Source: Torpedo marmorata (lineage: Eukaryota). Taken from it: 64,000 nt of DNA. Shown here one piece after another: positions 1 through 64,000 of the stretch; position 1 is the first letter of the stretch; each line of letters starts with the position of its first letter. A program made the translations under genes and the position numbers. Below the pieces are notes generated by a model. It saw only the letters and a program-made list of their open reading frames with translations, did no database searches and was not told the origin of the DNA. The DNA lies in the NCBI GenBank assembly GCA_977017645.1, contig OZ360229.1, positions 24,304,001-24,368,000 of the forward strand, in the 5' to 3' direction.

Positions 1-531
1 AAAGCAACTTCTGTGGAGAACAGGCGTGAGATCAGCGAGACTAGCTGTGAGATTCAAGCACACGCCTAAATCAGTGGTATACTGATCTGAACTCGCAATC
101 CTTATGAACACACAAGAAGGGGACGTCATCAGAGAAGAAAAACAAGTATTTGTAAGCATAAACAGTCATTGTCTCTCTCCAACGTTCATTCAGAAGTACT
201 TCTACCAGACACAGAGCTGAATTTGAAGCCTGAACTTAGAGAGTGAATTTTGTAGACTGTATTATTCTTTTTTTTGACTGACTTGTTTTTTTATGACTGA
301 CCTGGGGTTTTTGGGGAAAGTTTTTCCATTTTTACATAAGGGTTGGGCACAGACTGTAATGGTCTGGGCTTTACACACACACACCTTTTAGATAAGAATA
401 GTGTTTATAGACGTTTATAGTGGGGTTAATTGTTGTGAAATTATATGTTTAATTGTGTTTAATAAATAGTAATTTCAATTTTACCCCTTTTGCATTGCGT
501 CTTCTGTCGTTGCTGGTTTGATTTTGTAACA
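1..531 (+). mobile_element. 3' part of an LTR, truncated by the window edge; same family as the solo LTR at 49158-50005
   Basis: Ends ...TTTTGTAACA at 531. Positions 1-40 and 460-531 match the reverse complement of about 49646-49685 and 49158-49220. Confidence 0.75.
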
Positions 532-1462
532 ACTTTCATTTTTCACCTGTGTAGTTTCCCGAAGTCTGTCTTCTGTAACAAAGAAATAGACGTTTAGTCC
601 TGTTGCATTGCTGAGGATATCAATTAATATTTATTTAAGAAGCCCTATTTCCCAATTCGTGACTTATCATAATGGAATGCCTCCTTCGCAATACCAACAG
701 ATCTAACTTAGTGGAGCTAGTGCTTTACGCGTCATCGCGCGTCATCAATAACGTCCTATTCATTAGCCCGTTGCTGCCGATCGCCTGCAGTTGTGTTTAG
801 ACTGCAGGCATTCCGTAATAATTTCTAGGGGCCCAGGAGGTAAACTATCGGAACGGGAATGGGTCCTTCATTTCCGTTCTGATCTTTTTACACAGATGGG
901 GTTCTGGAATTTTGGGAATAAATTTCTGGAACGCAGTGGCTGTGTAAAAAAACATATCTGTCTCTGTGATTTGATGAGTGTCTCTACTATTTTCTGTTTT
1001 TATTACAGTGGAATGCCTTTGCCATTATTAATTGGTGTCTATTGTTAGACTAAAGTAGCCTAGGCAATTCTATGCAGCCTAATGAACTGACACCTAGATT
1101 ACGATCACATAGAATAAGATCATTGAACTTGTTTCTGTGAGATCTCCTGAAGTTTATCCAAGGAATTGGAGTACTTGTGCGAGAATAGTATTTAATTGTG
1201 AAAATCAAATGCAGGAAATCTAAACCAAAAGCAGAAAAATCAGCAGATCAGGCTGCAACTCTAGGAAAAGAAATGTTTTGTGTCAGAAAGGTCTTCCAGT
1301 GTGAGACAAGGTGGAAGTTGCATCCATTGCATAGACATTTACCTTGTGTTTTTGCACAAATAGTGCAGTTGTCTGAATTATTTAGCTTGGGCCAGTGGGG
1401 TACAAAAACCATGCACATAACCTACACATTTCAAATAATAGCAGCTGTAATGGAACAAAAGG

Positions 1463-1682
1463 CAGTAAAACCCCTGGTATCTGGCACCAATGGGATTGGT
1501 AGATGCCGGATAAGTGTATTTGCCGGTTGCTTGAGATTGTGTGGCTGCGACGATTGGCGAAATAACAGCGAGGCGTGCCAGTTTTAAACTTGCGTATTCT
1601 TTGCCTATTTACTTTCCTCTTTATTTTGCAGGTTGCTTGAGGCTGCCGGTTGCTTGAATTCCGGATAGCAGGGGCTTTACTG
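1463..1682. mobile_element. Tigger/pogo-like MITE
   Basis: Termini CAGTAAAACCCCTGGTATC...GATAGCAGGGGCTTTACTG followed by TA. Related copies at 26420-31445 and 57205-57419. Confidence 0.7.
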
Positions 1683-1844
1683 TATTTGGTTGAAAACTTA
1701 CAAAAGCAATGTGTCAAGAGATGTTCACTCACCAGTGCTGGTTAATTTTATAGTGTTCCCCCCCCCCCCCACTCTCCAAGCAGGTTTGGAAGCACGACCA
1801 GGCCACCTTGATGCTTCCCTGGTTGCTGCTGCTAGACTTGTTGG

Positions 1845-2000
1845 AGGCATTTTCTCATACTTTGAAGAAGGGCTCAAGCCTGAAACGTCGGTTATGTATT
1901 TCTACCTTTGCTACATAAAGAACACTGTTTGACCTGCTGAGTTCTCCAGCATTTGTGTTTTTTACTTCATCCACGGTGTCTACAGATTTTCGTGTTTACT
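1845..2000 (+). repeat. Penelope-like terminal (pLTR/3' tail) fragment
   Basis: TTGAAGAAGGGCTCAAGCCTGAAACGTCGGTTATG... is near-identical to copies at about 38170 and 48983, and related tails follow GIY-YIG coding remnants at 57605-58575. Confidence 0.65.
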
Positions 2001-2199
2001 TTTGTTGGAGGCTGGTTCTCTTTAAAACCATATCTAATGTGTGTAGGATTAAGCCACATGGCTTCTCCAGTCTACTGCTGAATCTTCCATTGAGATCATG
2101 GCTGATCTGATCTTGGCAATAGCTTCACTTTCCCACTTTCTCCTTATGACACTCCCCTGCAAACCAAAATCTGTCCTTATTGGAATATATTCCACGAGG

Positions 2200-2636
2200 A
2201 AATACACAAAAGTGCTGGAGAAACTCAGGAGATCCCGCAGCGTCCATAGAAGGGCCTGAGCCCTTGGTCCAATGTATGAGCAAAAGGCAGGGAGGTGCCT
2301 AAATAAAAAGGGAGGGAAGGAGGGGCAGGGAGAGGAGGATAGGACAACACCAAGAGGTCATAGATGGGTATGGGTAGGAAGGCAGGACAGCAGACTCGAT
2401 GGGCCGATTGGCCTACTTATGCTTCTATATCTCGTGATCTATATCTTGTGAGAGAAAAGCTGAGAATTGATTGGGGGAGGGGGGTAGCTCTGTGAATGCA
2501 GAGCTGGAGAAAAGGAGACGAAGGGATAAGGAGAGATGGTGTGGTTGGGGGTAGGGGGGTTGCGGAGGTGGTTGGTGGAGGGCTATCGGAAACCAGAGAA
2601 ATTCATGTTAATACAATCTGGAAGGTGCGGAGATGG
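2200..2636 (-). repeat. Penelope-like fragment, interrupted by the BEL/Pao insertion
   Basis: Reverse-complement tail motif (ACACAAAAGTGCTGGAGAAACTCAG...), a purine-rich tract and a GIY-YIG-end-like sequence running into the GATGG TSD. Confidence 0.55.
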
Positions 2637-3025
2637 TATAAGTAACGGTGACTTCGCTCCACCAATAGTCACCTGGAGGCTAAGTGTGGTCCTTGCTTTT
2701 GACGCGTTTTATTTAATTTACTGACAAAGTCCAATATGTTCAAAAACCTTTATTTTCACACATGACTTGCAGTAATCTTCAATGACTTTAATATAAACAG
2801 TTCTTGTAAACGATGTATGATAAGTTCCTTTAAATTATTCCTTAAACAATTCCAAAATGATATGAAACACTGTAGATGATGTTAAAGTTATAGAAACATT
2901 ATAAAACGGTATAAAACGATATAAAACGGTCAATAAAGATGTGGAGACCAGACTCACCCCCCATACATCTCTATCCTTTCTTTGTTCTCTCTCTCTAATG
3001 GTTCTGCGCATGCTCCAACGCGCAT

Positions 3026-3108
3026 ACTACAATTCCCAGCCTCCCACGCGCACTATGACGTCACTCTATACTGCGCATGCGCCCGTCGGCACTCCCGCGC
3101 ATGCGCAT
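3026..3108. promoter_or_regulatory. LTR promoter motif cluster: ZNF143/THAP11-type site, CRE and NRF1 sites (also at +5600 in the 5' LTR)
   Basis: ACTACAATTCCCAGC at 3026-3040, TGACGTCA at 3056-3063, TGCGCATGCGC at 3072-3082 and GCGCATGCGCA at about 3097-3107. Confidence 0.6.
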
Positions 3109-3123
3109 ATCAAAGAACGGGCC

Positions 3124-3303
3124 GACGACGGCCCACAGAACAACGCAAGCGCTCCAAGGCCCGACGTGGCCTCGGAGCGCGCTGAGGACGGCCCAGTGAA
3201 CAACGCGAGCGCTCAATGGCCCGACGTGGCCCAGGAGCGCTCCGAGGACGGCCCACCGAACCACGCGAGCGCTCCAAGGCCCGACGAGACATCGGAGCGC
3301 CGC
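3124..3303. repeat. About 3 copies of a 60-bp CpG-rich tandem repeat inside the LTR (also 8724-8903)
   Basis: GAsGACGGCCCA...AAC.ACGC.AGCGCTC.A.GGCCCGACG...GGAGCGC recurs with period 60. Confidence 0.9.
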
Positions 3304-3542
3304 AACAACGGTAAGTTAACGAGCCTACGGCTCTTACACCGGCCCCTAATTATTATAATTAGACGTAATGTCTTGAATAATAATTACACTATAAATAATA
3401 ATAACCATAACATTCAAAACAATACAAATCTTCTTTCTTCCTTCTTCATAAATCTAGAGTTTACCATAACTCTGATTCAACAAAAGTCTGTAACCTGTGA
3501 AATGTACAACAACAAATAAAGTCAGTTTACATTTATCAAAGT

Positions 3543-3720
3543 TCCTCTGTCTCCAACAAAAGGCAGACCTTATTAATAGGTCTGTTTAGAAAACCAGTCT
3601 TAGTTTTAATTCGCACTTGACGCACAAGTCCTCTTTGTCTTGAAAAGTCTCAATAATCTTTTCCAAGTAACCAGGAATTTCTTGAAGTTGAACCATCCAT
3701 AACAATCACAATGTCTCTTT
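3543..3720 (-). pseudogene. Frameshifted BEL/Pao integrase C-terminal tail (DUF5641-like)
   Basis: Minus strand reads DIVIVMDGSTSRNSWLLGK / IIETFQDK / GLVRQVRIKTKTGFLNRPINKVCLLLETEE across frameshifts, the typical end of Pao pol. Confidence 0.85.
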
Positions 3721-3755
3721 AAAGTTCTTCCATCTTCACAATCCGAGTCAAAACG

Positions 3756-6700
3756 TTAACCAGTAAACCTCAAATCCTCCTCAGATAAAATAGATACAGT
3801 TTTTCTTTTGAATTTAACACAAGGCACTTCTTCAGCACGTCGTTTCACTTTATTCCTTTCTTCAGTATTCCACTTCTCATGTGAAGAATTTAAACTCTTA
3901 GAATTAGAATTTGAATATTTATCTGATTCTTTCGATTTTAAACAGGTCTGTTTAACCACTCTGGTTTCTAATGCTCTTTCCTGCAATTCTAAATCCAATT
4001 TCGCAATTTTCAATTCAGTCTCAGCTCCTTCCGAGAAATTAATAATTTGATCTGAAGTCAAAATATCATGCGATACATTGATAGTTCCATTGTCAATCCT
4101 GTTGCGGCATACTTGAAATTTTTTAATTTCTTCGTCTTGCTTGTTACATTTCTGCAATGCAATCTCACATTCTTTCTGCATTGTTAATTGTTGAACATTC
4201 AATTTACATTCTTGATTGGTTTTTAAAGTCAACTGTTTTGTGTTATTAACCAATAACTTGATCTCTTTCAAAACATTAATCTCTTCCTCCAACCTTTTAC
4301 ATTTTGATAATGCTGAATCTCTTTCCTCAATAATTGTATTCATTTCTTCAGCAGTTATTCTTTTCTTCCGCTTTCTGACTTTGCGAGTTTTACTTACAAT
4401 TAAATCCTTTTGTTTACTGTTTTCTTGATTATCTAATATTTCCAATTCCCCTTTCAACATTTTGTTCTCTGGATTCAATTGCATTGAATTATCATTCACA
4501 TTATTCTTTATTCCATCAGCACAATTTTCTGTGTTTTCCAGTTTTACATCACATTGTAATATTTCTTCATTAGCTTTGTCTGTTGTAATCTCTGAACTAC
4601 AAAATCTACATTCAGATTTGTTTTCAGTCACTTGTTTTATTCCTGTATCTGATTCAATTACACATGAATGATCAATAGTATTATTTGCAACATCTTCTAA
4701 TACTTCACTTTCATCCATTTCTGATGAAATTAATTTCTTTAATGTTGTTTTAAATACCACTGATTTATTTTTACATTGATCTGTTTTCTTTTCTTCATAA
4801 GTGATTTTCTTATTCACGGTTTTTTGCTCTTCTCTTAACTCTTCAAATTTCTCAACTGAAATTTTATTAACATTTATTGCTACCTGTTCCTGAGTAATAT
4901 CATTATTTCTTTCCATTGGTCCATTGATTGCCCAACCAAGTATGGTTCTAATAGCGTAAGGTCCATTCCTTTTACTTTCTATTACTTCTTTTGGTACCAA
5001 AACCTTTGGCACATCTGAACCAATCAGCATTTCTATTTCAGAATTAATTTCAGGTAAATAAACCTTCCACAGATAAGCTAAATGATGGATATCACTTTGA
5101 TGAGGAATATTTCCTTCGTTCACAGGCATAGTCTTCTGAGTATATACACTTGGAAGATCACAAAACTTTTTGTCATCCAATCCAGCAACCTCTAAGCCTG
5201 AAACAATGTTAGTTTCAACAACCTTTTCTTGTCCCATGGTCTTTAACATAATTCTTGATCTTTTTCCTTGAATATTAAGTTTATTCATTAGTCCTTCCGT
5301 GCAAAAAGATGCAGTGCTGCCTGGGTCTAAAAATGCATATGTTTTTACTATTACATCCCCTTTCTTGGCCTTGACTTGTACAGGCACTATTGAAAGTTTG
5401 CAGTTATTCACCCCGGCCCCAGTAAGACCACTTGTCTGAACCGAGGTTATAACATTATTTTCTGTTGTTTCCTTTGTTTCTGTTTGCTCCTTTTCCAATT
5501 CCTTGTTTCTGTTATGGATATGCAAAATTCTAGGATGTTTCAAATTGCATATGTTACAATTAATTCGCTTCTCGCAGTTTTTACTGATGTGCCCTTTACA
5601 CAAACAGCTAAAACATATTCCATTTTCCTTTAAGAAAGCGATCCTTTCCTTATGTTCCTTCCTTTCCAATTGTAAACACATTTCCAAAGCATGTCCACCT
5701 TTACAGAACAAACAACTCTTTTCATTAGGCAAACTTTCCTTTTCCTTATTTACTTTGTCCTTTTCTTTATTTATAACTTGCACATTAGTAGCAAAAGTAC
5801 TCCTTTTCACTTTCGGACTAGACTGTGAATTAGACTTCCTTACATCTTTGCTCATTGAATTATCTCTGATATTTCCATATAGTGGATCTGTTTCAACATA
5901 CACTTGTCGTTCAAGAAAATTTACCAAATCCTTTAAAGTAATTCTTCGACCATAATTTACTTGTAAATCACAAGCCAAATTTCTCCATCTATCCCATACC
6001 TTGTAAGGTAATTTTTCTAAAATGATTCGCATATTACTATGCACATCAAGCTCACGAATACCATCGATTTCTTCCATAGCATTACAACATCCTCTTAAAA
6101 ACAAAGTATATTCTTGCAAAGCCTTTACATCATTTTGTTTTATTGATGTCCATTTAAGAGCTTTATCCATATAAGCTAAAGCAATTCGATGTTTGTTGCC
6201 AAAATATTGTTCCAATAAATCCTTAGCTTTATCTAATCCTCTTCCTGAAGACATTTGATTACAACTTTTAACCAGTTCCTTTGGATGTCCCTTTGTAAAC
6301 ATTTCCAAATAATAAAGACATTCATCACGATCTTGGCATTTATCTTCAATATTGCGTTTGAAAGATCTCATAAATGATTGATATTGAAGTGGATCACCAT
6401 CAAAAGTTTGTATCTCTTTCTTGGGTAAAGAAGAGAGAGACTGTAACTGAAACAATGACGCAGCAATTTCATTTTGTCTTTCCTTGGATTTCAATACATT
6501 ACTCTGTTCACTGTCTCGTGTTGTATGCAATGTATCTGGAAACCTTACTGGTGTAGTTTCTTCCATATTTCTGATGCTTGACTCATATAACAAAGAATTT
6601 ACTTCGTTCGACCGGACCCAAGCCGCAGCTTTGCTTTCAGATGTTACTAATGGTACATGTGACTCGATACCAATATGCTCGTGAAAGGTTTGTCCTTGTA

Positions 6701-7832
6701 TATGTAAGTTTTGTATCCTTGGTTCTAAAATATCTATCCTTTTGGTTGGTTTCTTTTCCTGTGACTCCTTTTTTAAATATGACCTTTTATTATCAGACAA
6801 TTTAGATGATTTACTGCTAGCACCAGATACCATTGAGCCTTCTATTGCTTTCTTTTCTGCCTTGGCAATAGCAATGTTTGCTTCCAGCTCCTGCTGTTCT
6901 TTTCTCTTCCTTAGCTGCTCCTTCTCTTGTCTTAGCTGCTCCTTTAGCTGTTTCTCATTTTGTCTTAGCTGCTCCTCCTCTTGTCTTAGCTGCTCCTTTA
7001 GCTGTTTCTCATTTTGTCTTAGCTGCTCCTCCTCTTGTCTTAGCTGCTCCTTTAGCTGCTCCTCCTTTTGTCTTAGCTGCTCCTTTAGCTGCTCCTCCTT
7101 TTGTCTTAGCTGCTCCTTTAGCTGCTCCTCCTTTTGTCTTAGCTGCTCCTTTAGCTGCTCCTCCTTTTGTCTTAGCTGCTCCTTTAGCTGCTCCTCCTTT
7201 TGTCTTAGCTGCTCCTTTAGCTGCTCCTCCTTTTGTCTTAGCTGCTCCTCCTCTTCTTCCAAAATATATTTATCCTTAAGCGTTTTTTGTTGTGCAATAA
7301 GAGCGGCCAATTTAACATCAATCCTTGTACGTGACGATGCAGAACTTGAAGTACGAGAAACTCTGGAGCTTGAACCAGAACTTCTTTTGCTTCTCCTGCT
7401 TTCAGCATTTGAGACACTGTCACTTGCTTGTATTTCGTCCTGCATTTCATATGTTGTCTTCATACTTACCTCTTTATCCAATTCGAATTGTATATCCTTT
7501 GCATCTTCAACCAATTCAATTTCTTCCTCATTTGGTGACACAATTTCAGCCATTTCCAAGTTATCTTCTTGTTCAAATAATGAAGCTGCCTCTTCATCCT
7601 TTGCCAGCTTCAATCTTTCAATAAGAACCTTTTTATTTCCACTTATGTCCTTATTCAGTCGCTTCAATTCTTCTTTAATATCCGAAACCTTCATGTCTTC
7701 AATACGTTGGTCCTCAACAGCAACATCAGCGGTTGCTGCGTCAGCTGCTGATAAATCAGTAGCTGCTGTATCAGTGGCTGCTGCGGCCATTTTACTCGTC
7801 TTGTTCCTCTTTCCTTCAAGCATACACAACAC
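3756..7832 (-). CDS. Chimeric polyprotein: SAP domain, hendecad coiled coil, Pao Gag (DUF1759-like, three Zn knuckles), Pao aspartic protease, MIPOL1-like coiled coil; no RT/RH/IN
   Basis: Uninterrupted 1358-aa frame; the probable start is the strong-Kozak AAAATGGCC at 7790. Motifs: LPKKEIQTFDGDPLQY, CLFCKGGHALEMC, CFSCLCKGHISKNC, CNICNLKHPRILH, TYAFLDPGSTASF, RTILGWAINGP. These are followed by RITAEEMNTIIEERDSALSKCKRLEEE. Confidence 0.9.
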   Translation of the reverse strand: MLCMLEGKRNKTSKMAAAATDTAATDLSAADAATADVAVEDQRIEDMKVSDIKEELKRLNKDISGNKKVLIERLKLAKDEEAASLFEQEDNLEMAEIVSPNEEEIELVEDAKDIQFELDKEVSMKTTYEMQDEIQASDSVSNAESRRSKRSSGSSSRVSRTSSSASSRTRIDVKLAALIAQQKTLKDKYILEEEEEQLRQKEEQLKEQLRQKEEQLKEQLRQKEEQLKEQLRQKEEQLKEQLRQKEEQLKEQLRQKEEQLKEQLRQEEEQLRQNEKQLKEQLRQEEEQLRQNEKQLKEQLRQEKEQLRKRKEQQELEANIAIAKAEKKAIEGSMVSGASSKSSKLSDNKRSYLKKESQEKKPTKRIDILEPRIQNLHIQGQTFHEHIGIESHVPLVTSESKAAAWVRSNEVNSLLYESSIRNMEETTPVRFPDTLHTTRDSEQSNVLKSKERQNEIAASLFQLQSLSSLPKKEIQTFDGDPLQYQSFMRSFKRNIEDKCQDRDECLYYLEMFTKGHPKELVKSCNQMSSGRGLDKAKDLLEQYFGNKHRIALAYMDKALKWTSIKQNDVKALQEYTLFLRGCCNAMEEIDGIRELDVHSNMRIILEKLPYKVWDRWRNLACDLQVNYGRRITLKDLVNFLERQVYVETDPLYGNIRDNSMSKDVRKSNSQSSPKVKRSTFATNVQVINKEKDKVNKEKESLPNEKSCLFCKGGHALEMCLQLERKEHKERIAFLKENGICFSCLCKGHISKNCEKRINCNICNLKHPRILHIHNRNKELEKEQTETKETTENNVITSVQTSGLTGAGVNNCKLSIVPVQVKAKKGDVIVKTYAFLDPGSTASFCTEGLMNKLNIQGKRSRIMLKTMGQEKVVETNIVSGLEVAGLDDKKFCDLPSVYTQKTMPVNEGNIPHQSDIHHLAYLWKVYLPEINSEIEMLIGSDVPKVLVPKEVIESKRNGPYAIRTILGWAINGPMERNNDITQEQVAINVNKISVEKFEELREEQKTVNKKITYEEKKTDQCKNKSVVFKTTLKKLISSEMDESEVLEDVANNTIDHSCVIESDTGIKQVTENKSECRFCSSEITTDKANEEILQCDVKLENTENCADGIKNNVNDNSMQLNPENKMLKGELEILDNQENSKQKDLIVSKTRKVRKRKKRITAEEMNTIIEERDSALSKCKRLEEEINVLKEIKLLVNNTKQLTLKTNQECKLNVQQLTMQKECEIALQKCNKQDEEIKKFQVCRNRIDNGTINVSHDILTSDQIINFSEGAETELKIAKLDLELQERALETRVVKQTCLKSKESDKYSNSNSKSLNSSHEKWNTEERNKVKRRAEEVPCVKFKRKTVSILSEEDLRFTG
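6905..7252 (-). repeat. In-frame 33-bp tandem repeat encoding (EQLRQKEEQLK)n
   Basis: TTGTCTTAGCTGCTCCTTTAGCTGCTCCTCCTT repeated, with 21-bp variant units; the frame is preserved throughout. Confidence 0.95.
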
Positions 7833-8236
7833 TAGTCAAACAACGGTCCCCAATGGACCAGCGGCAGCAATTCCAATCTGTGTTCTTACTTGCTAAAGAT
7901 ACACAGAAGGAGTCCACAGACTTATGCCTACCACTTCTAATGACTGTAATGTGCTGCAATCCTTAAACGAGTTTCAACCACAACATCCGTCACTAATATC
8001 ACTGATATTCCAAAAATAGTTTCTCCAACGTATTTATAGGACACTTTTCTATAAGATTTGAAGCTTTAAATCACTCTCTGGCTGTTATTCATGGCAGATG
8101 GATGTAGATTACAAACTGCCCCCAACTCGAGGCATCTCCAAAATGGCCACCAATTTATATCAGTCCAAAGCACAGAGAGTTTTTTCTATCTTCTTTCCTT
8201 CAAACTTCTGTTCCAAACAGCCAGCCCTTTATTGAC

Positions 8237-8938
8237 TATAAGTAACGGTGACTTCGCTCCACCAATAGTCACCTGGAGGCTAAGTGTGGTCCTTGCTTTT
8301 GACGCGTTTTATTTAATTTACTGACAAAGTCCAATATGTTCAAAAACCTTTATTTTCACACATGACTTGCAGTAATCTTCAATGACTTTAATATAAACAG
8401 TTCTTGTAAACGATGTATGATAAGTTCCTTTAAATTATTCCTTAAACAATTCCAAAATGATATGAAACACTGTAGATGATGTTAAAGTTATAGAAACATT
8501 ATAAAACGGTATAAAACGATATAAAACGGTCAATAAAGATGTGGAGACCAGACTCACCCCCCATACATCTCTATCCTTTCTTTGTTCTCTCTCTCTAATG
8601 GTTCTGCGCATGCTCCAACGCGCATACTACAATTCCCAGCCTCCCACGCGCACTATGACGTCACTCTATACTGCGCATGCGCCCGTCGGCACTCCCGCGC
8701 ATGCGCATATCAAAGAACGGGCCGACGACGGCCCACAGAACAACGCAAGCGCTCCAAGGCCCGACGTGGCCTCGGAGCGCGCTGAGGACGGCCCAGTGAA
8801 CAACGCGAGCGCTCAATGGCCCGACGTGGCCCAGGAGCGCTCCGAGGACGGCCCACCGAACCACGCGAGCGCTCCAAGGCCCGACGAGACATCGGAGCGC
8901 CGCAACAACGGTAAGTTAACGAGCCTACGGCTCTTACA
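8237..8938 (-). repeat. 5' LTR of the BEL/Pao element (702 bp)
   Basis: Matches 2637-3338 and is flanked by the TSD GATGG at 8939-8943. Confidence 0.95.
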
Positions 8939-9276
8939 GATGGAATATATTCTGAGTTAGTTGTGTCAACCCCTCTTTACATATGTAGCCTGAAACTTGC
9001 TCTAGGTGTGATTTTACCAGGGTCCTCTTGGTTCTGGGAGACTGATGTGCTGTTAGGGTGCCCTCGATTAGCTTGTGCTCTTAATTGGTCAGTTCTCTGT
9101 TGTGAGGTACTCACTGAAGTGGCTGTAGTTTGAGGAAGCAGACTTGGATGAATTGGGGAAGAGTGTGCCTGAGAGCTGGAGGTTGCAGGAGACCTGATAT
9201 TCTTAATTCACTCATCTCAATCCTACCCAGATTATGTGAGCACCATTGTAGCCCCCAGATCCCCACTGAAGCTGGC

Positions 9277-9763
9277 ACATAAGAACATAAGAAAGTAGGA
9301 ACAGGAGTAGGCCAACCGGCCCACCGAGCCTGCTCCGCCATTGAATAAGATCATGGCTGATCTGATCAATGACCTAACTCCATCTACCTGCCCTTTCCCC
9401 ATATCCCCTAATTCCTTTTTTATGTAAAAATCTATCCAACTGAACCTTAAATATGTTCAATGAAGCAGCCTCAACCGCTTCCCTGGGTAGAGAATTCCAC
9501 AAATTCACCACTCTTTGGGGAAAAACTGTTTTTCCTCATCTCTGTCCTAAATCTACTCCCCCGAATCTTGAGTCTGTGTCCCCTAGTCTTGGTCTCACCC
9601 GCCAGTGAAAAAACCTTCCTACCTCTATCCTATCCATCCCCTTCATAATTCTATATGTTTCTATAAGATCTCCTCTCATTCTTCTGAACTCGAGCGAGTA
9701 TAATCCCAGACGATTTAATCTTTCATCATAAATCAACCCCTTCATCTCAGGGATCAACCTGGT
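9277..9763 (-). mobile_element. CR1-like LINE 3' fragment
   Basis: RLNRLGLYSLEFRRMRGDLIETYRIMKG (CR1 ORF2 C-terminus) and an (ACATAAGA)n tail. Same family as 37052-37812. Confidence 0.85.
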
Positions 9764-10517
9764 CATAGCCCTTTGGAACACGGAACACAGTTGTAGTTGT
9801 CTACTCTCTTCTAGCAGCATTGATGGCCTGCAGATCCACAACCTGCTATCCCTGAGAATTGGTTCAGGATCAGCAGAGCACTGGGTTAAAATAAAAACAC
9901 AATGCTGGAGAAACTTAGCAGGTCAAACAGTGTACTTTATATAGCAAAGATAAAGATACATAACCAGGTGCCCGAACAAAATGGTGGGGAGGAGCACAGT
10001 CCCAAAGGCACTGGAGCATTGGGCTGTGTCTTGGCATAGCCTGGCTCAGAAGAACAAATTATTTCTGAGGTTCTCCCAGCTCTACACCAGCCTGGGAGGG
10101 AATGTGGATGCCAACTAATCCTCACTCCTTCCATACTACTGGGCGCAGCTTCAAACAGCTCCCCAAGGACCTTCAATATGTTTCTCTATCGTGGGGGAAT
10201 CATCTGACCTTTCCATCAACTTTACTGACTGACGATCTCCATTTGCCTTCTGCCTGATTATAGATCAGTCATGTGTCTTCCCATGTGAACCATTCTTCTC
10301 CATTTTAACTCTTCCTTGTATTACCAATATCTGAGTTGACGCTCCATGGAAAGGTGTTTTGGCAAAGTGGGGTGTGCTTTATTTTCCCCATTGTCTGTAA
10401 TTCCTGCCTCTTATCATAATCTGCAGAAGTCTCCTACAGCTCCTGTGGGACAGCAAGTTGCAGGATAGTGCATCTTTTCCCTACTGTAACTCTTGCAAGA
10501 AAAAGAATGGAAGATAG

Positions 10518-10715
10518 CAGTTAGCGCAACCCTATTACAACGTCAGTAACCTAGGTTCGAATCCAGCGCTGTCTGTAAGGAGTTTCTGCATTCTCCATGT
10601 GTCTGCGTGGGTTTCCTCCGGGCGCTCCAATTTCCTACCAGGTATTTGGGCCGCATGAGTTTGTGGGCCGGAGGACAGGCCTGTTACCGTGCTGTATGTC
10701 TAAATTTAAATTTAA
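10518..10715 (+). mobile_element. tRNA-derived V-SINE/HE1-like SINE, internally deleted
   Basis: B-box GGTTCGAATCC, core GTGGGTTTCCTCCGGG, and a CTAAATTTAAA tail. Confidence 0.75.
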
Positions 10716-11899
10716 AATATTCTGTTTCGGCCTGTGGTAATGTTTACTACAAATACTGTATTAAATTTTGCTGCATGTGTACTTCATGCTTGCATTGGCA
10801 GAGCATGCAGTATATTGCAGCCTTCATCTTTCTGCAAATTTCTGGATGTATTTGAAGGGATAATTTATTACGTATGTCAGTGATGTGAGCTTGTGCTGGA
10901 GCCAATAATATAGATCAGCTGACATGGCTGTCCAGATTTGCATGAGACAGTTTTCAATGGAGACTGAAATCACATGACTATCCAAGGATGAGTATTGTGA
11001 TCCTTGAACAGATATTTATGTTGCAGTAGTAAGATTTCTTGCAGTGTAGGAGCTTTGTGCATGATGTGTGACGTACTTATTGAACTATTGGTTCTTTATA
11101 TTTCTACAGAAGTTCAACCTTCGTACAAGTGCACCAGTTGTCTGAATTGATATGTATGCATGTAAAAGTGTGTGTTGAAGTAAGATGCTGGACTGATCTC
11201 TTAACATGTGCTGGATTTTGAAGGAAATACTGATAAATGACTCGCTGTAATACATGAACCTACAACTCCCATAGAGTGCATGCACACTTGGCCAAGTGCG
11301 GTGTGGTGATGTGTGTGCTGTGGGCCATCGATTGCTAAGGTCTAGCTATAGTTTTTTTATGTTGTCAGAAGATTGTTTTCTTTGTGTGTGCTTGCAAATG
11401 AGGTCCTTTGAAAGTGTATGTCCTCCTTGGAAATAAAGACACGTAAAGCAATGCTTGAGAATTGTGCTGGAGTGCCATTTGTTCTTGTCTGCTTGATTGA
11501 CGTGTTCAGCCTCTCCAAGCCTGCGACTTGCTTTCCTGGCATTTTAAGGATGCAACACTCTCTTCTCTGGAGGCGCCAGCCTGTTTCCCCCAGGTCCTCC
11601 GAGGTCTTTGAGGGAAAATTGATTTTGTGGCCTTTTTGGGTGACTGTGAGATGCCAGAGTGTTGATGTGGTGCAGAATAATGGGGTGTGGGTGGTAATTG
11701 TATTGCTGTGTGTGATGGTACAGACATGGAGTCATGGCCAGTTTGATGTAGACGAATGGGGAAAAGGAGGTCAGAACATTGGGTATGCACGAGTGAAAGA
11801 GTGATGCAGGGCAAGAGAGAGATGCCCAATGAAAGTTTGCTAAGTGAAATGGGTTTATAAATCCTCAGCTTCTGAATGGTGCCTCTTGTCACTGAGAAT

Positions 11900-12610
11900 C
11901 TCTCCATCTACTAAGCCTGTCACAACCCTGCTTGATAGTCTCCACCTTTGGCCTCTGCAGAATTTTGGCACCATCCAGTTACCATCACCATTACCTCCTC
12001 CTTCAGGGTCCTGTCCCTTGGCACCTGTGTGTTGCTCCTGCAGCAGTACAGCCAGCACCCTTTGTTGGAAATGCTGGCTCTGTATGCAGCAGGGAGATCC
12101 TGACACCTCTGTAAGCAGCAATTCCAACAGAGGGACACGATCACCATATAACCAGAGTGGATTAGACAAAGACAAGGAGAGTATCAGATAAATTCAGGGA
12201 CAGGGGGAGAGGCAATAGGACAAGGAGAGGGAGGGCGAGAAATGAAGGCAGAAGTAAGGGGGACAGAGAAGGTTGAAGGAATTTTGTGAGAGAGTGTTTT
12301 AAGGAAACGTGTGAATGTGAATGAATGGCATGAAAAAACTGGAACTATAATGAAGTCTTGTTTTGAGAACTTGAGATAAATCTCATGTGGCTCTCTGACA
12401 CAGATCAACTATGTGGGCACGGTTGCACTTCGCGAAGACCTCCCAGGCAGTCTTGTATTGCCCATGACTAGTACTGGAAGGTCTTTTGGCCCCCTTAGCA
12501 CACAGGACATTCCTCCTGCAGAAGATATTGTTGATCAGCCCTTCCAGGTTCCTCTCTTCAAACCTGAGGCCAGAGGAAACTGGTGCAGTATTGTCCAAGT
12601 ACTGAACCAT
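11900..12610 (-). pseudogene. Possible decayed Myb/SANT-like (Harbinger accessory protein-type) coding remnant
   Basis: LRFEERNLEGLINNIFCRRNVLCAKGAKRPSSTSHGQYKTAWEVFAKCN resembles the RF..ELE.L...V..RR.VL.......AWEE.A..VN pattern. A pyrimidine-rich, intron-like spacer lies at 12180-12380. The match is weak. Confidence 0.3.
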
Positions 12611-14354
12611 CTCCAGCAGCTGGAAAGATGCTGTTGGGTTGTCTTGCCTTTAGAGTGTTGGCTATTACAATTTTAGCAGCGTGTCCAAGTCCCAGCAGTT
12701 GTGAGTAATTCAATTAGAGCTTTTGAGTAACACCTGTTGAAACTGAAACAGTTACACAAGGGAGCTCCACAACGTTTTTTAAACTGCACAGTGGAACATT
12801 TCAATTTTGTTTTCTTTTGGAACTTCATGAATAAAAACAACATTGGGAAGATGTGCAAAATCAGTTTAATGTCAAGAAAATTGTGCTGAGGAACTTCTGG
12901 CTCACTGTCATGTTGGGGGAGGGGTGGAAGAAACATTTACATTTGTTTTTTTAAATCAAAATTCTCCATACTCAATGTTATGGCAGTTTGCGAACAGAAA
13001 TTCACCTTGAAGGAATTCAAAGCACTACCAAAACAAAAATCGCCTTGTGTGGAATTTATTTGTGTGTTATGTCTGGTTGTGTGTCTGCGTGTTTTACACC
13101 GAGGACCGGAGAACGCTGTTTCGTTGGGTTGTGCTTGTGCAATCAGATGACAATATACTTGACTTGATTTGAGAAAATATAACTAAATAAACACAAATTG
13201 CAAAAGAACATTTTGCTAATGGAAAATCGTGATACAAACACGAAGACTTTCAGAAATTTGCTAACCCCTGAACTACCCTCATCGTCAACTACTCTGAGAC
13301 CACCAAAATGTCTGTCTGCTCTGTTGAAACCACTTTTTACTTCCAATAATAACAACGGTGAATATTTGTTTATTTATCCTTTTATATTATCTCTTTTTCT
13401 TCTGTCTCAAGGACCATTGCGGTCATTTAATTTGTACCAATGTTGTTGTGTCTTGTGTACCTGTGTGGCTGCAGCAAGCAAAAATTTCAGCGATTCTGTA
13501 CACCGTCCTTGTGCATGTGACAATAAACATTTGTATCATTATCACATATCGTAGCATATGTACGAACCTTTGCTTTTGGAAAATGGGTGTACCTGACCAG
13601 AACAGCAAATAAGCTTTATGAACCACTGTAGTCTATATGAGAGAGTACTCTCATGGTGAGGTTATGTAAGGAATTTGAGGAATTTTCTTTTTACCTGCGA
13701 CAGGAAACCTGTGTTACTTGGAGGAGGTGGTTGGCAAATGTACATTGAAGGAGGCTATCAACAAACTGAGCTGAGTTGCTGCATTATCTTTTGTATGAAT
13801 TACAGGAGATTACACTCATAGCAGCTTTCGATGAAAAACTATTTATCATGGCAATGATGTCCATTTGTCATTATTTTACAGAAGGTAATTTCCATGAAAT
13901 ATTGGCTTTATATCTTTATTCCCAGATGCTGCCTGGCCTGTTGAGATGTTCCAGCATTTTCTGTTCTTTCAGATTTCCAAGACGCTCAGGTTTTTCCTTT
14001 TCATTATCATTTGCAGCTCATTCTTGTTGCTCAGCCAAATTGACAGTTTGAATCTCTTCTTGCATGTCCCATGGGACTTGCTTTAACCAGGCAGCCTTAT
14101 GCCAACTGCTTTGCAGATGGAGGATTAGCATGAATTTGCATTCTGTTTAATCTTATTATCTGTGATAAAAATGCAAATTTTATGTATTTCTTCTGAGCAT
14201 ACCAAATTTGGGGAAAAAAAGTGTTTTTTTTCTTTAACCTCTTCGCTTTGGGGTTTGTTCTATGTTTAGAAAGCTCTTAAACTGTGTCATTCTGTGACTC
14301 TGCAGCACATTTGTCTGAGTTACAAAGTTCTGGGTTCAAGTTTCACTTCAGAGA

Positions 14355-14720
14355 CCACCCATTTCAATTCCATTAACATAGACTTCTTTGGTTTCCATTT
14401 AAATCCCCCCCCTTCCCCCTGTCGCCTTTCCCCCTGCTCTCTCTCTCTCTCTCTCTCTCCCTCCCTCCCCCCCTTTTCCCTCTATCTCCTTTCACAGAGC
14501 CGATATCAGTTCTCACCTCTCCTCTTATCATATCCAATTAACACCTTTTATTGGTCTGAACTCCTCCCCCTGCCATTCTTCAGTCTTTATTCAAATGCCT
14601 TCCTGTTTTTTGCTTATACCTTGAAGGGCTCAGGCATAAAAGTCGGTAATATATCTTTACCTCCTATGGACACTGTGAGACCAGCTGAGTTCCTCCAGAA
14701 TTTCTGGGTGTTTTTACCAC
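14355..14720 (+). repeat. Penelope-like 3' tail
   Basis: GIY-YIG-end-like ATTAACATAGACTTC, a CT-rich tract and TTGAAGGGCTCAGG...GCTGAGTTCCTCCAG. Confidence 0.6.
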
Positions 14721-14857
14721 TTCAGAGACTATAGTGCCAAAATCCAGGTTTACAGTCTAGTGTGGTTTTGAGTGCTTCCAGGAGGTGAATCACCAGCTTC
14801 TTCTCAAGGACATTTACAATGGGCAATAAATGTTGGCCTCAACAACAATGCCCAGAT

Positions 14858-15176
14858 CAAATCAGAATTCAGAATTTAGAATTTATTGTCATGAACAAGT
14901 CATGAAATTCGGAGTTATGCGGCAGCATCATAGTGCAAACATTCATATTATAAACCATCTTACGACATTACTATAAAAATATAAATAATAGTGCACGAAA
15001 AGTAAGGCAGTGTCTTTGGTTCATTGATTATTCAGGAATCTGATGGCAGCGGGGAAGAAGCTGTCCTTGTGCCGTTGAGTGCTCGTCTTTAGGCTCCTGT
15101 ACCTTTTTCCCGATGGTAGCAGAGTGAAGAGGGCATGGCCTGGGTGGTGGGGGTCTTTGAGGATAGAGGCTGCTTT
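14858..15176 (-). mobile_element. Rex1/Babar-like LINE 3' end
   Basis: (TCAGAA)n tail, TTTATT and an ORF end shared with the elements at 32352-33566 and 48281-48727. Confidence 0.7.
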
Positions 15177-16724
15177 TGCAGCCATGAAAGGCAAAGACAT
15201 TTTATTGCTTTGTGCTTCAAGGGGAGACAGGTCTCAAATCAAAACTTTGAATAGCACTGCATCCTTGCATCAGAAACCACTGTTGATTGAGGAGGAGTAA
15301 CTGGTTTTTGCACTATGTAGGAATGTTTTAAGTTCAGGTGTACCGTACTACGTGTTGTGATAAATTACTGGAATCAAGAAGGTGTGTTATGACAAAGGTG
15401 CTCTGTCAACATGTTTAATGCTTTTCATCAAATGACCTGACATCCATATGCAGAGGCTACCTATCGTGACACTGCCTGGTGTAATTAACAAGAAACATGA
15501 AAATGGCTGGAAACTGAGAGGGATCAAAATCACCTAACAGCATGTATTTTAATGCAGACGCCGTTCTCGAATGAGACTATGCAGGCAGCCCAACTCTTCC
15601 CACACCTTTTTTTGTATGTTTAGTGTAGCTCTGTCACCTTTCTTGATGCCCCTTCCCTGCTGTCAAAGTGTGATATTCAGTACATTGCTGGCACCGTTAA
15701 TGAAGAGGTGGGTTTGCTGGCGATGCATCTGTGTGCAGAACTTTTACTATGACTGTTTCAGCACTAAAAAGGGCTAACATTTACTCAGTGTTTCATTTTA
15801 CACACACTCAAGCATGCAATATTGCTAGTGCTCACCATTTTTATTAAATCATTAAATCATCTCCTCATGTGCAACAAGAAAGTCTGCAGACATTGTATTG
15901 AACTCCGGTCAATTTCTTTTCACTCGCAGATAGACTGTTCCAAAATTTAAAATCGCTGCTAGACAGACGAGCAGAAGAAAGATTTAAATTCCACACTCGT
16001 TCTTCTCCGCGTTGGTTCTGCCTTTAGCCTGTTTCCACCAGGTCTGTGGAATTAAAATTAAACTCCACAGTTTAAAATGTTTACAGTTGTGTAGTATTTT
16101 TAGCTTGTGCTCTTCTATCCCCTGAGTGGAGAACTGATGTTTTGCCCTGATACATAGATTACTGAGGGATTAACGGCATTCTGTACAAGACCCAAACCAG
16201 CTCTCCTCTGTACTGGAGAAATACTATTATGAGGTCCTTGGAGGTTAATGCATAATCTGCAGCTGTTTCATAGAAGAGATTATAGATGTTATAAATGTAC
16301 TATTGTGTTTTGAATTTGGTGCACTATTATATTAGATATCACCTGGGGAAGCGAACTATCGAGGATGTCAGTGAGCAGAACCTGTGAGTAGAATTGGCCA
16401 ACGCTGACCTATTTTCAGGCTGTGAATGAATACATTTTCTGAAAACCAGCTTCGTTACCTTCTGTGAAGCTGCCTGTAACCCGTTTGTATGTCCACGTTA
16501 CGCCCTGCAACCCACTGAGGGTTCTGCACTCCTCCCATTGCAACTTCCTGGATTTTCATTCCCCACCATAGACGGGCTAGATCACTTCTGGAATTCAACC
16601 CCCCATCCTATAACTTCTCTGTTTCTCCTATCCTTCTAAGTTCCTTAAAGTCTTTGTCCAAGCTATTGGTCACCTGATCAAATAAATCCCTGTGTTGTTT
16701 AGTCAAATTTATTAGATAGAGCAA

Positions 16725-17130
16725 CAAGAGAATCTGCAGATTGTAGTAAATAAGCAAAAGTACTGGAGAAACTCCACAGGTTCCATCGTGTCCATAGGAG
16801 GCAAAGATATAGAACCATAGAACATTACAGCACAGAAACAGGCCTCTTCGGCCCTTCTAGTCTGTGCTGAACTATTTGTTTTGCCTAGTCCCACTGACCT
16901 GCACCCAGTCCATAGCCCTCCATACCTCTCCCATCCATGTACCTGTCCAAATTCCTCTCAAATGTTAAAAATGAGCCCGCATTCACCACTTAAGCTGGAA
17001 GCTCGTTCCACACCCCCACCACTCTGTAACGTTTTGACAAAGGGCTCAGGCCCGAAACATTGGTTATATATCTTTGCCTCTTATGGACACTGTTGGACCT
17101 GCTGAGTTCTCAAGCACTTTTGTGTATTTA
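16725..17130. repeat. Inverted pair of Penelope-like tails with a nested CR1 3' end (about 16810-17027)
   Basis: 16745-16810 is reverse-complementary to 17066-17130. A CATAGAA-type CR1 tail lies between them. Confidence 0.6.
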
Positions 17131-17712
17131 TTAGATAGTGCTCCTGTTTGACAGCGTTGATGCTGATTGTTGTTGAAAATAGGTCTGCATTGGCCATTTT
17201 TAGGTTGCATAGGTTGAGAATGGAGGGTGAGAGACGTCTCCGCTGGCCTGGTTTGTGTCCTATCGATACCAAGCTGATCATCCTCATTGCTGGAAAGCCT
17301 CTTTCTTTGTTTTTTTATTCAAAAAGAATGAATTAAACTGTTCTTGCCGTCTCAAAGTAGGCACTTGAATTACCAAACCAGGTTATGATGCAGCCAGTCA
17401 GTATACTTTCCACAGGACACCTAGAGAAATTTGATGACGCATTTCATGATGTGTCAAATCTCCTTGGACTTCTTAGAAAGTAGAATCTGATCAAACATCA
17501 AGAGTAGCTTTATTAGTGGAAAATTAAGGTGAACTAATCATTATTCATTCAAATTAAAACATTGATGAGAGCAGTAAAAGTCTTGCACTAAATTTACAGC
17601 GCAGAAATGGTCGATTTGACCCATTCAGTGCATATTGGCAAAGTGGAATTATGTTAGTTACTGCCCTTCTAGCTTTCTTTCCATGACTGTTGCTTCTTTT
17701 CAAGTGCTCATT

Positions 17713-20377
17713 ATTTTTATTTATTTTGTAAGGTGCTTTATATGAAGGTTTGCACTATGATGCTGCCGCAAAACAACAAATTTCGTGACATGCTCATGAC
17801 AATAAATTCTGAGTCTGAAAATTCTTTAAGAGAGAACTGAGGGGCAATGTTTCAATTAGAGTAGTTTTTAAAAAATTTTAAAAATATTTTATTTAAAATT
17901 TTTAATCACAAAATACATAAAATAGAATATAAAATTATCAAATTATTTATGACACATTTTCACCCCCCTCCCTCCCTCCCCTCCCCAACCCCCCCCACCC
18001 CCACTAATCTAATAAAAATATAATAAAAAGTAATAAAGAAAAAAGAAAGAAAGAAAAAGATAAAGTAAGGGGAATGCCATCTAGAAACTAATTCTATTAT
18101 GGAGGTCAAGTGTGCCAGTAGATCCGATATCCAGAGATCTTCAAATCCTTAAACCAACAGCTTTCATATATGGGCTCCAAATTTTTAAGAAAAAATGATA
18201 TTTATTACGTAAATTATAAGTAATTTTTTCAAGTGGTATACACGAACGAAGTTCTGCATGCCATCTTTCTAATCCTAAATCTAAATCAAATTTCTAAGTA
18301 ATAGCAATGCATTTTTTTGAAACAGCTAAAGCAATTCGCAAAAATTCTATTTGATACATATTTAATTTCATCTTAATGCTAAATTTTCTAATATCTCCAA
18401 ACAAAAATATCATAGGATCCATTGGGAATGTAATTTTAAATACTTTATCTAAATTTTTTTTAACTTTAAACCAAAAATCATAAACTTTTGGACAAAACCA
18501 TGTAGAATGTACAAAAGAACCTTCTTCTTTATTACATCTAAAACATAAACCTGAAAGTGTCGGATTAAATTTCTTTAATTTTTTAAGTGTTAAATATAGT
18601 TGATGAAAAAAATTATACTGTACTAATCTGTATCTAACATTAATAATCTTCGTCATACTAAATTTGCATAATTCTTTCCAATGATTTTCATCTATTCTTA
18701 CATTCAAATCTAATTCCCATTTTAATCTTGATTTATGTAATCCTATTTTAGGCAATTTCCTCTGAAACAATTTATACATTTGAGAAATAAATTTATTAAC
18801 ATCTCCATTAGTAACTAATAATTCTAATTCATTTTGTCTTGGTAGAATCAAAGCATAACCTAATTTCTCAATCAAAAAAGATCTAATTTGATAATAAGCA
18901 AAAAGTGTATTATCTGATATATTAAATTTATCTTTCATTCTTTGAAAAGTAATAAATTTCCCAGCTTCAAAACAATCTTTAATCTTTTTAATACCTTTTT
19001 GAAACTAAATTTTAAATAATTGATTATTAACAGTAAATGGAATAAGTCCATTTTGATATAAAGGCATCCTTGAAGAAATCAATCCTTTTCCACCTATTTC
19101 CTTATCTGTCTTGTTACATATTTCTAACAAATGTTTAAAAATAGGCGAATTTTTTTTTTTGTTGATATTAATTTAGAATCCCATTTATAAATAATTTCTT
19201 CTTTGGAGTCATCACCTATATTATTTAATTCTATTTTAATCCAAGCAGGAGATTTAGTTGAATCAAAAAATTCATTAACAAATTTTAATTGAGCTGCTTT
19301 ATAATAATTTTGAAAATTAGGAAGTTGTAAGCCACCCATTTCATAATTCCAAGTTAATTTTTCCATACCTACTCTTGCTAACTTTCCTTTCCATAAAAAT
19401 TTCCTAATAATTGAATTTAAATCTTTAAAAATTTTTTGAGGAATTCCATAAGGAATTGATTGAAAAAGATATTGAATTCTTGGAAAAATATTCATTTTAA
19501 TACAGTTTACTCTTCCCATTAAAGTTATAGGTAAATCTTTCCAATTTTCTAAATCTTTCTTTATTTTCACAAATAATGGTAGATAATTTAATTTATATAA
19601 ATTAGCCAATTTTGTATCAGCCCTTACTCCTAAATATTTAATTCCTTCCCTTGCCCATTTAAATTGTGTAATTTCTTTACATCTACTATAATCCCCTTGT
19701 GATAATGCCATAATTTCACTTTTATCAGAATTAATTTTATATCCAGATATTTCCCCATATTCTCTCAATAAAATAGACAATTGTACTAAAGATGTAATAG
19801 ATTTTGTCATATATATCAATACATCATCTGCAAACAAACTAATTTTATGTTCTTCCATTCCAACTTTAATACCAACTATTTTAGGATCTTTTCTAACTAA
19901 TTCAGCCAAAGGTTCTATCGCCAAAATAAATAATGCTGGTGACAAAGGACATCCCTGTCTAGTAGATCAAGTCAAAAGAAATTTTGGAGAAATTTGTCCA
20001 TTTGTAACTACTTTAGCCGATGGTTCTTTATATATAGTTTTAATCCAATTAATAAATGTATTTCCAAAGCCAAATTTCTCCAGTACCTTAAATAAAAAAT
20101 TCCATTCTACTCTATCAAAAGCCTTTTCAGCGTCTAATGTTAAAACTAATGGTAAATCTTCCTTCTTTTTATGTAAATTAATTAAGCTAATCAATCTAGC
20201 TATATTATCTTTTGAATATCTATTTTTAATAAAACTAGCTTGATCTACATGAATTAAATCTGGTAAATAATTAGCCATTCTATTTGCTAAAATTTTTGCC
20301 ATTATCTTATAGTCTACATTTAATAATGAAATAGGTCTATAAGATTCAGTTTTCAATATATCTCTATCCTTCTTTGG
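17713..20377 (-). mobile_element. 5'-truncated fish-type L1 (ORF2 RT to C-terminal zinc knuckle, disrupted) with about 150 bp of extra 3' sequence
   Basis: SYRPISLLNVDYKI, LDAEKAFDRVEW, LFADDVLIY and CFRCNKEEGSFVHSTWFC, with stops and frameshifts. TSD TCAAGTGCTCATT at 17700-17712 and 20378-20390. Confidence 0.9.
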
Positions 20378-20704
20378 TCAAGTGCTCATTGAGGAGTCTG
20401 TTAAATGTGATGATGCTTTATTCTCCATCATCCCTTCCAGCAGTGAGTTTCAGGTGGCTGCTACTTTTTGGGTGGGGAAATTAAGATTTCTCAGCTCCCT
20501 CCTAATTCTTGCATTTCAACTGAAGCCTGAATCCACCAATTATGCTCCTTTACCAAGTGATTGATGCTTATTCATACGCCACATCCTATCAGCCCTTGGT
20601 GACCTTTCTACCAAAGAAAACAGACCTAGTCTGTACGGTCACAATAGGATTGTAACACTCTGATCACCCGAGTAGCAAACTGGCCACTCTCCTCAGACCA
20701 ATGT

Positions 20705-20945
20705 TCAAGTTCAAGTTTATTTGTCATCTGATTGTACCAGTACAACCCGATGAAACGGCGTTCTCCGGTCCACGGTGCAGAACAATGCAAAACACACGTA
20801 CAGACATAACACACATGCAAACAAACGAAACATGTACACAGTACATATGTACATATGATTTAAATAAATATTCTTAATAAATAGTAGAGTCACGGAGAGT
20901 TGTTTTAGCAGTCATTCAGCAGTATCACTGCCTGTGGGAAGAAGC
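20705..20945 (-). repeat. LINE 3' tail (Rex/RTE-like), related to 13058-13168 and 39757-40005
   Basis: (TTCAAG)n tail with TTTATT and the shared TCATCTGATTGTAC..GTACAACC.GA.GAAAC.G.GTTCTCCGGTCC motif. Confidence 0.6.
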
Positions 20946-21799
20946 TATACAAAACAAATTTCATCTGTTCAAGTAATGCCTTGATGTAACGACTGAGTGA
21001 CTTGGAAAGGGTGACCTGTGACTAGCAATTTCTGGAGTGGTGTGACTTGGCTTGGAAAGGATTTCAACAATGTTCCATTCCAGGAGAAAAATGGATTTTC
21101 AGATGTGTAATGGTATTGGGAAAAAAAAATGCCAGAGTCACGTCTGAATTTCTGGGCAATAATTCTTTCACAGCGTCAATGATATAATTAATACTGTCCT
21201 GATCAATGATTTAATCCTCTTTCTTCCTTTCCATTTGGTGGAGTGTTTTATTTTTTGGTTGAAGGATTTGAAACCAATGAGACCAGCCACTTGGAGAAAA
21301 GAGGCACATGCACTGACACCCATATACTTGTAGGAGTACGAACATATCCACAGAGAATGTAGGCACACGTACACAGATGAGCTCACACTGCACTCTCACA
21401 AGGACAACACCTTTCTCTCTTGTCACTGCCTTTAATAGTGAACAAATGTTTTTCTCTTTTTTGAAAGAAAATTGCTTGTTATTCGTGTCTCAGGTTCTCC
21501 AACCTACTCTCCCTCTACGCAGTGCATTCTGTCATAAGAGGATGCAGTTGACTGGGACAATGATGTTTGACACAAAACACAGTGAAACCAGTCACCTGGA
21601 CCTAATCTGTCTTCCCAGCCACTGAGCAGAATTCAGTAAATCACATAATTTCACCAGGAATTAGCAGTGGAATTTGACGATGACAGCTGGAGTAGAAGGA
21701 ATTAATTCTCACATTCTATCGTAGTGTGAGACTGGAATGGAATTACCTTTGTCCCTCTGGAACAGCCTCCCGAACCCTGCTTTGAGAAAGTCATCATTA

Positions 21800-22533
21800 G
21801 GCCTTTTCACATCGCCGAGTGTATGTGGGCAGACCGTCTGATTTCCCGGGAACTTACCTGTAAAACGTCCAGTCTGAAAAGGCCCAACCTTGCATGGCAG
21901 ATCAAAATCGACCGGGCTCCGAGACCTAGTCGGGGGTACTCTCGGAGCCCGGCCGAGTTAACCCAGCAGCTGCCCTCTGGCAGTCTGAAAAAGCAAATGG
22001 CTTACCCAGTAATATTATTGACGTCAGCGCCTGCGTGCTTACGTCACATAAAACCCATAAAAATAGAAATAAGAGATACAACAATATAAATGTTACTTTA
22101 ACGATGCCAAAGGGACCTAAGCCACAATATTAAAAGTATTTTAAAATTGAAAAACTTGTAGCTTACTGAAATAAAAAAACAACGGGCCCGCTCAGGGCAG
22201 CGGCGGCTCAATGCGGGATCAATGAACCGCTCTGCGTTTCCATGGCGCTGGCAAAGTGGCAGAGCGGTTCCAGCTGCGTGGGGGATTATGGGTAACGAAG
22301 ACAGCCATTGATCTCGCATTGAGCCGCCGCCGCCCTGAGTGGGCCCGTTGTTTTTTGAAACATTTCCTGTGAGTGCGTAACGCGTCACTCGCATCGTCAT
22401 CGTTGGAGGTGGGACCGCCCTTAAATTGCCTGGTTGCTACTTTTCCAAGTAAGTTACGCTGCAGTCTGAAAGAACCCGGAGGCCAAGGCTTCGCTGGAAC
22501 TTTTCCCGGGACACAAGATGTCGGCGGTGTGAG
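21800..22533. mobile_element. PIF/Harbinger-like MITE, right TIR clipped
   Basis: Termini GGCCTTTTCACATCGCCGA...TCGGCGGTGTGA. Closely similar to 36278-37050, with an internal inverted repeat. Confidence 0.7.
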
Positions 22534-23309
22534 AGATTCTGTGAGAGTCATCATTGTCCTGGTCATTGTCATTTTAACATTCTCATTCCTGGGTTCTAAA
22601 TCCCCCGTGTCTGGATTTTTTTTGTCTGCCATGAACCCTCCAGCCTTGCCTCCCCATACATGTATAACCTGTCTTTGTTCTCCCCCTACCACTATAAGAT
22701 AATCCTCTTCAACCTACTTGCCACTTTAAAGCCCTCCTGACCAGTGGTCACTCTTGACTCTCCAACCTCTATGAAAATGCGCATTCTTGTGTCTGGTTTC
22801 AGAAAGCCCCCACAGTTTAACCATCCCCGACTTTTATAACTCCATCCTGGCGTATCTAACCTCAGCCACCCTGGTTTGTCTTGCCTTTGTTTGTCCTTTC
22901 AATTTCTCCCCACCTGTGTAATTTTCCTTATTCCACACCATCCTTTAGAACTCCAGTCTTCTAGTTCTCTTGTGCAATCCTCACTTAGTGTTCTGTTAAA
23001 CCATTTTTGGTTTCTTTAATTCCCTCCCAGAGCACTTAAATTTCTAACTTGCTGGAGGATTGTGTTTTGCCTATTTTCAAGGGCTGCATTTTTTATTTTT
23101 TGAGTTTGCTTGAAAAGATGAATGGAGATCCTCTTAACAAACGTGCTAAGAAAGAACTTGCTTTCCCTTGGTAGGTTTTTAAATCTTTATAGAGTATCCT
23201 GAAGTGACTGTCAGCCTGTGTTTGAAGTCCTGTTCCTGTTGTACTGTAGTGTGAAATCAGCTAGTTTGCATGGAATGCAAATGAGTCGTGCAGATTAAAT
23301 TTTAAATTT

Positions 23310-23487
23310 TAAAAATTTAAATTAAATTTTAAATTTAGACATACTGCACGGTAACAGGCTATTTCGGCCCACGAGTCTGTGCCACCCAATTTACAACCAA
23401 TTAACCTACACCCCCGGTTTGTTTCGAACGGTGGGAGGAAACCGGAGCTCCCGGGGAAAACCCACGGAGAACGTACAGACTCCTACT
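23310..23487 (-). mobile_element. V-SINE-like SINE, 5'-truncated
   Basis: TTTAAATTTAGACATAC...GGTGGGAGGAAACCGGAGC, the reverse complement of the SINE core and tail. Confidence 0.75.
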
Positions 23488-23924
23488 CAAAATATTGCAC
23501 AAGCTCTTCTGTCGGCCAAACTGAGGAGTTGCTGCTTCACAATAATGTTTTCATCAGATCCTCTCACTAGACTGAACACCTTTACTCCTGTACTGACTAG
23601 ATCAGCCAACCTTGTCTTTGGCTATGGCCCCCTCAGGGCTCTGCTCCATTTATGGGCCCCCTTCCCTGTTAAGGAGTCAAGTTTAGTTAGTTTATTCTGA
23701 CATTAAAAAAATCGATTTCAGTCCGTGCCCCCCCACCTTAAATGTGCAGCCCCCGCTGAGAATGGCTGCTCTAGATCATGGTGGAGCATAAACTCACCAT
23801 GTTATGACTGGAGGGACAGATGCAAGTGTTAGTGTCCAAGATCTCCTCGTAAAGGAGCTCGCATAACATCTAGATGAAGTACGTCTCCTGTTGGAACTGA
23901 ATCGTCCAGCATGAGAGCACTAGT

Positions 23925-24220
23925 GGAGCTGTTGTCTCAACTCCAGCCTCCCGGGTTTAATCCTGATCTGCCGTGGAGTTTGCCGGTTCACCTTGTGACC
24001 GCCAAGGTTTTCCCAGGTTCCTCAGTTTCATGGGCTGTGTGGCCTGCTGGGTTGGTTGTCTGTTGTGAGTTGCCCCTGATGCGTGCATGAGAGAATTTGT
24101 TGGGAGTTAATGGGAATGTGTGGAGAACAAAATGGGATTGGAGTAGAATTAGTGCACAGGTGTCCTTGATAGTGGGCGCAGACTGATGGATTGAAGAATC
24201 TGTTTCTGTGCTGACACTGA
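23925..24220 (+). mobile_element. Older V-SINE/HE1-like SINE
   Basis: GGTTTAATCC B-box-like motif, GGAGTTTG...CCTTGTGACC...GGTTTTCCCAGG core and a CR1-like tail. Confidence 0.5.
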
Positions 24221-25707
24221 GAAAGAGTACACTCGGCAACTTGTTCTTTGTTTACTGTTTGGAGATATCCAATCCGTCCCACTTCCTTCATCATTTTCCC
24301 TATAACCCGAAAATTATTCCCTTTCAAAGTTATTCCCTTTCAAAGTTTTATCCAATCTTTTTTTGAAAGTAAGAAACAGAATGTGCTTCAGGCAGTGAAT
24401 GCATTGCATATCATTGTATAGAATAACATTTTTCCATGATTCCTTTGGTGTTCTGGCCAATTAATCTTTAATCTGTTCCTTCCATCACTGGGAACAGTTT
24501 ATCCTTCTCATTTTTATTAAACCCTTCAAGATTATTATATTAGTAGTGTTATATAACTTTTGCACTGTCTATATAATATTTTGACTTTTTCATTGTTAAC
24601 ACCAAATGGTATTGGTTCCAGATTAAGATGGCCAGTTATCACTTTGTTCCACCTCTTGGCCAGCCTGCAGCCTGGCAACTAGTTCTGCCAACCAGAGATT
24701 GACACACACAGCCTCCTTAATTTGATTGTGGGAAGTGATATACCATTTATTTTTGCTTTCAAAGACGTCAATATGTGAAAACCAACTGGCCGCGGTGATT
24801 TAATCTTTCACTTCTTTCATCGGAAAGCTTAGGCAGTTCTGAGAAGATTTGAAATGAAACCCTCACACATTAACCAGCATATTGATATAGCAAATTCATT
24901 AACCGAACATCTCCCAACATATTTTGCAGATACCTTCTCAAGCAGACTTCCAAGTTGAACACAATTCATGCCCAAAGTTTGGTAAATAAGCTAAGTTTTG
25001 AGGAAAGCCTTAAAGATGAAGAAACATGCCGTGGTTTCAGACAGGGAGCCTGGAGGTGAAGATGTTCTAATGTCCAAGGTTGGGACATCATTGTGATATC
25101 TTGGTGTTGGGAGGCAGTGATGATTGGGAGAATACAAAGGTAATGGATGGGGTAGGGATGGTGGGACTGGGATGGGGTCAAGCCACAAGGGGGAGTTTGA
25201 AAGCAAGGATAAGAATTTTTAAATGGAGGCATTGCTGGCTGGGTTGCTGATGTCGATCACCGAGCTCAGTGAGCTTGTGGGAAACGGAATAAAACTGCGT
25301 GTGCAGGGCTACTCCTGAGATTGTTGGCGGCAACTATGAATGCACCCAGGATTTGGTGCATAAATGGAATCAAATTGTGCTCAGTGGGTCTGCCTGAGGT
25401 AGAAGTTTCTCACAAATATCTAATGAAGAAGTCTCTTGCAAACACATAGAACACAGGCATCAATAAAAATAATACAAACAAACTGCAGGATATGCCTGCA
25501 GCATATTTTGCCATATAATCATATTACAGTTGTACGGTCAAATGAATATAATAAGCCAAAGGGAACCATCTTCTGGCCCTTAGTCTGGTCTTTGTATTGT
25601 ACTTGTATCCTGTGTTGACTAAGTCCTCTATTTTTATTTGGACTTGGGTGACATTTTGCCCCCTTGTTAGTCATTTCTCATAAAACAGTTGCCAAACTCA
25701 TTGAAGC

Positions 25708-26322
25708 AATACACAAAATGCTTGAGACATTCAGTAGGTTGGGAAGCATCCCTGGAAGTCAGTAGATGGTCAACGTTTCGGGCTGTAGCCCTTCATCAGG
25801 AATAGCAGGAAATGGGCAGAAGCCTGACTAAGATGGTTTGGGTGGGAAAGGGAGGAACATGGGCTGGCAGGTTCTAGGTGAATACAGGTGAGAGGGGGAA
25901 AATGAGGGGGGGGGGGAGTAAGAAGCCAGCAGGTGATGGGAGGAAGAGGCAGCGGGCAGAGGAAGGAAGGGAAGGGGTGGGGAGCTAGATGAAGGATGGT
26001 GACGGTCTGGCAGAGAAGGCACAAGAAGGAGAAATGGGGCCAGACAGATTGGGAAAGCAAAGGGGAAGGGGTTGTGAAAACAAGAGGTGAGGTTACTGGA
26101 AATCGGAGGTCAATGTCGATGTTATCTAGTTGGAGACTGCCAGAACAGAATACGAGGTTCTATTCCTCCAATTTGTGTGTGGCCTCAACTTGGCAGTACA
26201 GTAGGCTGTAGATTGACATGTCAGTGTGGGAATGGGAAGTGGAATTGAAGTAGTGGGCCACTGTGAGATCCTGGCTATTGTGGCGGACAGAGCGAAGGTG
26301 CTCAATGAAGTAATTTCCCCCA
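25708..26322 (-). mobile_element. Penelope-like element 3' fragment (GIY-YIG end plus tail)
   Basis: Homologous to 57900-58575. Contains CCTGATGAAGGGCTACAGCCCGAAACGTTG on the minus strand at 25770-25800. Confidence 0.75.
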
Positions 26323-27283
26323 ATTTGTGGAACTCACTGAATAATCCATCATGGCATTTTGATCCTGCAGAGTTCATTCCCTTCGTTAACATACTCACCC
26401 ATACACAGGGTCCCTTATACAGTAAAACTCCTGGTATCTGGAATTCAATCAACTGGCAGCCTCAAGCAACTGGCAAAAAAATTGAGGTAAATAAATAAAT
26501 AAAAAATAAGATAAATAAGAATGAAATAATAGGTAAAAAATACGTAAGTTTAAAATTGTAAAAGTAAATGTTCTCTGAAGTAACACATAAACCTTTGGTG
26601 AAGATGGGAGCAAATATTCAGCCAGCGGAGTGCCTTGGTCGTGCTTTGCTCGTAGCAGCTGTTTGAATAAAGTTGTGTGAAACAGCAATGGCATCGCCCA
26701 GGATGAAGAGCTGCCGTTGGGATGACTCTTACTGCTTAGTAAGAATCACCCCAGTTAGAGGCTTTGTCTATAAACTTGGGGGAGGGGGAGTTAATTATCT
26801 ATAATGTTATTGTTCGCCTTTTGGGTGGCCCCGTGGAGGAGGAGGAACCTGCCGATGCAGTGACGGTTAAATGTTTTCAAAGAATGTTACTGAAAATAAA
26901 GTAAAATGCTTTAAGGTTTATATTGTAGCGGCCCGCGAGCTGATCGGCGACCCGCCGCACAAAATGGCGGTCGAACTCGGCGATCGCGCCAGGACCACAG
27001 GGACTAAACGGCCTTCTTGCAGCAGCTCCAGTCGACTGGCGGGAAACGACGAGCACCGGCGGGTAAACCGACCAATCAGTGGCCGGCCCGTCGGTGACGT
27101 CATCTCCGCCGGAAGAGGCGGGTCTCTGGGTCTGCTGGCCCTATATAAGGCAGAGCCAGAGCCCTAATAAACCAGACTCACTTATACTCACCTCGTTTGT
27201 GTGTGTGTGATTCTTCTCGACGCAGCCGCAGCACGCTACATTGGTGACCCCGATGGGTCTGAACGGTGTTTTCAGACCCAGCG

Positions 27284-27950
27284 ATGACGGACCAGGCAAG
27301 CATCCACGCGGTCGCCCTGAAGCTACCGACCTTCTGGACAACACAGCCACAGGTCTGGTTCAAGCAAGTCGAGGCTCAATTCCAGATCCGACAGATCTCC
27401 TCCAACGCCACTCGGTACTACTACGTGGTGAGCTCGCTGGATCAAGACACAGCGGCCAGAATCGTCGACTTCCTCCGGCACCCACCAGAGCAAGGGAAGT
27501 ATGAGGCCATGAAAGAGCTGTTGACCTGCACCTTCGGGCTCTCAAAGCGCGAGCGCGCAGCCCGATTGTTGCACATGGTCGGGTTGGGGGACAGGGCCCC
27601 ATCCGTCCTCATGGGCGAGATGTTAGCGCTCGCCGATGGCCATAAACCTTGCCTGATCTTCGAGCAGATATTCTTGGAGCTATTGCCAGAGGATATCCGA
27701 TTGCTGCTGGCTGACGAGGATTCAACGACCTAAGGAAGGTGGCAGCCCAGGCAGACGTGCTCTGGAAATCGAAGAGGCACTTTGACGTTGTGGTGGAGTA
27801 CATCGCCAAGCCCCGCATGCAGCGAGCGACAAGGCCGCCGGCCACACGCGACAGCCAAATGGACACTGCGGGTGAGCAGTGCTGTTTCTACCACCAGCGA
27901 TGGGGTGCGGAGGCCCGCTGATGCCGCCCACCCTGCGCGTTTCTGGGAAA
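27284..27950 (+). pseudogene. Gypsy gag, disrupted, with a CHCC motif
   Basis: ALKLPTFWTTQPQVWFKQVEAQF at the N-terminus. CFYHQRWGAEAR*CRPPC (Cx2Hx9Cx3C) at 27883-27936 contains a stop, and there is a frameshift near 27725. Confidence 0.85.
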
Positions 27951-30900
27951 TGCCACGGCCGGCCGTCGTTAATGGCTGTGGCAGTTGGCCAACGAGACAG
28001 CCTGCTCCACGTGTGGGATTCACTGTCAGGACGGCGGCTCTTGGTCGACACCGGAGCCGAAGTCAGCGTCCTCCCGCCCTCGGCACATGACATCCGCAAC
28101 AAGCGGCCAGGCCCGTCGTTGAGAGCAGCAAACTGCTCCACCATAAGGATGATCGACACGCGTACCGTGCCGCTCCGTTTCAGCGACAGCCGATTCACGT
28201 GGACTTTTACACTCGCCGCAGTGGAACAACCACTCCTGGGGGTGAATTTCCTCAGGGCATATTGCCTACTGGTGGATCTCAAAGGGCGAAGGCTGGTCCA
28301 CGCTAAGACCTTCCAGTCCTTTCCCCTGAGGAAAGCCGAGTTACCCGCCCCCAACCTCCATTCCGTCACCGCCGACCGCAATGAGTCCTCGTGAATCCTC
28401 GCCGGATTCCCATCTATCGCGGTACCACAGTTCACCTCCGCCGGGCCCAAACACGGGGTGCAACACCACATCCTTACCGAGGGCCCTCCCCTCCACGCTA
28501 GGGCATGCCACCTGCCCCCGAAAAGCTGAGCTTAGCCAAAGAGGAGTTCAGGAAGATGGAGGAACTGGGGATTGTGCACAGGTCCGACAACCCCTGGGCA
28601 TCCCCCCTACACATAGTGCCAAAAGCAGCAGGAGGGTGGAGACCGTGCAGGGACTTCTGACACCTGAATGAGGCAACCACGCCAGACCGATACCCCGTGC
28701 CCCACATACAGGATTTCACCGCAAACTTACAGGGAGCACGGGTCTTCTCCAAGGTTGACCTCATCAGATGCTACCACCAGATCCCGGTCCACCCCGAGGA
28801 CATAGCTAAAACCGCCATCATAACACCCTTTGGTTTGTTTGAGTTCCTAAGGATGCCCTTTGGGCTAAAAAACGTGGCTCAAACGTTCCAGAGGTCGATG
28901 GACAGGGTGGGCCGGCACCTCGATTTCGTATTCAGCTACCTCGATGACATACTGGTGGCTAGCCGCAACCGCGAAGAACATGCGACGCACATACGGCAGC
29001 TGTGCTCCCGCCTCAGAGACTTCAGCCTGACCATCATCCCGGCCAAGTGCCAGTTCGGGCTAGACACTATTGACTTCCTGGGCCACAGGATTAGCAAACA
29101 CGGGGTGACACTGCTACCTGAGAAGGAAGAGGCTGTCAGGTGCTTCAGCAAGCCACACATGGTGAAGGGCCTCCAGGAGTTCGCCGGTATGATCAACTTT
29201 TACCGCCGTTTCATACCGGCGGCAGCCCGCATCATGCGCCCGCTTATTCGCCTTGATGGCTGGCAAGAAGAAAGAGGTGGAGTGGGACAAGGAAGCATTG
29301 GAAGCGTTCCAGAGGGCCAAAGACGCCCTGGCCAATGCCACACTTCTGGTGCACCCGCGGACAGACGCCCCGACTGCCCTCACGACAGATGCCTCCAACA
29401 CAGTGGTTGCAGGGGTACTTGAGCAACAGGTGGATGGACAATGTCAGCCCTTAGCCTTCTTCAGCAGGCATCTGCGGTCACCCGAGCTCAAGTACAGTGC
29501 TTTCGACCGGGAACTGCTAGCTCTTTACCTAGCGGTACGACACTTCCGATACTTCCTAGAGGGCAGGCAGTTCACGATTTTCACCAATCACAAACCACTG
29601 ACCTTCGCCTTCAACAAGGTGTCGGACCCATGGTCGGCCAGTCAACAAAGGCACCTGTCCTATATATCCGAGTTCACCACGGATATTCAACATATCGCCG
29701 GAAAGACTAATGTGGTTGCTGATGCTTTATCACGCCCTACAATCCAGGCAAAACAGGCACTGTCCCAAGGGGTCAACTTCACAGCGTTGGCCCAAGCACA
29801 GCTGCAAGACCCTGAGATCCCCACGTACAGAACGGCGGTGACAGGATTTAAACTAGAAGACATCGCCATTGGGCCCGGCAGCCAGACTCTACTCTGCGAC
29901 ATGTCAACGGGTAAACCCGGCCCCGTCGTCCCCGCGGCATGGAGACTCCTAACGTTTGACACGGTGCATAACCTGGTGCACCCGTCGATTAAGACCATGG
30001 TCAGGATGGTAGCCAACAGGTTCGTGTGGCACGGTCTCCAGAAACAAGTCAGCCAGTGGGCAAGAACCTGCACACACTGCCAGACGTCTAAGGTACAGAC
30101 GCATGTCAAGGCGACCCCCCCCCCCCAAATCATTCGAGCCGGCACGACGGAGGTTCAGCCATGTCCACGTTGACATCGTTGGCCCCCTGCTGGTATCGAG
30201 AGGGGCGTGGTACCTACTGACAATGGTAGACCGCCTTACGAGGTGGCCGAAAGTGGTTCCGCTGGCAGAGACCTCAACGGGGACTTGTGCCAGAGCCCTC
30301 ATCGACACATGGGTGGCTTGATTCGGAGTCCCGGAACACCTGACTTCTGACAGGGGTGCGCAGTTCACTTCGGGATTCTGGACAACCATAGCTAACCTCT
30401 TGGGAACCCTGCTCCACCACACCACGGTTTACCACTCCCAGGCCAACGGACTGGTAGAGCGGTTCCACCGGTACCTGAAGGCAGCCCTGATGGCCCGCCT
30501 TAAAGGACCACGCTGGACAGACGAACTACCGTGGGTACTTCTGGGAATCCGAACGTCGCCCAAAGAGGACCTCGATACCTTGGCAGCGGAGTTGGTGTAC
30601 GGCGCACCCCTGGTTATCCCTGGCAAGTTCCTGGCCAGTGCCAGGGGCACAGATGACACACCGGCGGCTACCCTCAAAAGGCTCTGAGAGCGGCTGGGGA
30701 CACTGGCCCCATCACAAAACACACCGCACGGCCACCCGAAGACTCATGTGCCCAAGGACCTACTCAACTGCAGGTTTGTTTTTGTGCGACGAGGAGCACA
30801 TCGGCCGCCGCTGCAATGACCTTACGAGGGGCCCTACAAGGTGATCCAGCACAACGGATCAACATGTGTGCTGGACATCGGAGGCAAGGAAGAGACATTC

Positions 30901-31010
30901 ACAATAGACTGCCTTAAGCCAGCACACATCGACGCCAGTCAACCGGTCATCACACCAGCCCCACGCCGCAGAGGCAGGCCGCCGAAAGCACGGGACACCG
31001 CCACGATCGC
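27950..31010 (+). pseudogene. Gypsy pol (PR-RT-RNase H-IN) with multiple frameshifts and stops
   Basis: LVDTGAEVSV, RMPFGLKN, YLDDILV, TDAS, YSAFDRELLA, HPSIK...CTHC, QANGLVERFH and YEGPY. Confidence 0.9.
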
Positions 31011-32351
31011 CGATTCTGGTGGGGAGTCGTGTAGCGGCCCACGAGCCGATCAGCAACCTGCCGCACAAAATGGCGGTCGAACTCGGCGATCGCGCCAGGA
31101 CCACAGGGACTAAATAGCCTTCTTGCAGCAGCTCCAGTCGACCGGCGGGAAACGACGAGCACCGGCGGGAAAACCGACCAATCAGTGGCCGGCCCGTCGG
31201 TGACGTCATCTCTGCCGGAAGAGGCGGGTCTCCGGGTCTGCTTCTCGATGCAGCCGCAGCGCTACAACATGCAAGTGAAGTTTGTTCAGTGTGAGTACAG
31301 AATAGTATTTTTGTCTTTTAAACTGTTTATTCTTAATGCAGGTTTATTAGTTAGGCATTGTAAGAGTAAGTCTCAAGTAACTGGAAAAAACACTTATCCG
31401 GCATCTACCAATCCCCATAGATGCTGCATACCAGGGGGTTTTCTGTAATTGCATTTAATTGCCCATCCCTAATTGCCCTCAAAATTTGTGCAATTGTATT
31501 TGGCAGTCATCAGCCATCTGGGTTCTATGGCCAGGAATCCCCTCTTTTAAGTGTCTGCTCATTTCTCTTGACCTCTCCAATGAACTTTATTTTTGGACAA
31601 GATGTCAAATCGAGGCCCTGTTTGCTCCAATGATCATCTGGCACTACTTGTTAAAACCACGGGAACTTCTGTTATCCTGACTATTTTTTATCTGGAGACG
31701 AACAGATTTTAAATTGCATTTTAAAAAATCAACATCCGATTATTATTTGAGAGACCTTGAGTATGTTTAAAAAAAAGTCTCCCAAGTTCCTCACTCAGTA
31801 CTTTTGAGAGATCCCGAGGTTGTGCGATTTGCTGTTTAAATCCAAGTTCTTTCTGGTTTTCCTTTTAATTGAAGATTTCTTTAACTCCATCTTATTCACT
31901 ACTCACTCAATACCTCTACTATTTATTCTTTTGAGGCAATCCCAGCTCACTTTTAATATATCCTTGCTAACTTGCTGATCTGTTGAACATGGTTATTCTT
32001 TATTGTCTCATCATCATCTTGCCATGATTTCATTACCTTGTTCTTATTTTGTAATCTTTATGATATTTTTAAGTACTTTTGTCAAACCTGTAGGGCCAAA
32101 ATGAAGAACCCTTTAATTTAACTTGTTATCTGCGACATTCTGAGATTTGAAGCAGTTTCTCTTTTAATGGTAGATGTTAATCCTGTGTAATTTGCAATCC
32201 CAATGTTTAAAAATATCTAGTTGTTGGTCCAGAGTCTGACGTGCTGATTTATTTCCTTCTTTCTGTTCAATTAGTTCAGTCTCCTTCCTAATCTGTTTGA
32301 ACCCATGCTGGAGTCCTGATTTTTTGTAATAACTTTCCTTTCTGTTCGTTT

Positions 32352-33566
32352 TTCAAAATCAGAATTTATTGTCGTGAGCGTGTCACAAAATTTGTTGTTT
32401 TGCGGCAGCATTACAGGAGTAAAATTGCTATAAATTACATTTAAAAAAAATAAATGAATTAGTGCAAAAAGAAGAGAAAAATTAGGTAGTGTCTGTGGTT
32501 CATTGTTCATTCAGAAACCTGATGGACGAGGGGAAGAAGCTGTTTTTGTACCTTTGAGTCTTCAGACTCCTGTACCTCCTTCCGGATGGTAGCAGTGAGG
32601 GCATGGCCTGGGGGTGAGGGTCCTTGAGGATAGAGGCTGCTTTCTTGAGACACCGCCTCTTGTAAATGTCCTTAATGGAGTGAAGACTGATGCCCATGAT
32701 GGCGCTGGCAGAGTCTTTTCCTGTCCCGTGCATTGGCACCTCCGTACCAGACAGTGAAGCAACAAGTCAGAATGCTCTCTACTGTACACCTGTAGAAATT
32801 TGCAAGAGTCTTTGGTAACATACCAAACCTCCTCAAACTCCTCACAAGGTATAGCCACTGGCGAGCCTTCTTCATGGTGCCATCGACGTGGAGGCTCCAA
32901 GAAAGATCTTGAGAGATGTTGACACCCAGCAATTTGAAGTTCTTAATCCTTTCCACTGTCGACCCCTCGATGAGAACTGGTTTGTGTTCTCCTGATTTCC
33001 CCCTCCTGAAGTATACAATAAGTTCCTTAGTTTTGCTAACTTTGAGTGCAAGTTTGTTGTTGTGACACCATTCATCCAGCTGACCTATCTCACTCCTGTA
33101 CGCTTCCTCATTGCCTTCTGTGATTCTGCCGACAACCGCGGTGTCCTCGTCAAATTTGTAGATGACATTTGAATTGTGCCTAGCCACAGAGTCATGAGTG
33201 TAGAACATGTAGAGCATGCATCCTTGAGGTGCGCCTGTGTTGATTGTCAGTGAGGAGGACATGTTGTTTCCGATTCATACTGACTGTGGTCTTCTGATGA
33301 GGAAGTCAAGGATCCAGTTCCAGAAGGAGGTGCAGAGGCCCAGGCTTTGAAGCTTGCTGACCAGTACTGAGGGTATGATTAAGTTGAAAGCCGAGCTGTA
33401 GTCAATGAAGAGTAGCTTGATGTACATGTTGCTGTTTTTCAGGTGATCCAGGGCTGAGTGGAGAGCCAGTGAGATTGCATCTGCTGTGGAGAGATTATAG
33501 CAGTAGGCAAATTGTAGTGGGTCCAGGTCTTAGGTACGAATTAATTCTGGCCATGACCAACCTCTC
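32352..33566 (-). mobile_element. Rex1/Babar-like LINE 3' fragment (RT, decayed)
   Basis: INTGAPQGC, YKFDEDTAVVGRI (degenerate FADD) and FYRCTVESILT..WYG, with a 3' tail at 32352. Confidence 0.85.
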
Positions 33567-34464
33567 ATTACTACTCATCTTCCTTCACTCTACTTCTACT
33601 ACATTTAACTTCTTCTACTACTTATAACACTCGTTACTATCATCACCAATCCTAAGATAGCCCCCCATATTTAACCTTGTGCCTCATCAATGGACCCACA
33701 AACACCTTTCCCCTTGTATAAACACTTTGTTTGCAGACAGAAGAAGACATTTGCTTTTCAAAATTTATTCCCTTTTCTCTTTTAATTTTATGCTGAACTC
33801 AATCAATATGCCTCAATATTAGATGCATAGGTAAAAATTCATCAAAGCATGTGGGGTGATGGGAGAGGAGAAATGTGACAAAAGATAACAGGAGCCAGGC
33901 TCAGAACTGGTAAAACATGTGTTTGGTCCAAGGCAAATGCCTCCAAATTAATTACTGGTGAATAGTGCTAAATGAGATGATTATTGTGACCGTGTGTTCT
34001 AGTTTTTAAACTTGATTCCATTGACTTTAATATTGCTGATTAGGGAAGAATTTTTAACAGGAAGGATTGCATGGCTTGGTCTGATTGCCGCATTGTTGGA
34101 GGTTCTGTCTTTCAGATGAGGCATGAAAACTGATCTGACTGTTTGATCAGGTTGATCAGAGGCGTGACATTGGAATGGGTAGGGAGTTCTCCCTTCTTTC
34201 CAAAGAATTATTGTTCACTCACACCCAAAACGTAGATAAAGATGGGTACAGAGCGCAGGAACATTTGGTATAGCTCCTCCAGCACACCACATCCAGTTTG
34301 GTTATGGTTGACCTGCCCTGGTCCCTTAACAAACATCGCTTCAATTTGAAATTTTGAGTTGATCCTCAGCCTCCATAGAGAATTGCAGATTCCCTTCGTG
34401 AATATGTACTTTCTGATCTTGCTGTGTGGTTGAGCACTGACTGTAAAGTTTAAATTTTAAAATT

Positions 34465-34725
34465 TTCAATTAAAATTTTTTAAATTTAGACATACAGCAC
34501 AGTAACAGGCCCTTTCAGCCCACGAGCTCGTGCCGTCCCAATTACACCCAATTAACCTAAAACCCCCGGTACGTTTTGAAGGGTGGGAAAAATCCGGAGC
34601 ACCCGGAGGAAACCCACGCAGACATGAGGAGAACGTACAAACTCTTTACAGACAGCGCCAGATTTGAACCCAGGTTGCTGTCGCTGTAATAGTGTTGCAC
34701 TAAACATTATGCTAACTGTGCTGCA
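34465..34725 (-). mobile_element. V-SINE-like SINE
   Basis: Reverse complement of the 35361-35612 copy. Confidence 0.8.
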
Positions 34726-35360
34726 TCTCCCCAAGGAGGAAATGGTTTCTTTCTATCTGGTCCATCAAGTGTATTTGTGGAATCTTGCTGTGCAAATGAT
34801 TGCCTCATTGTCTAGGTAATGGTCACACTTCACCATAATTCATTGCATGTGAAGGTCGTAGAGAGGCGTTTCAAGGAAACGTTATATAATCAACAGGTTA
34901 TTTTATAATTTAATATCTTTAACTCTTTGCAGAGTTTACACGATTGGTTAGTGTTTTTCAGTAAAGAAGAACTATATAAATAGTAAAAGACTGCCTGAGA
35001 GGAAACGGCCCTTTGTGCCCGAGAGAAGCACAGCTTGGAGTTTTGATGTGCCAGCAGTCCCAGTGTGAGTCTAGCAATGGATACATTTAAAGAACAAATA
35101 GGAAAGCCCTTGGGTCAATGAGATATTTACATAGCTCTGGTTGTGCTGTGAAATACCTGTCAGCGCTGAGACTATTCTCGCTGCAGTGCCCGTGTGCATG
35201 CGCTCTACTGAACGTTGGGACGAGAGGATGCTGCCTTGGCCATTGCACTGTCTGTCAGAAATGCAGCCTGATGCTACGTTTTAATGGTGCAGGGTGAATG
35301 GCACGGGATGATGTGAAGTGTCCCTCGCTCGCACCTACCTCTGCATCTGGTACAAAGTAA

Positions 35361-35612
35361 GGCGGCACGGTTAATGCAGCGGTTAGCGCAGCGCTGTTAC
35401 AGCGCCAACGATCGGGACCGGGGTTCGAATCCAGCGCTGTCTACAAGGAGTTTGTACGTTCTCCCCGTGTCTGTGTGGGTTTCCTCCGGGTGCTCCGGTT
35501 TCCTCCCACCTTTCAAAAACATACCAGGGGTTGAAGGTCAATTAGGTGTAATTGGGCGGCATGGGCTCGTGGGCCGGACGGCCCTGTTACTGTGCTGTAT
35601 GCCTAAATTTAA
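35361..35612 (+). mobile_element. Full-length V-SINE-like tRNA-derived SINE
   Basis: GGCGGCACGG head, GGTTCGAATCC B-box, GGGTTTCCTCCGGGTGCTCCGGTTTCCTCCCAC core and CTAAATTTAAA tail. Confidence 0.85.
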
Positions 35613-36277
35613 ATTCAAGTGTTTTGGCTTCACCCCTTCCCTTGTACCACTATGTACCCATCTGAGATTTCTGCAATGCTTCAGTCTGGTCTCCTGTGCA
35701 TCCTTCAGTTTCCTCCCTCCTATTAATGGTAGCCACGTTTCAGCTCTGTAAACTTCTGGAATTCCTTCTTCACTCTTCATTTCATCTTCCCTAAAACCTA
35801 CCTCTTTCACTTTAATGTCTCGCAATTTGGACGTATCACATTTTGTTACATTACGCCTATGAAGGACTTTGGGATCTTTTACTATAATGAACACTCCACA
35901 CACTTAGTTGTCCCTGTGGTCCCAATACAATGTGCCATTAAAGTTGCAAGGAGCCTCATATGGAGCCCAAACAGAGCCACTTTATTTCACATTGCAGTAG
36001 AACCCAATGCTTTCTTCACTGTGTGGTAATTCAGCATCCCATGAAGTAATTCAAGGAATGAATGTCCCAGATTTCAATCCTCCTCTGTGAGATTCTCCAC
36101 ACAAGGGAAGTCCTGCAAGTTCCTGTGCTGGAGTGAAAGATTTGTAGGGGGAGGGGAGGGGGGTGGGGGTTTGAGCAGAGAAGTGGATTGAAGCCTCACA
36201 GCAGTGCATGCAGGTGAGTGAGAGAAAGGTGGCTTGAATTTATTTCTTTCTACAAATCTGCCTGATGAGCAACACAA

Positions 36278-37050
36278 GGCGTTTTCACACCGCCGAGTTC
36301 ATGTGGGCAGACCGTCCGATTTCCTGGGAACTTACCTGTAAAATGTCCAGTCTGAAAAGGCCCAACCTGGCATGGCGGGTCAAAATCGACCGGGCTCCGA
36401 GACCTACTCAGGGGTACTCTCGGAGCCCGGCCGAGTTAACCCGGCAGCCGTCCTCTGGCGGTCTGAAAAAGCAAATGGCTCACCCAGTAATATTATTGAC
36501 ATCAGTGCGTGCGTGCTTGCGTCACATAAAAACCATAAAAATATAAATAAGAGATACAACAATATAAATGCTACTTTAACGATGCCAAAGGGACCTAAGC
36601 CACAATATTAAAAGTATTTTAAAATTGAAAAACTTGTAGCTTACCGAGATCAAAAAACAACGGGCCCGCTCACGGCGGCGGCAGCTCAATGCAGGATCAA
36701 TGGCCGTCTTCGTTACCCATAATCCCCCACGCAGATGGAAGCGCTCTGCGTTTCCCTGTCGCTGGCAAAGTGGCAGAGCCGTTCCAGCTGCGTGGGGGAT
36801 TATGGGTAACGAAGACGGCCATTGATCCCGCATTGAGCCGCCACCCTGAGCGGGCCCGTTGTTTTTTGAAACATTTCCTGTGAGTGCGTAACGCGTCACT
36901 CGCATCGTCATTGTTGGAGGCGGGACCGCCCTTAAATTGCCTGGTTGCTACTTCTCCAGGTAAGTTATGCTGCAGTCTGAAAGAACCCGGAGGTCCAGGC
37001 TTCGCTGGAACTTTTCCCGGGACACAAGATGTCGGCGGTCTGAAAACGCC
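36278..37050. mobile_element. PIF/Harbinger-like MITE with a long internal palindrome
   Basis: TIRs GGCGTTTTCACACCGCCGA / TCGGCGGTCTGAAAACGCC, repeated TCTGAAA subterminal motifs, and a hairpin at about 36650-36870. Confidence 0.75.
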
Positions 37051-37051
37051 T

Positions 37052-37812
37052 ATGGCTGATCTGATCAATGACCTAACTCCACCTACCTGCCCTTTCCCCA
37101 TATCCCCTAATTCCTTTTTCATGTAAAAATCTATCCAACTGAACTTTAAATATGTTCAATGAAGCAGCCACAACCACTTCCCTGGGTAGAGAACTCCACA
37201 AATTCACCACTCTTTGGGAAAAACTGTTTTTCCTCATCTCTGTCCTAAATCTACTCCCCCGAATCTTGAGGCTGTGTCCCCAAGTTTTGGTCTCACCCGC
37301 CAGTGAAAAAAACCTTCCTACCTCTATCCTATCCATCCCCTTCATAATTCTATATGTTTCTATAAGATCTCCTCTCATTCTTCTGAACTCAAGCGAGTAT
37401 AATCCCAGATGATTTAATCTTTCTTCATAGGTCAACGCCTTCATCTCAGGGATCAACCTAGTAAACCTCCTCTGGACTGCCTTCAAGGCCAGTATATCCT
37501 TCCTCAAATACGGAGACCAGAACTGCACACAGTACTCCAGGTGCGGTCTCACCAGTACCTTGTACAGTTGCAACATTACCTCCTTGCTCCTGAATTCAAT
37601 TCCTCCAGCGATGAACGCCAACATTCCATTTGCCTTCTTAATAACCTGCTGCACCTGCAACCCAACTTTTTGCGATTCGTGCACAAGCACTCCCAAGTCC
37701 TTCTGCACAACAGCATGCTGCAGTTTTTCACCATTTAAATAATACTCTGCTCTTTTATTTTTCTTGCCAAAGTGGATAACCTCGCACTTACTAACATTGT
37801 ACTCCATCTCCA
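37052..37812 (-). mobile_element. CR1-like LINE ORF2 3' fragment
   Basis: KCEVIHFGKKN, LYKVLVRPHLEYCVQFWSPY and LGLYSLEFRRMRGDLIE. Confidence 0.9.
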
Positions 37813-37877
37813 TCGCCAATATTGTCTCCTTGTTGAAATCCCTCAGCCCCCTTTTCACCATATCCTATAACACAAAT

Positions 37878-38310
37878 CCATCTGGGCACTCTCCATCCCG
37901 ATGGCATTAACATCGACTTCTCCGGTTTCTGCTAACCTGTTCTCCTTTCCCCCTCCCTTCCCTTCCCCCTGTCTTCTTTCCCTCAGCTCTCCACCCCCTT
38001 CCCTCTCTATTCCCCCAGCCATCCATCCTCCCCCTGCTTGCTGCTGTGCCCTCCCTCCCTTCTCCACCTATTACCTCATGCCTTTGCGACCATGCTCCTC
38101 CCCCCACTCCTCCCCCCCCCACCCCACCTTGCCTTTTTATTCGGGCACCTGCTGACATTTTTCCATACCTTGATGAAGGGCTCAAGCCCGAAACGTCGGT
38201 TATGTATCTTTATCTTTGCTATGTAAAGGACACCGTTTGACCTGCTGAGATTCTCCAGCGTTGTGCTTTTACTTCAACCACAGAGTCTACAGACTTTCAT
38301 GTTTTACTTC
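37878..38310 (+). repeat. Penelope-like 3' end and tail
   Basis: LGTLHPDGINIDFSGF end, a CT-rich tract and a hammerhead-like core at 38164-38204. Confidence 0.75.
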
Positions 38311-38574
38311 TAGCACAAATATGTTGCTTTCTCTTGGTTTCATTAGCATCATTCAGTCCGATTACCTTCGTGATCGCCACAGTCTTAAAGGTGTGTGCCA
38401 TTCTCATCTCTAGGATACAAAGTTGTGCATTTATGAGGTGTTTCACAAAATTGTGACTGCCATGACCAATTGATTTTTGAAGGGTCACAGAAGAGAGAGG
38501 GAGGTAGTATTTCCAGGTGAGGCCCCATCTGCCCTCAAGCAGATGTAACATTTCCACAACACTTTGAAAAGAAG

Positions 38575-39045
38575 ATTGGGGTTAAACGAGAATGTCTGTA
38601 AATGTTGGGGTTGAGTGCAATACACAAAAGTGCTGGAGAAACTCTGCTCATACAACATCCATAGGAAGTAAAGGGTGACCACTGTTTTGGGCCTGGGCCC
38701 TCTCTCCCTATCCCTCTGTCTCCTTTCGCCAGCTCCCCACCTCCTTCACTTGCCTCTCCTATCAAAGAGCCACCCTCTTCCCTATCACTTCTCAGCTAGT
38801 TTCTCTTCTACCCGCCCGCTTGTATTCACCTATGACCTCTCACCTGATGACCTGTGCTCCTCTTCCTGTCCCTTCCTCCCTCCTCTCTTCCTCCTCCCCC
38901 TCCCCCCGCACCTTTTTATTCAGACGCCTGCCTGTTTTTGCTTATTACCTGATGAAGGCCCCAGGCCCGAAACGTTGGTTACCTTTTACTTCCCCTGGAT
39001 GCAGCGTTATCTGCTGAGTATCTCCAGCATGTTTGTGCATTGCAC
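38575..39045. repeat. Inverted pair of Penelope-like tails
   Basis: 38614-38700 is reverse-complementary to 38958-39045. Confidence 0.65.
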
Positions 39046-39756
39046 TTTCAAAGAAGAATTTTGTTCGTGCAACATTGCTGTGCACAAATTAACTGCCATG
39101 TTTCCTACACAATTGCAGTAGTAATCCTATAAAGATACCTTAATACCTGGAGAACATTTGGGACTTGCATTTGTATCCTAGCCCCAAAGGTTTATTGGAG
39201 TTTTGCAATGTGCTGTAGAAATGCCTTTCCACCTTCCTACTTTCTTATTCTGCCACTTCATCCTCTGTCTTTCCTTTTTGACCCACAGTCGCTTGGACAT
39301 CAGAGTTTAGTTGTCCTGCCTGCTGTTTTACCTGTAGTGCTTTGCTGAACATTCACTCTCCTGTGTGTGAATTTAGAAAAAAAATAAGTCTCAAGAAGAA
39401 CAGCGTAGATGGGGAGTTTGGGTTCCAAGCCTTTCAAACAGGCAGATGAACTGTGAGATATTCTGACACATTTTACAAATTGAAATAGCTGAGGTTGCCA
39501 ATCACAACACCTGATTGTTTTTTTTTTTGTTTTGTTTTGTACATCAATGATTGAGAACGTTTCTTTGATTCTATGAATTTCTACCTCTTGATATCTCTGC
39601 GACAGATGTTTTGTGACAGAAGATCTGTGTTGTTTTCTGGATGAGATGAGTTGAAGGTTTCAGCCATTCTTTGACTGCTGAATAATGTTTCGTAAAGAAA
39701 TTCTGTGAGTAGAATAAGACTGAGAGAGAATGTGATCTCCTGACTTTGCTCATAAA

Positions 39757-40005
39757 GTCAAGTTTATTGTCATCTGATTGTATAAGTACAACCTGACGAA
39801 ACAGTGTTCTCCGGTCCTCGGTGCAAAACACGCAGACACACAACCAGAAATAACACACATACAGACAAGCAATACACATGCAGGACAAGTATTTCATCTA
39901 TACAAATAAATAAATAAACATTGCTTCATGAATATGAGAGTCTCGGATGGTTAGTGTGAGTAGTTCCTTTAGTCGTTCAGCATTCTCACTGCCCGTGGGA
40001 AGAAG
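39757..40005 (-). repeat. LINE 3' tail (Rex/RTE-like)
   Basis: Same family as 20705-20945. Confidence 0.6.
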
Positions 40006-42009
40006 GTGCAGATGAAGGTACACTGTAGAATATCATTCTGCTGAATTCCAGGCAGTTTGCCTTCGCTATTTCTGCAGAAGCCACATGTATGGCGTTAGTG
40101 CAAGAAGATGGTGCTGAGGTGGAAGAGCAGACCTGTTCTTATTGAATAGGGGGATGTTGTCCTGAATCAACCATTCACTCCTCCCATCAGTCGCCTTGGT
40201 TTAAGTACCTTGCAATGTGGCCTTGTGGGGTTTTGTTCGATTTGGCACAAGTGCAACATCCATGGGGAAGGGACTTCAGTGAGAAATGTTCCGTTGTTCG
40301 AGATCTGGCGAAAATGACACCTTCCAGGCCTAAATGCAGTTTCAGTCTTGATGCATTAAAGCCTGTACTGCTTCATTTGAAAGGAACAGATGGAGAAGAT
40401 GGGTTTCAGTGAGGCTATTTTCCATAAACGGGAGAGTGACTTGGAATGAAAGCCAAGCCATTCCGGAGGTTAGTTTGGGAACAGTTTCTCAAGTAGAGGG
40501 TGTTAGGATTGTGAGATCAGTTTTCACAAAAAGCAGTTAAATATTAACTATTAATATCAAATACGAGTGACTGGCAAGCAAATAAAATGATGCGGAGTCA
40601 CTGCAGGTGGATGAGGTTGAGAGACAGGTTAGCCATGTCATTAAACAGCCAGGCAGACACAATGTATAGAGTGGCCTGCTTCTGCTGTGCATATTCCCTT
40701 GATGCCATTTACCATAATATTTTAGTCCTTGAACACTGCAGGGAGGCATTTAATTGCAACTAATATCATTTACAAAACCTGATTCGGTGACCTCTGGTAT
40801 GTTATTTCACTTTCATTAAGCTCTGTCTTTTTAGTGGGAAGCTTTTTCAGTGCTCTCTGTGGGTCCATTACAGGCATGGGTTTGAGGCCCACCTGTTTCT
40901 GGAACGAAATGCATTTTTTTATAGCGGGTCCTCTCCACGATCTACTTTGCTGACAGCGCAAAATAAAATTGCAGTTCGATGGGTGGGACAGATGCAAGCT
41001 CCTGTTGCCATTTTATCTGGGCAGAGATGGTTAAAATGAGGCTCCGTCGTACGCTGAACCTGCTCAGTGTTAACAGAGCACCGGATGACATGAAGCAGAG
41101 CCAGCTGCTGAGTCTCATTAACACTCAGAGGCTGCTTTCTGCATCCTCCCTCCACTCCCCCCCCCCGACAGAAATCACGTCAAACCGGATGGCTCCTCAT
41201 TAGCTCTCCCTAGTCAGAGCTACAAATTAATTTCCTCAGCTGCTTCCAGTGCCTGGGTAATGATGCCACAGACACACACTTAAAGCAAGAAATTAGCATG
41301 TTTGGTTTAATCAGCAGCAGGATTTTGTCGAGAATCTGCGTGCTATCTTTTTAGAAAATGGCATTCAGCCAGAGTCAAAATATAAGGCAGAAAAGAAATC
41401 GGAGATGTCTAAAAATCCCTGTAATTATTGACCTTGATGAGAAACCTCATTTTATTTTTAATTAGTGCTTCAAGGGAAGGGAAGAAAAAAAATCATTATC
41501 CTTAATGTACAGAACATTGCAGAAGCTTACTTTTCTCTTTAATTAATCTATTTCCCTATCGAACCCATGCAAATCTGACTCGAGAACAGTTTCGGGGGGA
41601 GTCTGTTTTCTTTCTTGCACCTCACTCATTGCAAGCAGTCTTGACCCACAGTGCCAGTGTGGACAACTCACCAGCATTGCCCTGGAGACTTTAGAAATTG
41701 AAAATTAATATTTAGGACAATGCAGCAAGAATAAAATGCAGGATTGTTATGTGGACATTTAGCAAAATAATTGCTCAATTCATTTTTAAGTCTTTATTTT
41801 GTATCAAAATACAAGGTATGGAGAGTTAAACAAAGTCTGCAAACGCTGGGTTGAGTGCAATACACACAAGTGCTGGAGAAATTCAGCACGCCAGCATTTA
41901 AAGGTATGGGGAAAATGGTCTGTTCGGTTGCCAGTAAAGACTTACCATTTGCCTTTCCAATCAGTTCTGGCATGGCAAACACTCGGGTGGACAGTGTAGT
42001 TGACCAGTG

Positions 42010-42460
42010 CTGGGGAGTGTAATGAAAGGATGGTGACCATGGCAGCGAGGGGCTCAGCCGGCTGAGGGACCCACACACGCTGCGGGCGACTTGAGGTTGG
42101 GGGACCCGCACTGTCTGCGGGTGCTGGAGCCTGGCATATGGCAACCAGGTATTGGAGCCGGGATGCGAGAGGGTGCTGAGGTCAAGAAGGGCTCCCGAAG
42201 GGCCTCTGGCCTTGAAGGCTTTCTGATCATGTCGGAGGTTTGGATCTGGAGCTTGGGTTGCCGATGGATCGAACAGGAGTCAGTGCGGCTGCGGAATGCT
42301 GGAGGCGAATCCACGGACACTCAATGACTCTGAAGGAACTCTCTTTTGTTTCTCTTTCTATTACTAGAAGGGGTGCCTTATGGCAGGCTAAAGGTAGTTT
42401 CGTGTAATATTACATGTTCTCTACTATTACATGACAATAAAGGAATCTTGAATCTTGAAA
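42010..42460 (+). mobile_element. SINE-like GC-rich element with an (AATCTTG)n tail
   Basis: GC-rich body ending CATGACAATAAAGGAATCTTGAATCTTGAA. Confidence 0.45.
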
Positions 42461-44235
42461 TCAAAGAAATAAAACTGTTTGAAATACTCAGCTGGTCAGG
42501 CCATGCTTGTGGGAAAAGAAAGAGTTAATGTTTCCAAACCCTTGTCAGAACTCAAAAGGACTGTTGGAAAATAAACTTCTCAAGGTGTGGAGGGGTGGGG
42601 GTGGGGGGGGGGGGGAAATGTCTCGAACAGTGTGACAAGGAGGATAAGTTATAAACAGAGTAATCTGGTTAATGAGTGAATGGGAGCAGCCAGAGAGTGA
42701 GAACATAGAAGGACATGGACAGAAGAATGTTGGGCCTTGTGGAGTCTCAGAGGGCCTTCAGCTGACAGGTATGGCCTGTCCTACTGAGAATATGAGTTTT
42801 AAAATGTTGAGAGAGAGAGAGAGAGACTAACCGCATTCATTCTCTTATAATTCAACAAGACTAGGGCTGATTATGAACACTTAATTTGGCAAAGACCGTA
42901 AAAGACGATTAACCATTGGGTAAGGGACACGACCCTGGTTAATGAATCCCAAGAGAATTCTAAGAAACATGGATTTGTTTGGTGAAAGTTTGCTGGAATG
43001 TTCTGGAAAACTGGAAGTTTGTGTAAATATGTAACTTGTATGCCACGAGGCAAACTCTCTTGGGGTGAGACTCGCTGCTTGTGGCAGTGCTTCTTGCTTT
43101 AACGGAGTTCTTGCACTTTGCAAAGTAATTTAAAAAAATTTGCAGCTGTATTCGTGTTTGGTTATCAAGCAACCTCGTGTCCACTTTAACACCACCACAA
43201 GTGATTTGTTGGGCTTATCGTTCTGGAATATCAGAGAGATTTCAGAAGGCCATTCCAAAAATTCTGAAGGGTCTTGACCAGGATATGGAAAAGATGTTTC
43301 TCGTTGTGGGAGAATCTTGAATTAAGGGGTTGAGGCAAAGATGCAACATTTTTTTTCTCTCTGACAATCATGAGTCTTGGAAGTTTCTTCCCTAAGGGTA
43401 GAGAAATTGGAGCTCAGGAATATTTTTATAGGCAGAAGTAGGCCGATATTTGAAGTGTAAGGGAGTGAATGGTTGCCTCAGAGTGGAATGCAAAGTTGAA
43501 GTTGGAGCAACCATAATATTATTGAATGGAGGGGTGGACGAGATGGTCCGGGTGGCCTCTTCCTATTCTGCAAGCCAGATTTGACAGATAGAAGATTCGT
43601 GGCTGAGGTGATAACATGATTCCAACTGTGGGAGTGCAGAGTGCCAAGTGAAGTCAGTCTTGTCTGTTGTCTATGCACGGATATTCCCTACTAGGCTTCA
43701 CCGAATAACACTCAGGAGTGAGGAAATCTGGGGTGGGGTTTCATGGTGTGGGGAGAGGGAGATTCATTCACAATTTGGCGATAATATTTCTGCCTGGCTG
43801 AGAGAACCTAACACAGCTTAAAATACAGACTAATTTGGTAGCAATTTGAAGGGAAAAGTAAAACCTCAGGGGGGGTTGAGCAAATTTTAAAAATATTTTT
43901 GTTTAAAAAAACAGTTTAAATAAATTAAAGGAAACAGCTGCTTTTAGAAGTTTATTAAGAATGGAATTGCAATCGGCAGGTCGTGCTAGGCCTGAACTAT
44001 CTATGTACATAATGTAATTAAAGGAGCATCCTGTGTGTAATGTGGCTGCTCAGCCATCTGTGTGCATCCATAGACCAGCTTCCTTCCTTGCCTCTGTTGA
44101 AAAAAGAATGCATCTCTTGAATCCCCTCCCTATTTTCCTTCCTTGCCGTCCAGGACAGCAGAGATGTCGTGCAGTGAGTTCTTCAACTTGGCAATTAAAC
44201 CAGCACTTCCATGAAAAACAGAACTCCATGGTTAT

Positions 44236-44590
44236 TTAGAACATAGAACACTACAGCACAGTACGGGCCCTTCGGCCCTCGATGTTGTGCCGACCTGCAT
44301 ATTCCTACCAAAATAAAAAAAACGAAACCCTTCCTATCTTGTAACCCTCTATTTTCCGTTCATCCATGTGCCTGTCTAATAGTCTCTTAAATAGCCCCTC
44401 ATGTTCCAGCCTCCACCACCACCCCTGGCAATGCATTCCAGGCACCCACAGCTCTCTGTGTAAAAAAACTTACTGCTGATGTCTCCCATAAACTTTCCTC
44501 CCTTCACTTTGTACAGATGTCCTCTGGTGTTTGTTAATCCCGCCTTGGGAAAAAGGGGCTGGCTGTCTTGTCTATGTCTCTCAGAATCTC
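44236..44590 (-). mobile_element. CR1-like LINE 3' end
   Basis: (TAGAACA)n tail with the CTACAGCACAGTACGGGCCCTTCGGCCC stem-loop. Confidence 0.7.
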
Positions 44591-45319
44591 TATCTACTGC
44601 CTAAAGTTTGAGAAGATAACCAAATGTTTACGAAACAAGACTCATGTATTCTTGGTGAAAATATCTTAATTTTATCGCAAGGGTTTGCAGATTGGTCATG
44701 GCTTGCATTCAGCAGCATTGGTTCAGGGATGCACTGACTAGATGCTTACAGCCCTGATCTGTCCTGCCTATTTCCATCTCATAAGGGTTTATGGCCATGA
44801 TATCTTTCGTTGCTAATGTTCATCCCACAGCCTCATTCAAACAACCCTTCCTTCCATAATTTTTGGACCAGGGAGCAATGGTGTCTTTCACTACCCACAA
44901 TCCTCCACATACCAGAAACTGCTCAGCAACAACAGCTGAACAGCTAATTTTGTGCATTCAATGAGGAATGTGGAGTGAGAGTGGTTGGGAGCTGGAAGGC
45001 AGGGGCAAAAGGAAAGTTGGCATCATCTCTTGTTTGCATGTTTGATTTTTGAGTCAGATGGTTGTGGGTTTAATTTCCATGCGAGGGGCTTGAGCACAAC
45101 TTTCAAGTCAGCAGTTTGGATAAGGAAGTCACTACAAACAACAATGAAGTAACTGACCTGAAAAGTATTTACTAGAGGGCAGAAGAATGAAGCGAGGCAA
45201 GCTGGATTTTGAGAGACTCTTTCTTCCAGCAGAGGAATTCAGATCCAGTGGCTATCGTTAAGGTGAGGGTCAACCATCTTGGTCTGAAGTCAGAAGAAAT
45301 TGCTGTGTGCACAGTATTT

Positions 45320-45556
45320 TTTTGGCATACAGCACGGTTACAGGCCCTTCCGGCCTATGAGCCTGCGCCGCCCAATTACACCCAATTGATCTGCAACCCT
45401 TGTACGTTTTGAAGAGTGGGAAGAAACTGGAGCACCTGAAGGAAACCTACATGGGAAGAATGTACAGACTCCTTATAGACAGTGCCAGACAGTGCCAGAT
45501 TCGAGTGGTAGTGCTGTAACAGCGTTGCACTACTCGCTACGCGAACCGTGCCACCC
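45320..45556 (-). mobile_element. V-SINE-like SINE
   Basis: Reverse complement of the SINE head, core and tail. Confidence 0.75.
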
Positions 45557-46727
45557 ACAATGTGTTGCAAGTCTATGGAATTTTCAACCTGAGGGACCCA
45601 TGTTCAGACACTGAGTAAAATGTACATTTAGATTGATCATCTTTCAGTTATGAAGTAGACCAGAGGGTATGGGAATCAGGAGGAAAAATAAATGAGGCAC
45701 TGAATCTTCTCTGGTCTGTGGTGCCTGTCTCTTATGTTATTTCTTTTTATTTTGGTGTTGGTAGCACTGTGTTAAACTGAGGTGCTTTCTCAATAGAAAT
45801 TAGGGTAAAAAAAATCCCACAGTGTTACACAAAAAAAATAAAGGTGTATTCTTGCTAACATTTCACTCGATCATTATCCTTCACCAAATCTCATCTGGTC
45901 CGAAAGTCCTTTCAGAATCTAGTTTGCCTCAATCATTCTTTTAAACTCCAGTGTCTCGTCCTTTAACACACAGAGCTTGTAACTTATCCAAAATGATCAT
46001 TGTCTTTCCGATATCACAACAGTAGCAACACTTTAAAAGGCAGTTTGTGGCTGTGAAGCCCAGATAACCATTGTCTGAATTTTGGCACATCCTATTGGTT
46101 GAGAAGTCACTTCAGCAGAGAACTGGGATGAGATTAGAGGTCCTTGATGAAATCACTGCTCTCTAATCCTCCCCAGATGGAATTCTAGGCCTTGTGGGTT
46201 ATGGTTGAAATTTCACACAGTGTGACGAGCAGATTGTTACTTACAGAAAGTTAATAAGATTGTCAGGCCAGGACTGTCTTCGAACACAGTCACCTTGTAA
46301 TTCAGCAAACCCTGCTTGCTTTACTGAGTCCAAAATGACTTTCATTTCCTCATCAAAACAAGAGTACAGAAACCCCAAGATCAAAGGTCACCTCGGTGTC
46401 AGTTGTTGCTGCTATTAAATATAAAATGTCTGACAGCTTGATTGTGTTTTGAAATTTCCTCAGTGATAACACCAAAAGACTTGTCAGCCAAGATGCCAGT
46501 GTTGTTCCGTCAGCTGACAGATCGCGGTGGGATAACACTGGTCTTCCGCACGTATTTTATTTGATTTTAAATTAAGTAAAGCTCTCTTATTTTGATGGCC
46601 ACAGGGGAGGGTCGGCCTGTGATGAAGATAGAGGATAGAAAGTAATTTTGATTCTATGATGAAGTCCTAACCTCCTATCCCCCAGTGGCCAACAGCTCCA
46701 CATCCTCCACTTCGCAAAGTGTAAGGT

Positions 46728-48727
46728 CAGAATCAGAATTTATTGTCATGAACATCAAGTCCAGTCAAGTCAAGTCACCTTTATTTGTCGTTCATTACCA
46801 TATACACAGTAAGACGAGATAGCGTTTCTCCAGGACCATGAGCAAATGTACATAAATATCATAATACAATAGAAAAACTATAACATGCTAATACACATAT
46901 ATATCTAAAAATTGAGGAGCCTGATGGCTTGGGGGGAAAAACTGTTGCACAATCTGGACGTATGAGCCCGAATGCTTCGGTACCTCCTTCCAGATGGCAA
47001 AAGGGAAAAAAGTTTACCAAAGGGGTGTGAGAAGTCCTTCACAATGTTATTAGCCTTCCTCATGCATTGTGTGTTGTAGATGTCCGTCATGGTGGGAAGA
47101 GAGACACCAATATTTTTTCCGCTGACCCCACTATCCTCTGCAGGGTCTTTCGGTCCGAAATGGTACAGTTTCCAAACCAAGCGGTGATGCAATTTCTCAG
47201 AATACTCTCAATACATCCCCTGTAGAATGTAGTAAGGATAGAGGGTGGAAGATGAACTTTCCTCAGCCTTCGCAGGAAGTAAAAGCGCTGCTGGGCTTTC
47301 TTGGCTATGGAACTGGTGTTGAGGGACCAGGTGAGATTCTCCGCCAAGTGCACTCCAAGAAACTTGGTACTCTTTACGACCTCAATGGTAGAGCCGTCCA
47401 TGGTCAATGGAGAATGATCCCCCCAGGCCCTCCTGAAGTCGACAACCAACTCTTTTGTTTTATTTACATTCAGATGCAGGTTGTTGGCTCCGCACCATTC
47501 CATTAGCGACTGCACCTCATCTCTGTATGCTCACTCATCGTTCTTGCTGATAAGGCCCACCACGGTTGTATCATCAGCAAACTTTATGATGTGATTCGAG
47601 CTGTGTTTTGCTGCACAGTCATGAGTCAGCAGAGTGAACAGCAATGGACTAAGCACACAGCCTTGGGGAGCCCCCGTGCTCAATGTAATGACCTTAGAAG
47701 TGCTGTTTCCAATCCGGACTGCCTGAGGTCTTCCCGTCAGGAAGTCTAGAATCCAATTACAGAGGATGTTATTTAGGCCCAGGCCGCTCAACCTCCCTAT
47801 CAGGTACTGAGGTATGATCGTGTTGAATGCTGAGCTGAAATCAATAAACAGCATTCGAACATACGCGTCCTTATTTTCCAGGTGGGTGAGGGCTAGATGG
47901 AGGGTGGTAATGATGGCATCATCTGTGGAGCGGTTTGATCTATATGCGAACTGCAGGGGGTCCAGTGAGGGGGGCAGCAGAAGCTTGATGTGCCCCATGA
48001 CGAGCCTCTCGAAGCACTTCATGACAGTAGATGTGAGTGCGACAGGGCGGTAGTCATTGAGGCAGGACACCATCGACTTCTTCGGCACGGAGACGATGGA
48101 AGCGGCTTTGAAGCACGTTGGAACCAAGGCACTGCTCAGGGAGATGTTAAAGATGTCGGTGAGAACATCTGCCAGCTGGGCCGCACATCCCCTGAGCACT
48201 CTGTCGGGAATGTTATCTGGACCAGCAGCTTTCCGTGGGTTAACCTTGCTTAACACTCTCCTCACGTCGGCCACTGTAAAACATGTCACAAAATTAGTTG
48301 TTTTGCAGCAGCACTACAGTACAAATATTGCTATAAATTACATTTAAAAATAAATAAATAGTGCAAGAAAATGGGAGAAAGTGAGGTAGTGTCTGTGGTT
48401 CATTGTTCATTCAGAAATCTGATGCCAGAGGGGAAGGAGCTGTCCTTGTGCCACTGAGTGCTCGTCTTCAGGCTCCTGTACCATATTCCTGATGGTAGCA
48501 GAGTGAAGAGGGCATGGCCTGGGTGGTGGGGGTCCTTGAGGATAGAGGCTGCTTTCTAAAGGCACCACCTCTTGTAAATGTCATTGATGGAGTGAAGTCT
48601 GGTGCCTGTGATGTCACTGGCTGAGTTAACAACTCTTTGGAGTTTTTTCCTGTCCTGTGCATTGGCACCCCCATACCAAATAGTAATGCAACCAGTCAGA
48701 ATGCTCTCCACAGTACATCTGGAGAAA
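46728..48727 (-). mobile_element. Outer Rex1/Babar-like 3' fragment (46728-46755 plus 48281-48727)
   Basis: TCAGAATCAGAATTTATTGTCATGAACAT resumes at AACATGTCACAAAATT..., matching the uninterrupted copies at 14858 and 32352. Confidence 0.75.
46756..48280 (-). mobile_element. Rex1/Babar-like LINE (RT, 5'-truncated) nested in the tail of another Rex-like element
   Basis: [46 protein letters not shown] and [17 protein letters not shown] is duplicated at 46751-46755 and 48281-48285. Confidence 0.88.
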
Positions 48728-48849
48728 TCTGCTCTCTTTGTCATCCAGCTTGCGGTGGGGAGTGGAATTTAATGGTTACATGCAGAAATGTGGCACAGTC
48801 TCCCTCCTCCCCTGTACAGCCTGCTGTACACTTCCTGTTTTTTTACACC

Positions 48850-49122
48850 CACCCAGCCACCCCTCCTCCCCCTCTGCTGCTGTCCCCTCCCTCCTTTCTC
48901 CACCTATCATCTCCTGCCTTTGCCACCCCCCCCTTCCCCCCTCACTCTTTTGTTCGTATGCCTGCCGGCATTTTCTCATACTTTGATGAAGGGCTCAAGC
49001 CCGAAACGTCGGTTATGTATTTCTACCTTTGCTACATAAAAGACACTGTTTGACCTGCTGAGTTTCTCCAGCATTTGTGTTTTTTTACTTCAACCACGGT
49101 GTCTACATATTTTCGTGTTTTA
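48850..49122 (+). repeat. Penelope-like tail
   Basis: Near-identical to 1845-2000 and 38020-38310. Confidence 0.7.
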
Positions 49123-49157
49123 CACTTCCTGTCTTCTCCATTATTCACAATTGCTAT

Positions 49158-50005
49158 TGTTACAAACTCAAACCAGCAACGACAGAAGACACAATGCAAA
49201 AGGGGTAAAATTGAAATTTATATTTATTAAAGACAATTAAACATATAATTTCTTAACAATTAACCCCACTATAAACGTCTATACATACTATTCTTATCTA
49301 AAGAGAGTGTGTGTGTGTAAAGCCCAGACTATTACAGTCTGTGCCCAACCCTCATGTAAAAATGGAAAACCTTCCCCAAAACCCCCAGGTCAGTCATAAA
49401 AATAAGTCAGTCTCAAAAATACAGTCCACAGAAATCACTCTCTATGTTCAGGGTCCAAATTCAGCTCTGTGCGCTGGCACGAAGGACTTCTTAATGAACG
49501 TTGGAAAGAAAGACAATGACTGTTTAAGCTTACGAATGCTTGGCCTGCTTTTCTTCCCTGATGACTTTCCCTTTTGGTAGGTGCACGAGGATTGCGATTC
49601 CAAATCAGTTTTGATTGAGGCGTATACTTGGATCTCACAGCCTGTCTCGCTGATCTCACACCTGTTCTCCACGAAAGTTGCTTTATCTCAGGATTTTGCT
49701 GATACAGGAGGCCATGCGCTATTCTCCCAGCCTTTCTAGCTGGAATGCACAAGCCTGGATTTGGCTGTGTTGCTCCAGCCTCTTGCAACTCCAAAACTGA
49801 ATACTTTTTGCAGAGGTTTGCAACTGCTTTTGCAAAAATGCAACAAAGTATCTTTCCTCAGCCTGTCTCTCTCTGTCTCTCTCTGAGTACAGCCAGTCCT
49901 GGGCAAGTTAACTCTTTCAGTACCTGGTCCCAGTGTGTACTCCAAAAGACTTCATCCTTCCTGCTGACTGCCCGCAGTCCAAATGGTCAGTCATGTTCCA
50001 TAACA
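49158..50005 (-). mobile_element. Solo LTR (848 bp), probably Gypsy-type
   Basis: TGTTA...TAACA termini and a 4-bp TSD CTAT at 49154-49157 and 50006-50009. Homologous to 1-531. Confidence 0.8.
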
Positions 50006-50939
50006 CTATTTACAAGGACAGTTTCAAAGTGTCACCTTTCCACTTGAAGGGAATGTTCCTCCATGCACACCATCTTGCCCCACATGGAAAATGGCTCAAC
50101 ATCTGTGGAGCAGAAGGGAATGTCTTGTTTATAAGGAATTAGCAGGAGAGGTGTCTCTTTTCGCAATCAGAAGAGTTTGTATAATTTTTGCCCCTTTACC
50201 CCTCCTCCTTCCTCATGCACTTACATGGAACTTGTGAAGAGCAAACTGAAAATTGTTTGCTGTGTAAAGTGGGCAATGAATAAACAGGGGCTTGGATCAC
50301 ATTTCCAAACCCCAATTTCTTGTAGTCCAGGTGATGGCAGTTCATTTTCTGCATTAGTCTAAGTAATCAGCAGAGGTACTGGAATTAAAATGAGCGAGAG
50401 TGTCCTATTATTGTAGTGCTATGTTTCATAATTAGTGAGCATCTTGCATGAGATCATTAATTTTCATTAGGGTTGAACTTATTAAAACATCTCATCAGAT
50501 TTTGTTGGAAGTCTGTTTGATGGAAGAAATGGAGATAATTGGTTCAGATGTTAAAAGGGAGAGGGTGTGAGGAAGCATGACAAAGGGGAAAGAACCTGGC
50601 ATGTCTTCAGGGAGAGGGCAATGGGTTTTACTGTTTAAATCACTGCAGATTCCCATCTGACATCAGCCAGATTAATGGTCCGCTCAATTATCTTAACATC
50701 TTAAATTAGTGTAGAGCCTGCCCTTGACGACAGTCATTGTTAATGAGCAGAGGTAAACTCACTGTGCTGTGATTCTGCTCCAAGGAGGTGGGTAAGTATG
50801 GGAGGTATGGCAGGAAGGTGAATGGGATGGAGGAATGTAGGGCGTGTGAGGGATCAGTTGTGTAAATAGACACAATGGAGAAAGAGTGTGTGAAGGTCAG
50901 GGCTGCAACTGGGAGAGATTGAGGAAAGTGACAGATTAA

Positions 50940-51110
50940 TAGACAATAGACAATAGGAGCTGTAGTAGGCCCTTCGGCCCGTCGAGCCAACACCGCCATT
51001 TTACAGATCATGGCTGATCACTACTATCAGTACCCCTTACCAGCCTTATCCCCATAACCCTTAACTCCTCTGCCCACTGGAGTCTTATCTAACTCTCTTT
51101 TGAACATAAT
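50940..51110 (-). repeat. CR1-like 3' tail
   Basis: (TAGACAA)n tail and GTAGGCCCTTCGGCCC...GATCATGGCTGATC. Confidence 0.7.
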
Positions 51111-51541
51111 CAGCAAATCTCCCTCTGTGGTAGATTGGTGTGGATAAAGGAACACAAGGAATGTTATTTGGCAAAGTTGAGCTTGAGGCATTGGTTCCCT
51201 TGTAATGGGGAACCTTAAAAGTTGCAATTCAGAGAGAGGAGAACGAGAAGAATCAAGGTTGTGATTGGGGCTGTAAGTTCCTCCTGAGGCTTGGTGGAGA
51301 TACAGTTCTGCCCTCAATGTCAAGGTGTTTTAAAATAGGTAAAGTTGCAAAGCTAACATTGGCAGTTCAACAAATAAATTCTTGCTGCTCCCTAACACAG
51401 GCAGCTCCTACTTAATAGCAAAAATCATGGTTAGCTCATTGCATCGATGCCACAATTTATTTTAACCAGTTGTTTTAAGAATACATTCTTTGAATGAGGA
51501 ATGTAGTGTAAAAGCTTCAATTATTGCCCTGTGAACCAATA

Positions 51542-51906
51542 GCCCCTTTCACACTGGAACCATGTCCTAGTAATTGACGGCCAATTTACCGTTTAAGGGT
51601 CCAACGTGAAAGCGAATTAATCGGCACGCCGGCGTCAAATCACGCCGGAGATGGACGGCCTCGCCCCCTACTCTCATACCCGGCGTCATCTGACGCCTGC
51701 GTGCCGATTAGCCCAGTGTGAAAGGGACACTTACTATCCAGGGATTCCGGTAGAAGGTAGACTCTCATATCCCCGGGGATGCCTTGTGGTGAATGTGAAA
51801 GGACGCAGTGTCCGGGTTAACAGTGGCCCAGTGTGAATAGCAAAAACGGCTTCTTTAACCGGGACACTGAACGGCCAATTTACTGGTTAGCCAATGTGAA
51901 AGAGGC
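51542..51906. mobile_element. PIF/Harbinger-like MITE
   Basis: TIRs GCCCCTTTCACACTGG / CCAATGTGAAAGAGGC, repeated GTGTGAAA subterminal motifs, and flanks ATA/TTA. Confidence 0.65.
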
Positions 51907-54309
51907 TTATAGATGGTCCTTCCTGAACTGCTGCAGATCTTGTGGTGATTAAATCTCTTTTGAAGAGCCTTGTTCACTGGTAAATAAATGTCAAATTTCT
52001 TTCTTAACTTCCTGCATTTCCTTTTTAGTTCCCTGACAAATCCCATGGGACTGTGATTTGCTGCAAATGGTTTCATCAAATGTGTATGGAAGGTGTTGCA
52101 TTTCTTGAAACTTCTGACATTATCATGTCTGCAGCTTATCCCACTCCATGTACATTTACATAAAACTGTTTACTTTCAGCATTCTGGATCTCTCGTCACT
52201 TGTTTCTGTGCTGCAGACTGTGTGTATTTCCATGCATTTACTTGTAGTTGGTGGCATCCCTTGCACACCCGTTTGTCCATGAGGGATATGGATCACGTAC
52301 TGGCAGAAGAGATTTGGTTAAATGTGGCATTCTGTTTGGTGCAGATATCATGGGTCAAAGGGCCTGTTCCTGCGCTGTGCTTTATTGCCTGTTCACATTG
52401 CTGCATAATATTGTTGCCTTTAATTCACTGAAGGTCAATAGATTCCAGCTTACTCAATGTCCCCTTGTTTCCCTGCAGTGCTCCAGAATGCACAGCCTCC
52501 TAAAACACCGCAGAACGGGCTTGTACAAGTTCGGAGAAAGATCATGTAGCTTAACAATTTACAATTCTTTCCCAGCAACTGGCATGTTCCCCAGATGCCC
52601 AATCCACACAGTTCTTTTGTTGATATGCCTGTTTTCAATTTCCTGAATCCCTTGTCCTTCCTGTGCCTATTAACTCCTCCAGTCCCACAATACTCTCAGG
52701 TTTCCTCTCTCCAATTCTGGCCTCTTGCATGTACCTGTCTTTCTTAATTCCATCTTTGCTGGCCATGCCTCCAGCATGAGCTCCAATATCTGCAAGTCCC
52801 TTCCTAAACCTCCCTGCCTCTTCACAATTCTCTCATTGCTTCTTTAAGGTGTTCTTTGACCGAGGTCTTCGTTGTCTTGGTGCTTGTTGATTGGCATAAG
52901 ATGAAGATCACTTGAGTGCAGAAGGCCTTTGCCGTCCTTGAGGCCGTGGTTTTGGTACCAATTTTGGTAGCTGAGGAAGAATTGTGAAACAAATGTGCAT
53001 CTTCAAACAGCTGGCCCAAGTATGGTTAATGGAGGTGAAGCTAAAAAGCAAACATTTCACCTTTAAGTTATTCCTGCTGTACACAGCACCCACAAGTCCA
53101 CCAGTCTAGTTTCCAGCTGGGAGTTATTAATTTACGATGAATTTCACAGTCACAATCCAGCAATTAATTGCACTGCAAAAGAGTCATTTGACAGATTTTA
53201 ATCACTGGTACCCTGGATGCTGTTAATTCCATAGGTAATTACATCTTTTCTTGTTGCAGCTAACACTGTAACTTTGTCAATAACTGCAAAGCCGTAGAAT
53301 TAAGAAGAGTAGTATATCAGATTAATAGCATGGATAGCTGCCAGCTCTGCCTAATATCCAATTTTCCCTTCTCATTTTCAAGCATCAGTCATAACAAGAC
53401 GTTTGACATTAATTAAAAGTTAGGCAAGGCTGGTTGCGATCGTCAGCTGTGAGAGTATAAAGTTGTCAGTCTTGACAATTGTCCATATTTGACGACCTTT
53501 ATCTGCAATGTTTATGAATTAGTAACAGTGACACCTAATCGCAGTGAATTTCAGAGTAACAAGACAGTGCATTTCATCAGCAGACTCCTGTGGGAAAGCC
53601 ACACAGAAACAAAAGGGCTCAGGAAGAGGCCATCTGCTCATCAGGCAGTTGTCTGAAGCTGCTTGCCAGCAGTTACTCTTGTAAACACATTCATTGCAAC
53701 ATTGGTATCTTTAAGCATCTTGCTGGCTTATTGCAGTTTGTTGCCAGCCTTAATGTTGGTGAGCTTGTGTTCCAAGATCTTGACCCCCTCTTCCATTTAT
53801 CTTCATACTTGGGAGAAGGCAATAGGCCAGATCTTATTGGAGCCAAGTTATCTTGTGGCTTGTGCATGTAGAGATTTTCTTTCTTTCTGCGTTGTTGAGT
53901 CAAATTCAGGGGAGAGAGACCTGAAAGCACCTTGGACTTTTGTGGATAGCTCGAGAACGGTCTATCTCCTTAAGCAGTGAGACATGAGGACTGAGGAAAA
54001 GGAAACCTCCGATGGAATAGAGTAACTTAGAGTTGCAGCGTGACAGATAGGATGCCTTAAAAGAGAAGAGAGAGTCGAATTAAATTTATTCCTGAGCTGA
54101 ATCCATGGTCACCACTCATGGAAGGAAAGAGGTTAAAGAAGCCTGTCGGGTCCAAAGTGAAAGAACTCTAATATCTCAGAAGGCCATGGTGCAATCCTTT
54201 TCAGAGAGATGGGGAGGATTGACATTAAGGAGGCTTGCTTTGAATCTTAAGTTAATGGTTAATGGATCAATTTTAATCATTCAAAAAATATCTTGCAGTT
54301 TAAATAATT

Positions 54310-54475
54310 CTGTAAGGAGTTTGTACGTTCTCCCCGTGTCTGCGTGGGTTTCCCCCGGGGGCTCCGGTTTCCTCCCACCGTTCAAATCTGGGGGTTGTAG
54401 GTCAATTGGGTGTAATTGGGCGGCACGGGCTCGTGGGCTGGAAGGGCCTGTTACCGTGCTCTATGTCTAAACTGA
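54310..54475 (+). mobile_element. V-SINE-like SINE, 5'-truncated
   Basis: GGAGTTTGTACGTTCTCCCCGTGTCTGCGTGGGTTTC core. Confidence 0.75.
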
Positions 54476-55029
54476 ATTTAAAAAAAATAATTTAATTTTA
54501 ATTTAAAAATCGAAATGTAATTTTTCTCTTTGTGCTATCCACTTGGTCTGATTTCATTTTGTGCTTGTTGAGATGATGAGGGGTTTGGTCTGAGGACTGG
54601 AATTCATATCCCCTTTATGATATCAGGTGATTTCATGCTTACTGATCTAATTACAAGAACTAACTTCTCGTCATAGATTCTCTTGTGTAGTTGCTGCATG
54701 GATTTATTCCATTAATGTTTCTTGCCTCTTGTACCTGAAACCCTTGCCCATTATTCCATTTAATTACTTGTTATTTTACGGAGTAGCCATTTCAGATTTC
54801 ATATTTATTGTCAGAGTACATACATGGCATCATATAAAACCCTGAGATTCTTTTTCCAGCGGGCGAGGCAGAATTACCACTTATTGGCAGTGCAAAAAAA
54901 AACGGACTCAACGTACACATGTAAACAAATAAAGAAATGTAAACAAACTTTGCAATACAGAGTCAGTTTGTTTACATTTCTTGATTTGTTTACAATTGGA
55001 TACAAAATTGGCTTGGTAGTAGGATTCGG

Positions 55030-56830
55030 AGGGTGATGGTGGAGGGTTGTTTCACAGACTGGAGGCCTGTGACAACATTAATAAGTGCTTGGTCCACAAT
55101 TGTGTATCTTTTATATGAATAATCTGGAAGAGAATGTAGATGGCATGGTGAATAAATTTGCCAATGACACTAACATTGGTGGCACAGTGGACAATGAGGA
55201 AGGTTATCCAATATTTTTTTTTATTTTTATTTTTTAAAAAATATTTTATTTAAAAATTTTAAATCACAAAATACATAAAATAATATATAAAATTATCAAA
55301 ATACATGTGATACATTTTCACCCCCCTCCCTCCCTCCCCTCCCTAACCCTCCTGCCCCTACTAATTACTAAAATAAAAAAGAAAAGAAAGAAAGAAAGAA
55401 AAAGATAGAGTAAGGAGAATGTCAATCTAAAAAAGAACAACTATAAGCTGATTTTATTGTGGAAGATAGGTTTGCCAGTCAGATCTGATATCCAGAGATC
55501 TTCAGATCCTTAAACCAACAGTTTTTATATATGGGCTCCATATTTTCAAAAAGAAATGATATTTATTACGTAAATTATAAGTAATTTTTTCAAGTGGTAT
55601 ACATGAACGAAGTTCTGCATGCCATCTTTCTAACCCTAAATCTACATCAGATTTCCAAGTAATAGCAATGCATTTCTAAGAAACAGCTAAAGCAATTCGC
55701 AAAAATTCTATTTGATACATATTTAATTTCATCTTAATACTAATTCTTTTAATATCTCCAAACAAAAATATCATAGGGTCCATTGGAAGTGTAATACTCA
55801 ATACTTTATCTAACATTTTTTTAACTTTCAACCAAAAATCATATATCTTTGGACAAAACCATGTAGAATGTACAAAAGAACCTTCCTCTCTATTACATCT
55901 AAAACATAAACCTGATAATGTCGAATTAAATTTCTTTAATTTTTTAGGTGTTAAATATAATTGATGAAAGAAATTATATTGTACTAATCTATATCTAACG
56001 TTATAATAATCTTCATCATACTTAGTTTACATAATTCTTTCCAATGTTTCCAAGGTTATCCAATATTACCAAATCTTGATCAACTGAGTCAGTGGGCCAA
56101 GGAATGGTCGAGGTTGGAGTTTAATTTGGATAAGTGTGTGGTGTCAGTTAAATTGTGAATAGTACATCCCTGGATGGAGCAGAAATGACCAGGAGTACAT
56201 TCCCTGAAAGTGGCGACATGGGTAGACAGCGTGGTGAAGATATTTGGCACACTTGCCTTCATCGCTCAGGGTATTGAGTATAGGAGTTGGGATGTACATG
56301 TTATAGCTGTACTAGATGTTGGGAGGCCACATTTGGAATACTGAGAGCAGTTCTGGTTGTTGAACTGGAAGGGGTGGAAAAAGGATTTTTTTTTTAGTTA
56401 ATTACAGGGACTGGTGGGATTGAGTTGTAAAGAAGGTCTGGAGATGCTAGGACATTTTCTCTGGAGCATAATAAGCTTGTAGGAATGTGCAAAATCATGA
56501 GGGACATAGATGAGGTGAATAGTTGGTCTTTTCTCCAGAGTAGGAGAGTCAAAAGCAAGAGTGAATCAGTTTGAGGTGAAGGAAGAAGGTTTTAAAAGGG
56601 ACCTGAGGAGCAACCTTTTCAAAGACAGTGGTTGTAATATTGGACAAACTCCCCGAGGAAGTCATTAAGACTGGTACAAATATGACATCTAAGAGAACTT
56701 TGGATAGGTGAAGGTTTACAAGGATATGGGCGAAATACAGGCAAATAGGATTAGTTTAGATGGGCAAAGGTTGGCTTGGATGAGTTCGGGCGGAGGGCCT
56801 GTTTCTGTACTCTATAGCTCCGATTCTAAT
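55030..56830 (+). mobile_element. Old CR1-like LINE interrupted by an L1
   Basis: AAATTTGCCAATGACAC (degenerate FADD), a GGCCACATTTGGAATACTG RPHLEY-like motif and a CR1 3' stem-loop near 56790. Confidence 0.65.
55216..56051 (-). mobile_element. 5'-truncated L1, same family as 17865-20377
   Basis: Homologous to 17865-18690. 16-bp TSD AAGGTTATCCAATATT at 55200-55215 and 56052-56067. Confidence 0.9.
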
Positions 56831-57204
56831 TGTCCTTTAATCCTTTGATCTGCATCTGCTCTATTTTTAAATCACATCAAAAGGCTGGAAACAAGCAGGT
56901 CAAGCAGTAACTGCGGAGAGAGAAAAAGAGTTAATGTTCCATTGGAACTGTAATTGCCTACGATGAGTCGGTGTGTAATAGATTGTTCACCAAATCTGTC
57001 GTTCAATGCAGAAGCAGGACCTTCAGCCCATTATATCCATGCCAACTATCTGCACTAATCCCATTAATCAGCACCAGGTCCATAGCCCTCCACATCTCAC
57101 TGCGTTCCAAGTAGAGCAGGATGGGGAAATTACCAATGGTTAGATATCTAACCATTGTCCAAGCTTTGAAGAAGATCTAATGGCTTCTTATGCTACAGTA
57201 AATA

Positions 57205-57419
57205 CAGTAAAACCCACGGTATCCAGCACCTATGGGGATTGGTAGATGCTGGATAAGTGAATATGCTGGTTGCTTGATGTTGCATGATTGGTGAACTAAC
57301 CGCTAGGAGGTGCCAATTTTAAACTTTCGTATTTTTTACCTATTTATTTTCCACAATTCTTTTTGCCGGTTGTTTGAGGCTACCGCTTGCTTGAATTCTG
57401 GATAATAGAAATTTTACTG
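57205..57419. mobile_element. Tigger/pogo-like MITE
   Basis: TA-CAGTAAAACCCACGGTATC...ATTTTACTG; homologous to 1463-1682. Confidence 0.7.
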
Positions 57420-57604
57420 AACATTGATTCTGGGGTTTAATCCCACATTAACGGAATGTATTTTCTATTTTTGGAATATATTTAGTAGTCATAACTCAGT
57501 ATGAGGGTAGTAGAGTAACTTTGTCTTTTTTAGCCATGGAGAGTAATTAGACACTTCAACAGGGGTGAAGACTGTAGAGAATATGCAGCTCAAAGCTAGC
57601 AACA

Positions 57605-58575
57605 CTGTCCCCTTTCTCGATCTCGCTGACTCCATTTGTAAGACAAACTCTCGACAGACATCTTCCACAAAGCCTTCCGCAGGGACCACTCCCTCCATGA
57701 CTCGCTCATCCACTCCTCCCTTCCTAACACTCGCCCCCTTGGCACCTACCCCTGTGACCGTAGAAGGTGTGCCACTTGCGCCCACACCTCCTCCCTCACC
57801 ACCATTCAGGGCTCCAAACAGACCTTCCAAGTGAAGCAACACCACATGAATCTGCAGGGGTCATCTACTGCATCCGGTGCACCCGTTCTGGTCTCCTCTA
57901 CATCTGAGAGACTGGAAGCAGACGGAGATCACTTCGTTGAGCACCTCGGCTCTGTCCGCCACAACAGTAGGGATCTCCCAGTGGCCACCCATTTCATTTC
58001 CCCATCCCATTCCCTTGCTGACATGTCTGCCCATGGTCTCATGCACTGCCAGACTTGGACCACCCGCAAATTGGAGGAACAACACTTCCTATTCCATCTG
58101 AACACCCTCCAACCGAATGGCATTAACATTGACTTCGATTTCCGTTAGCCCCCCTCTCTCCCCTCTCCCCCNNNNNNNNNNNNNNNNNNNNNNNNNNNNN
58201 NNNNNNNNNNNNNNNNNNNNNNNNNNNNNNNNNNNNNNNNNNNNNNNNNNNNNNNNNNNNNNNNNNNNNNNNNNNNNNNNNNNNNNNNNNNNNNNNNNNN
58301 NNNNNGCTCTGCTTCTACAGAACCCCAAACTTCCCCCTTCCCCAGTCAATTCTCACCTGTGTCCCATCCATATCCAATTAACACCTTTTGTCTGTTGGTC
58401 TGGACTACTCCCCCGCTGATTCTTCCCTCCCCAGCTTTTTAATTCAAGCGCCTGCCTGCTTTTTATTCGCACCTCGAAGAAGGGCTCAGGCCCAAAATGT
58501 CGGTGACAGTATATATCTTTACCTCCTATGGGCGCTGCGAGACCTGCTGATTTCCTCCAGCATTTCTGTGTTTTA
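57605..58575 (+). mobile_element. Penelope-like element fragment with a decayed GIY-YIG endonuclease end
   Basis: GDHFVEHLGSVRHNSRDLPVATHF...RKLEEQHFLFHLNTLQPNGINIDF followed by the tail motif. Confidence 0.8.
58172..58305. other. Assembly gap (134 N)
   Basis: Run of N within the CT-rich tract of the Penelope-like tail. Confidence 1.
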
Positions 58576-59437
58576 GATCAAAGCCATTGACTTGGTAAAT
58601 ATTTAGTGCAGTAAGAAAGACAAGCTGACAATGTTGTTAATTGCTTCATGTTTGTGAATACTACATGCAGAGAACAGGAAGGTGCAAAATCTATTGATCT
58701 ACCTCTCGTTTTCCCTGAGTGGCCGCCATCCTTGTGTTGCAATATTCATGGCAGAAACATGTAAACTTTCTAAATACACAGATTTTCTTTTCTATGTTCC
58801 TTCTTCCTCATAAGGATCTTTTCTCTATGTCAGGTGAATCTAGTTTCCTTCACTACCTGCACAAGTAAAGGTCAACCTTCTCAGTTGAGTCAGCATGTAA
58901 TGGAGACACAATGGTTATGGGTTCAAGCCCTAATCAAGGGTGCAGTACTGGAGGAAGGACATCTTTCATACAAGGTGTTAGGTGGAGATACCATTGTGCC
59001 CTGGAGTAGAAATAAATGGCATTACAATATTAAAAAGCAGGGGAGTTCACCCAAATATCTAGGTCAATATTCATATAAAATGGCTATATAAATGCAAGGC
59101 TGTTGATTTGTTTGTTATTTATCTCCAAATAGTTGCTCTTCAAGTGAGAGTGTGGACATCAAAGGCCATCACTGTAGAAGCCTTGTATTTAAGTTTGATC
59201 CTGTTTACAACCAACCATGCAACCAGTGACAAACAAGTACTTCCTCTGCAGTGAATTTACAGGGTGAGCTTTTGGGGAAAAATAAGGATGATTTTAATTA
59301 TCATTATGGGCTATTCAGAACTGCTGCAGCCCTAATTCAGGATGGAAAATTGCAAGTATATTGCTGCGATCTACTGCATTTTTAGAAGTGCCAAAGTCAT
59401 CACTGATTCTCTTTCCCCCTCAGTGTAGGGTCCACAA

Positions 59438-59679
59438 TTAAATTTTTAAATTTAGACATACAGCACGGTACTAGGCCCTTCTGGCCCATGAGCCCGTGCC
59501 GCCCAATTACACCCAATTAACTTACAACCTCCGTACGTTTTGAAGGGTGGGAGGAAACCGGAGCACCCAGAGGAAACCCACGCAGACATGGGGAGAACGT
59601 ATAAACTCCTTACAGACAGCGCCAGATTTTAACCCGGGTCGCTGGCGCTGTAATAGTGTTGTGCTGACCATGTTGCCCC
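59438..59679 (-). mobile_element. V-SINE-like SINE
   Basis: Reverse complement of the 35361 copy. Confidence 0.8.
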
Positions 59680-62028
59680 AATGTGGTTGAATTGTGCTTA
59701 AACGCAGAAGAATTTTATCATGGCAGAATTGAGGCTGTTTTCAATGTGCTGCCATATGCCAGGAAATCAGATTGGCACAGTTGGAAGCTTTGATTGCCAG
59801 TAAATGTCAGATTTAAAAGCAAAAAATGCCATCTGTTTCAAGCTTGCAGCCCACCCAAGACATGCCAGTCCCATTGCCTGAGCTGTAACCCTGGGGTCCA
59901 CACTTTGAAGCCTGGCATGGTATGCATCCATTCAAAGCTGTGGGAGGCTAACAGCATGAGCTGTGGAGGTCATCGTAACTTGATCAGCCACTAATTGCTG
60001 ATTTTACATCTCTAGTTCTCATAATACTGCAATAATTTGTATTTGCATTATACCTTCAATAGAGGAATATGTTCCTGAGTTCTTCACAGATATGTAATCA
60101 GATAAAAGTTGACACCAAGCCAAAGAGGATAATCCCCTCCCCCATATACTGAGCCTTCTGCTCAGTGGACCCCAAAGTCCATACCCCTAAACCACACAGT
60201 TCATCTAGCTCCTTGTATCCTGACAATTGCTCCCCATACAATGGCCCCATTTACATTTTCTCCAGCTGCCCTCATTTCTCAAGTATACCACCTCCAGATC
60301 CAATACTCCGGGTATAGTTCCTCCAGATCCATTCACCTCAGCCAAGACCTATCATGACCCTTACTACAGTTTCTCCAGATCTCAAAGACATGCAGGTTGA
60401 TAGCTTAATTGGTCACTGTAAGTTGTCCCAGGTTTGTAGGTGAGTGGTAGAATCTAAGGGCAGTTGATGAGATGTGGGGCAAATAAAATGGGAGACATGT
60501 AGGACTTCTTTAAATAGGTTGGTTATGGTTGGCAGAGACTTGATTGGCCGAAGGGCTTGTTTCCATCTATATGACTCTGTTTGGTTCTTCCAGGTTCTTG
60601 CACCCTGTCTGACCCTTCCACATCCATTCACACCATCTCTCGTGTCCTCCTTGTGTCTGTAAACACTTTGGCTGCATTCAGCAACATTTGTACTTGCTAG
60701 AAAGATTGGAGTATAATGAGGAAAGGCAATGCAGGCCATGTGATATAGTGAAACAACTGTACTTGAGGGGCTCACAAAGCTGTGGAAAATGAGATATATC
60801 GTGCTGCAGTGGATAGACTGAAGAGCAGTCTGCAGAGCCCGATGCATAGAACTGTTCGAGAATGCAGTCTTTTCCTGCGTTTAAACTTTGTATTTTTTTC
60901 TTGGTCATGTACATCCTTTATTTCAAAAAAATGTACAAGAAATACAATACAATTGGTACATACCTCCCGTGACATCAATTGTGTCATCAAATTATGACAT
61001 TGCATGGCCCTTCATTCTACATTAGATCACCTGGACCACAAGACCACCTCTGTCAGGCTGTTGTTCATTGTGATTAATGTCATTAAACCATCAAAATTAA
61101 TCATCAAAGTCTGGCATTGAGACTCTGTTCCTTCCCTTGCAGCTGGATCCTCAACTATGGACCTCGATCCAAAGATGTGCTAACAATTAGAGGCACCATC
61201 TTTCAAATGAAATGTTAAGTCACTGCCCTAAATCTCATATTGATGTTTTCTGCATATCTCGCAATACTTTCGATTAGCAAAAGTCTCTCGGTCTTGGATT
61301 TAAATGTAACAGTTGACCTTGTATTCACTTGCGATTTCCAGGAACCATTCCCAGTTCCTTGTACAGGCTACAGGTTTCTTGCACTGTTCCCACTGACAGT
61401 CGAGCATGTTTGCCTTGTGGATATAAATGGCTGATACTGATATCCTGCATGTCATTTGCATGTAATTATCCACCACTCAGAGCATCTTCTGGATAAATGA
61501 TTTTGCTTTTATTAGAAGTTGTTGTAATTTCTGCCATAAGTTCTGCAATTATTCTTTAAATACAATGTTTTCTGTGTAAGATGGCTTTACTTCACAATTG
61601 AACTTTTGTTCTGAGCTCCGATTATATGGCCCACTCTGCCTCTAACCCACTGGCTGACAGTGTTGTCAATATATTTAAGTGCATCCTCCTGAAAATCTAT
61701 CAATCTATTTAAAATCAATAGTATTATATCCCATGTTCCTTTCTATCTAACCTCTCAGTTCCCCTCAGTGTTTTGAAAACTTCAGTAAAATCTCTGCTTA
61801 ACCTCTGATTTCATGAATGTAAATCCTTTTTGTGCACTCTCTCACTTATACGTTTTTCTGTGAATCTACCTCCCAGGACCATTAGATTCTTTACAAGTCT
61901 GCAGTGCCCAGAATTGTTCACAGTATCTTAATAAAAGTATCTCAAATTGTGAGAACCATAGATGGTCTTTTTTTCCCAAGGGTGAAAATGTCACACACTA
62001 AAGAAAATAGGTTTAAGATGAGAGGGGG

Positions 62029-62614
62029 TAGCCTCTGTCCGACATTGTAATACGGGCTTTATAACATTCTTTCTCTCTTTTTTCTTTATCTTAGCCAGTT
62101 TCAGACGCGCATGGATTAGGGTTTAGATTTTCTCCCTTTTCTGTTAGTTAGTTGTAGTTTAGATTCCTTTTTTCTTTTTTCTTTTCCTTTCTTTTTCCCT
62201 TGCTTTTATGTTTTGGGGGTACGTCAGTTTTTATGTGGCCATTCCTTGATTGCTCTTTCCTTGTATTATTACTTCTGAGAGGGGACTTAATGACATTTGT
62301 AATTATAATTTTCTTTATTATTATCCTTGTATTGTATGTATTGTATACTCTTGCACTGATTGCCTCTGTATTGTTTGGCCTTATTTGTTTTAAAAATCAA
62401 TAAATAAAATTAAAAAGAAAGATTAGTATAGGGGGTTTTACAATAATGTGAATTTTTTTCTTTTTTTTCTTTGATTGAGTATGGGGAGATGAAGATACTA
62501 TTATTATGTACTGATTGTTGTATATTGTAATCTTTTCAATCATGTATCCTTTTTCTCTCCGTCCATTGTTTATTGTATGTTTTATATTAAAATCAATAAA
62601 AAGATTGAAAAAGA
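62029..62614 (+). mobile_element. Two tandem L1-like 3' UTR ends inserted in an old CR1
   Basis: Two TCAATAAA..A-rich ends (about 62397-62420 and 62593-62614). Flanked by AAGATGAGAGGGGG / AAGATGAGACGGGG. Confidence 0.55.
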
Positions 62615-62831
62615 AAGATGAGACGGGGAAAGTTTTTGAAGGAGATTTATGAGGAGGAGAGTTTTTTTTTAGAGTGATAGGTGCTTGGAATGTGCTGCTG
62701 GCTGCGGTGGTGAAAGCAGATATGATGGGAACGTATAAAAGGCATTTAGACAGGCACGTGAACAGGCAGAGAATGGAGGGATATAGACCATGCTCTGTCA
62801 GAAGCGATCAGTTTCAACTAGCATCATGGTT

Positions 62832-63086
62832 TTTTTGGTTTTTTTTATACATATTGTATTTAAAATTTTTAAATCACAAAATACATAAGGTAAAATATAA
62901 AATTATCAAAATACATCTGATACATTTTCACCCTCCCTCCCTCCCGAACCCTCCCACCCCTTCTAATCTACTAAAATAAAAAGAAAGAAAGAAAAAAAGA
63001 GAAAGAAAGAAAAAGATAGAATAAGGAAAATGTCAATCTAAAAAAATACATCTATAACTAATTTTATTATGGAGGATAGGTTCGCT
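62832..63086 (-). mobile_element. L1 3' UTR fragment
   Basis: Same 3' end as the copies at 17865 and 55216. TSD ACTAGCATCATGGTT / ACTGGCATCATGGTT. Confidence 0.85.
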
Positions 63087-63301
63087 ACTGGCATCATGGT
63101 TGTACAGACATGGTGGGCCAAAGGGCCGGTTCCTGCACTGTGTTCTATTCCAGGCCTGCATAATAACCTGCATTTTGTATCACTATAGCATAACCTGAAT
63201 TTCCCCGTATGCTGGTTCTTCAGATGTAACGATCAGCATTCTGTCAGACTGTTATATTAGAATGTCAATGACATTTATAGAAATAGTTCTCTGTGGCTAT
63301 C

Positions 63302-63940
63302 TGTAACGGATGTGTTAATGTTAACATTAATATTTAAAGTTAAGTTATCGAATTATATATATTGTTAGTAAGGTTAGTTGTGGGCTGGTACAGGGTCACA
63401 TACAGGTCACAGGACATTTTCAGAAAAACCATTGCACTAAGAGAAAGAATGTTAGCTTGGAGACGCAATGTCTAGGAAGACAAAACCAATGATGAAACAG
63501 AAGTGAATTTTAAGTGATTTCAGGACAATGTGTGGTTCTTAAAAGCATTATGCTAGCAGCTGTTGCAAACTCAAGTGCCATTTGAGTGACATGTGCCAGA
63601 CTTTCTGGAGACATGACCACTTAAACAGAGATGAGGTCAGATGTTTTTATGGATATGGAGTGGGTTTGGAGAAAGGCAAAAGGTTTTGCAGAAATTAAAC
63701 TGAAACTGTGCTGATGTCACAGCACATGAGGTCAGGGAAATATATAATGCAGGCAGAGAGACATTTTGGACAACTCTGAAGGCCTCTGAAGAAATGTGCC
63801 TTTCTGGAAAGACAGAATTTGAAGCAGTGATCTCCGACATAGATAGAGGTGCTGTTTTGTGTATTATCCTTACCATAGGAGATACACCCATATAGTGGCT
63901 TTTAAAATAAGTAAGACTACTCTTGATTAAGAAAGAAATC
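63302..63940 (+). mobile_element. Possible LTR 5' portion
   Basis: Begins TGTAACGG with an AT-rich U3-like start. No second terminus is visible before the L1 insertion and the window edge. Confidence 0.35.
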
Positions 63941-63943
63941 ATC

Positions 63944-64000
63944 TTTTTTTTTGAATATTTTATTTAAAATTTTAAATCACAGAATACATAAAATAAAATA
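63944..64000 (-). mobile_element. L1 3' end running off the window
   Basis: Poly-T followed by ATATTTTATTTAAAATTTTAAATCACAGAATACATAAAAT, as in the other L1 copies. Confidence 0.85.

Follow-up and report, generated by a model that had tools for sequence, protein, structure and literature searches.

On the minus strand of the 64-kb window (the whole stretch of DNA analyzed here, 64,000 nucleotides), a single open reading frame enclosed by two identical LTRs joins a BEL/Pao Gag and protease to captured host sequence, with pieces of BRCA1 and MIPOL1 among the ~360 codons that stand in place of Pol, in frame with Gag-protease. The first-pass annotation overlooked what replaces Pol, and this captured sequence is the main finding. 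We consider the element (Table 1) most likely to be a non-autonomous, multi-gene-transducing BEL/Pao LTR retrotransposon that was remobilized by a helper. The cargo capture appears old and the insertion new, given the long branch of MIPOL1 piece A (0.58) beside shark-type orthologues as against 0 differences over 702 LTR positions.

Table 1. Positions of the element, its parts, and its target site within the 64-kb window.
Feature	Position	Strand	Basis or remark
Target-site duplication (TSD) GATGG, left copy	2632..2636	no strand	sequence; paralogue of the target repeat with a single copy
3' LTR	2637..3338	-	702 bp, TG...TA ends in element orientation
Purine-rich tract adjoining the 3' LTR (PPT position)	3339..3353	-	role suggested by position
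Broken BEL integrase C-terminus remnant (DUF5641), out of the ORF frame	3539..3735	-	Pfam E 5.6e-08; 64% to P0004 1944-2001
Single ORF: SAP insert, Gag, protease, host cargo	3756..7835	-	1,359 codons between stops; P0001 is 7826..3759
ORF tail (aa 1294-1356), unassigned, not BEL	3756..3947	-	
MIPOL1 piece B (aa 1268-1293)	3948..4025	-	matches P0157 366-397
Unassigned linker (aa 1240-1267)	4026..4109	-	
MIPOL1 piece A (aa 1138-1239)	4110..4415	-	58/102 identical to Pristiophorus japonicus (sawshark) MIPOL1 P0157
BRCA1 piece (about aa 1001-1141), derived from sequence past the RING domain	4404..4826	-	75/143 identical to P0124 196-354
BEL-type aspartic protease	4842..5381	-	LDPGS (aa 833) and LIGSD (aa 934) intact
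Gag triple Cys-His box, intact	5520..5714	-	hallmark per PMC554778
Gag capsid region, DUF1759	5982..6404	-	Pfam E 6.8e-07
Native Gag coiled coil, expanded in tandem and in frame	6911..7249	-	about 10 copies of a 33-bp unit
N-terminal insert (aa 13-120) with SAP domain (aa 42-73), in place of the relatives' Gag N-terminus	7467..7790	-	Pfam E 3.8e-08
Primer-site position without TGG tRNA signature	8226..8236	-	complementary over 10 bases to LTR 401-410, with one further G-U pair
5' LTR	8237..8938	-	
Candidate self-primer and predicted transcription start	8529..8539	-	same sequence at 2929-2939 in the 3' LTR; Tf1/Tj1 analogy
Predicted U3	8540..8938	-	contains 45 of 53 LTR CpGs, three repeats of 60 bp, and three near-palindromic motifs
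Target-site duplication GATGG, right copy	8939..8943	no strand	

The element is 6,302 bp long (6.3 kb) and present once in the window, which leaves the family named in the first-pass annotation putative. Pairwise comparison of its LTRs gives 702/702 identical bases (95% upper bound on divergence 0.43%), with identity ending at both LTR borders, as the first-pass annotation had claimed by eye; the perfect GATGG TSD that it also described is present on both sides, a match with a chance probability of about 1 in 1000. The insertion is nested inside an older repeat, and the left flank retrieves three other copies of that repeat: the uninterrupted one at 58094 (minus strand) carries a single GATGG followed by 4 bases identical to those of the element's right flank, one other departs directly after GATGG, and the third before it. 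Beyond those 9 bases, similarity in the older-repeat comparison was no better than in shuffles (44/200). The TSD is 5 bp and the LTR termini are TG...TA rather than TG...CA; most LTR elements have the CA end, the norm being TG...CA termini with a TSD of 4-6 bp (PMC12440569). CpG richness of the LTR (observed/expected 1.32) is a weak sign of youth, and CpG retention was rejected as an age clock since a neighboring, older Gypsy LTR, whose pair is only 95% identical, is also CpG-rich (1.11). Rfam gave 0 matches over positions 2000-10000.

Structurally, the predicted stop-free frame of 4 kb holds up, running for 1,359 codons from stop to stop (7835..3756, minus strand). Its Gag-protease part is 43-61% identical to the best 120 of 286 matches, many of which carry Pao-peptidase, RT, and DUF5641 domains, and the closest database relative among these best 120 of 286 stands at 61%. 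The element is a BEL/Pao (Belpaoviridae) derivative and not an autonomous member: it has the triple Cys-His box (boxes at aa 705, 738, and 757), LLDxG-like and LIG protease motifs, DUF1759, and DUF5641, and it lacks the RT, RNase H, and integrase that follow the protease in autonomous members. BEL homology of the ORF ends near aa 1001. P0004, a full-length relative of 2,007 aa, finds matches in the window for its residues 204-896 and 1944-2001 only; in no frame is there a counterpart to the roughly 1,050 residues that hold RT, RNase H, and the integrase zinc finger and core. This absence, together with the lack of any YxDD motif, agrees with the earlier statement that RT and integrase are missing, and the integrase tail was rightly called frameshifted, the DUF5641 remnant being scattered over different frames with a stop. 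The suggestion that the element supplies its own Gag and protease is plausible, with three Cys-His boxes and both protease motifs intact; against it, only 130/146 conserved Gag-protease columns are kept, fewer than in any of 52 full-length relatives (fraction 0.890 versus a minimum of 0.892 and a median of 0.966 among these). The Gag coiled-coil unit, single in relatives, occurs about 10 times here, with 17/17 anchor spacings of the array being multiples of 3. RT-less relatives among the 120 matches were rejected as copies of the same family, their tails sharing nothing with the cargo and most being simply truncated, and an exact look-up of two versions of the ORF gave no entry in the collection searched.

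The ORF C-terminus is not degenerate Pol, a candidate rejected because it showed no similarity to the 120 BEL relatives (best E 0.95). Searching with the C-terminal 381 aa gave 35 matches among 1.84 billion representatives, none annotated as BEL: one was BRCA1, and most belonged to one coiled-coil family named MIPOL1. The BRCA1 piece aligns to P0124, identified as BRCA1 by its RING and BRCT matches, with a score of 308 (shuffle maximum 80); BRCA1 support comes from this one record, and a second large search retrieved neither it nor any other BRCA1. Piece A scores 284 against P0157 (shuffle maximum 83), and piece B reaches 13.0 bits, a score attained by 0/300 shuffles (best 9.4). Shuffling led us to reject a composition artefact for all the pieces (BRCA1 0/200; piece A 0/300 for each of six MIPOL1 orthologues; piece B 0-3/300). 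Alignments, trees, and counts cover the cargo matches other than P0129 and 18 matches of the C-terminal search.

The MIPOL1 pieces stand in swapped order, piece B deriving from gene sequence that lies upstream of that which gave piece A, and RING and BRCT, the known functional domains, are missing from the cargo. Orthologue gene models break at P0157 positions of about 501-504 (one model), 540/541 (three models), and 571-575 (two models); piece A (P0157 467-569) spans the first two breaks with no insertion and stops near the third, the junctions being read from protein gene models. Piece A would thus be intron-less across two exon junctions, the intron loss looked for in an LTR-mediated retrocopy, and partial host mRNA replaces an internal ORF between LTRs, as in such retrocopies. 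At both joints the cargo alignments share a few residues, which at the protein level is only suggestive of microsimilarity, and no poly-A tract is visible there. MIPOL1 is among the top five retrocopy parents in cartilaginous fishes, which hold many retrocopies (2026 preprint, 10.64898/2026.06.26.734816). Among the literature matches listed, none describes the element or its cargo.

Evolutionarily, piece A groups with three shark-type MIPOL1 orthologues (support 99/99) on a branch of 0.58, versus 0.03-0.11 for the orthologues themselves. It has altered 23 of the 73 columns common to these three and has acquired no stop. Over its 94 codons, 2.6-3.6 stops would be expected and none is observed (P 0.03-0.08, borderline); over the whole cargo (356 codons) the expectation is 8.5-12.5, extrapolated on the assumption that the rate in piece A is general, and again none is observed. 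One deletion, of a single codon, is in frame. Conserved MIPOL1 columns are kept at 34/54, versus 77-95% in nine orthologues, and GC3 is 0.19-0.31 in the cargo versus 0.25-0.28 in Gag-protease.

Mechanistically, the Pol interval of a BEL/Pao element with Gag and protease was swapped for BRCA1 and MIPOL1 pieces in one frame. These pieces were very probably taken from spliced mRNA co-packaged in a particle in a cartilaginous-fish host, and several reverse-transcriptase template switches most likely joined them. The first-pass proposal that the chimeric structure predates this insertion and was mobilized in trans gains support from the cargo branch of 0.58 set against 0/702 LTR differences: with a non-autonomous structure older than the insertion, the chimera would have been copied again by RT and integrase that it does not encode, presumably those of a co-expressed full-length BEL element, although no helper lies within the 64-kb window. 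The cis signals were kept, and the element probably makes its own Gag-protease, presumably to enclose its RNA in particles that also contain helper Gag-Pol. Selection seems to hold the cargo frame open while tolerating amino-acid drift; we thus posit that the cargo is most likely a translated stuffer, serving RNA stability or genome length, and not a working BRCA1 or MIPOL1.

A bolder version, which we hold to be possible but unlikely, takes the Gag-fused host pieces as working parts of a long-lived, self-primed shark/ray BEL/Pao lineage that depends on a helper and carries cargo diverged by ~0.6 changes per site; its spread, as opposed to LINE retroposition and host selection, would explain why MIPOL1 tops the cartilaginous-fish retrocopy list. 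The SAP domain could then tether Gag to chromatin or RNA, and the BRCA1 and MIPOL1 coiled coils could act as a scaffold or as decoys for host restriction, BRCA1 being a restrictor of LINE-1 according to a review (PMC8535693).

The frame maintained through old cargo could also reflect a host-maintained chimeric gene, domesticated in the manner of Bs1, in which one source locus aged in place, host selection acting on its Gag-protease-BRCA1-MIPOL1 protein, and gave rise to a single recent copy here. The CpG-rich LTR with intact promoter-like motifs would suit such a history, the eroded Gag would be consistent with a changed role, and PMC8321522 (Gag-host fusions) and PMC13317346 (Bs1) offer precedents. 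We nevertheless judge it improbable: every cis signal for reverse transcription is intact, the cargo amino acids drift fast (34/54 conserved columns) in an element-like composition, and other species' proteins searched contain no orthologue. A co-opted gag gene would be fixed and syntenic across species, with decayed LTRs and purifying selection; here the LTRs are intact and protein searches gave no orthologue, and a source copy could lie elsewhere. Nesting at the DNA level, in which LINE-made BRCA1 and MIPOL1 retrocopies entered a full BEL element, deletions removed Pol, and the frames were joined by luck, draws on the LINE-rich window and on the retrocopy-rich genomes of cartilaginous fishes with MIPOL1 as a top-five parent (10.64898/2026.06.26.734816). 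It is nonetheless very unlikely: the pieces are short and internal, derive from two genes with no relation to each other, are swapped in order, and all lie sense and in frame; they take the place of ORF sequence instead of breaking into it, as in the template-switch pattern of PMC5131818, and the joints show no poly-A tract. Least credible of all is apparent youth by artefact, an old dead chimera in which assembly collapse or gene conversion has erased the LTR differences. A scaffolded window (N run 58172-58305) and a CpG content that fails to separate this LTR from the older Gypsy one speak for it; against it, the identity spans exactly the LTR and ends at the TSD, the near-identical units of a 340-bp array are resolved without loss of frame, the stop-free 4-kb ORF contrasts with broken elements nearby, and the cargo would be left unexplained.

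LTR capture of host mRNA is already known, and the animal cases considered here are young passengers. In LTR-mediated animal retrocopies (Tan et al. 2016, PMC5131818, available text), a stretch of the ORF between the LTRs gives way to incomplete host mRNAs, which may come from more than one parent gene (four in a mouse case); secondary retroposition occurs, and one mosquito case is flanked by BEL18_AG. The transducing element described here resembles these in its partial host mRNAs and multiple parent genes; it differs in its probable cartilaginous-fish host and in combining old, in-frame cargo with a new insertion, whereas the cases in that text are young or polymorphic and an in-frame Gag-protease-cargo ORF over long divergence is not described there. 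Maize Bs1, as described in PMC5131818 and PMC13317346, likewise unites fragments from three host genes within a single LTR element with a hybrid ORF, and exists in 1-5 copies with common switch points, having been remobilized; it belongs to a plant, though, and is reported to be transcribed and translated as a host gene, in contrast to a vertebrate BEL/Pao with intact protease and an integrase-tail remnant. Plant TR-GAG elements, per the abstract of PMC4350172, share the non-autonomous structure of LTRs and one Gag ORF with no RT or integrase, and are apparently active, but are under 4 kb with Copia/Gypsy Gag, and that abstract mentions no host cargo; the present element has 6,302 bp and a BEL Gag with protease and cargo. 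With full-length fish BEL/Pao (P0003, P0004, P0008) it has in common the triple Cys-His box, LDxG and LIG motifs, DUF1759, and DUF5641, as well as the single ORF, 5-bp TSD, and size range (hallmarks from PMC554778 and PMC3118150); unlike them, it lacks RT, RNase H, integrase core, and the TGG primer site, and has a SAP insert, an expanded coiled coil, and TG...TA ends.

Defective transducing retroviruses carry cellular sequence fused in frame to Gag (gag-onc) in place of Pol, depend on a helper, and have cargo that diverges from its parent gene; in contrast, our element has no envelope, no sign of infectivity, and no RING or BRCT domain in its cargo. Here a vertebrate element carries old multi-gene cargo, still in frame with Gag-protease, within a brand-new insertion, which suggests that host gene fragments can ride such elements for a very long time and lets one ask of a natural case whether transduced exons persist for the benefit of the element, of the host, or only as open-frame filler. 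The MIPOL1 retrocopy excess in cartilaginous fishes could be reinterpreted as well; if this is true, retrocopies should lie between these LTRs with the BRCA1 piece upstream. Detection by the RCPedia pipeline requires one of the last three exon junctions, and piece A may or may not span one of these.

The N-terminal SAP insert shows nothing better than E 0.75 against the 120 relatives, and a search for its source gave 0/545 candidates at E 0.001 and no usable Atlas match; its best PDB match is the MKL1 SAP domain, at E 0.00024 only. It may resemble SAFB/SLTM N-termini, or may stem from another retroelement. For aa 1240-1267 and aa 1294-1356, PDB, Pfam, and two large protein searches gave no source, and a possible resemblance to SUDS3 gained no support.

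The element also presents BEL/Pao, to our knowledge the least studied LTR group, with a candidate case of priming without tRNA and of an end other than CA. Tf1 and Tj1 are Ty3/Gypsy-type. As in these elements (PMC4600332, available text), the primer site, which abuts the 5' LTR, matches the complement of a segment inside the LTR, and by this analogy the odds are slightly in favor of a Tf1-like start of minus-strand synthesis, with the 5' end of the transcript itself as primer. A title- and abstract-level literature search found no self-priming in BEL/Pao, which does not show its absence from print. Folding places the self-primer duplex in the minimum-energy fold for one of three fragment ends (2/6 folds), with pair probability at most 0.14 and z -1.39. 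Among 4,888 internal 10-mers, two have their complement in the LTR, one of them the 10-mer immediately 3' of the 5' LTR, whose complement occurs in 3/6,000 simulated LTRs. The near-palindromic motifs of the predicted U3 are ones that we take to be NRF1 motifs.

Structurally, the element has one open frame of 1,359 codons, the stop-free frame of about 4 kb that the first-pass annotation had described, and lacks reverse transcriptase (RT) and integrase as it had also stated: the 2,007-aa full-length BEL-type relative P0004 matches the 64 kb only over its residues 204–896 and 1944–2001, which leaves it devoid of RT, RNase H and the integrase core; the frameshifted integrase tail is borne out by a DUF5641 domain that is detectable but broken across several frames. 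Residues 455–985 gave 286 matches, the best 120 of which are 43–61% identical; Pao-peptidase, RT and DUF5641 domains are present in many of these 120. The hallmarks that define Pao-like elements (in the available text of PMC554778), a triple Cys-His box and two protease motifs, are all intact. Of the 146 columns that 52 full-length relatives conserve, the element retains 130, a proportion of 0.890 versus a minimum of 0.892 and a median of 0.966 among those relatives. Judged by these columns, Gag-protease is constrained, yet less so than in autonomous elements. Gag's native coiled coil has grown about tenfold, every unit being a multiple of three, and a SAP-domain insert of about 108 residues stands in place of the usual Gag N-terminus; this insert occurs in none of the best 120 of the 286 relatives, and sequence searches yielded no source for it.

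Pol is replaced by host-derived cargo. The 381 residues downstream of the protease, searched against 1.84 billion representatives, gave 35 matches, one being a 1,943-aa protein that carries a RING domain and two BRCT domains and finds its best relatives, among solved structures, in BRCA1; residues 995–1141 are identical to it at 75 of 143 positions (score 308; shuffle maximum 80). The BRCA1 assignment rests on one record, since the other large search, which returned a UniRef record from Pristiophorus japonicus, a sawshark, retrieved no BRCA1. A single coiled-coil family takes in 16 of the 17 matches inspected (among the 35), its name, MIPOL1, coming from Atlas and the sawshark record. Residues 1138–1239 share 58 of 102 positions with sawshark MIPOL1, and a second short piece (residues 1268–1293; 13.0 bits, reached by 0 of 300 shuffles) derives from farther upstream in MIPOL1, so the order of the pieces is swapped. 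Residues 1240–1267 and 1294–1356 have no source in PDB or Pfam.

Evolutionarily, the main MIPOL1 piece clusters with three shark-type orthologues (support 99/99, 14-row tree) on a branch of 0.58 versus 0.03–0.11 in the orthologues, long rows being placed less surely according to the tool's warning; this grouping points to capture within the cartilaginous fishes, and the naming of the host group rests on it. The piece is 59–61% identical to these orthologues, which are 83–88% identical among themselves, and the cargo retains 34 of 54 conserved MIPOL1 columns, against 77–95% in nine orthologues. With 23 of 73 shared columns altered, 94 codons of the piece hold no stop, versus 2.6–3.6 expected (P 0.03–0.08; 8.5–12.5 when extrapolated over all 356 cargo codons). 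The reading frame of the cargo is preserved, its protein sequence not. A chimeric gene kept by the host and lately re-copied seems to us unlikely. Orthologue gene models break at about 501–504, 540/541 and 571–575 (sawshark protein positions), and the piece spans the first two breaks without insertion and stops near the third; if these are exon junctions, it therefore originated from spliced RNA. Nested LINE retrocopies are an improbable alternative.

The LTRs, called identical by eye, are equal at 702 of 702 bases in pairwise comparison, the match breaking off sharply at either side, and the reported GATGG duplication is present at both ends. The insertion target was an older repeat, an uninterrupted copy of which has a single GATGG, followed by the same four bases as the right duplication; beyond these, similarity is not above shuffles. 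CpG richness is no clock for the insertion, because the neighbouring, presumably Gypsy LTR (95% pair) is nearly as rich. A false youth of the insertion is very improbable. The proposal that the chimera predates the insertion and was mobilised in trans is supported by the age contrast between cargo and LTRs; the helper that this calls for is presumed, none lying within the 64-kb window. The earlier observation is real, and the greater interest lies elsewhere than first described.

Mechanistically, we consider it probable that this is a helper-dependent BEL/Pao element with captured host mRNA pieces, recently re-copied. A BEL particle would co-package host mRNAs, pieces of which successive template switches would join into the element genome, displacing Pol (the model in the available text of Tan et al., PMC5131818); the chimera, retaining LTRs, primer site, purine tract and Gag-protease, would then recently have been re-copied by the RT and integrase of a helper, its own Gag probably promoting packaging of its own RNA. 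The cargo would most likely be translated filler, a working role being conceivable. Of this picture, the structure, the identity of the cargo and the age contrast are established, while the RNA route, the helper, packaging in cis, the reason why the frame stays open and self-priming are inferred. The element works like the LTR-mediated retrocopies of animals in that source, sharing both features testable here (partial host mRNA replaces the internal ORF; introns are lost, going by the orthologue gene models), and like maize Bs1 (as partly described in PMC5131818 and PMC13317346), and belongs neither to TR-GAG (available text of PMC4350172) nor to autonomous BEL. Its novelty is the combination of a vertebrate BEL/Pao backbone, multiple host pieces of old capture that continue the Gag-protease frame and a new insertion, with a possible self-primer and the TA end as further parts; no description of it was found in the literature covered, most subscription journals and Repbase being outside that coverage.

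A preprint from 2026 that covers 244 vertebrate genomes (10.64898/2026.06.26.734816) names MIPOL1, in its available text, first of the five most retrocopied cartilaginous-fish genes and interprets such lists as lineage-specific filtering; that text makes no mention of BRCA1. Amplification of such an element would account for the MIPOL1 entry, which makes this a candidate link only; the pipeline's junction filter, as partly described, may exclude this element's MIPOL1 piece. The other top parents in cartilaginous fishes (SUDS3, SDF2L1, SLU7, ZNF276) and the amphibian parents PIWIL2/DND1 are candidate cargo of similar LTR elements.

Regarding priming, TGG is absent after the 5' LTR. The ten bases right after it are exactly complementary to positions 401–410 of the LTR, with a G-U pair as eleventh; only 2 of 4,888 internal 10-mers find their complement within the LTR, and that of the primer-site 10-mer is present in 3 of 6,000 simulated LTRs. 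The element shares this complementarity with Tf1 and Tj1, which self-prime by it (available text of PMC4600332). Self-priming of that type would place the transcription start near 8539; upstream of this point lie 45 of the 53 CpGs, and downstream of it two AATAAA signals. Folding gives an equivocal picture: of three fragment ends, one has the duplex in its minimum-energy structure, and the pair probability reaches 0.14 at most.

Positions of the element and of other features in the window
Feature	Position	Strand
Element	8938 to 2637	minus
U5 ends	2637–2640; 8237–8240	
Predicted transcription start	near 8539	
Antisense open frame, 204 codons	2905–3519	plus
Antisense open frame, 151 codons	8505–8960	plus
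Second LTR element	26924–about 31270	
Element fragments	18294–19966; 32672–33274; 37073–37864; 47531–48313; 57642–58148	
Uninterrupted copy of target repeat	58094	
N run (134 N)	58172–58305	

The LTR termini are TG...TA, the U5 end being TA, not CA, in both LTRs with the 5-bp duplication still clean; a literature search on such ends found nothing. Both antisense frames span CpG-rich LTR repeats, 3' of plus-strand TATAAAA repeats, and are probably incidental. The second LTR element, which we take to be Gypsy or Gypsy-like, has a GC-rich interior where pieces of Gag, protease, RT and integrase are spread over several frames, an LTR pair 95% identical over 213 aligned bases and a TGG-type primer site. 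The five fragments are, judging by their translations, presumably LINE-like and Penelope-like, and the last matches the target repeat. The assembly was scaffolded at the N run. In three fish relatives (P0026, P0047, P0095), BEL homology ends at about the same point past the protease and gives way to unrelated, partly coiled-coil sequence; either parallel captures or artefacts of spliced gene models could explain this. An Oreochromis aureus relative (P0038, cluster of 12) runs from BEL Gag-protease through a DnaJ domain to the integrase C-terminus, the DnaJ domain being a candidate further host-gene capture replacing RT.

Follow-up and report, generated by a model that had tools for sequence, protein, structure and literature searches.

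Acutely transforming retroviruses are replication-defective and helper-dependent, and carry host coding sequence fused in frame to gag. A comparable arrangement was suggested for the ray Torpedo marmorata: in a stretch of 64,000 nucleotides (GCA_977017645.1, OZ360229.1:24304001-24368000; C41:24304001-24368000 in our naming of the 6.2-Gb genome), hereafter the window, the first-pass annotation described a BEL/Pao long terminal repeat (LTR) retrotransposon whose reverse transcriptase (RT), RNase H and integrase had given way, in frame, to a coiled coil resembling the host protein MIPOL1. It was proposed that this cargo had been captured, probably from mRNA, and might be kept by selection on a fusion from which the element's own protease could release it. 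The locus raises the questions of which host RNAs the foreign frame was made from, how an element lacking a polymerase multiplies, and why the frame has stayed open.

The element is a freshly inserted BEL/Pao LTR retrotransposon on the minus strand at 2637-8938, with the target-site duplication GATGG at 8939-8943, on the outer side of the 5' LTR, and at 2632-2636. Its LTRs, at 8237-8938 (5', with 60-bp tandem repeats inside) and 2637-3338 (3'), are each 702 bp long and 100% identical; they end in TG...TA (window 2637-2642 and 8237-8242) instead of the usual TG...CA, as is the case in most of the cargo-bearing family and its helper. A single open reading frame (ORF) of 1359 amino acids (aa) from stop to stop (3756-7835, minus strand, first ATG at 7823) contains gag, protease and host cargo. 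Gag starts with a SAP domain (7608-7703; PF02037, over the Pfam cut-off) in both the cargo-bearing and the autonomous families, and continues with a Glu/Gln/Lys coiled coil encoded by a 33/21-nt tandem repeat (6878-7282) and a CCHC zinc knuckle (5574-5615). The aspartic protease region (4917-5345), with LDPG at 5330 and WAINGP ending at 4917, gives a weak Pfam match below the cut-off, and is followed by a final pol-derived stretch (4824-4916), the match to the autonomous sister stopping at 4824. As had been stated in the first-pass annotation, the frame stays open for about 385 aa past WAINGP, ends at a stop at 3756-3758, and is followed closely by an out-of-frame remnant of the integrase C-terminus (3717-3539, the DUF5641 region of the helper); the motif and Pfam search of the 1359 aa likewise agreed with it in finding no YxDD and no RT, RNase H or integrase core domain. 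The window element is a non-autonomous derivative without these enzymes of its own. A polypurine-tract-like sequence (3339-3358), identical in autonomous sisters, precedes the 3' LTR, and the sequence 3' of the 5' LTR is also common to the window element and these sisters. A Pfam search of the window cargo gave no usable model.

The resemblance to MIPOL1 proved specific. Protein matches cover cargo residues 150-300; 109 of 257 candidates passed, the best (E 2.6e-28) coming from the electric ray Narcine bancroftii, and the named passing matches are all MIPOL1 except one JGI entry with the same Pfam pair. We located the host MIPOL1 gene on C40, where about 320 kb between exons A and I was examined and exon ends were set at GT-AG; against its spliced exons the MIPOL1 part of the window is 79.6% identical at the DNA level over 382 nt, and it crosses host exon-exon junctions as anticipated. 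This confirms that host MIPOL1 sequence was captured from an RNA that had been spliced. MIPOL1 was only part of the answer, supplying about 150 of the roughly 355 host-derived residues, while BRCA1 and Elongin A make up the remainder. For the sequence before MIPOL1, a search of 1.84 billion representative sequences returned three matches, all named BRCA1 of cartilaginous fishes. The BRCA1-derived block of the window (4400-4828, minus strand) consists of three pieces out of two host exons, is 77-85% identical to the host gene on C61, and, read in the retained BRCA1 frame, agrees with skate BRCA1 in 45% of amino acids across 165 columns; in older copies of the family it comprises four spliced host exons, 87-100% identical. 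In older copies, the stretch that follows MIPOL1 exceeds the Pfam cut-off for Elongin A and corresponds to five consecutive host exons on C41 with the introns gone (91-98% identical). In the window two pieces of it are left (3745-3957, minus strand; 78-82% identical to the host exons), within which the ORF stop falls, and the young family as a whole lacks the PF06881 region of the older copies, which we take to be the Elongin BC-binding box. For the Elongin A exon missing in the window copy, exon skipping was considered, and a deletion between similar exon ends was preferred. A second, intron-containing Elongin A-like gene (C25:175318134-175337565; L152, L153) has about 68-77% DNA identity to the captured exons and is not the donor.

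All three host pieces are in sense orientation and in their own native frames, and in one older copy the frame continues across all of them to the integrase stop. Their junctions are identical in the copies examined, later deletions apart, which places the three captures before the spread of the family. The younger pol-to-BRCA1 junction has 6 nt of microhomology (CAGCAA), the Elongin A-to-integrase junction another 6 nt (ACAGAC, as judged against the present-day helper) and the BRCA1-to-MIPOL1 junction 2 nt of microsimilarity, and short unassigned linkers are present at the oldest pol-to-BRCA1 junction and at the MIPOL1-to-Elongin A junction. No copy with one or two of the genes and a junction of its own was found among 26 loci selected for Elongin A, in which missing parts look like later deletions or insertions. 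The older copy L047 carries an extra RT-region piece directly before BRCA1, suggesting that the first capture point lay further into pol.

The family to which the window element belongs is real, very large and recently mobile. A search of the genome with the cargo DNA gave 1826 first-look candidates, and all 40 that were scored were 99-100% identical, on many contigs. In 700 kb not chosen for carrying a cargo copy (70 stretches, mostly introns, of which 60 came from the donor-gene regions and the Elongin A paralogue and 10 were arbitrary) there are seven cargo copies and one RT match; scaled to the genome, this sample gives an estimate of about 60,000 cargo copies (Poisson range 25,000-128,000). 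Among 20 young copies taken from the best matches, 17 carry a single ORF, 1230-1378 aa long, another has it split and two could not be parsed; 11 have a clear 5-bp target duplication, and in 17 of the 18 with both LTRs the LTR pair differs by 0-1 mismatches in the aligned part. Older copies in which both LTRs could be recovered have pairs with about 87-95% identity. In the MIPOL1 tree the older cargo copies form a star-like pattern with tips of 0.01-0.04, pointing to a large early burst, and the young lineage ends a path of about 0.2 substitutions per site, which fits many rounds of reverse transcription. Contigs from four public sequencing runs cover the cargo region, and runs labelled organisms B, C and E (labels, not established species) cover it; in run X1 the summed contig depth reaches millions over the cargo and about 10 at a single-copy intron, a comparison that does not give a copy number. 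Run X6, which we guess to be RNA, covers intronic repeats and has no spliced joint at two uncaptured BRCA1 exons, and is silent on expression. In protein collections, a search for fused proteins of 747-2379 aa returned among 1756 candidates only one bird MIPOL1-like protein, and for the whole cargo of an older copy the best 120 of the 399 matches listed were all MIPOL1 or Elongin A proteins. Since repeats are usually masked before genomes are annotated, these protein searches do not show the family to be absent from other rays.

A few copies stand apart in their location or structure. Four (L065, L066, L074 and L081) lie within introns of the host MIPOL1 gene, in both orientations (C40:64325001-64635000). 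The MIPOL1 block is repeated in tandem, in units of 405 nt, at L043:6835-7954 (C42); the units match one another and a neighbouring copy at 99.8-100%, and are either a recent duplication or an assembly artefact. A side subfamily (L178-L180, on C62 and C396) sits on a long branch of its own, with MIPOL1 89-92% identical to the host, and combines a retained Elongin A domain region with the younger pol-to-BRCA1 junction.

Intact relatives that could supply the missing enzymes are present in the same genome. We examined 20 loci with the BEL RNase H domain, chosen in part for their long frames; in 11 of them one ORF, 2018-2134 aa long, encodes RT, RNase H and integrase, and none of the 20 has a MIPOL1 match. 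The sister element L120 has a single gag-pol ORF in the order protease, RT, RNase H (PF05380), integrase and DUF5641; the window is 94.8% identical to it over 8938-4824 and 96.1% over 3717-2637, and its 5' LTR is 97% identical to the LTR of L120, so that LTRs and gag-protease are shared with the sister family at 94-97%. The older cargo copies are mostly 66-79% identical to the window in gag-protease. A protease tree (51 of 65 rows, without 14 near-identical young copies) places both young and middle-aged cargo copies among autonomous elements (support 100/100 for the young) and rejects monophyly of the cargo copies (p-AU 2.3e-7); the MIPOL1 tree, by contrast, has the young copies branching off inside the older cargo group. 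In addition, the integrase tail of the young form exceeds that of the old form by about 130 nt, which is beyond what deletion alone gives; together with the trees this shows recombination of the cargo with the helper family after capture, the cargo having evidently moved to a newer helper backbone at least once. Copying of the cargo element in trans by the intact sister family is likely.

Selection on the cargo was assessed separately for residues and for the frame. Over 354 aligned codons, comparison of the host pieces with the window copy gave dS 0.34, dN 0.20 and dN/dS 0.60, against 0.66 (0.48-0.92; P=0.31) in neutral simulations with the observed base-change spectrum, whereas the gag-protease control gave 0.32-0.34 against a neutral 0.52-0.87. 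The MIPOL1 part reached 0.82 (neutral 0.62), and BRCA1 (0.48, P 0.11) and Elongin A (0.50, P 0.16) lean below their neutral medians. The bootstrap range of 0.45-0.93, from an alignment in which two host exon joins were off by one, indicates limited power, and weak constraint on the cargo residues may exist, none having been detected in this dN/dS test. Changes on the host branch would act to lower dN/dS, not to raise it. A functional cargo released as in acutely transforming retroviruses, as the first-pass annotation had envisaged, is thus not supported by these ratios; its suggestion of selection on the fusion holds for the open frame and fails for the residues. There are no internal stops in the 354 codons where 11.3 are expected, none of 2000 simulations was stop-free, and the only stop in the aligned cargo of young copies is the terminal one. 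In a comparison of 54 loci, 13 of the 18 indels that occur in at least three copies preserve the frame, against 24 of the 103 that are private (Fisher p about 1e-4); three of the 13 (in 26-39 copies) may be host-side changes, which would leave 10 of 15. Five shared indels are frameshifts, as are most indels found in two copies (12 of 13), and large in-frame deletions take out different cargo parts in different subfamilies. The open frame is demonstrably under selection in the replicating lineage.

We give a probability of roughly two in three to the overall reading that these elements are non-autonomous gag-protease retrotransposons with host cargo, copied by a helper, and that their frame is kept for a reason at the RNA level. 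Capture would have occurred by template switching of the reverse transcriptase, in the particle, onto co-packaged host RNAs, following the model set out in the available text of PMC5131818. For MIPOL1 the template was likely a back-spliced circular RNA, as argued below, and mobilisation would be in trans by the pol-bearing sister family. What selection demonstrably maintains is a frame that stays open from gag almost to the 3' LTR. Nonsense-mediated decay is a known hazard of an early stop. If translation stopped right after the protease, the untranslated 3' part would be long, and the RNA might be exposed to such decay or to poor translation-linked packaging; in-frame host coding sequence would serve as a ready-made stop-free filler whose residues drift and which in-frame deletions shrink. 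This role as filler is probably the reason for the persistence of the cargo. The RNA-level reason leaves unexplained both the dominance of cargo copies over simple short deletion derivatives and the survival of about 1.1 kb of cargo across about 0.2 substitutions per site.

An unlikely competitor is a functional accessory protein, in which the polyprotein would release a host-derived chimera of basic clusters and the MIPOL1 coiled coil, to which older lineages would add the Elongin A region, aiding nuclear entry, particle assembly or host evasion. Such a protein would fit the sense orientation and native frames of the three pieces, the nearly undeleted MIPOL1 F-G-H-B part of the window (379 nt with one 3-nt gap), the persistence of the cargo through backbone swaps, and the predominance of cargo copies over pol-bearing ones (7 to 1 in the 700 kb, and 57,436 to 6,618 first-look candidates, which are not copy numbers, in genome searches with MIPOL1 protein and the BEL RNase H domain). 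Stop avoidance, however, accounts for the native frames by itself; dN/dS is not below neutral either overall (0.60 versus 0.66) or for MIPOL1 (0.82 versus 0.62), different subfamilies have lost different cargo parts through the large in-frame deletions, and the young family does without the PF06881 region. In a wider form of the idea, which we regard as doubtful, BRCA1, a circular RNA and Elongin A would have given the retrotransposon an accessory gene of its own making, and either the product or the RNA would favour the cargo form over the helper; if this were true, the edge so gained would explain the several-fold excess over the helper and the survival through backbone swaps, and the cargo-bearing form may fill several percent of the 6.2-Gb genome.

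A further peculiarity is the order of the MIPOL1 exons. The match had been described as colinear, which it is not: downstream exons F (part), G and H, intronless, come first (4102-4406, minus strand), and are followed by part of exon B and part of exon C (3957-4098, minus strand) with an 81-nt in-frame deletion between them, two blocks that are swapped in the pairwise alignment. At the back-splice-type junction (4099-4102, minus strand), the donor end of exon H is joined exactly to the upstream acceptor of exon B, with the CAG of a tandem acceptor, making a non-colinear junction that is precise at the splice sites; in the window the joint lies at 4102/4101 and is aligned without gaps. Older copies have three extra bases, CAG, at this joint, the same as those between the tandem acceptors before host exon B, and in 9 of 28 older loci the H-CAG-B junction appears with no other mismatch in the 30 columns displayed. 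Host exons B-H total 777 nt and, when closed to a circle, form one stop-free frame (780 nt with CAG). The 28 older copies are 92.5-95.7% identical to one turn of this circle, most of them in a single alignment from the middle of exon F through G, H, B and C into D, with five junctions, and a few in interrupted form. Genome searches with exons A and I match the host locus only, MIPOL1 matches in the copies are confined to exons B-H, and the host locus has only one copy of each of these exons, with no second set now lying between exons A and I. That the ends fall exactly on splice sites, that nothing from A or I is present and that the host has a single exon set argue for a back-spliced circular RNA, which was very probably the MIPOL1 template; the proposal of capture from mRNA stands as regards splicing and loss of introns, and in all probability fails as regards a linear template. 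The exons could also have been scrambled by a jump from one linear mRNA template to another, by trans-splicing, or through a tandem duplication of exons B-H that the host once had. The ends of exons H and A, both AG, offer a 2-nt microhomology, the element demonstrably rearranges at microhomologies, and the available text of PMC4897178 warns that non-colinear junctions can arise from other causes. Any such origin is nevertheless improbable, as both breakpoints fall exactly at splice sites, including the tandem-acceptor CAG, while the six outer capture ends lie mid-exon or have short linkers; all captured MIPOL1 sequence is within exons B-H, and no second copy of these exons exists today between host exons A and I.

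Two of the three donors are core nuclear genes. This would suit a small-RNA shield, under which silencing of the element would also strike host BRCA1 and Elongin A mRNAs and the host would temper its response, as would the 87-100% identity of older copies to host exons and their large early burst. We consider it very improbable that such a shield maintains the family, as the currently active copies are about 20% diverged from the host genes, which would weaken cross-targeting, and as a shield would work without the open frame that has been kept; it could have helped the early burst. A silencing conflict of this kind has been proposed for maize in the portion of bioRxiv 10.1101/777037 available to us. 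An assembly artefact or chance resemblance, for which nothing speaks except the low complexity of coiled coils, has a negligible chance of being correct in view of the exon-resolution DNA matches to three host loci, the 40 of 40 scored matches at 99-100% across many contigs, the clear target duplications in 11 of 20 young copies and the coverage of the cargo region by contigs of four public runs.

The family resembles acutely transforming retroviruses in being a helper-dependent defective element with host sequence in frame with gag, and differs from them in that no envelope gene is seen, three fragments are carried instead of one domain, and no selection on residues was detected. The single ingredients are already known from the maize element Bs1, LTR retroposition and circular RNA pseudogenes. 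Like the present family, Bs1 is described in the available text of PMC13317346 and PMC5131818 as an LTR element with segments of three host genes and a chimeric reading frame. In contrast to Bs1, which is there a chimeric gene proposed to serve its host, the present element is a vertebrate BEL/Pao retrotransposon, with one donor exon-scrambled and likely taken from circular RNA, and is a mass-amplified, recently mobile parasite that swaps backbones. LTR-mediated retroposition, including the co-retroposition of two genes by the Pao element BATUMI in Drosophila, was described by Tan et al. 2016 (PMC5131818), and here too intronless partial host sequence, from three genes, lies between parts of an LTR element. 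According to the accessible part of that report, such retrocopies share with the present family the partial spliced host pieces, microsimilarity at some of the switch points, several parental genes, in-frame products and secondary non-autonomous mobilisation; they are young copies at one or a few sites, the older ones mostly broken (14 of 21), unlike the present family, which has an estimated tens of thousands of copies and a lineage that has preserved its frame over about 0.2 substitutions per site. Circular RNA-derived pseudogenes were reported by Dong et al. 2016 (PMC4897178), whose available text describes 33 high-confidence circRFWD2 copies in mouse with LTR-enriched flanks, and calls the mechanism mysterious and the copies pseudogenes. 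These share with our case multiple copies, a link to LTRs and a back-splice junction kept in genomic DNA, here at exact splice sites and with no parental sequence beyond exons B-H. The present junction differs from them, as that text presents them, in being part of the reading frame of a gag-protease element whose helper is known, and in an estimated copy number about a thousandfold higher.

Among gene-capturing LTR elements the family stands out by its joint of circular-RNA type, by the host pieces from BRCA1 and Elongin A, by its scale and by selection that acts on the frame only. Our survey of the literature on gene capture, circular RNA retrocopies and BEL/Pao elements found no report of the family, or of such a combination or scale; most subscription journals and repeat databases lay outside it, and the repeat tables of a genome paper could hold the family. 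The locus would tie circular RNA retroposition to a defined element, with a back-splice junction in frame inside a gag-protease LTR retrotransposon that has an identified helper family, and it indicates that host-gene capture in a vertebrate can produce a dominant, recently mobile family and not just a few dead retrocopies. The fragments of BRCA1, MIPOL1 and Elongin A, in their tens of thousands, make it possible to test whether silencing small RNAs cross-hit essential host genes, and the same family allows one to test why non-autonomous elements keep long open frames. The copies will confound annotation, read mapping and circular RNA calling for BRCA1, MIPOL1 and Elongin A in the T. marmorata genome.

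The window also contains other elements. At 26924-31242 there is a GC-rich LTR element, presumably gypsy-like; its direct repeats (95%) are at 26924 and 31030, its RT-like frames at 28661-30170. The segments at 18297-19966, 32675-33274, 37076-37864 and 47534-48313 are, as we take them from their translations, LINE-like reverse transcriptase fragments.

Follow-up and report, generated by a model that had tools for sequence, protein, structure and literature searches.

How does the Gag protein of a retrotransposon come to begin with a SAP domain, from which kind of gene might such a domain have been drawn, and what would it do there? These questions are raised by an element on the minus strand at 2637-8938 of the window, by which is meant the whole 64-kb stretch of Torpedo marmorata DNA that was analysed. 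The element is 6302 bp in total and is bounded by two LTRs of 702 bp each (5' LTR 8237..8938, with TGT...ATA ends; 3' LTR 2637..3338), which are 100% identical to one another, and it is flanked on both sides by a 5-bp target-site duplication, GATGG (left copy 2632..2636, right copy 8939..8943). The identity of the LTRs together with the intact duplication indicates a very recent insertion, and the same two features rule out a domesticated host gene. The 5' LTR carries a CpG-rich 60-bp tandem repeat (repeat family D2), a leader of 446 nt with four ATGs occupies 7791..8236, and a polypurine-tract-like stretch lies ahead of the 3' LTR at 3339..3347. Between them runs a single intact ORF of 1344 aa (3756..7790) with the order SAP-Gag-protease-cargo; LTRs, leader, ORF and all internal features described below are on the minus strand.

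The lengths of the LTRs and of the element fall within the limits given for BEL/Pao elements, namely LTRs of 0.2-1.2 kb and genomes of 4.2-10 kb (PMC8742986). The ORF also contains a triple Cys-His box (residues 693-757, 5520..5714) and both protease motifs (FLDPG at residue 820 and LIGSD at 922, within an aspartic protease region at 4824..5510), matching the triple Cys-His box, a Pao hallmark, and the LLDxG/LIG motifs ascribed to Pao elements in the available text of PMC554778. The Gag core (5973..6404) aligns with the DUF1759 region of relatives, residues 116-177 (7260..7445) form a native Pao Gag segment with the landmark DSVSN, and a 33-bp tandem repeat at 6903..7259, encoding an EQLRQK-type coiled coil, represents a native Pao motif that has expanded, which rules out its being a copy of the ER-rich region of SAFB. 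Pao homology ends at residue 989. Beyond this point the ORF continues in frame into non-Pao cargo (residues 990-1344, 3756..4823), which stands in place of reverse transcriptase (RT), RNase H and integrase, and the only later trace of Pao sequence is a decayed remnant of the integrase C-terminal domain (DUF5641) at 3563..3715, whose 51 codons are broken by stops, do not share the frame of the ORF, and are 55-63% identical to four relatives. The element lacks RT, RNase H and a working integrase and, with Pol absent beyond the integrase-tail remnant, is non-autonomous, keeping Gag and protease. Neither a helper nor a second copy was found within the window, where the other LTR element is Gypsy-like. 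The primer-binding site of BEL/Pao elements corresponds to tRNA-Arg or tRNA-Gly; here TGG is absent immediately after the LTR, and tRNA and Rfam searches gave no match. The element is thus a young non-autonomous BEL/Pao LTR retrotransposon.

Is the domain at the front of its ORF truly a SAP domain? A preliminary description had placed one at the Gag N-terminus, at 7590..7790 (ORF residues 1-67), and the Pfam model that it proposed as a check bears this out. The region divides into an Ala-rich leader peptide (residues 1-27, 7710..7790) and the domain itself (residues 28-67, 7590..7709), and is followed by an acidic linker (residues 68-115, 7446..7589). Against a curated cut-off of 23.9 bits, the SAP family PF02037 matches residues 30-61 (7608-7703) of an 80-aa fragment at 39.3 bits (E 4.6e-10) and the whole 1344-aa protein, on which it is the sole Pfam family matched, at 33.2 bits. 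A profile HMM made from 91 further SAP domains, with the query excluded, scores the domain at 53 bits; among the six-frame segments of the window the runner-up reaches 6.9 bits. Seven of the eight SAP core residues (V, L, L, G, K, L, R, L) are identical, these being V35, L42, G51, K53, L56, R59 and L60, and the eighth is an L replaced by I. An AlphaFold model guided by an alignment of 14 SAP homologues, and leaning on them, adopts a helix-loop-helix with a short additional N-terminal helix (pLDDT 80; helices at 16-25 and 34-54 separated by the loop); a single-sequence model, one long helix, was uninformative. The modelled fold matches the SAP domains of PIAS1, E1B-AP5 and Hcc-1 at Z 6.2-6.8, and SAP structures that also include MKL1 and THO1 at Z 5.1-6.8. 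Two unrelated chains score Z 7.0, tied with or just above the SAP structures, so that the fold search is consistent with a SAP domain and not decisive alone. In a viral structure library the top matches were mostly SAP proteins, with iridovirus SAP proteins among them at 32-40% identity (E 0.03-0.3), and an atlas searched with residues 1-110 returned no usable match. The SAP domain of the element is genuine.

The ATG that opens the ORF (7790-7788) has the strong Kozak context noted beforehand, A occupying position -3 and G position +4. At 7823, 33 nt upstream, there is an additional in-frame ATG whose context is weak, and a further three ATGs precede it within the 446-nt leader. The peptide that follows the start codon has 12 Ala in its first 25 residues, a share for which the relatives average 8% and reach at most 32%. 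As evidence of homology the Ala-rich leader is weak, since it is encoded by a degenerate short DNA repeat.

What stood at this position before? A search with residues 440-1000 matched 281 proteins, the best 120 of which were examined; these are Pao relatives at 42-60% identity (60% over Gag-protease for the nearest), the named ones almost all teleost and most of them carrying Pao peptidase, DUF1759 or DUF5641 domains. A precomputed SAP domain occurs in none of these best 120 of 281, and on none of them does the 91-SAP HMM rise above 2.4 bits; SAP domains are accordingly not widespread among the related Pao Gags sampled. The earlier expectation of a PHD finger, or of no recognisable domain, at the start of such Gags does not hold here: 95 of the 120 start with a conserved basic domain, recognised by an HMM that was built from 59 of the same 120 and is therefore partly circular, and the remaining 25 were judged by eye to start downstream of this domain or at an aberrant position. 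The domain carries a charge of +5 to +8 over the first 50 aa in three relatives and has no Pfam name in the three scanned. No PHD finger was found among the precomputed domains of the best 120 of 281, and none is mentioned in the accessible parts of PMC3118150 or PMC11117352. Searched against the window, the native-domain HMM found nothing (best E 3.3), and no remnant of the native domain was detected in the leader at 7791..8236.

A Gag-protease tree of the element with 48 of the 120 relatives (the top 30 and every fifth thereafter) puts it in a clade of eight rows with SH-aLRT support of 100, in which the native domain is present in five of its neighbours, the other two being N-terminally truncated; the branch of the element measures 0.49 from the base of the clade, as against 0.18-0.37 for the others. 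Starting at about residue 82, the linker is similar to that native to one close relative, P0005, with 11 of 2000 shuffles as good; for five further relatives the figure is 90-1131 of 2000. This P0005-like linker would place the junction near residues 68-82 and make the foreign piece residues 1-68 to 1-82. With no SAP domain in any of the 120 relatives, the native domain in 95 of them, and the element nested among them, it is well supported by comparison of sequences that the SAP domain was acquired and replaced the conserved basic N-terminal domain of a Pao Gag. No close family member with a SAP N-terminus emerged either from an exhaustive search of representative proteins or from word-based searches with the SAP region, which among proteins of 739-2352 aa gave no hit from 212 candidates at E 0.001, and among proteins of 105-2000 aa none from 112 at E 10; both of these results are weak evidence.

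From which gene, then, might the domain have come? The preliminary description had called it especially close to SAFB and SLTM and had read it as a possible host capture. The exhaustive search yielded 47 SAP proteins, none above 57 bits, and the best domain of 43 of them (four were left out) was compared over 41 columns, in a set without any host paralogue. Thirteen rows that we take to be SAFB/SLTM-like, by their register with the published SAFB2 residues S31, V35, R45, K53 and S54, share 19-22 of the 41 positions (46-54%), whereas two rows, taken as MRTF-like on account of RPEL repeats and matches to MKL1, share 23, the highest value; one unrelated row shares 22 and all others at most 20. 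Especial closeness is thus not what the identities indicate. The two MRTF-like hits are presumably of invertebrate type, and among the hits read as vertebrate the SAFB/SLTM-like ones score best (19-22/41). Human MKL1, the best PDB match, has 17/39 and E1B-AP5 14/34, and among the PDB matches no SAP entry is named SAFB or SLTM. The phylogeny that had been suggested was run on these 41 columns and leaves the element unplaced, outside a group of the 13 SAFB/SLTM rows (support 94/57), its nearest rows by path being the unrelated SAP domain and the MRTF-like pair; the AU test, on only these columns, rejects neither a SAFB/SLTM grouping (p 0.336) nor an MRTF-like one (p 0.141).

Residue by residue, the domain is a mosaic of MRTF or generic and SAFB/SLTM types. 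Residues 31-36 (EDMKVS) are of MRTF or generic type, while D48, V55, A63 and E67, together with an A-x-x-E-E tail after helix 2, are as in SAFB/SLTM, D48 and V55 also being found in about a third of 92 other SAP domains. The L-R signature of all 13 SAFB/SLTM-like rows is absent: where these have L-R-V-x-D-L and R45, the element has M-K-V-S-D-I and L45. The GGxP segment that would follow the domain is not detected (profile score -0.1, with 64 of 397 scored shuffles as high). The P and Q of the MRTF-type loop (L-P-V-S-G) are likewise missing. R29, V35 and K53 of the element have the same numbers as Arg29, Val35 and Lys53 of SAFB2, and the domain is N-terminal in SAFB/SLTM as here, whereas the two MRTF-like hits carry it internally (at positions 177 and 334); this N-terminal position is weak evidence, since leaders range from about 11 to 40 aa among the hits. 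A toy simulation of drift, crude, with small counts and with unsampled donors missing, gave 16 descendants in 40000 that matched the observed scores from SAFB/SLTM, 0 from MRTF-like and 2 from other SAP domains. The lower identities of human MKL1 and E1B-AP5, the N-terminal register and the simulation tilt the balance to SAFB/SLTM, which would be the single most likely donor, plausible but unproven and at about even odds. Of the capture that had been envisaged, the acquisition is thus supported by the relatives, and the SAFB/SLTM origin is not joined by the tree and lacks both the L-R signature and the GGxP segment. Any capture would be old, given that the SAP segment has the base composition of the A-rich element (GC 0.35).

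A working DNA-binding SAP domain from some other source is a less likely origin and a tentative second choice, the candidates being further host genes (MRTF/myocardin, the hnRNPU family, ACIN1), mobile elements (Zisupton, a Penelope-like element, a Gypsy Gag with a SAP domain) and DNA viruses of fish. It gains from the unplaced position in the tree, from an AU test that spares the MRTF-like grouping, from MKL1 as the best PDB match, from the iridovirus SAP proteins among the fold matches and from the SAP domains known, according to the part of PMC8557442 available, in Zisupton and a Chlamys Penelope-like element; it loses in that MRTF SAP domains are internal, that human MKL1 reaches only 17/39, that the simulation gave 0 and 2 against 16, that the Pfam families displayed for the 47 representative hits include no LTR-element domain, and, more weakly, that the two word-based searches found no match. 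One multi-SAP protein among the 47 hits has an exo/endo-phosphatase domain. What the domain now does bears on two further readings. The SAP domain of SAFB2 binds only dsDNA, with micromolar affinity and a slight preference for AT, binds none of the RNA tested, relies decisively on K53 and S54 (section 2.7), and is unfolded by R45A, all according to the available text of PMC9958909. In the element K53 is kept, the equivalents of S31 and R45 are E and L (L at position 45 being common, at 39% of 92 other SAP domains), and the net charge is +3, against +5 or +6. Such changes, together with about half of the residues differing from any hit and a base composition that has become that of the A-rich element, would suit a domain that is a tolerated passenger in decay, brought in with a host 5' mRNA end whose gift was a strong in-frame start codon. 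Seven of eight core columns are kept, while of the 33 remaining columns 14-16 are (Fisher p 0.03-0.05), in a test biased towards conservation since a SAP domain without its core would have escaped detection. The retention of these residues, K53 among them, with a Pfam score well over the cut-off after long divergence, a leader still of the length of that in SAFB2 and the surrender of a conserved native domain speak against decay, and the passenger reading appears improbable. The ORF, moreover, has stayed open over 1344 codons despite the long branch.

The preliminary description had also entertained a decoy against host silencing; on this reading the domain would displace host SAFB proteins, as a decoy or dominant-negative, and so relieve the silencing of transposons. 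In its favour, SAFB proteins are reported to restrain L1 and also, in cells of the mouse, RNAs of LTR/ERV elements whose ORFs are A-biased (PMC10901741); the present ORF is A-rich. SAP peptides of SAF-A are described as dominant-negative (PMC8042391), and the SAFB2 SAP domain may dimerise. The decoy nevertheless fits poorly, since SAFB acts on transposon RNA through RNA binding (PMC10901741) and the SAFB2 SAP domain did not bind the RNA tested (PMC9958909), the element has no RRM, and a mimic should have stayed near the host domain, the family signature of which has been lost. Of the readings weighed here this one is the most improbable.

The most likely role of the SAP domain, by analogy, would be that of a predicted dsDNA tether of Gag to chromatin, as reported of foamy virus Gag (PMC7828637, in the text available); many Gag copies would add avidity, which makes a chromatin tether the most economical role. 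Against a tether weigh the changed equivalents of S31 and R45, the lower net charge, and the sole insertion site examined, where GC is 0.48, the 87th percentile of the window, so that at n=1 no preference for AT-rich DNA is seen. The reading that we prefer, to which we give a probability of about 0.45 as a whole, joins a SAFB/SLTM-type capture by a non-autonomous BEL/Pao element with chromatin tethering. A non-autonomous family would make a SAP-Gag-protease protein, with RT and integrase supplied by an autonomous helper. Long ago its native basic Gag N-terminus would have been exchanged for the 5' coding end of the mRNA of a SAP protein, most likely SAFB or SLTM, gained by template switching during reverse transcription, and the domain would since have drifted without losing its fold or the lysine that makes the main contact with DNA. 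Many Gag N-termini together might then bind dsDNA avidly and with weak sequence selectivity, tethering Gag or the particle to chromatin and so helping it to reach integration sites or to collect the nascent RNA of the element. Little is known about the particle biology of BEL/Pao elements (PMC8742986, the ICTV profile). The swap of a Gag N-terminus for a dsDNA-binding fold hints at the role of that position and makes Gag-based chromatin targeting testable in BEL/Pao. Were SAFB/SLTM the donor, a transposon would have taken part of its own suppressor.

The other end of the ORF may hold a second host piece. The cargo, residues 990-1344, has no match among the best 120 of 281 relatives or in Pfam, and against the PDB only vimentin (E 0.08). 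Residues of about 1143-1225 (4116..4364) may resemble vertebrate MIPOL1. In a preprint on 244 vertebrate genomes (10.64898/2026.06.26.734816), MIPOL1 is one of the five genes, with SUDS3, SDF2L1, SLU7 and ZNF276, for which retrocopies are most numerous in cartilaginous fishes; SAFB and SLTM go unmentioned in what is available of its main text. If the resemblance holds, the family of the element may be a vehicle for such copies, the cargo would be a second example of host mRNA capture by the lineage, and the retrocopy counts of cartilaginous fishes may partly reflect copies of the element and not independent retrocopies. A wider version of our reading would have a still-mobile Pao family, probably of cartilaginous fishes, take up in frame both the 5' end of SAFB/SLTM and the coiled coil of MIPOL1, keep both under selection, use the SAP domain as a tether and act as the vehicle of the MIPOL1 'retrocopies'; taken as a whole this is doubtful.

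How does the element compare with systems already described? With its teleost-type BEL/Pao (Belpaoviridae) relatives, P0003-P0122, it shares the LTRs, Gag core, triple Cys-His box, protease motifs and integrase-tail remnant, and it differs from them in lacking RT, RNase H and a working integrase, in having a SAP domain for the native N-terminus and in carrying 355 aa of in-frame cargo after the protease. Plant TR-GAG elements and the deletion types of mouse IAP also combine their own Gag with borrowed Pol, in different superfamilies, and neither is known to carry a SAP domain. A Gag-borne chromatin tether is found in MLV p12, where it is a short motif. Foamy virus Gag is alike in its proposed Gag-borne tether, again a short motif in the available text of PMC7828637, whereas the SAP domain is a folded domain of a predicted dsDNA-binding kind. 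With the SAP domains of SAFB1, SAFB2 and SLTM the element shares the N-terminal position, the R29/V35/K53 register, a D-x-x-G-x-K-x-V-L loop and the A-x-x-E-E tail, and it differs in having neither L-R, S31, R45, GGxP tail, RRM nor ER-rich region and in not grouping with them in the tree. Gypsy Gags led by a SAP domain may occur in arthropods. Zisupton and Chlamys-1_pPol resemble the element in using SAP as an accessory module of a transposon protein, but they carry it in a DNA-transposon protein or inside an RT and not at the N-terminus of a Gag (PMC8557442, available text). No report of a SAP domain in the Gag of an LTR element was found in the literature searched, which was mostly open access, without Repbase or GyDB, and included the accessible parts of PMC8321522, PMC11117352 and PMC7175516. 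The closest parallel for the route of capture is LTR-mediated retroposition, in which, according to the available text of Tan et al. 2016 (PMC5131818), LTR elements exchange internal ORFs for pieces of mRNA through template switching, with examples that include the Pao elements BATUMI and BEL18_AG and multi-gene chimeras. The element is like these cases in its foreign sequence between intact LTRs, the possibility of several donors, the membership of Pao/BEL and the non-autonomous rounds; it differs from those described there in that foreign sequence, old and much diverged, joins the reading frame on either side of Gag-protease. That LTR elements capture genes is established, and what is less common is a captured domain that is in frame and apparently conserved in an element that is still mobile.

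The first ~130 aa of Gag form a conserved basic domain in 95 of the 120 fish-type BEL/Pao relatives (P0003-P0122, the best 120 of 281 matches), where it carries no Pfam name and is a candidate matrix-like domain. For the SAP domain that opens the element's Gag in its place, a fold search of a viral library gives high ranks to SAP proteins from iridoviruses that infect fish and amphibians, at 32-40% identity; these viruses may be a further SAP source in aquatic vertebrates.

At the other end of the ORF, the cargo includes a part (4116-4364, minus strand) with a putative likeness to MIPOL1. According to a preprint (10.64898/2026.06.26.734816), MIPOL1 is one of the five genes most often retrocopied in cartilaginous fishes, a rank to which the element's family could have given rise.

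Both LTRs (at 8237 and 2637) have terminal ATA rather than ACA on the element strand, which leaves the terminal inverted repeat with a single mismatch, and despite these ends a clean 5-bp duplication flanks the insertion. Each LTR holds a CpG-rich 60-bp tandem repeat (8655-8911 and 3055-3311), adjoined by the palindromes GCGCATGCGC and TGACGTCA, presumably NRF1- and CRE-like. The leader (7791-8236, minus strand) lacks a TGG primer site immediately next to the LTR and contains four upstream ATGs, one of them in frame and 33 nt 5' of the strong start.

Elsewhere in the window lies another LTR element, GC-rich and Gypsy-type (~26924-31270, plus strand), whose terminal repeats share 95% identity; it matches DUF7041, protease, RT, RNase H and an integrase zinc finger, each in a different frame from the others. 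RT and zf-RVT matches mark a broken, very AT-rich LINE (GC 0.25; 18297-20377, minus strand), with related ends recurring near 55238, 62848 and 63947, and RT and ALKBH8_N-type matches mark LINE fragments at 47090-48313 and 32675-33274 (both minus strand).

Within Gag, a nearly homogeneous 33-bp tandem array (6903-7259, minus strand) lengthens the coiled coil by ~120 aa with the frame intact, and the BEL/Pao relative P0013 has a similar coiled-coil expansion.
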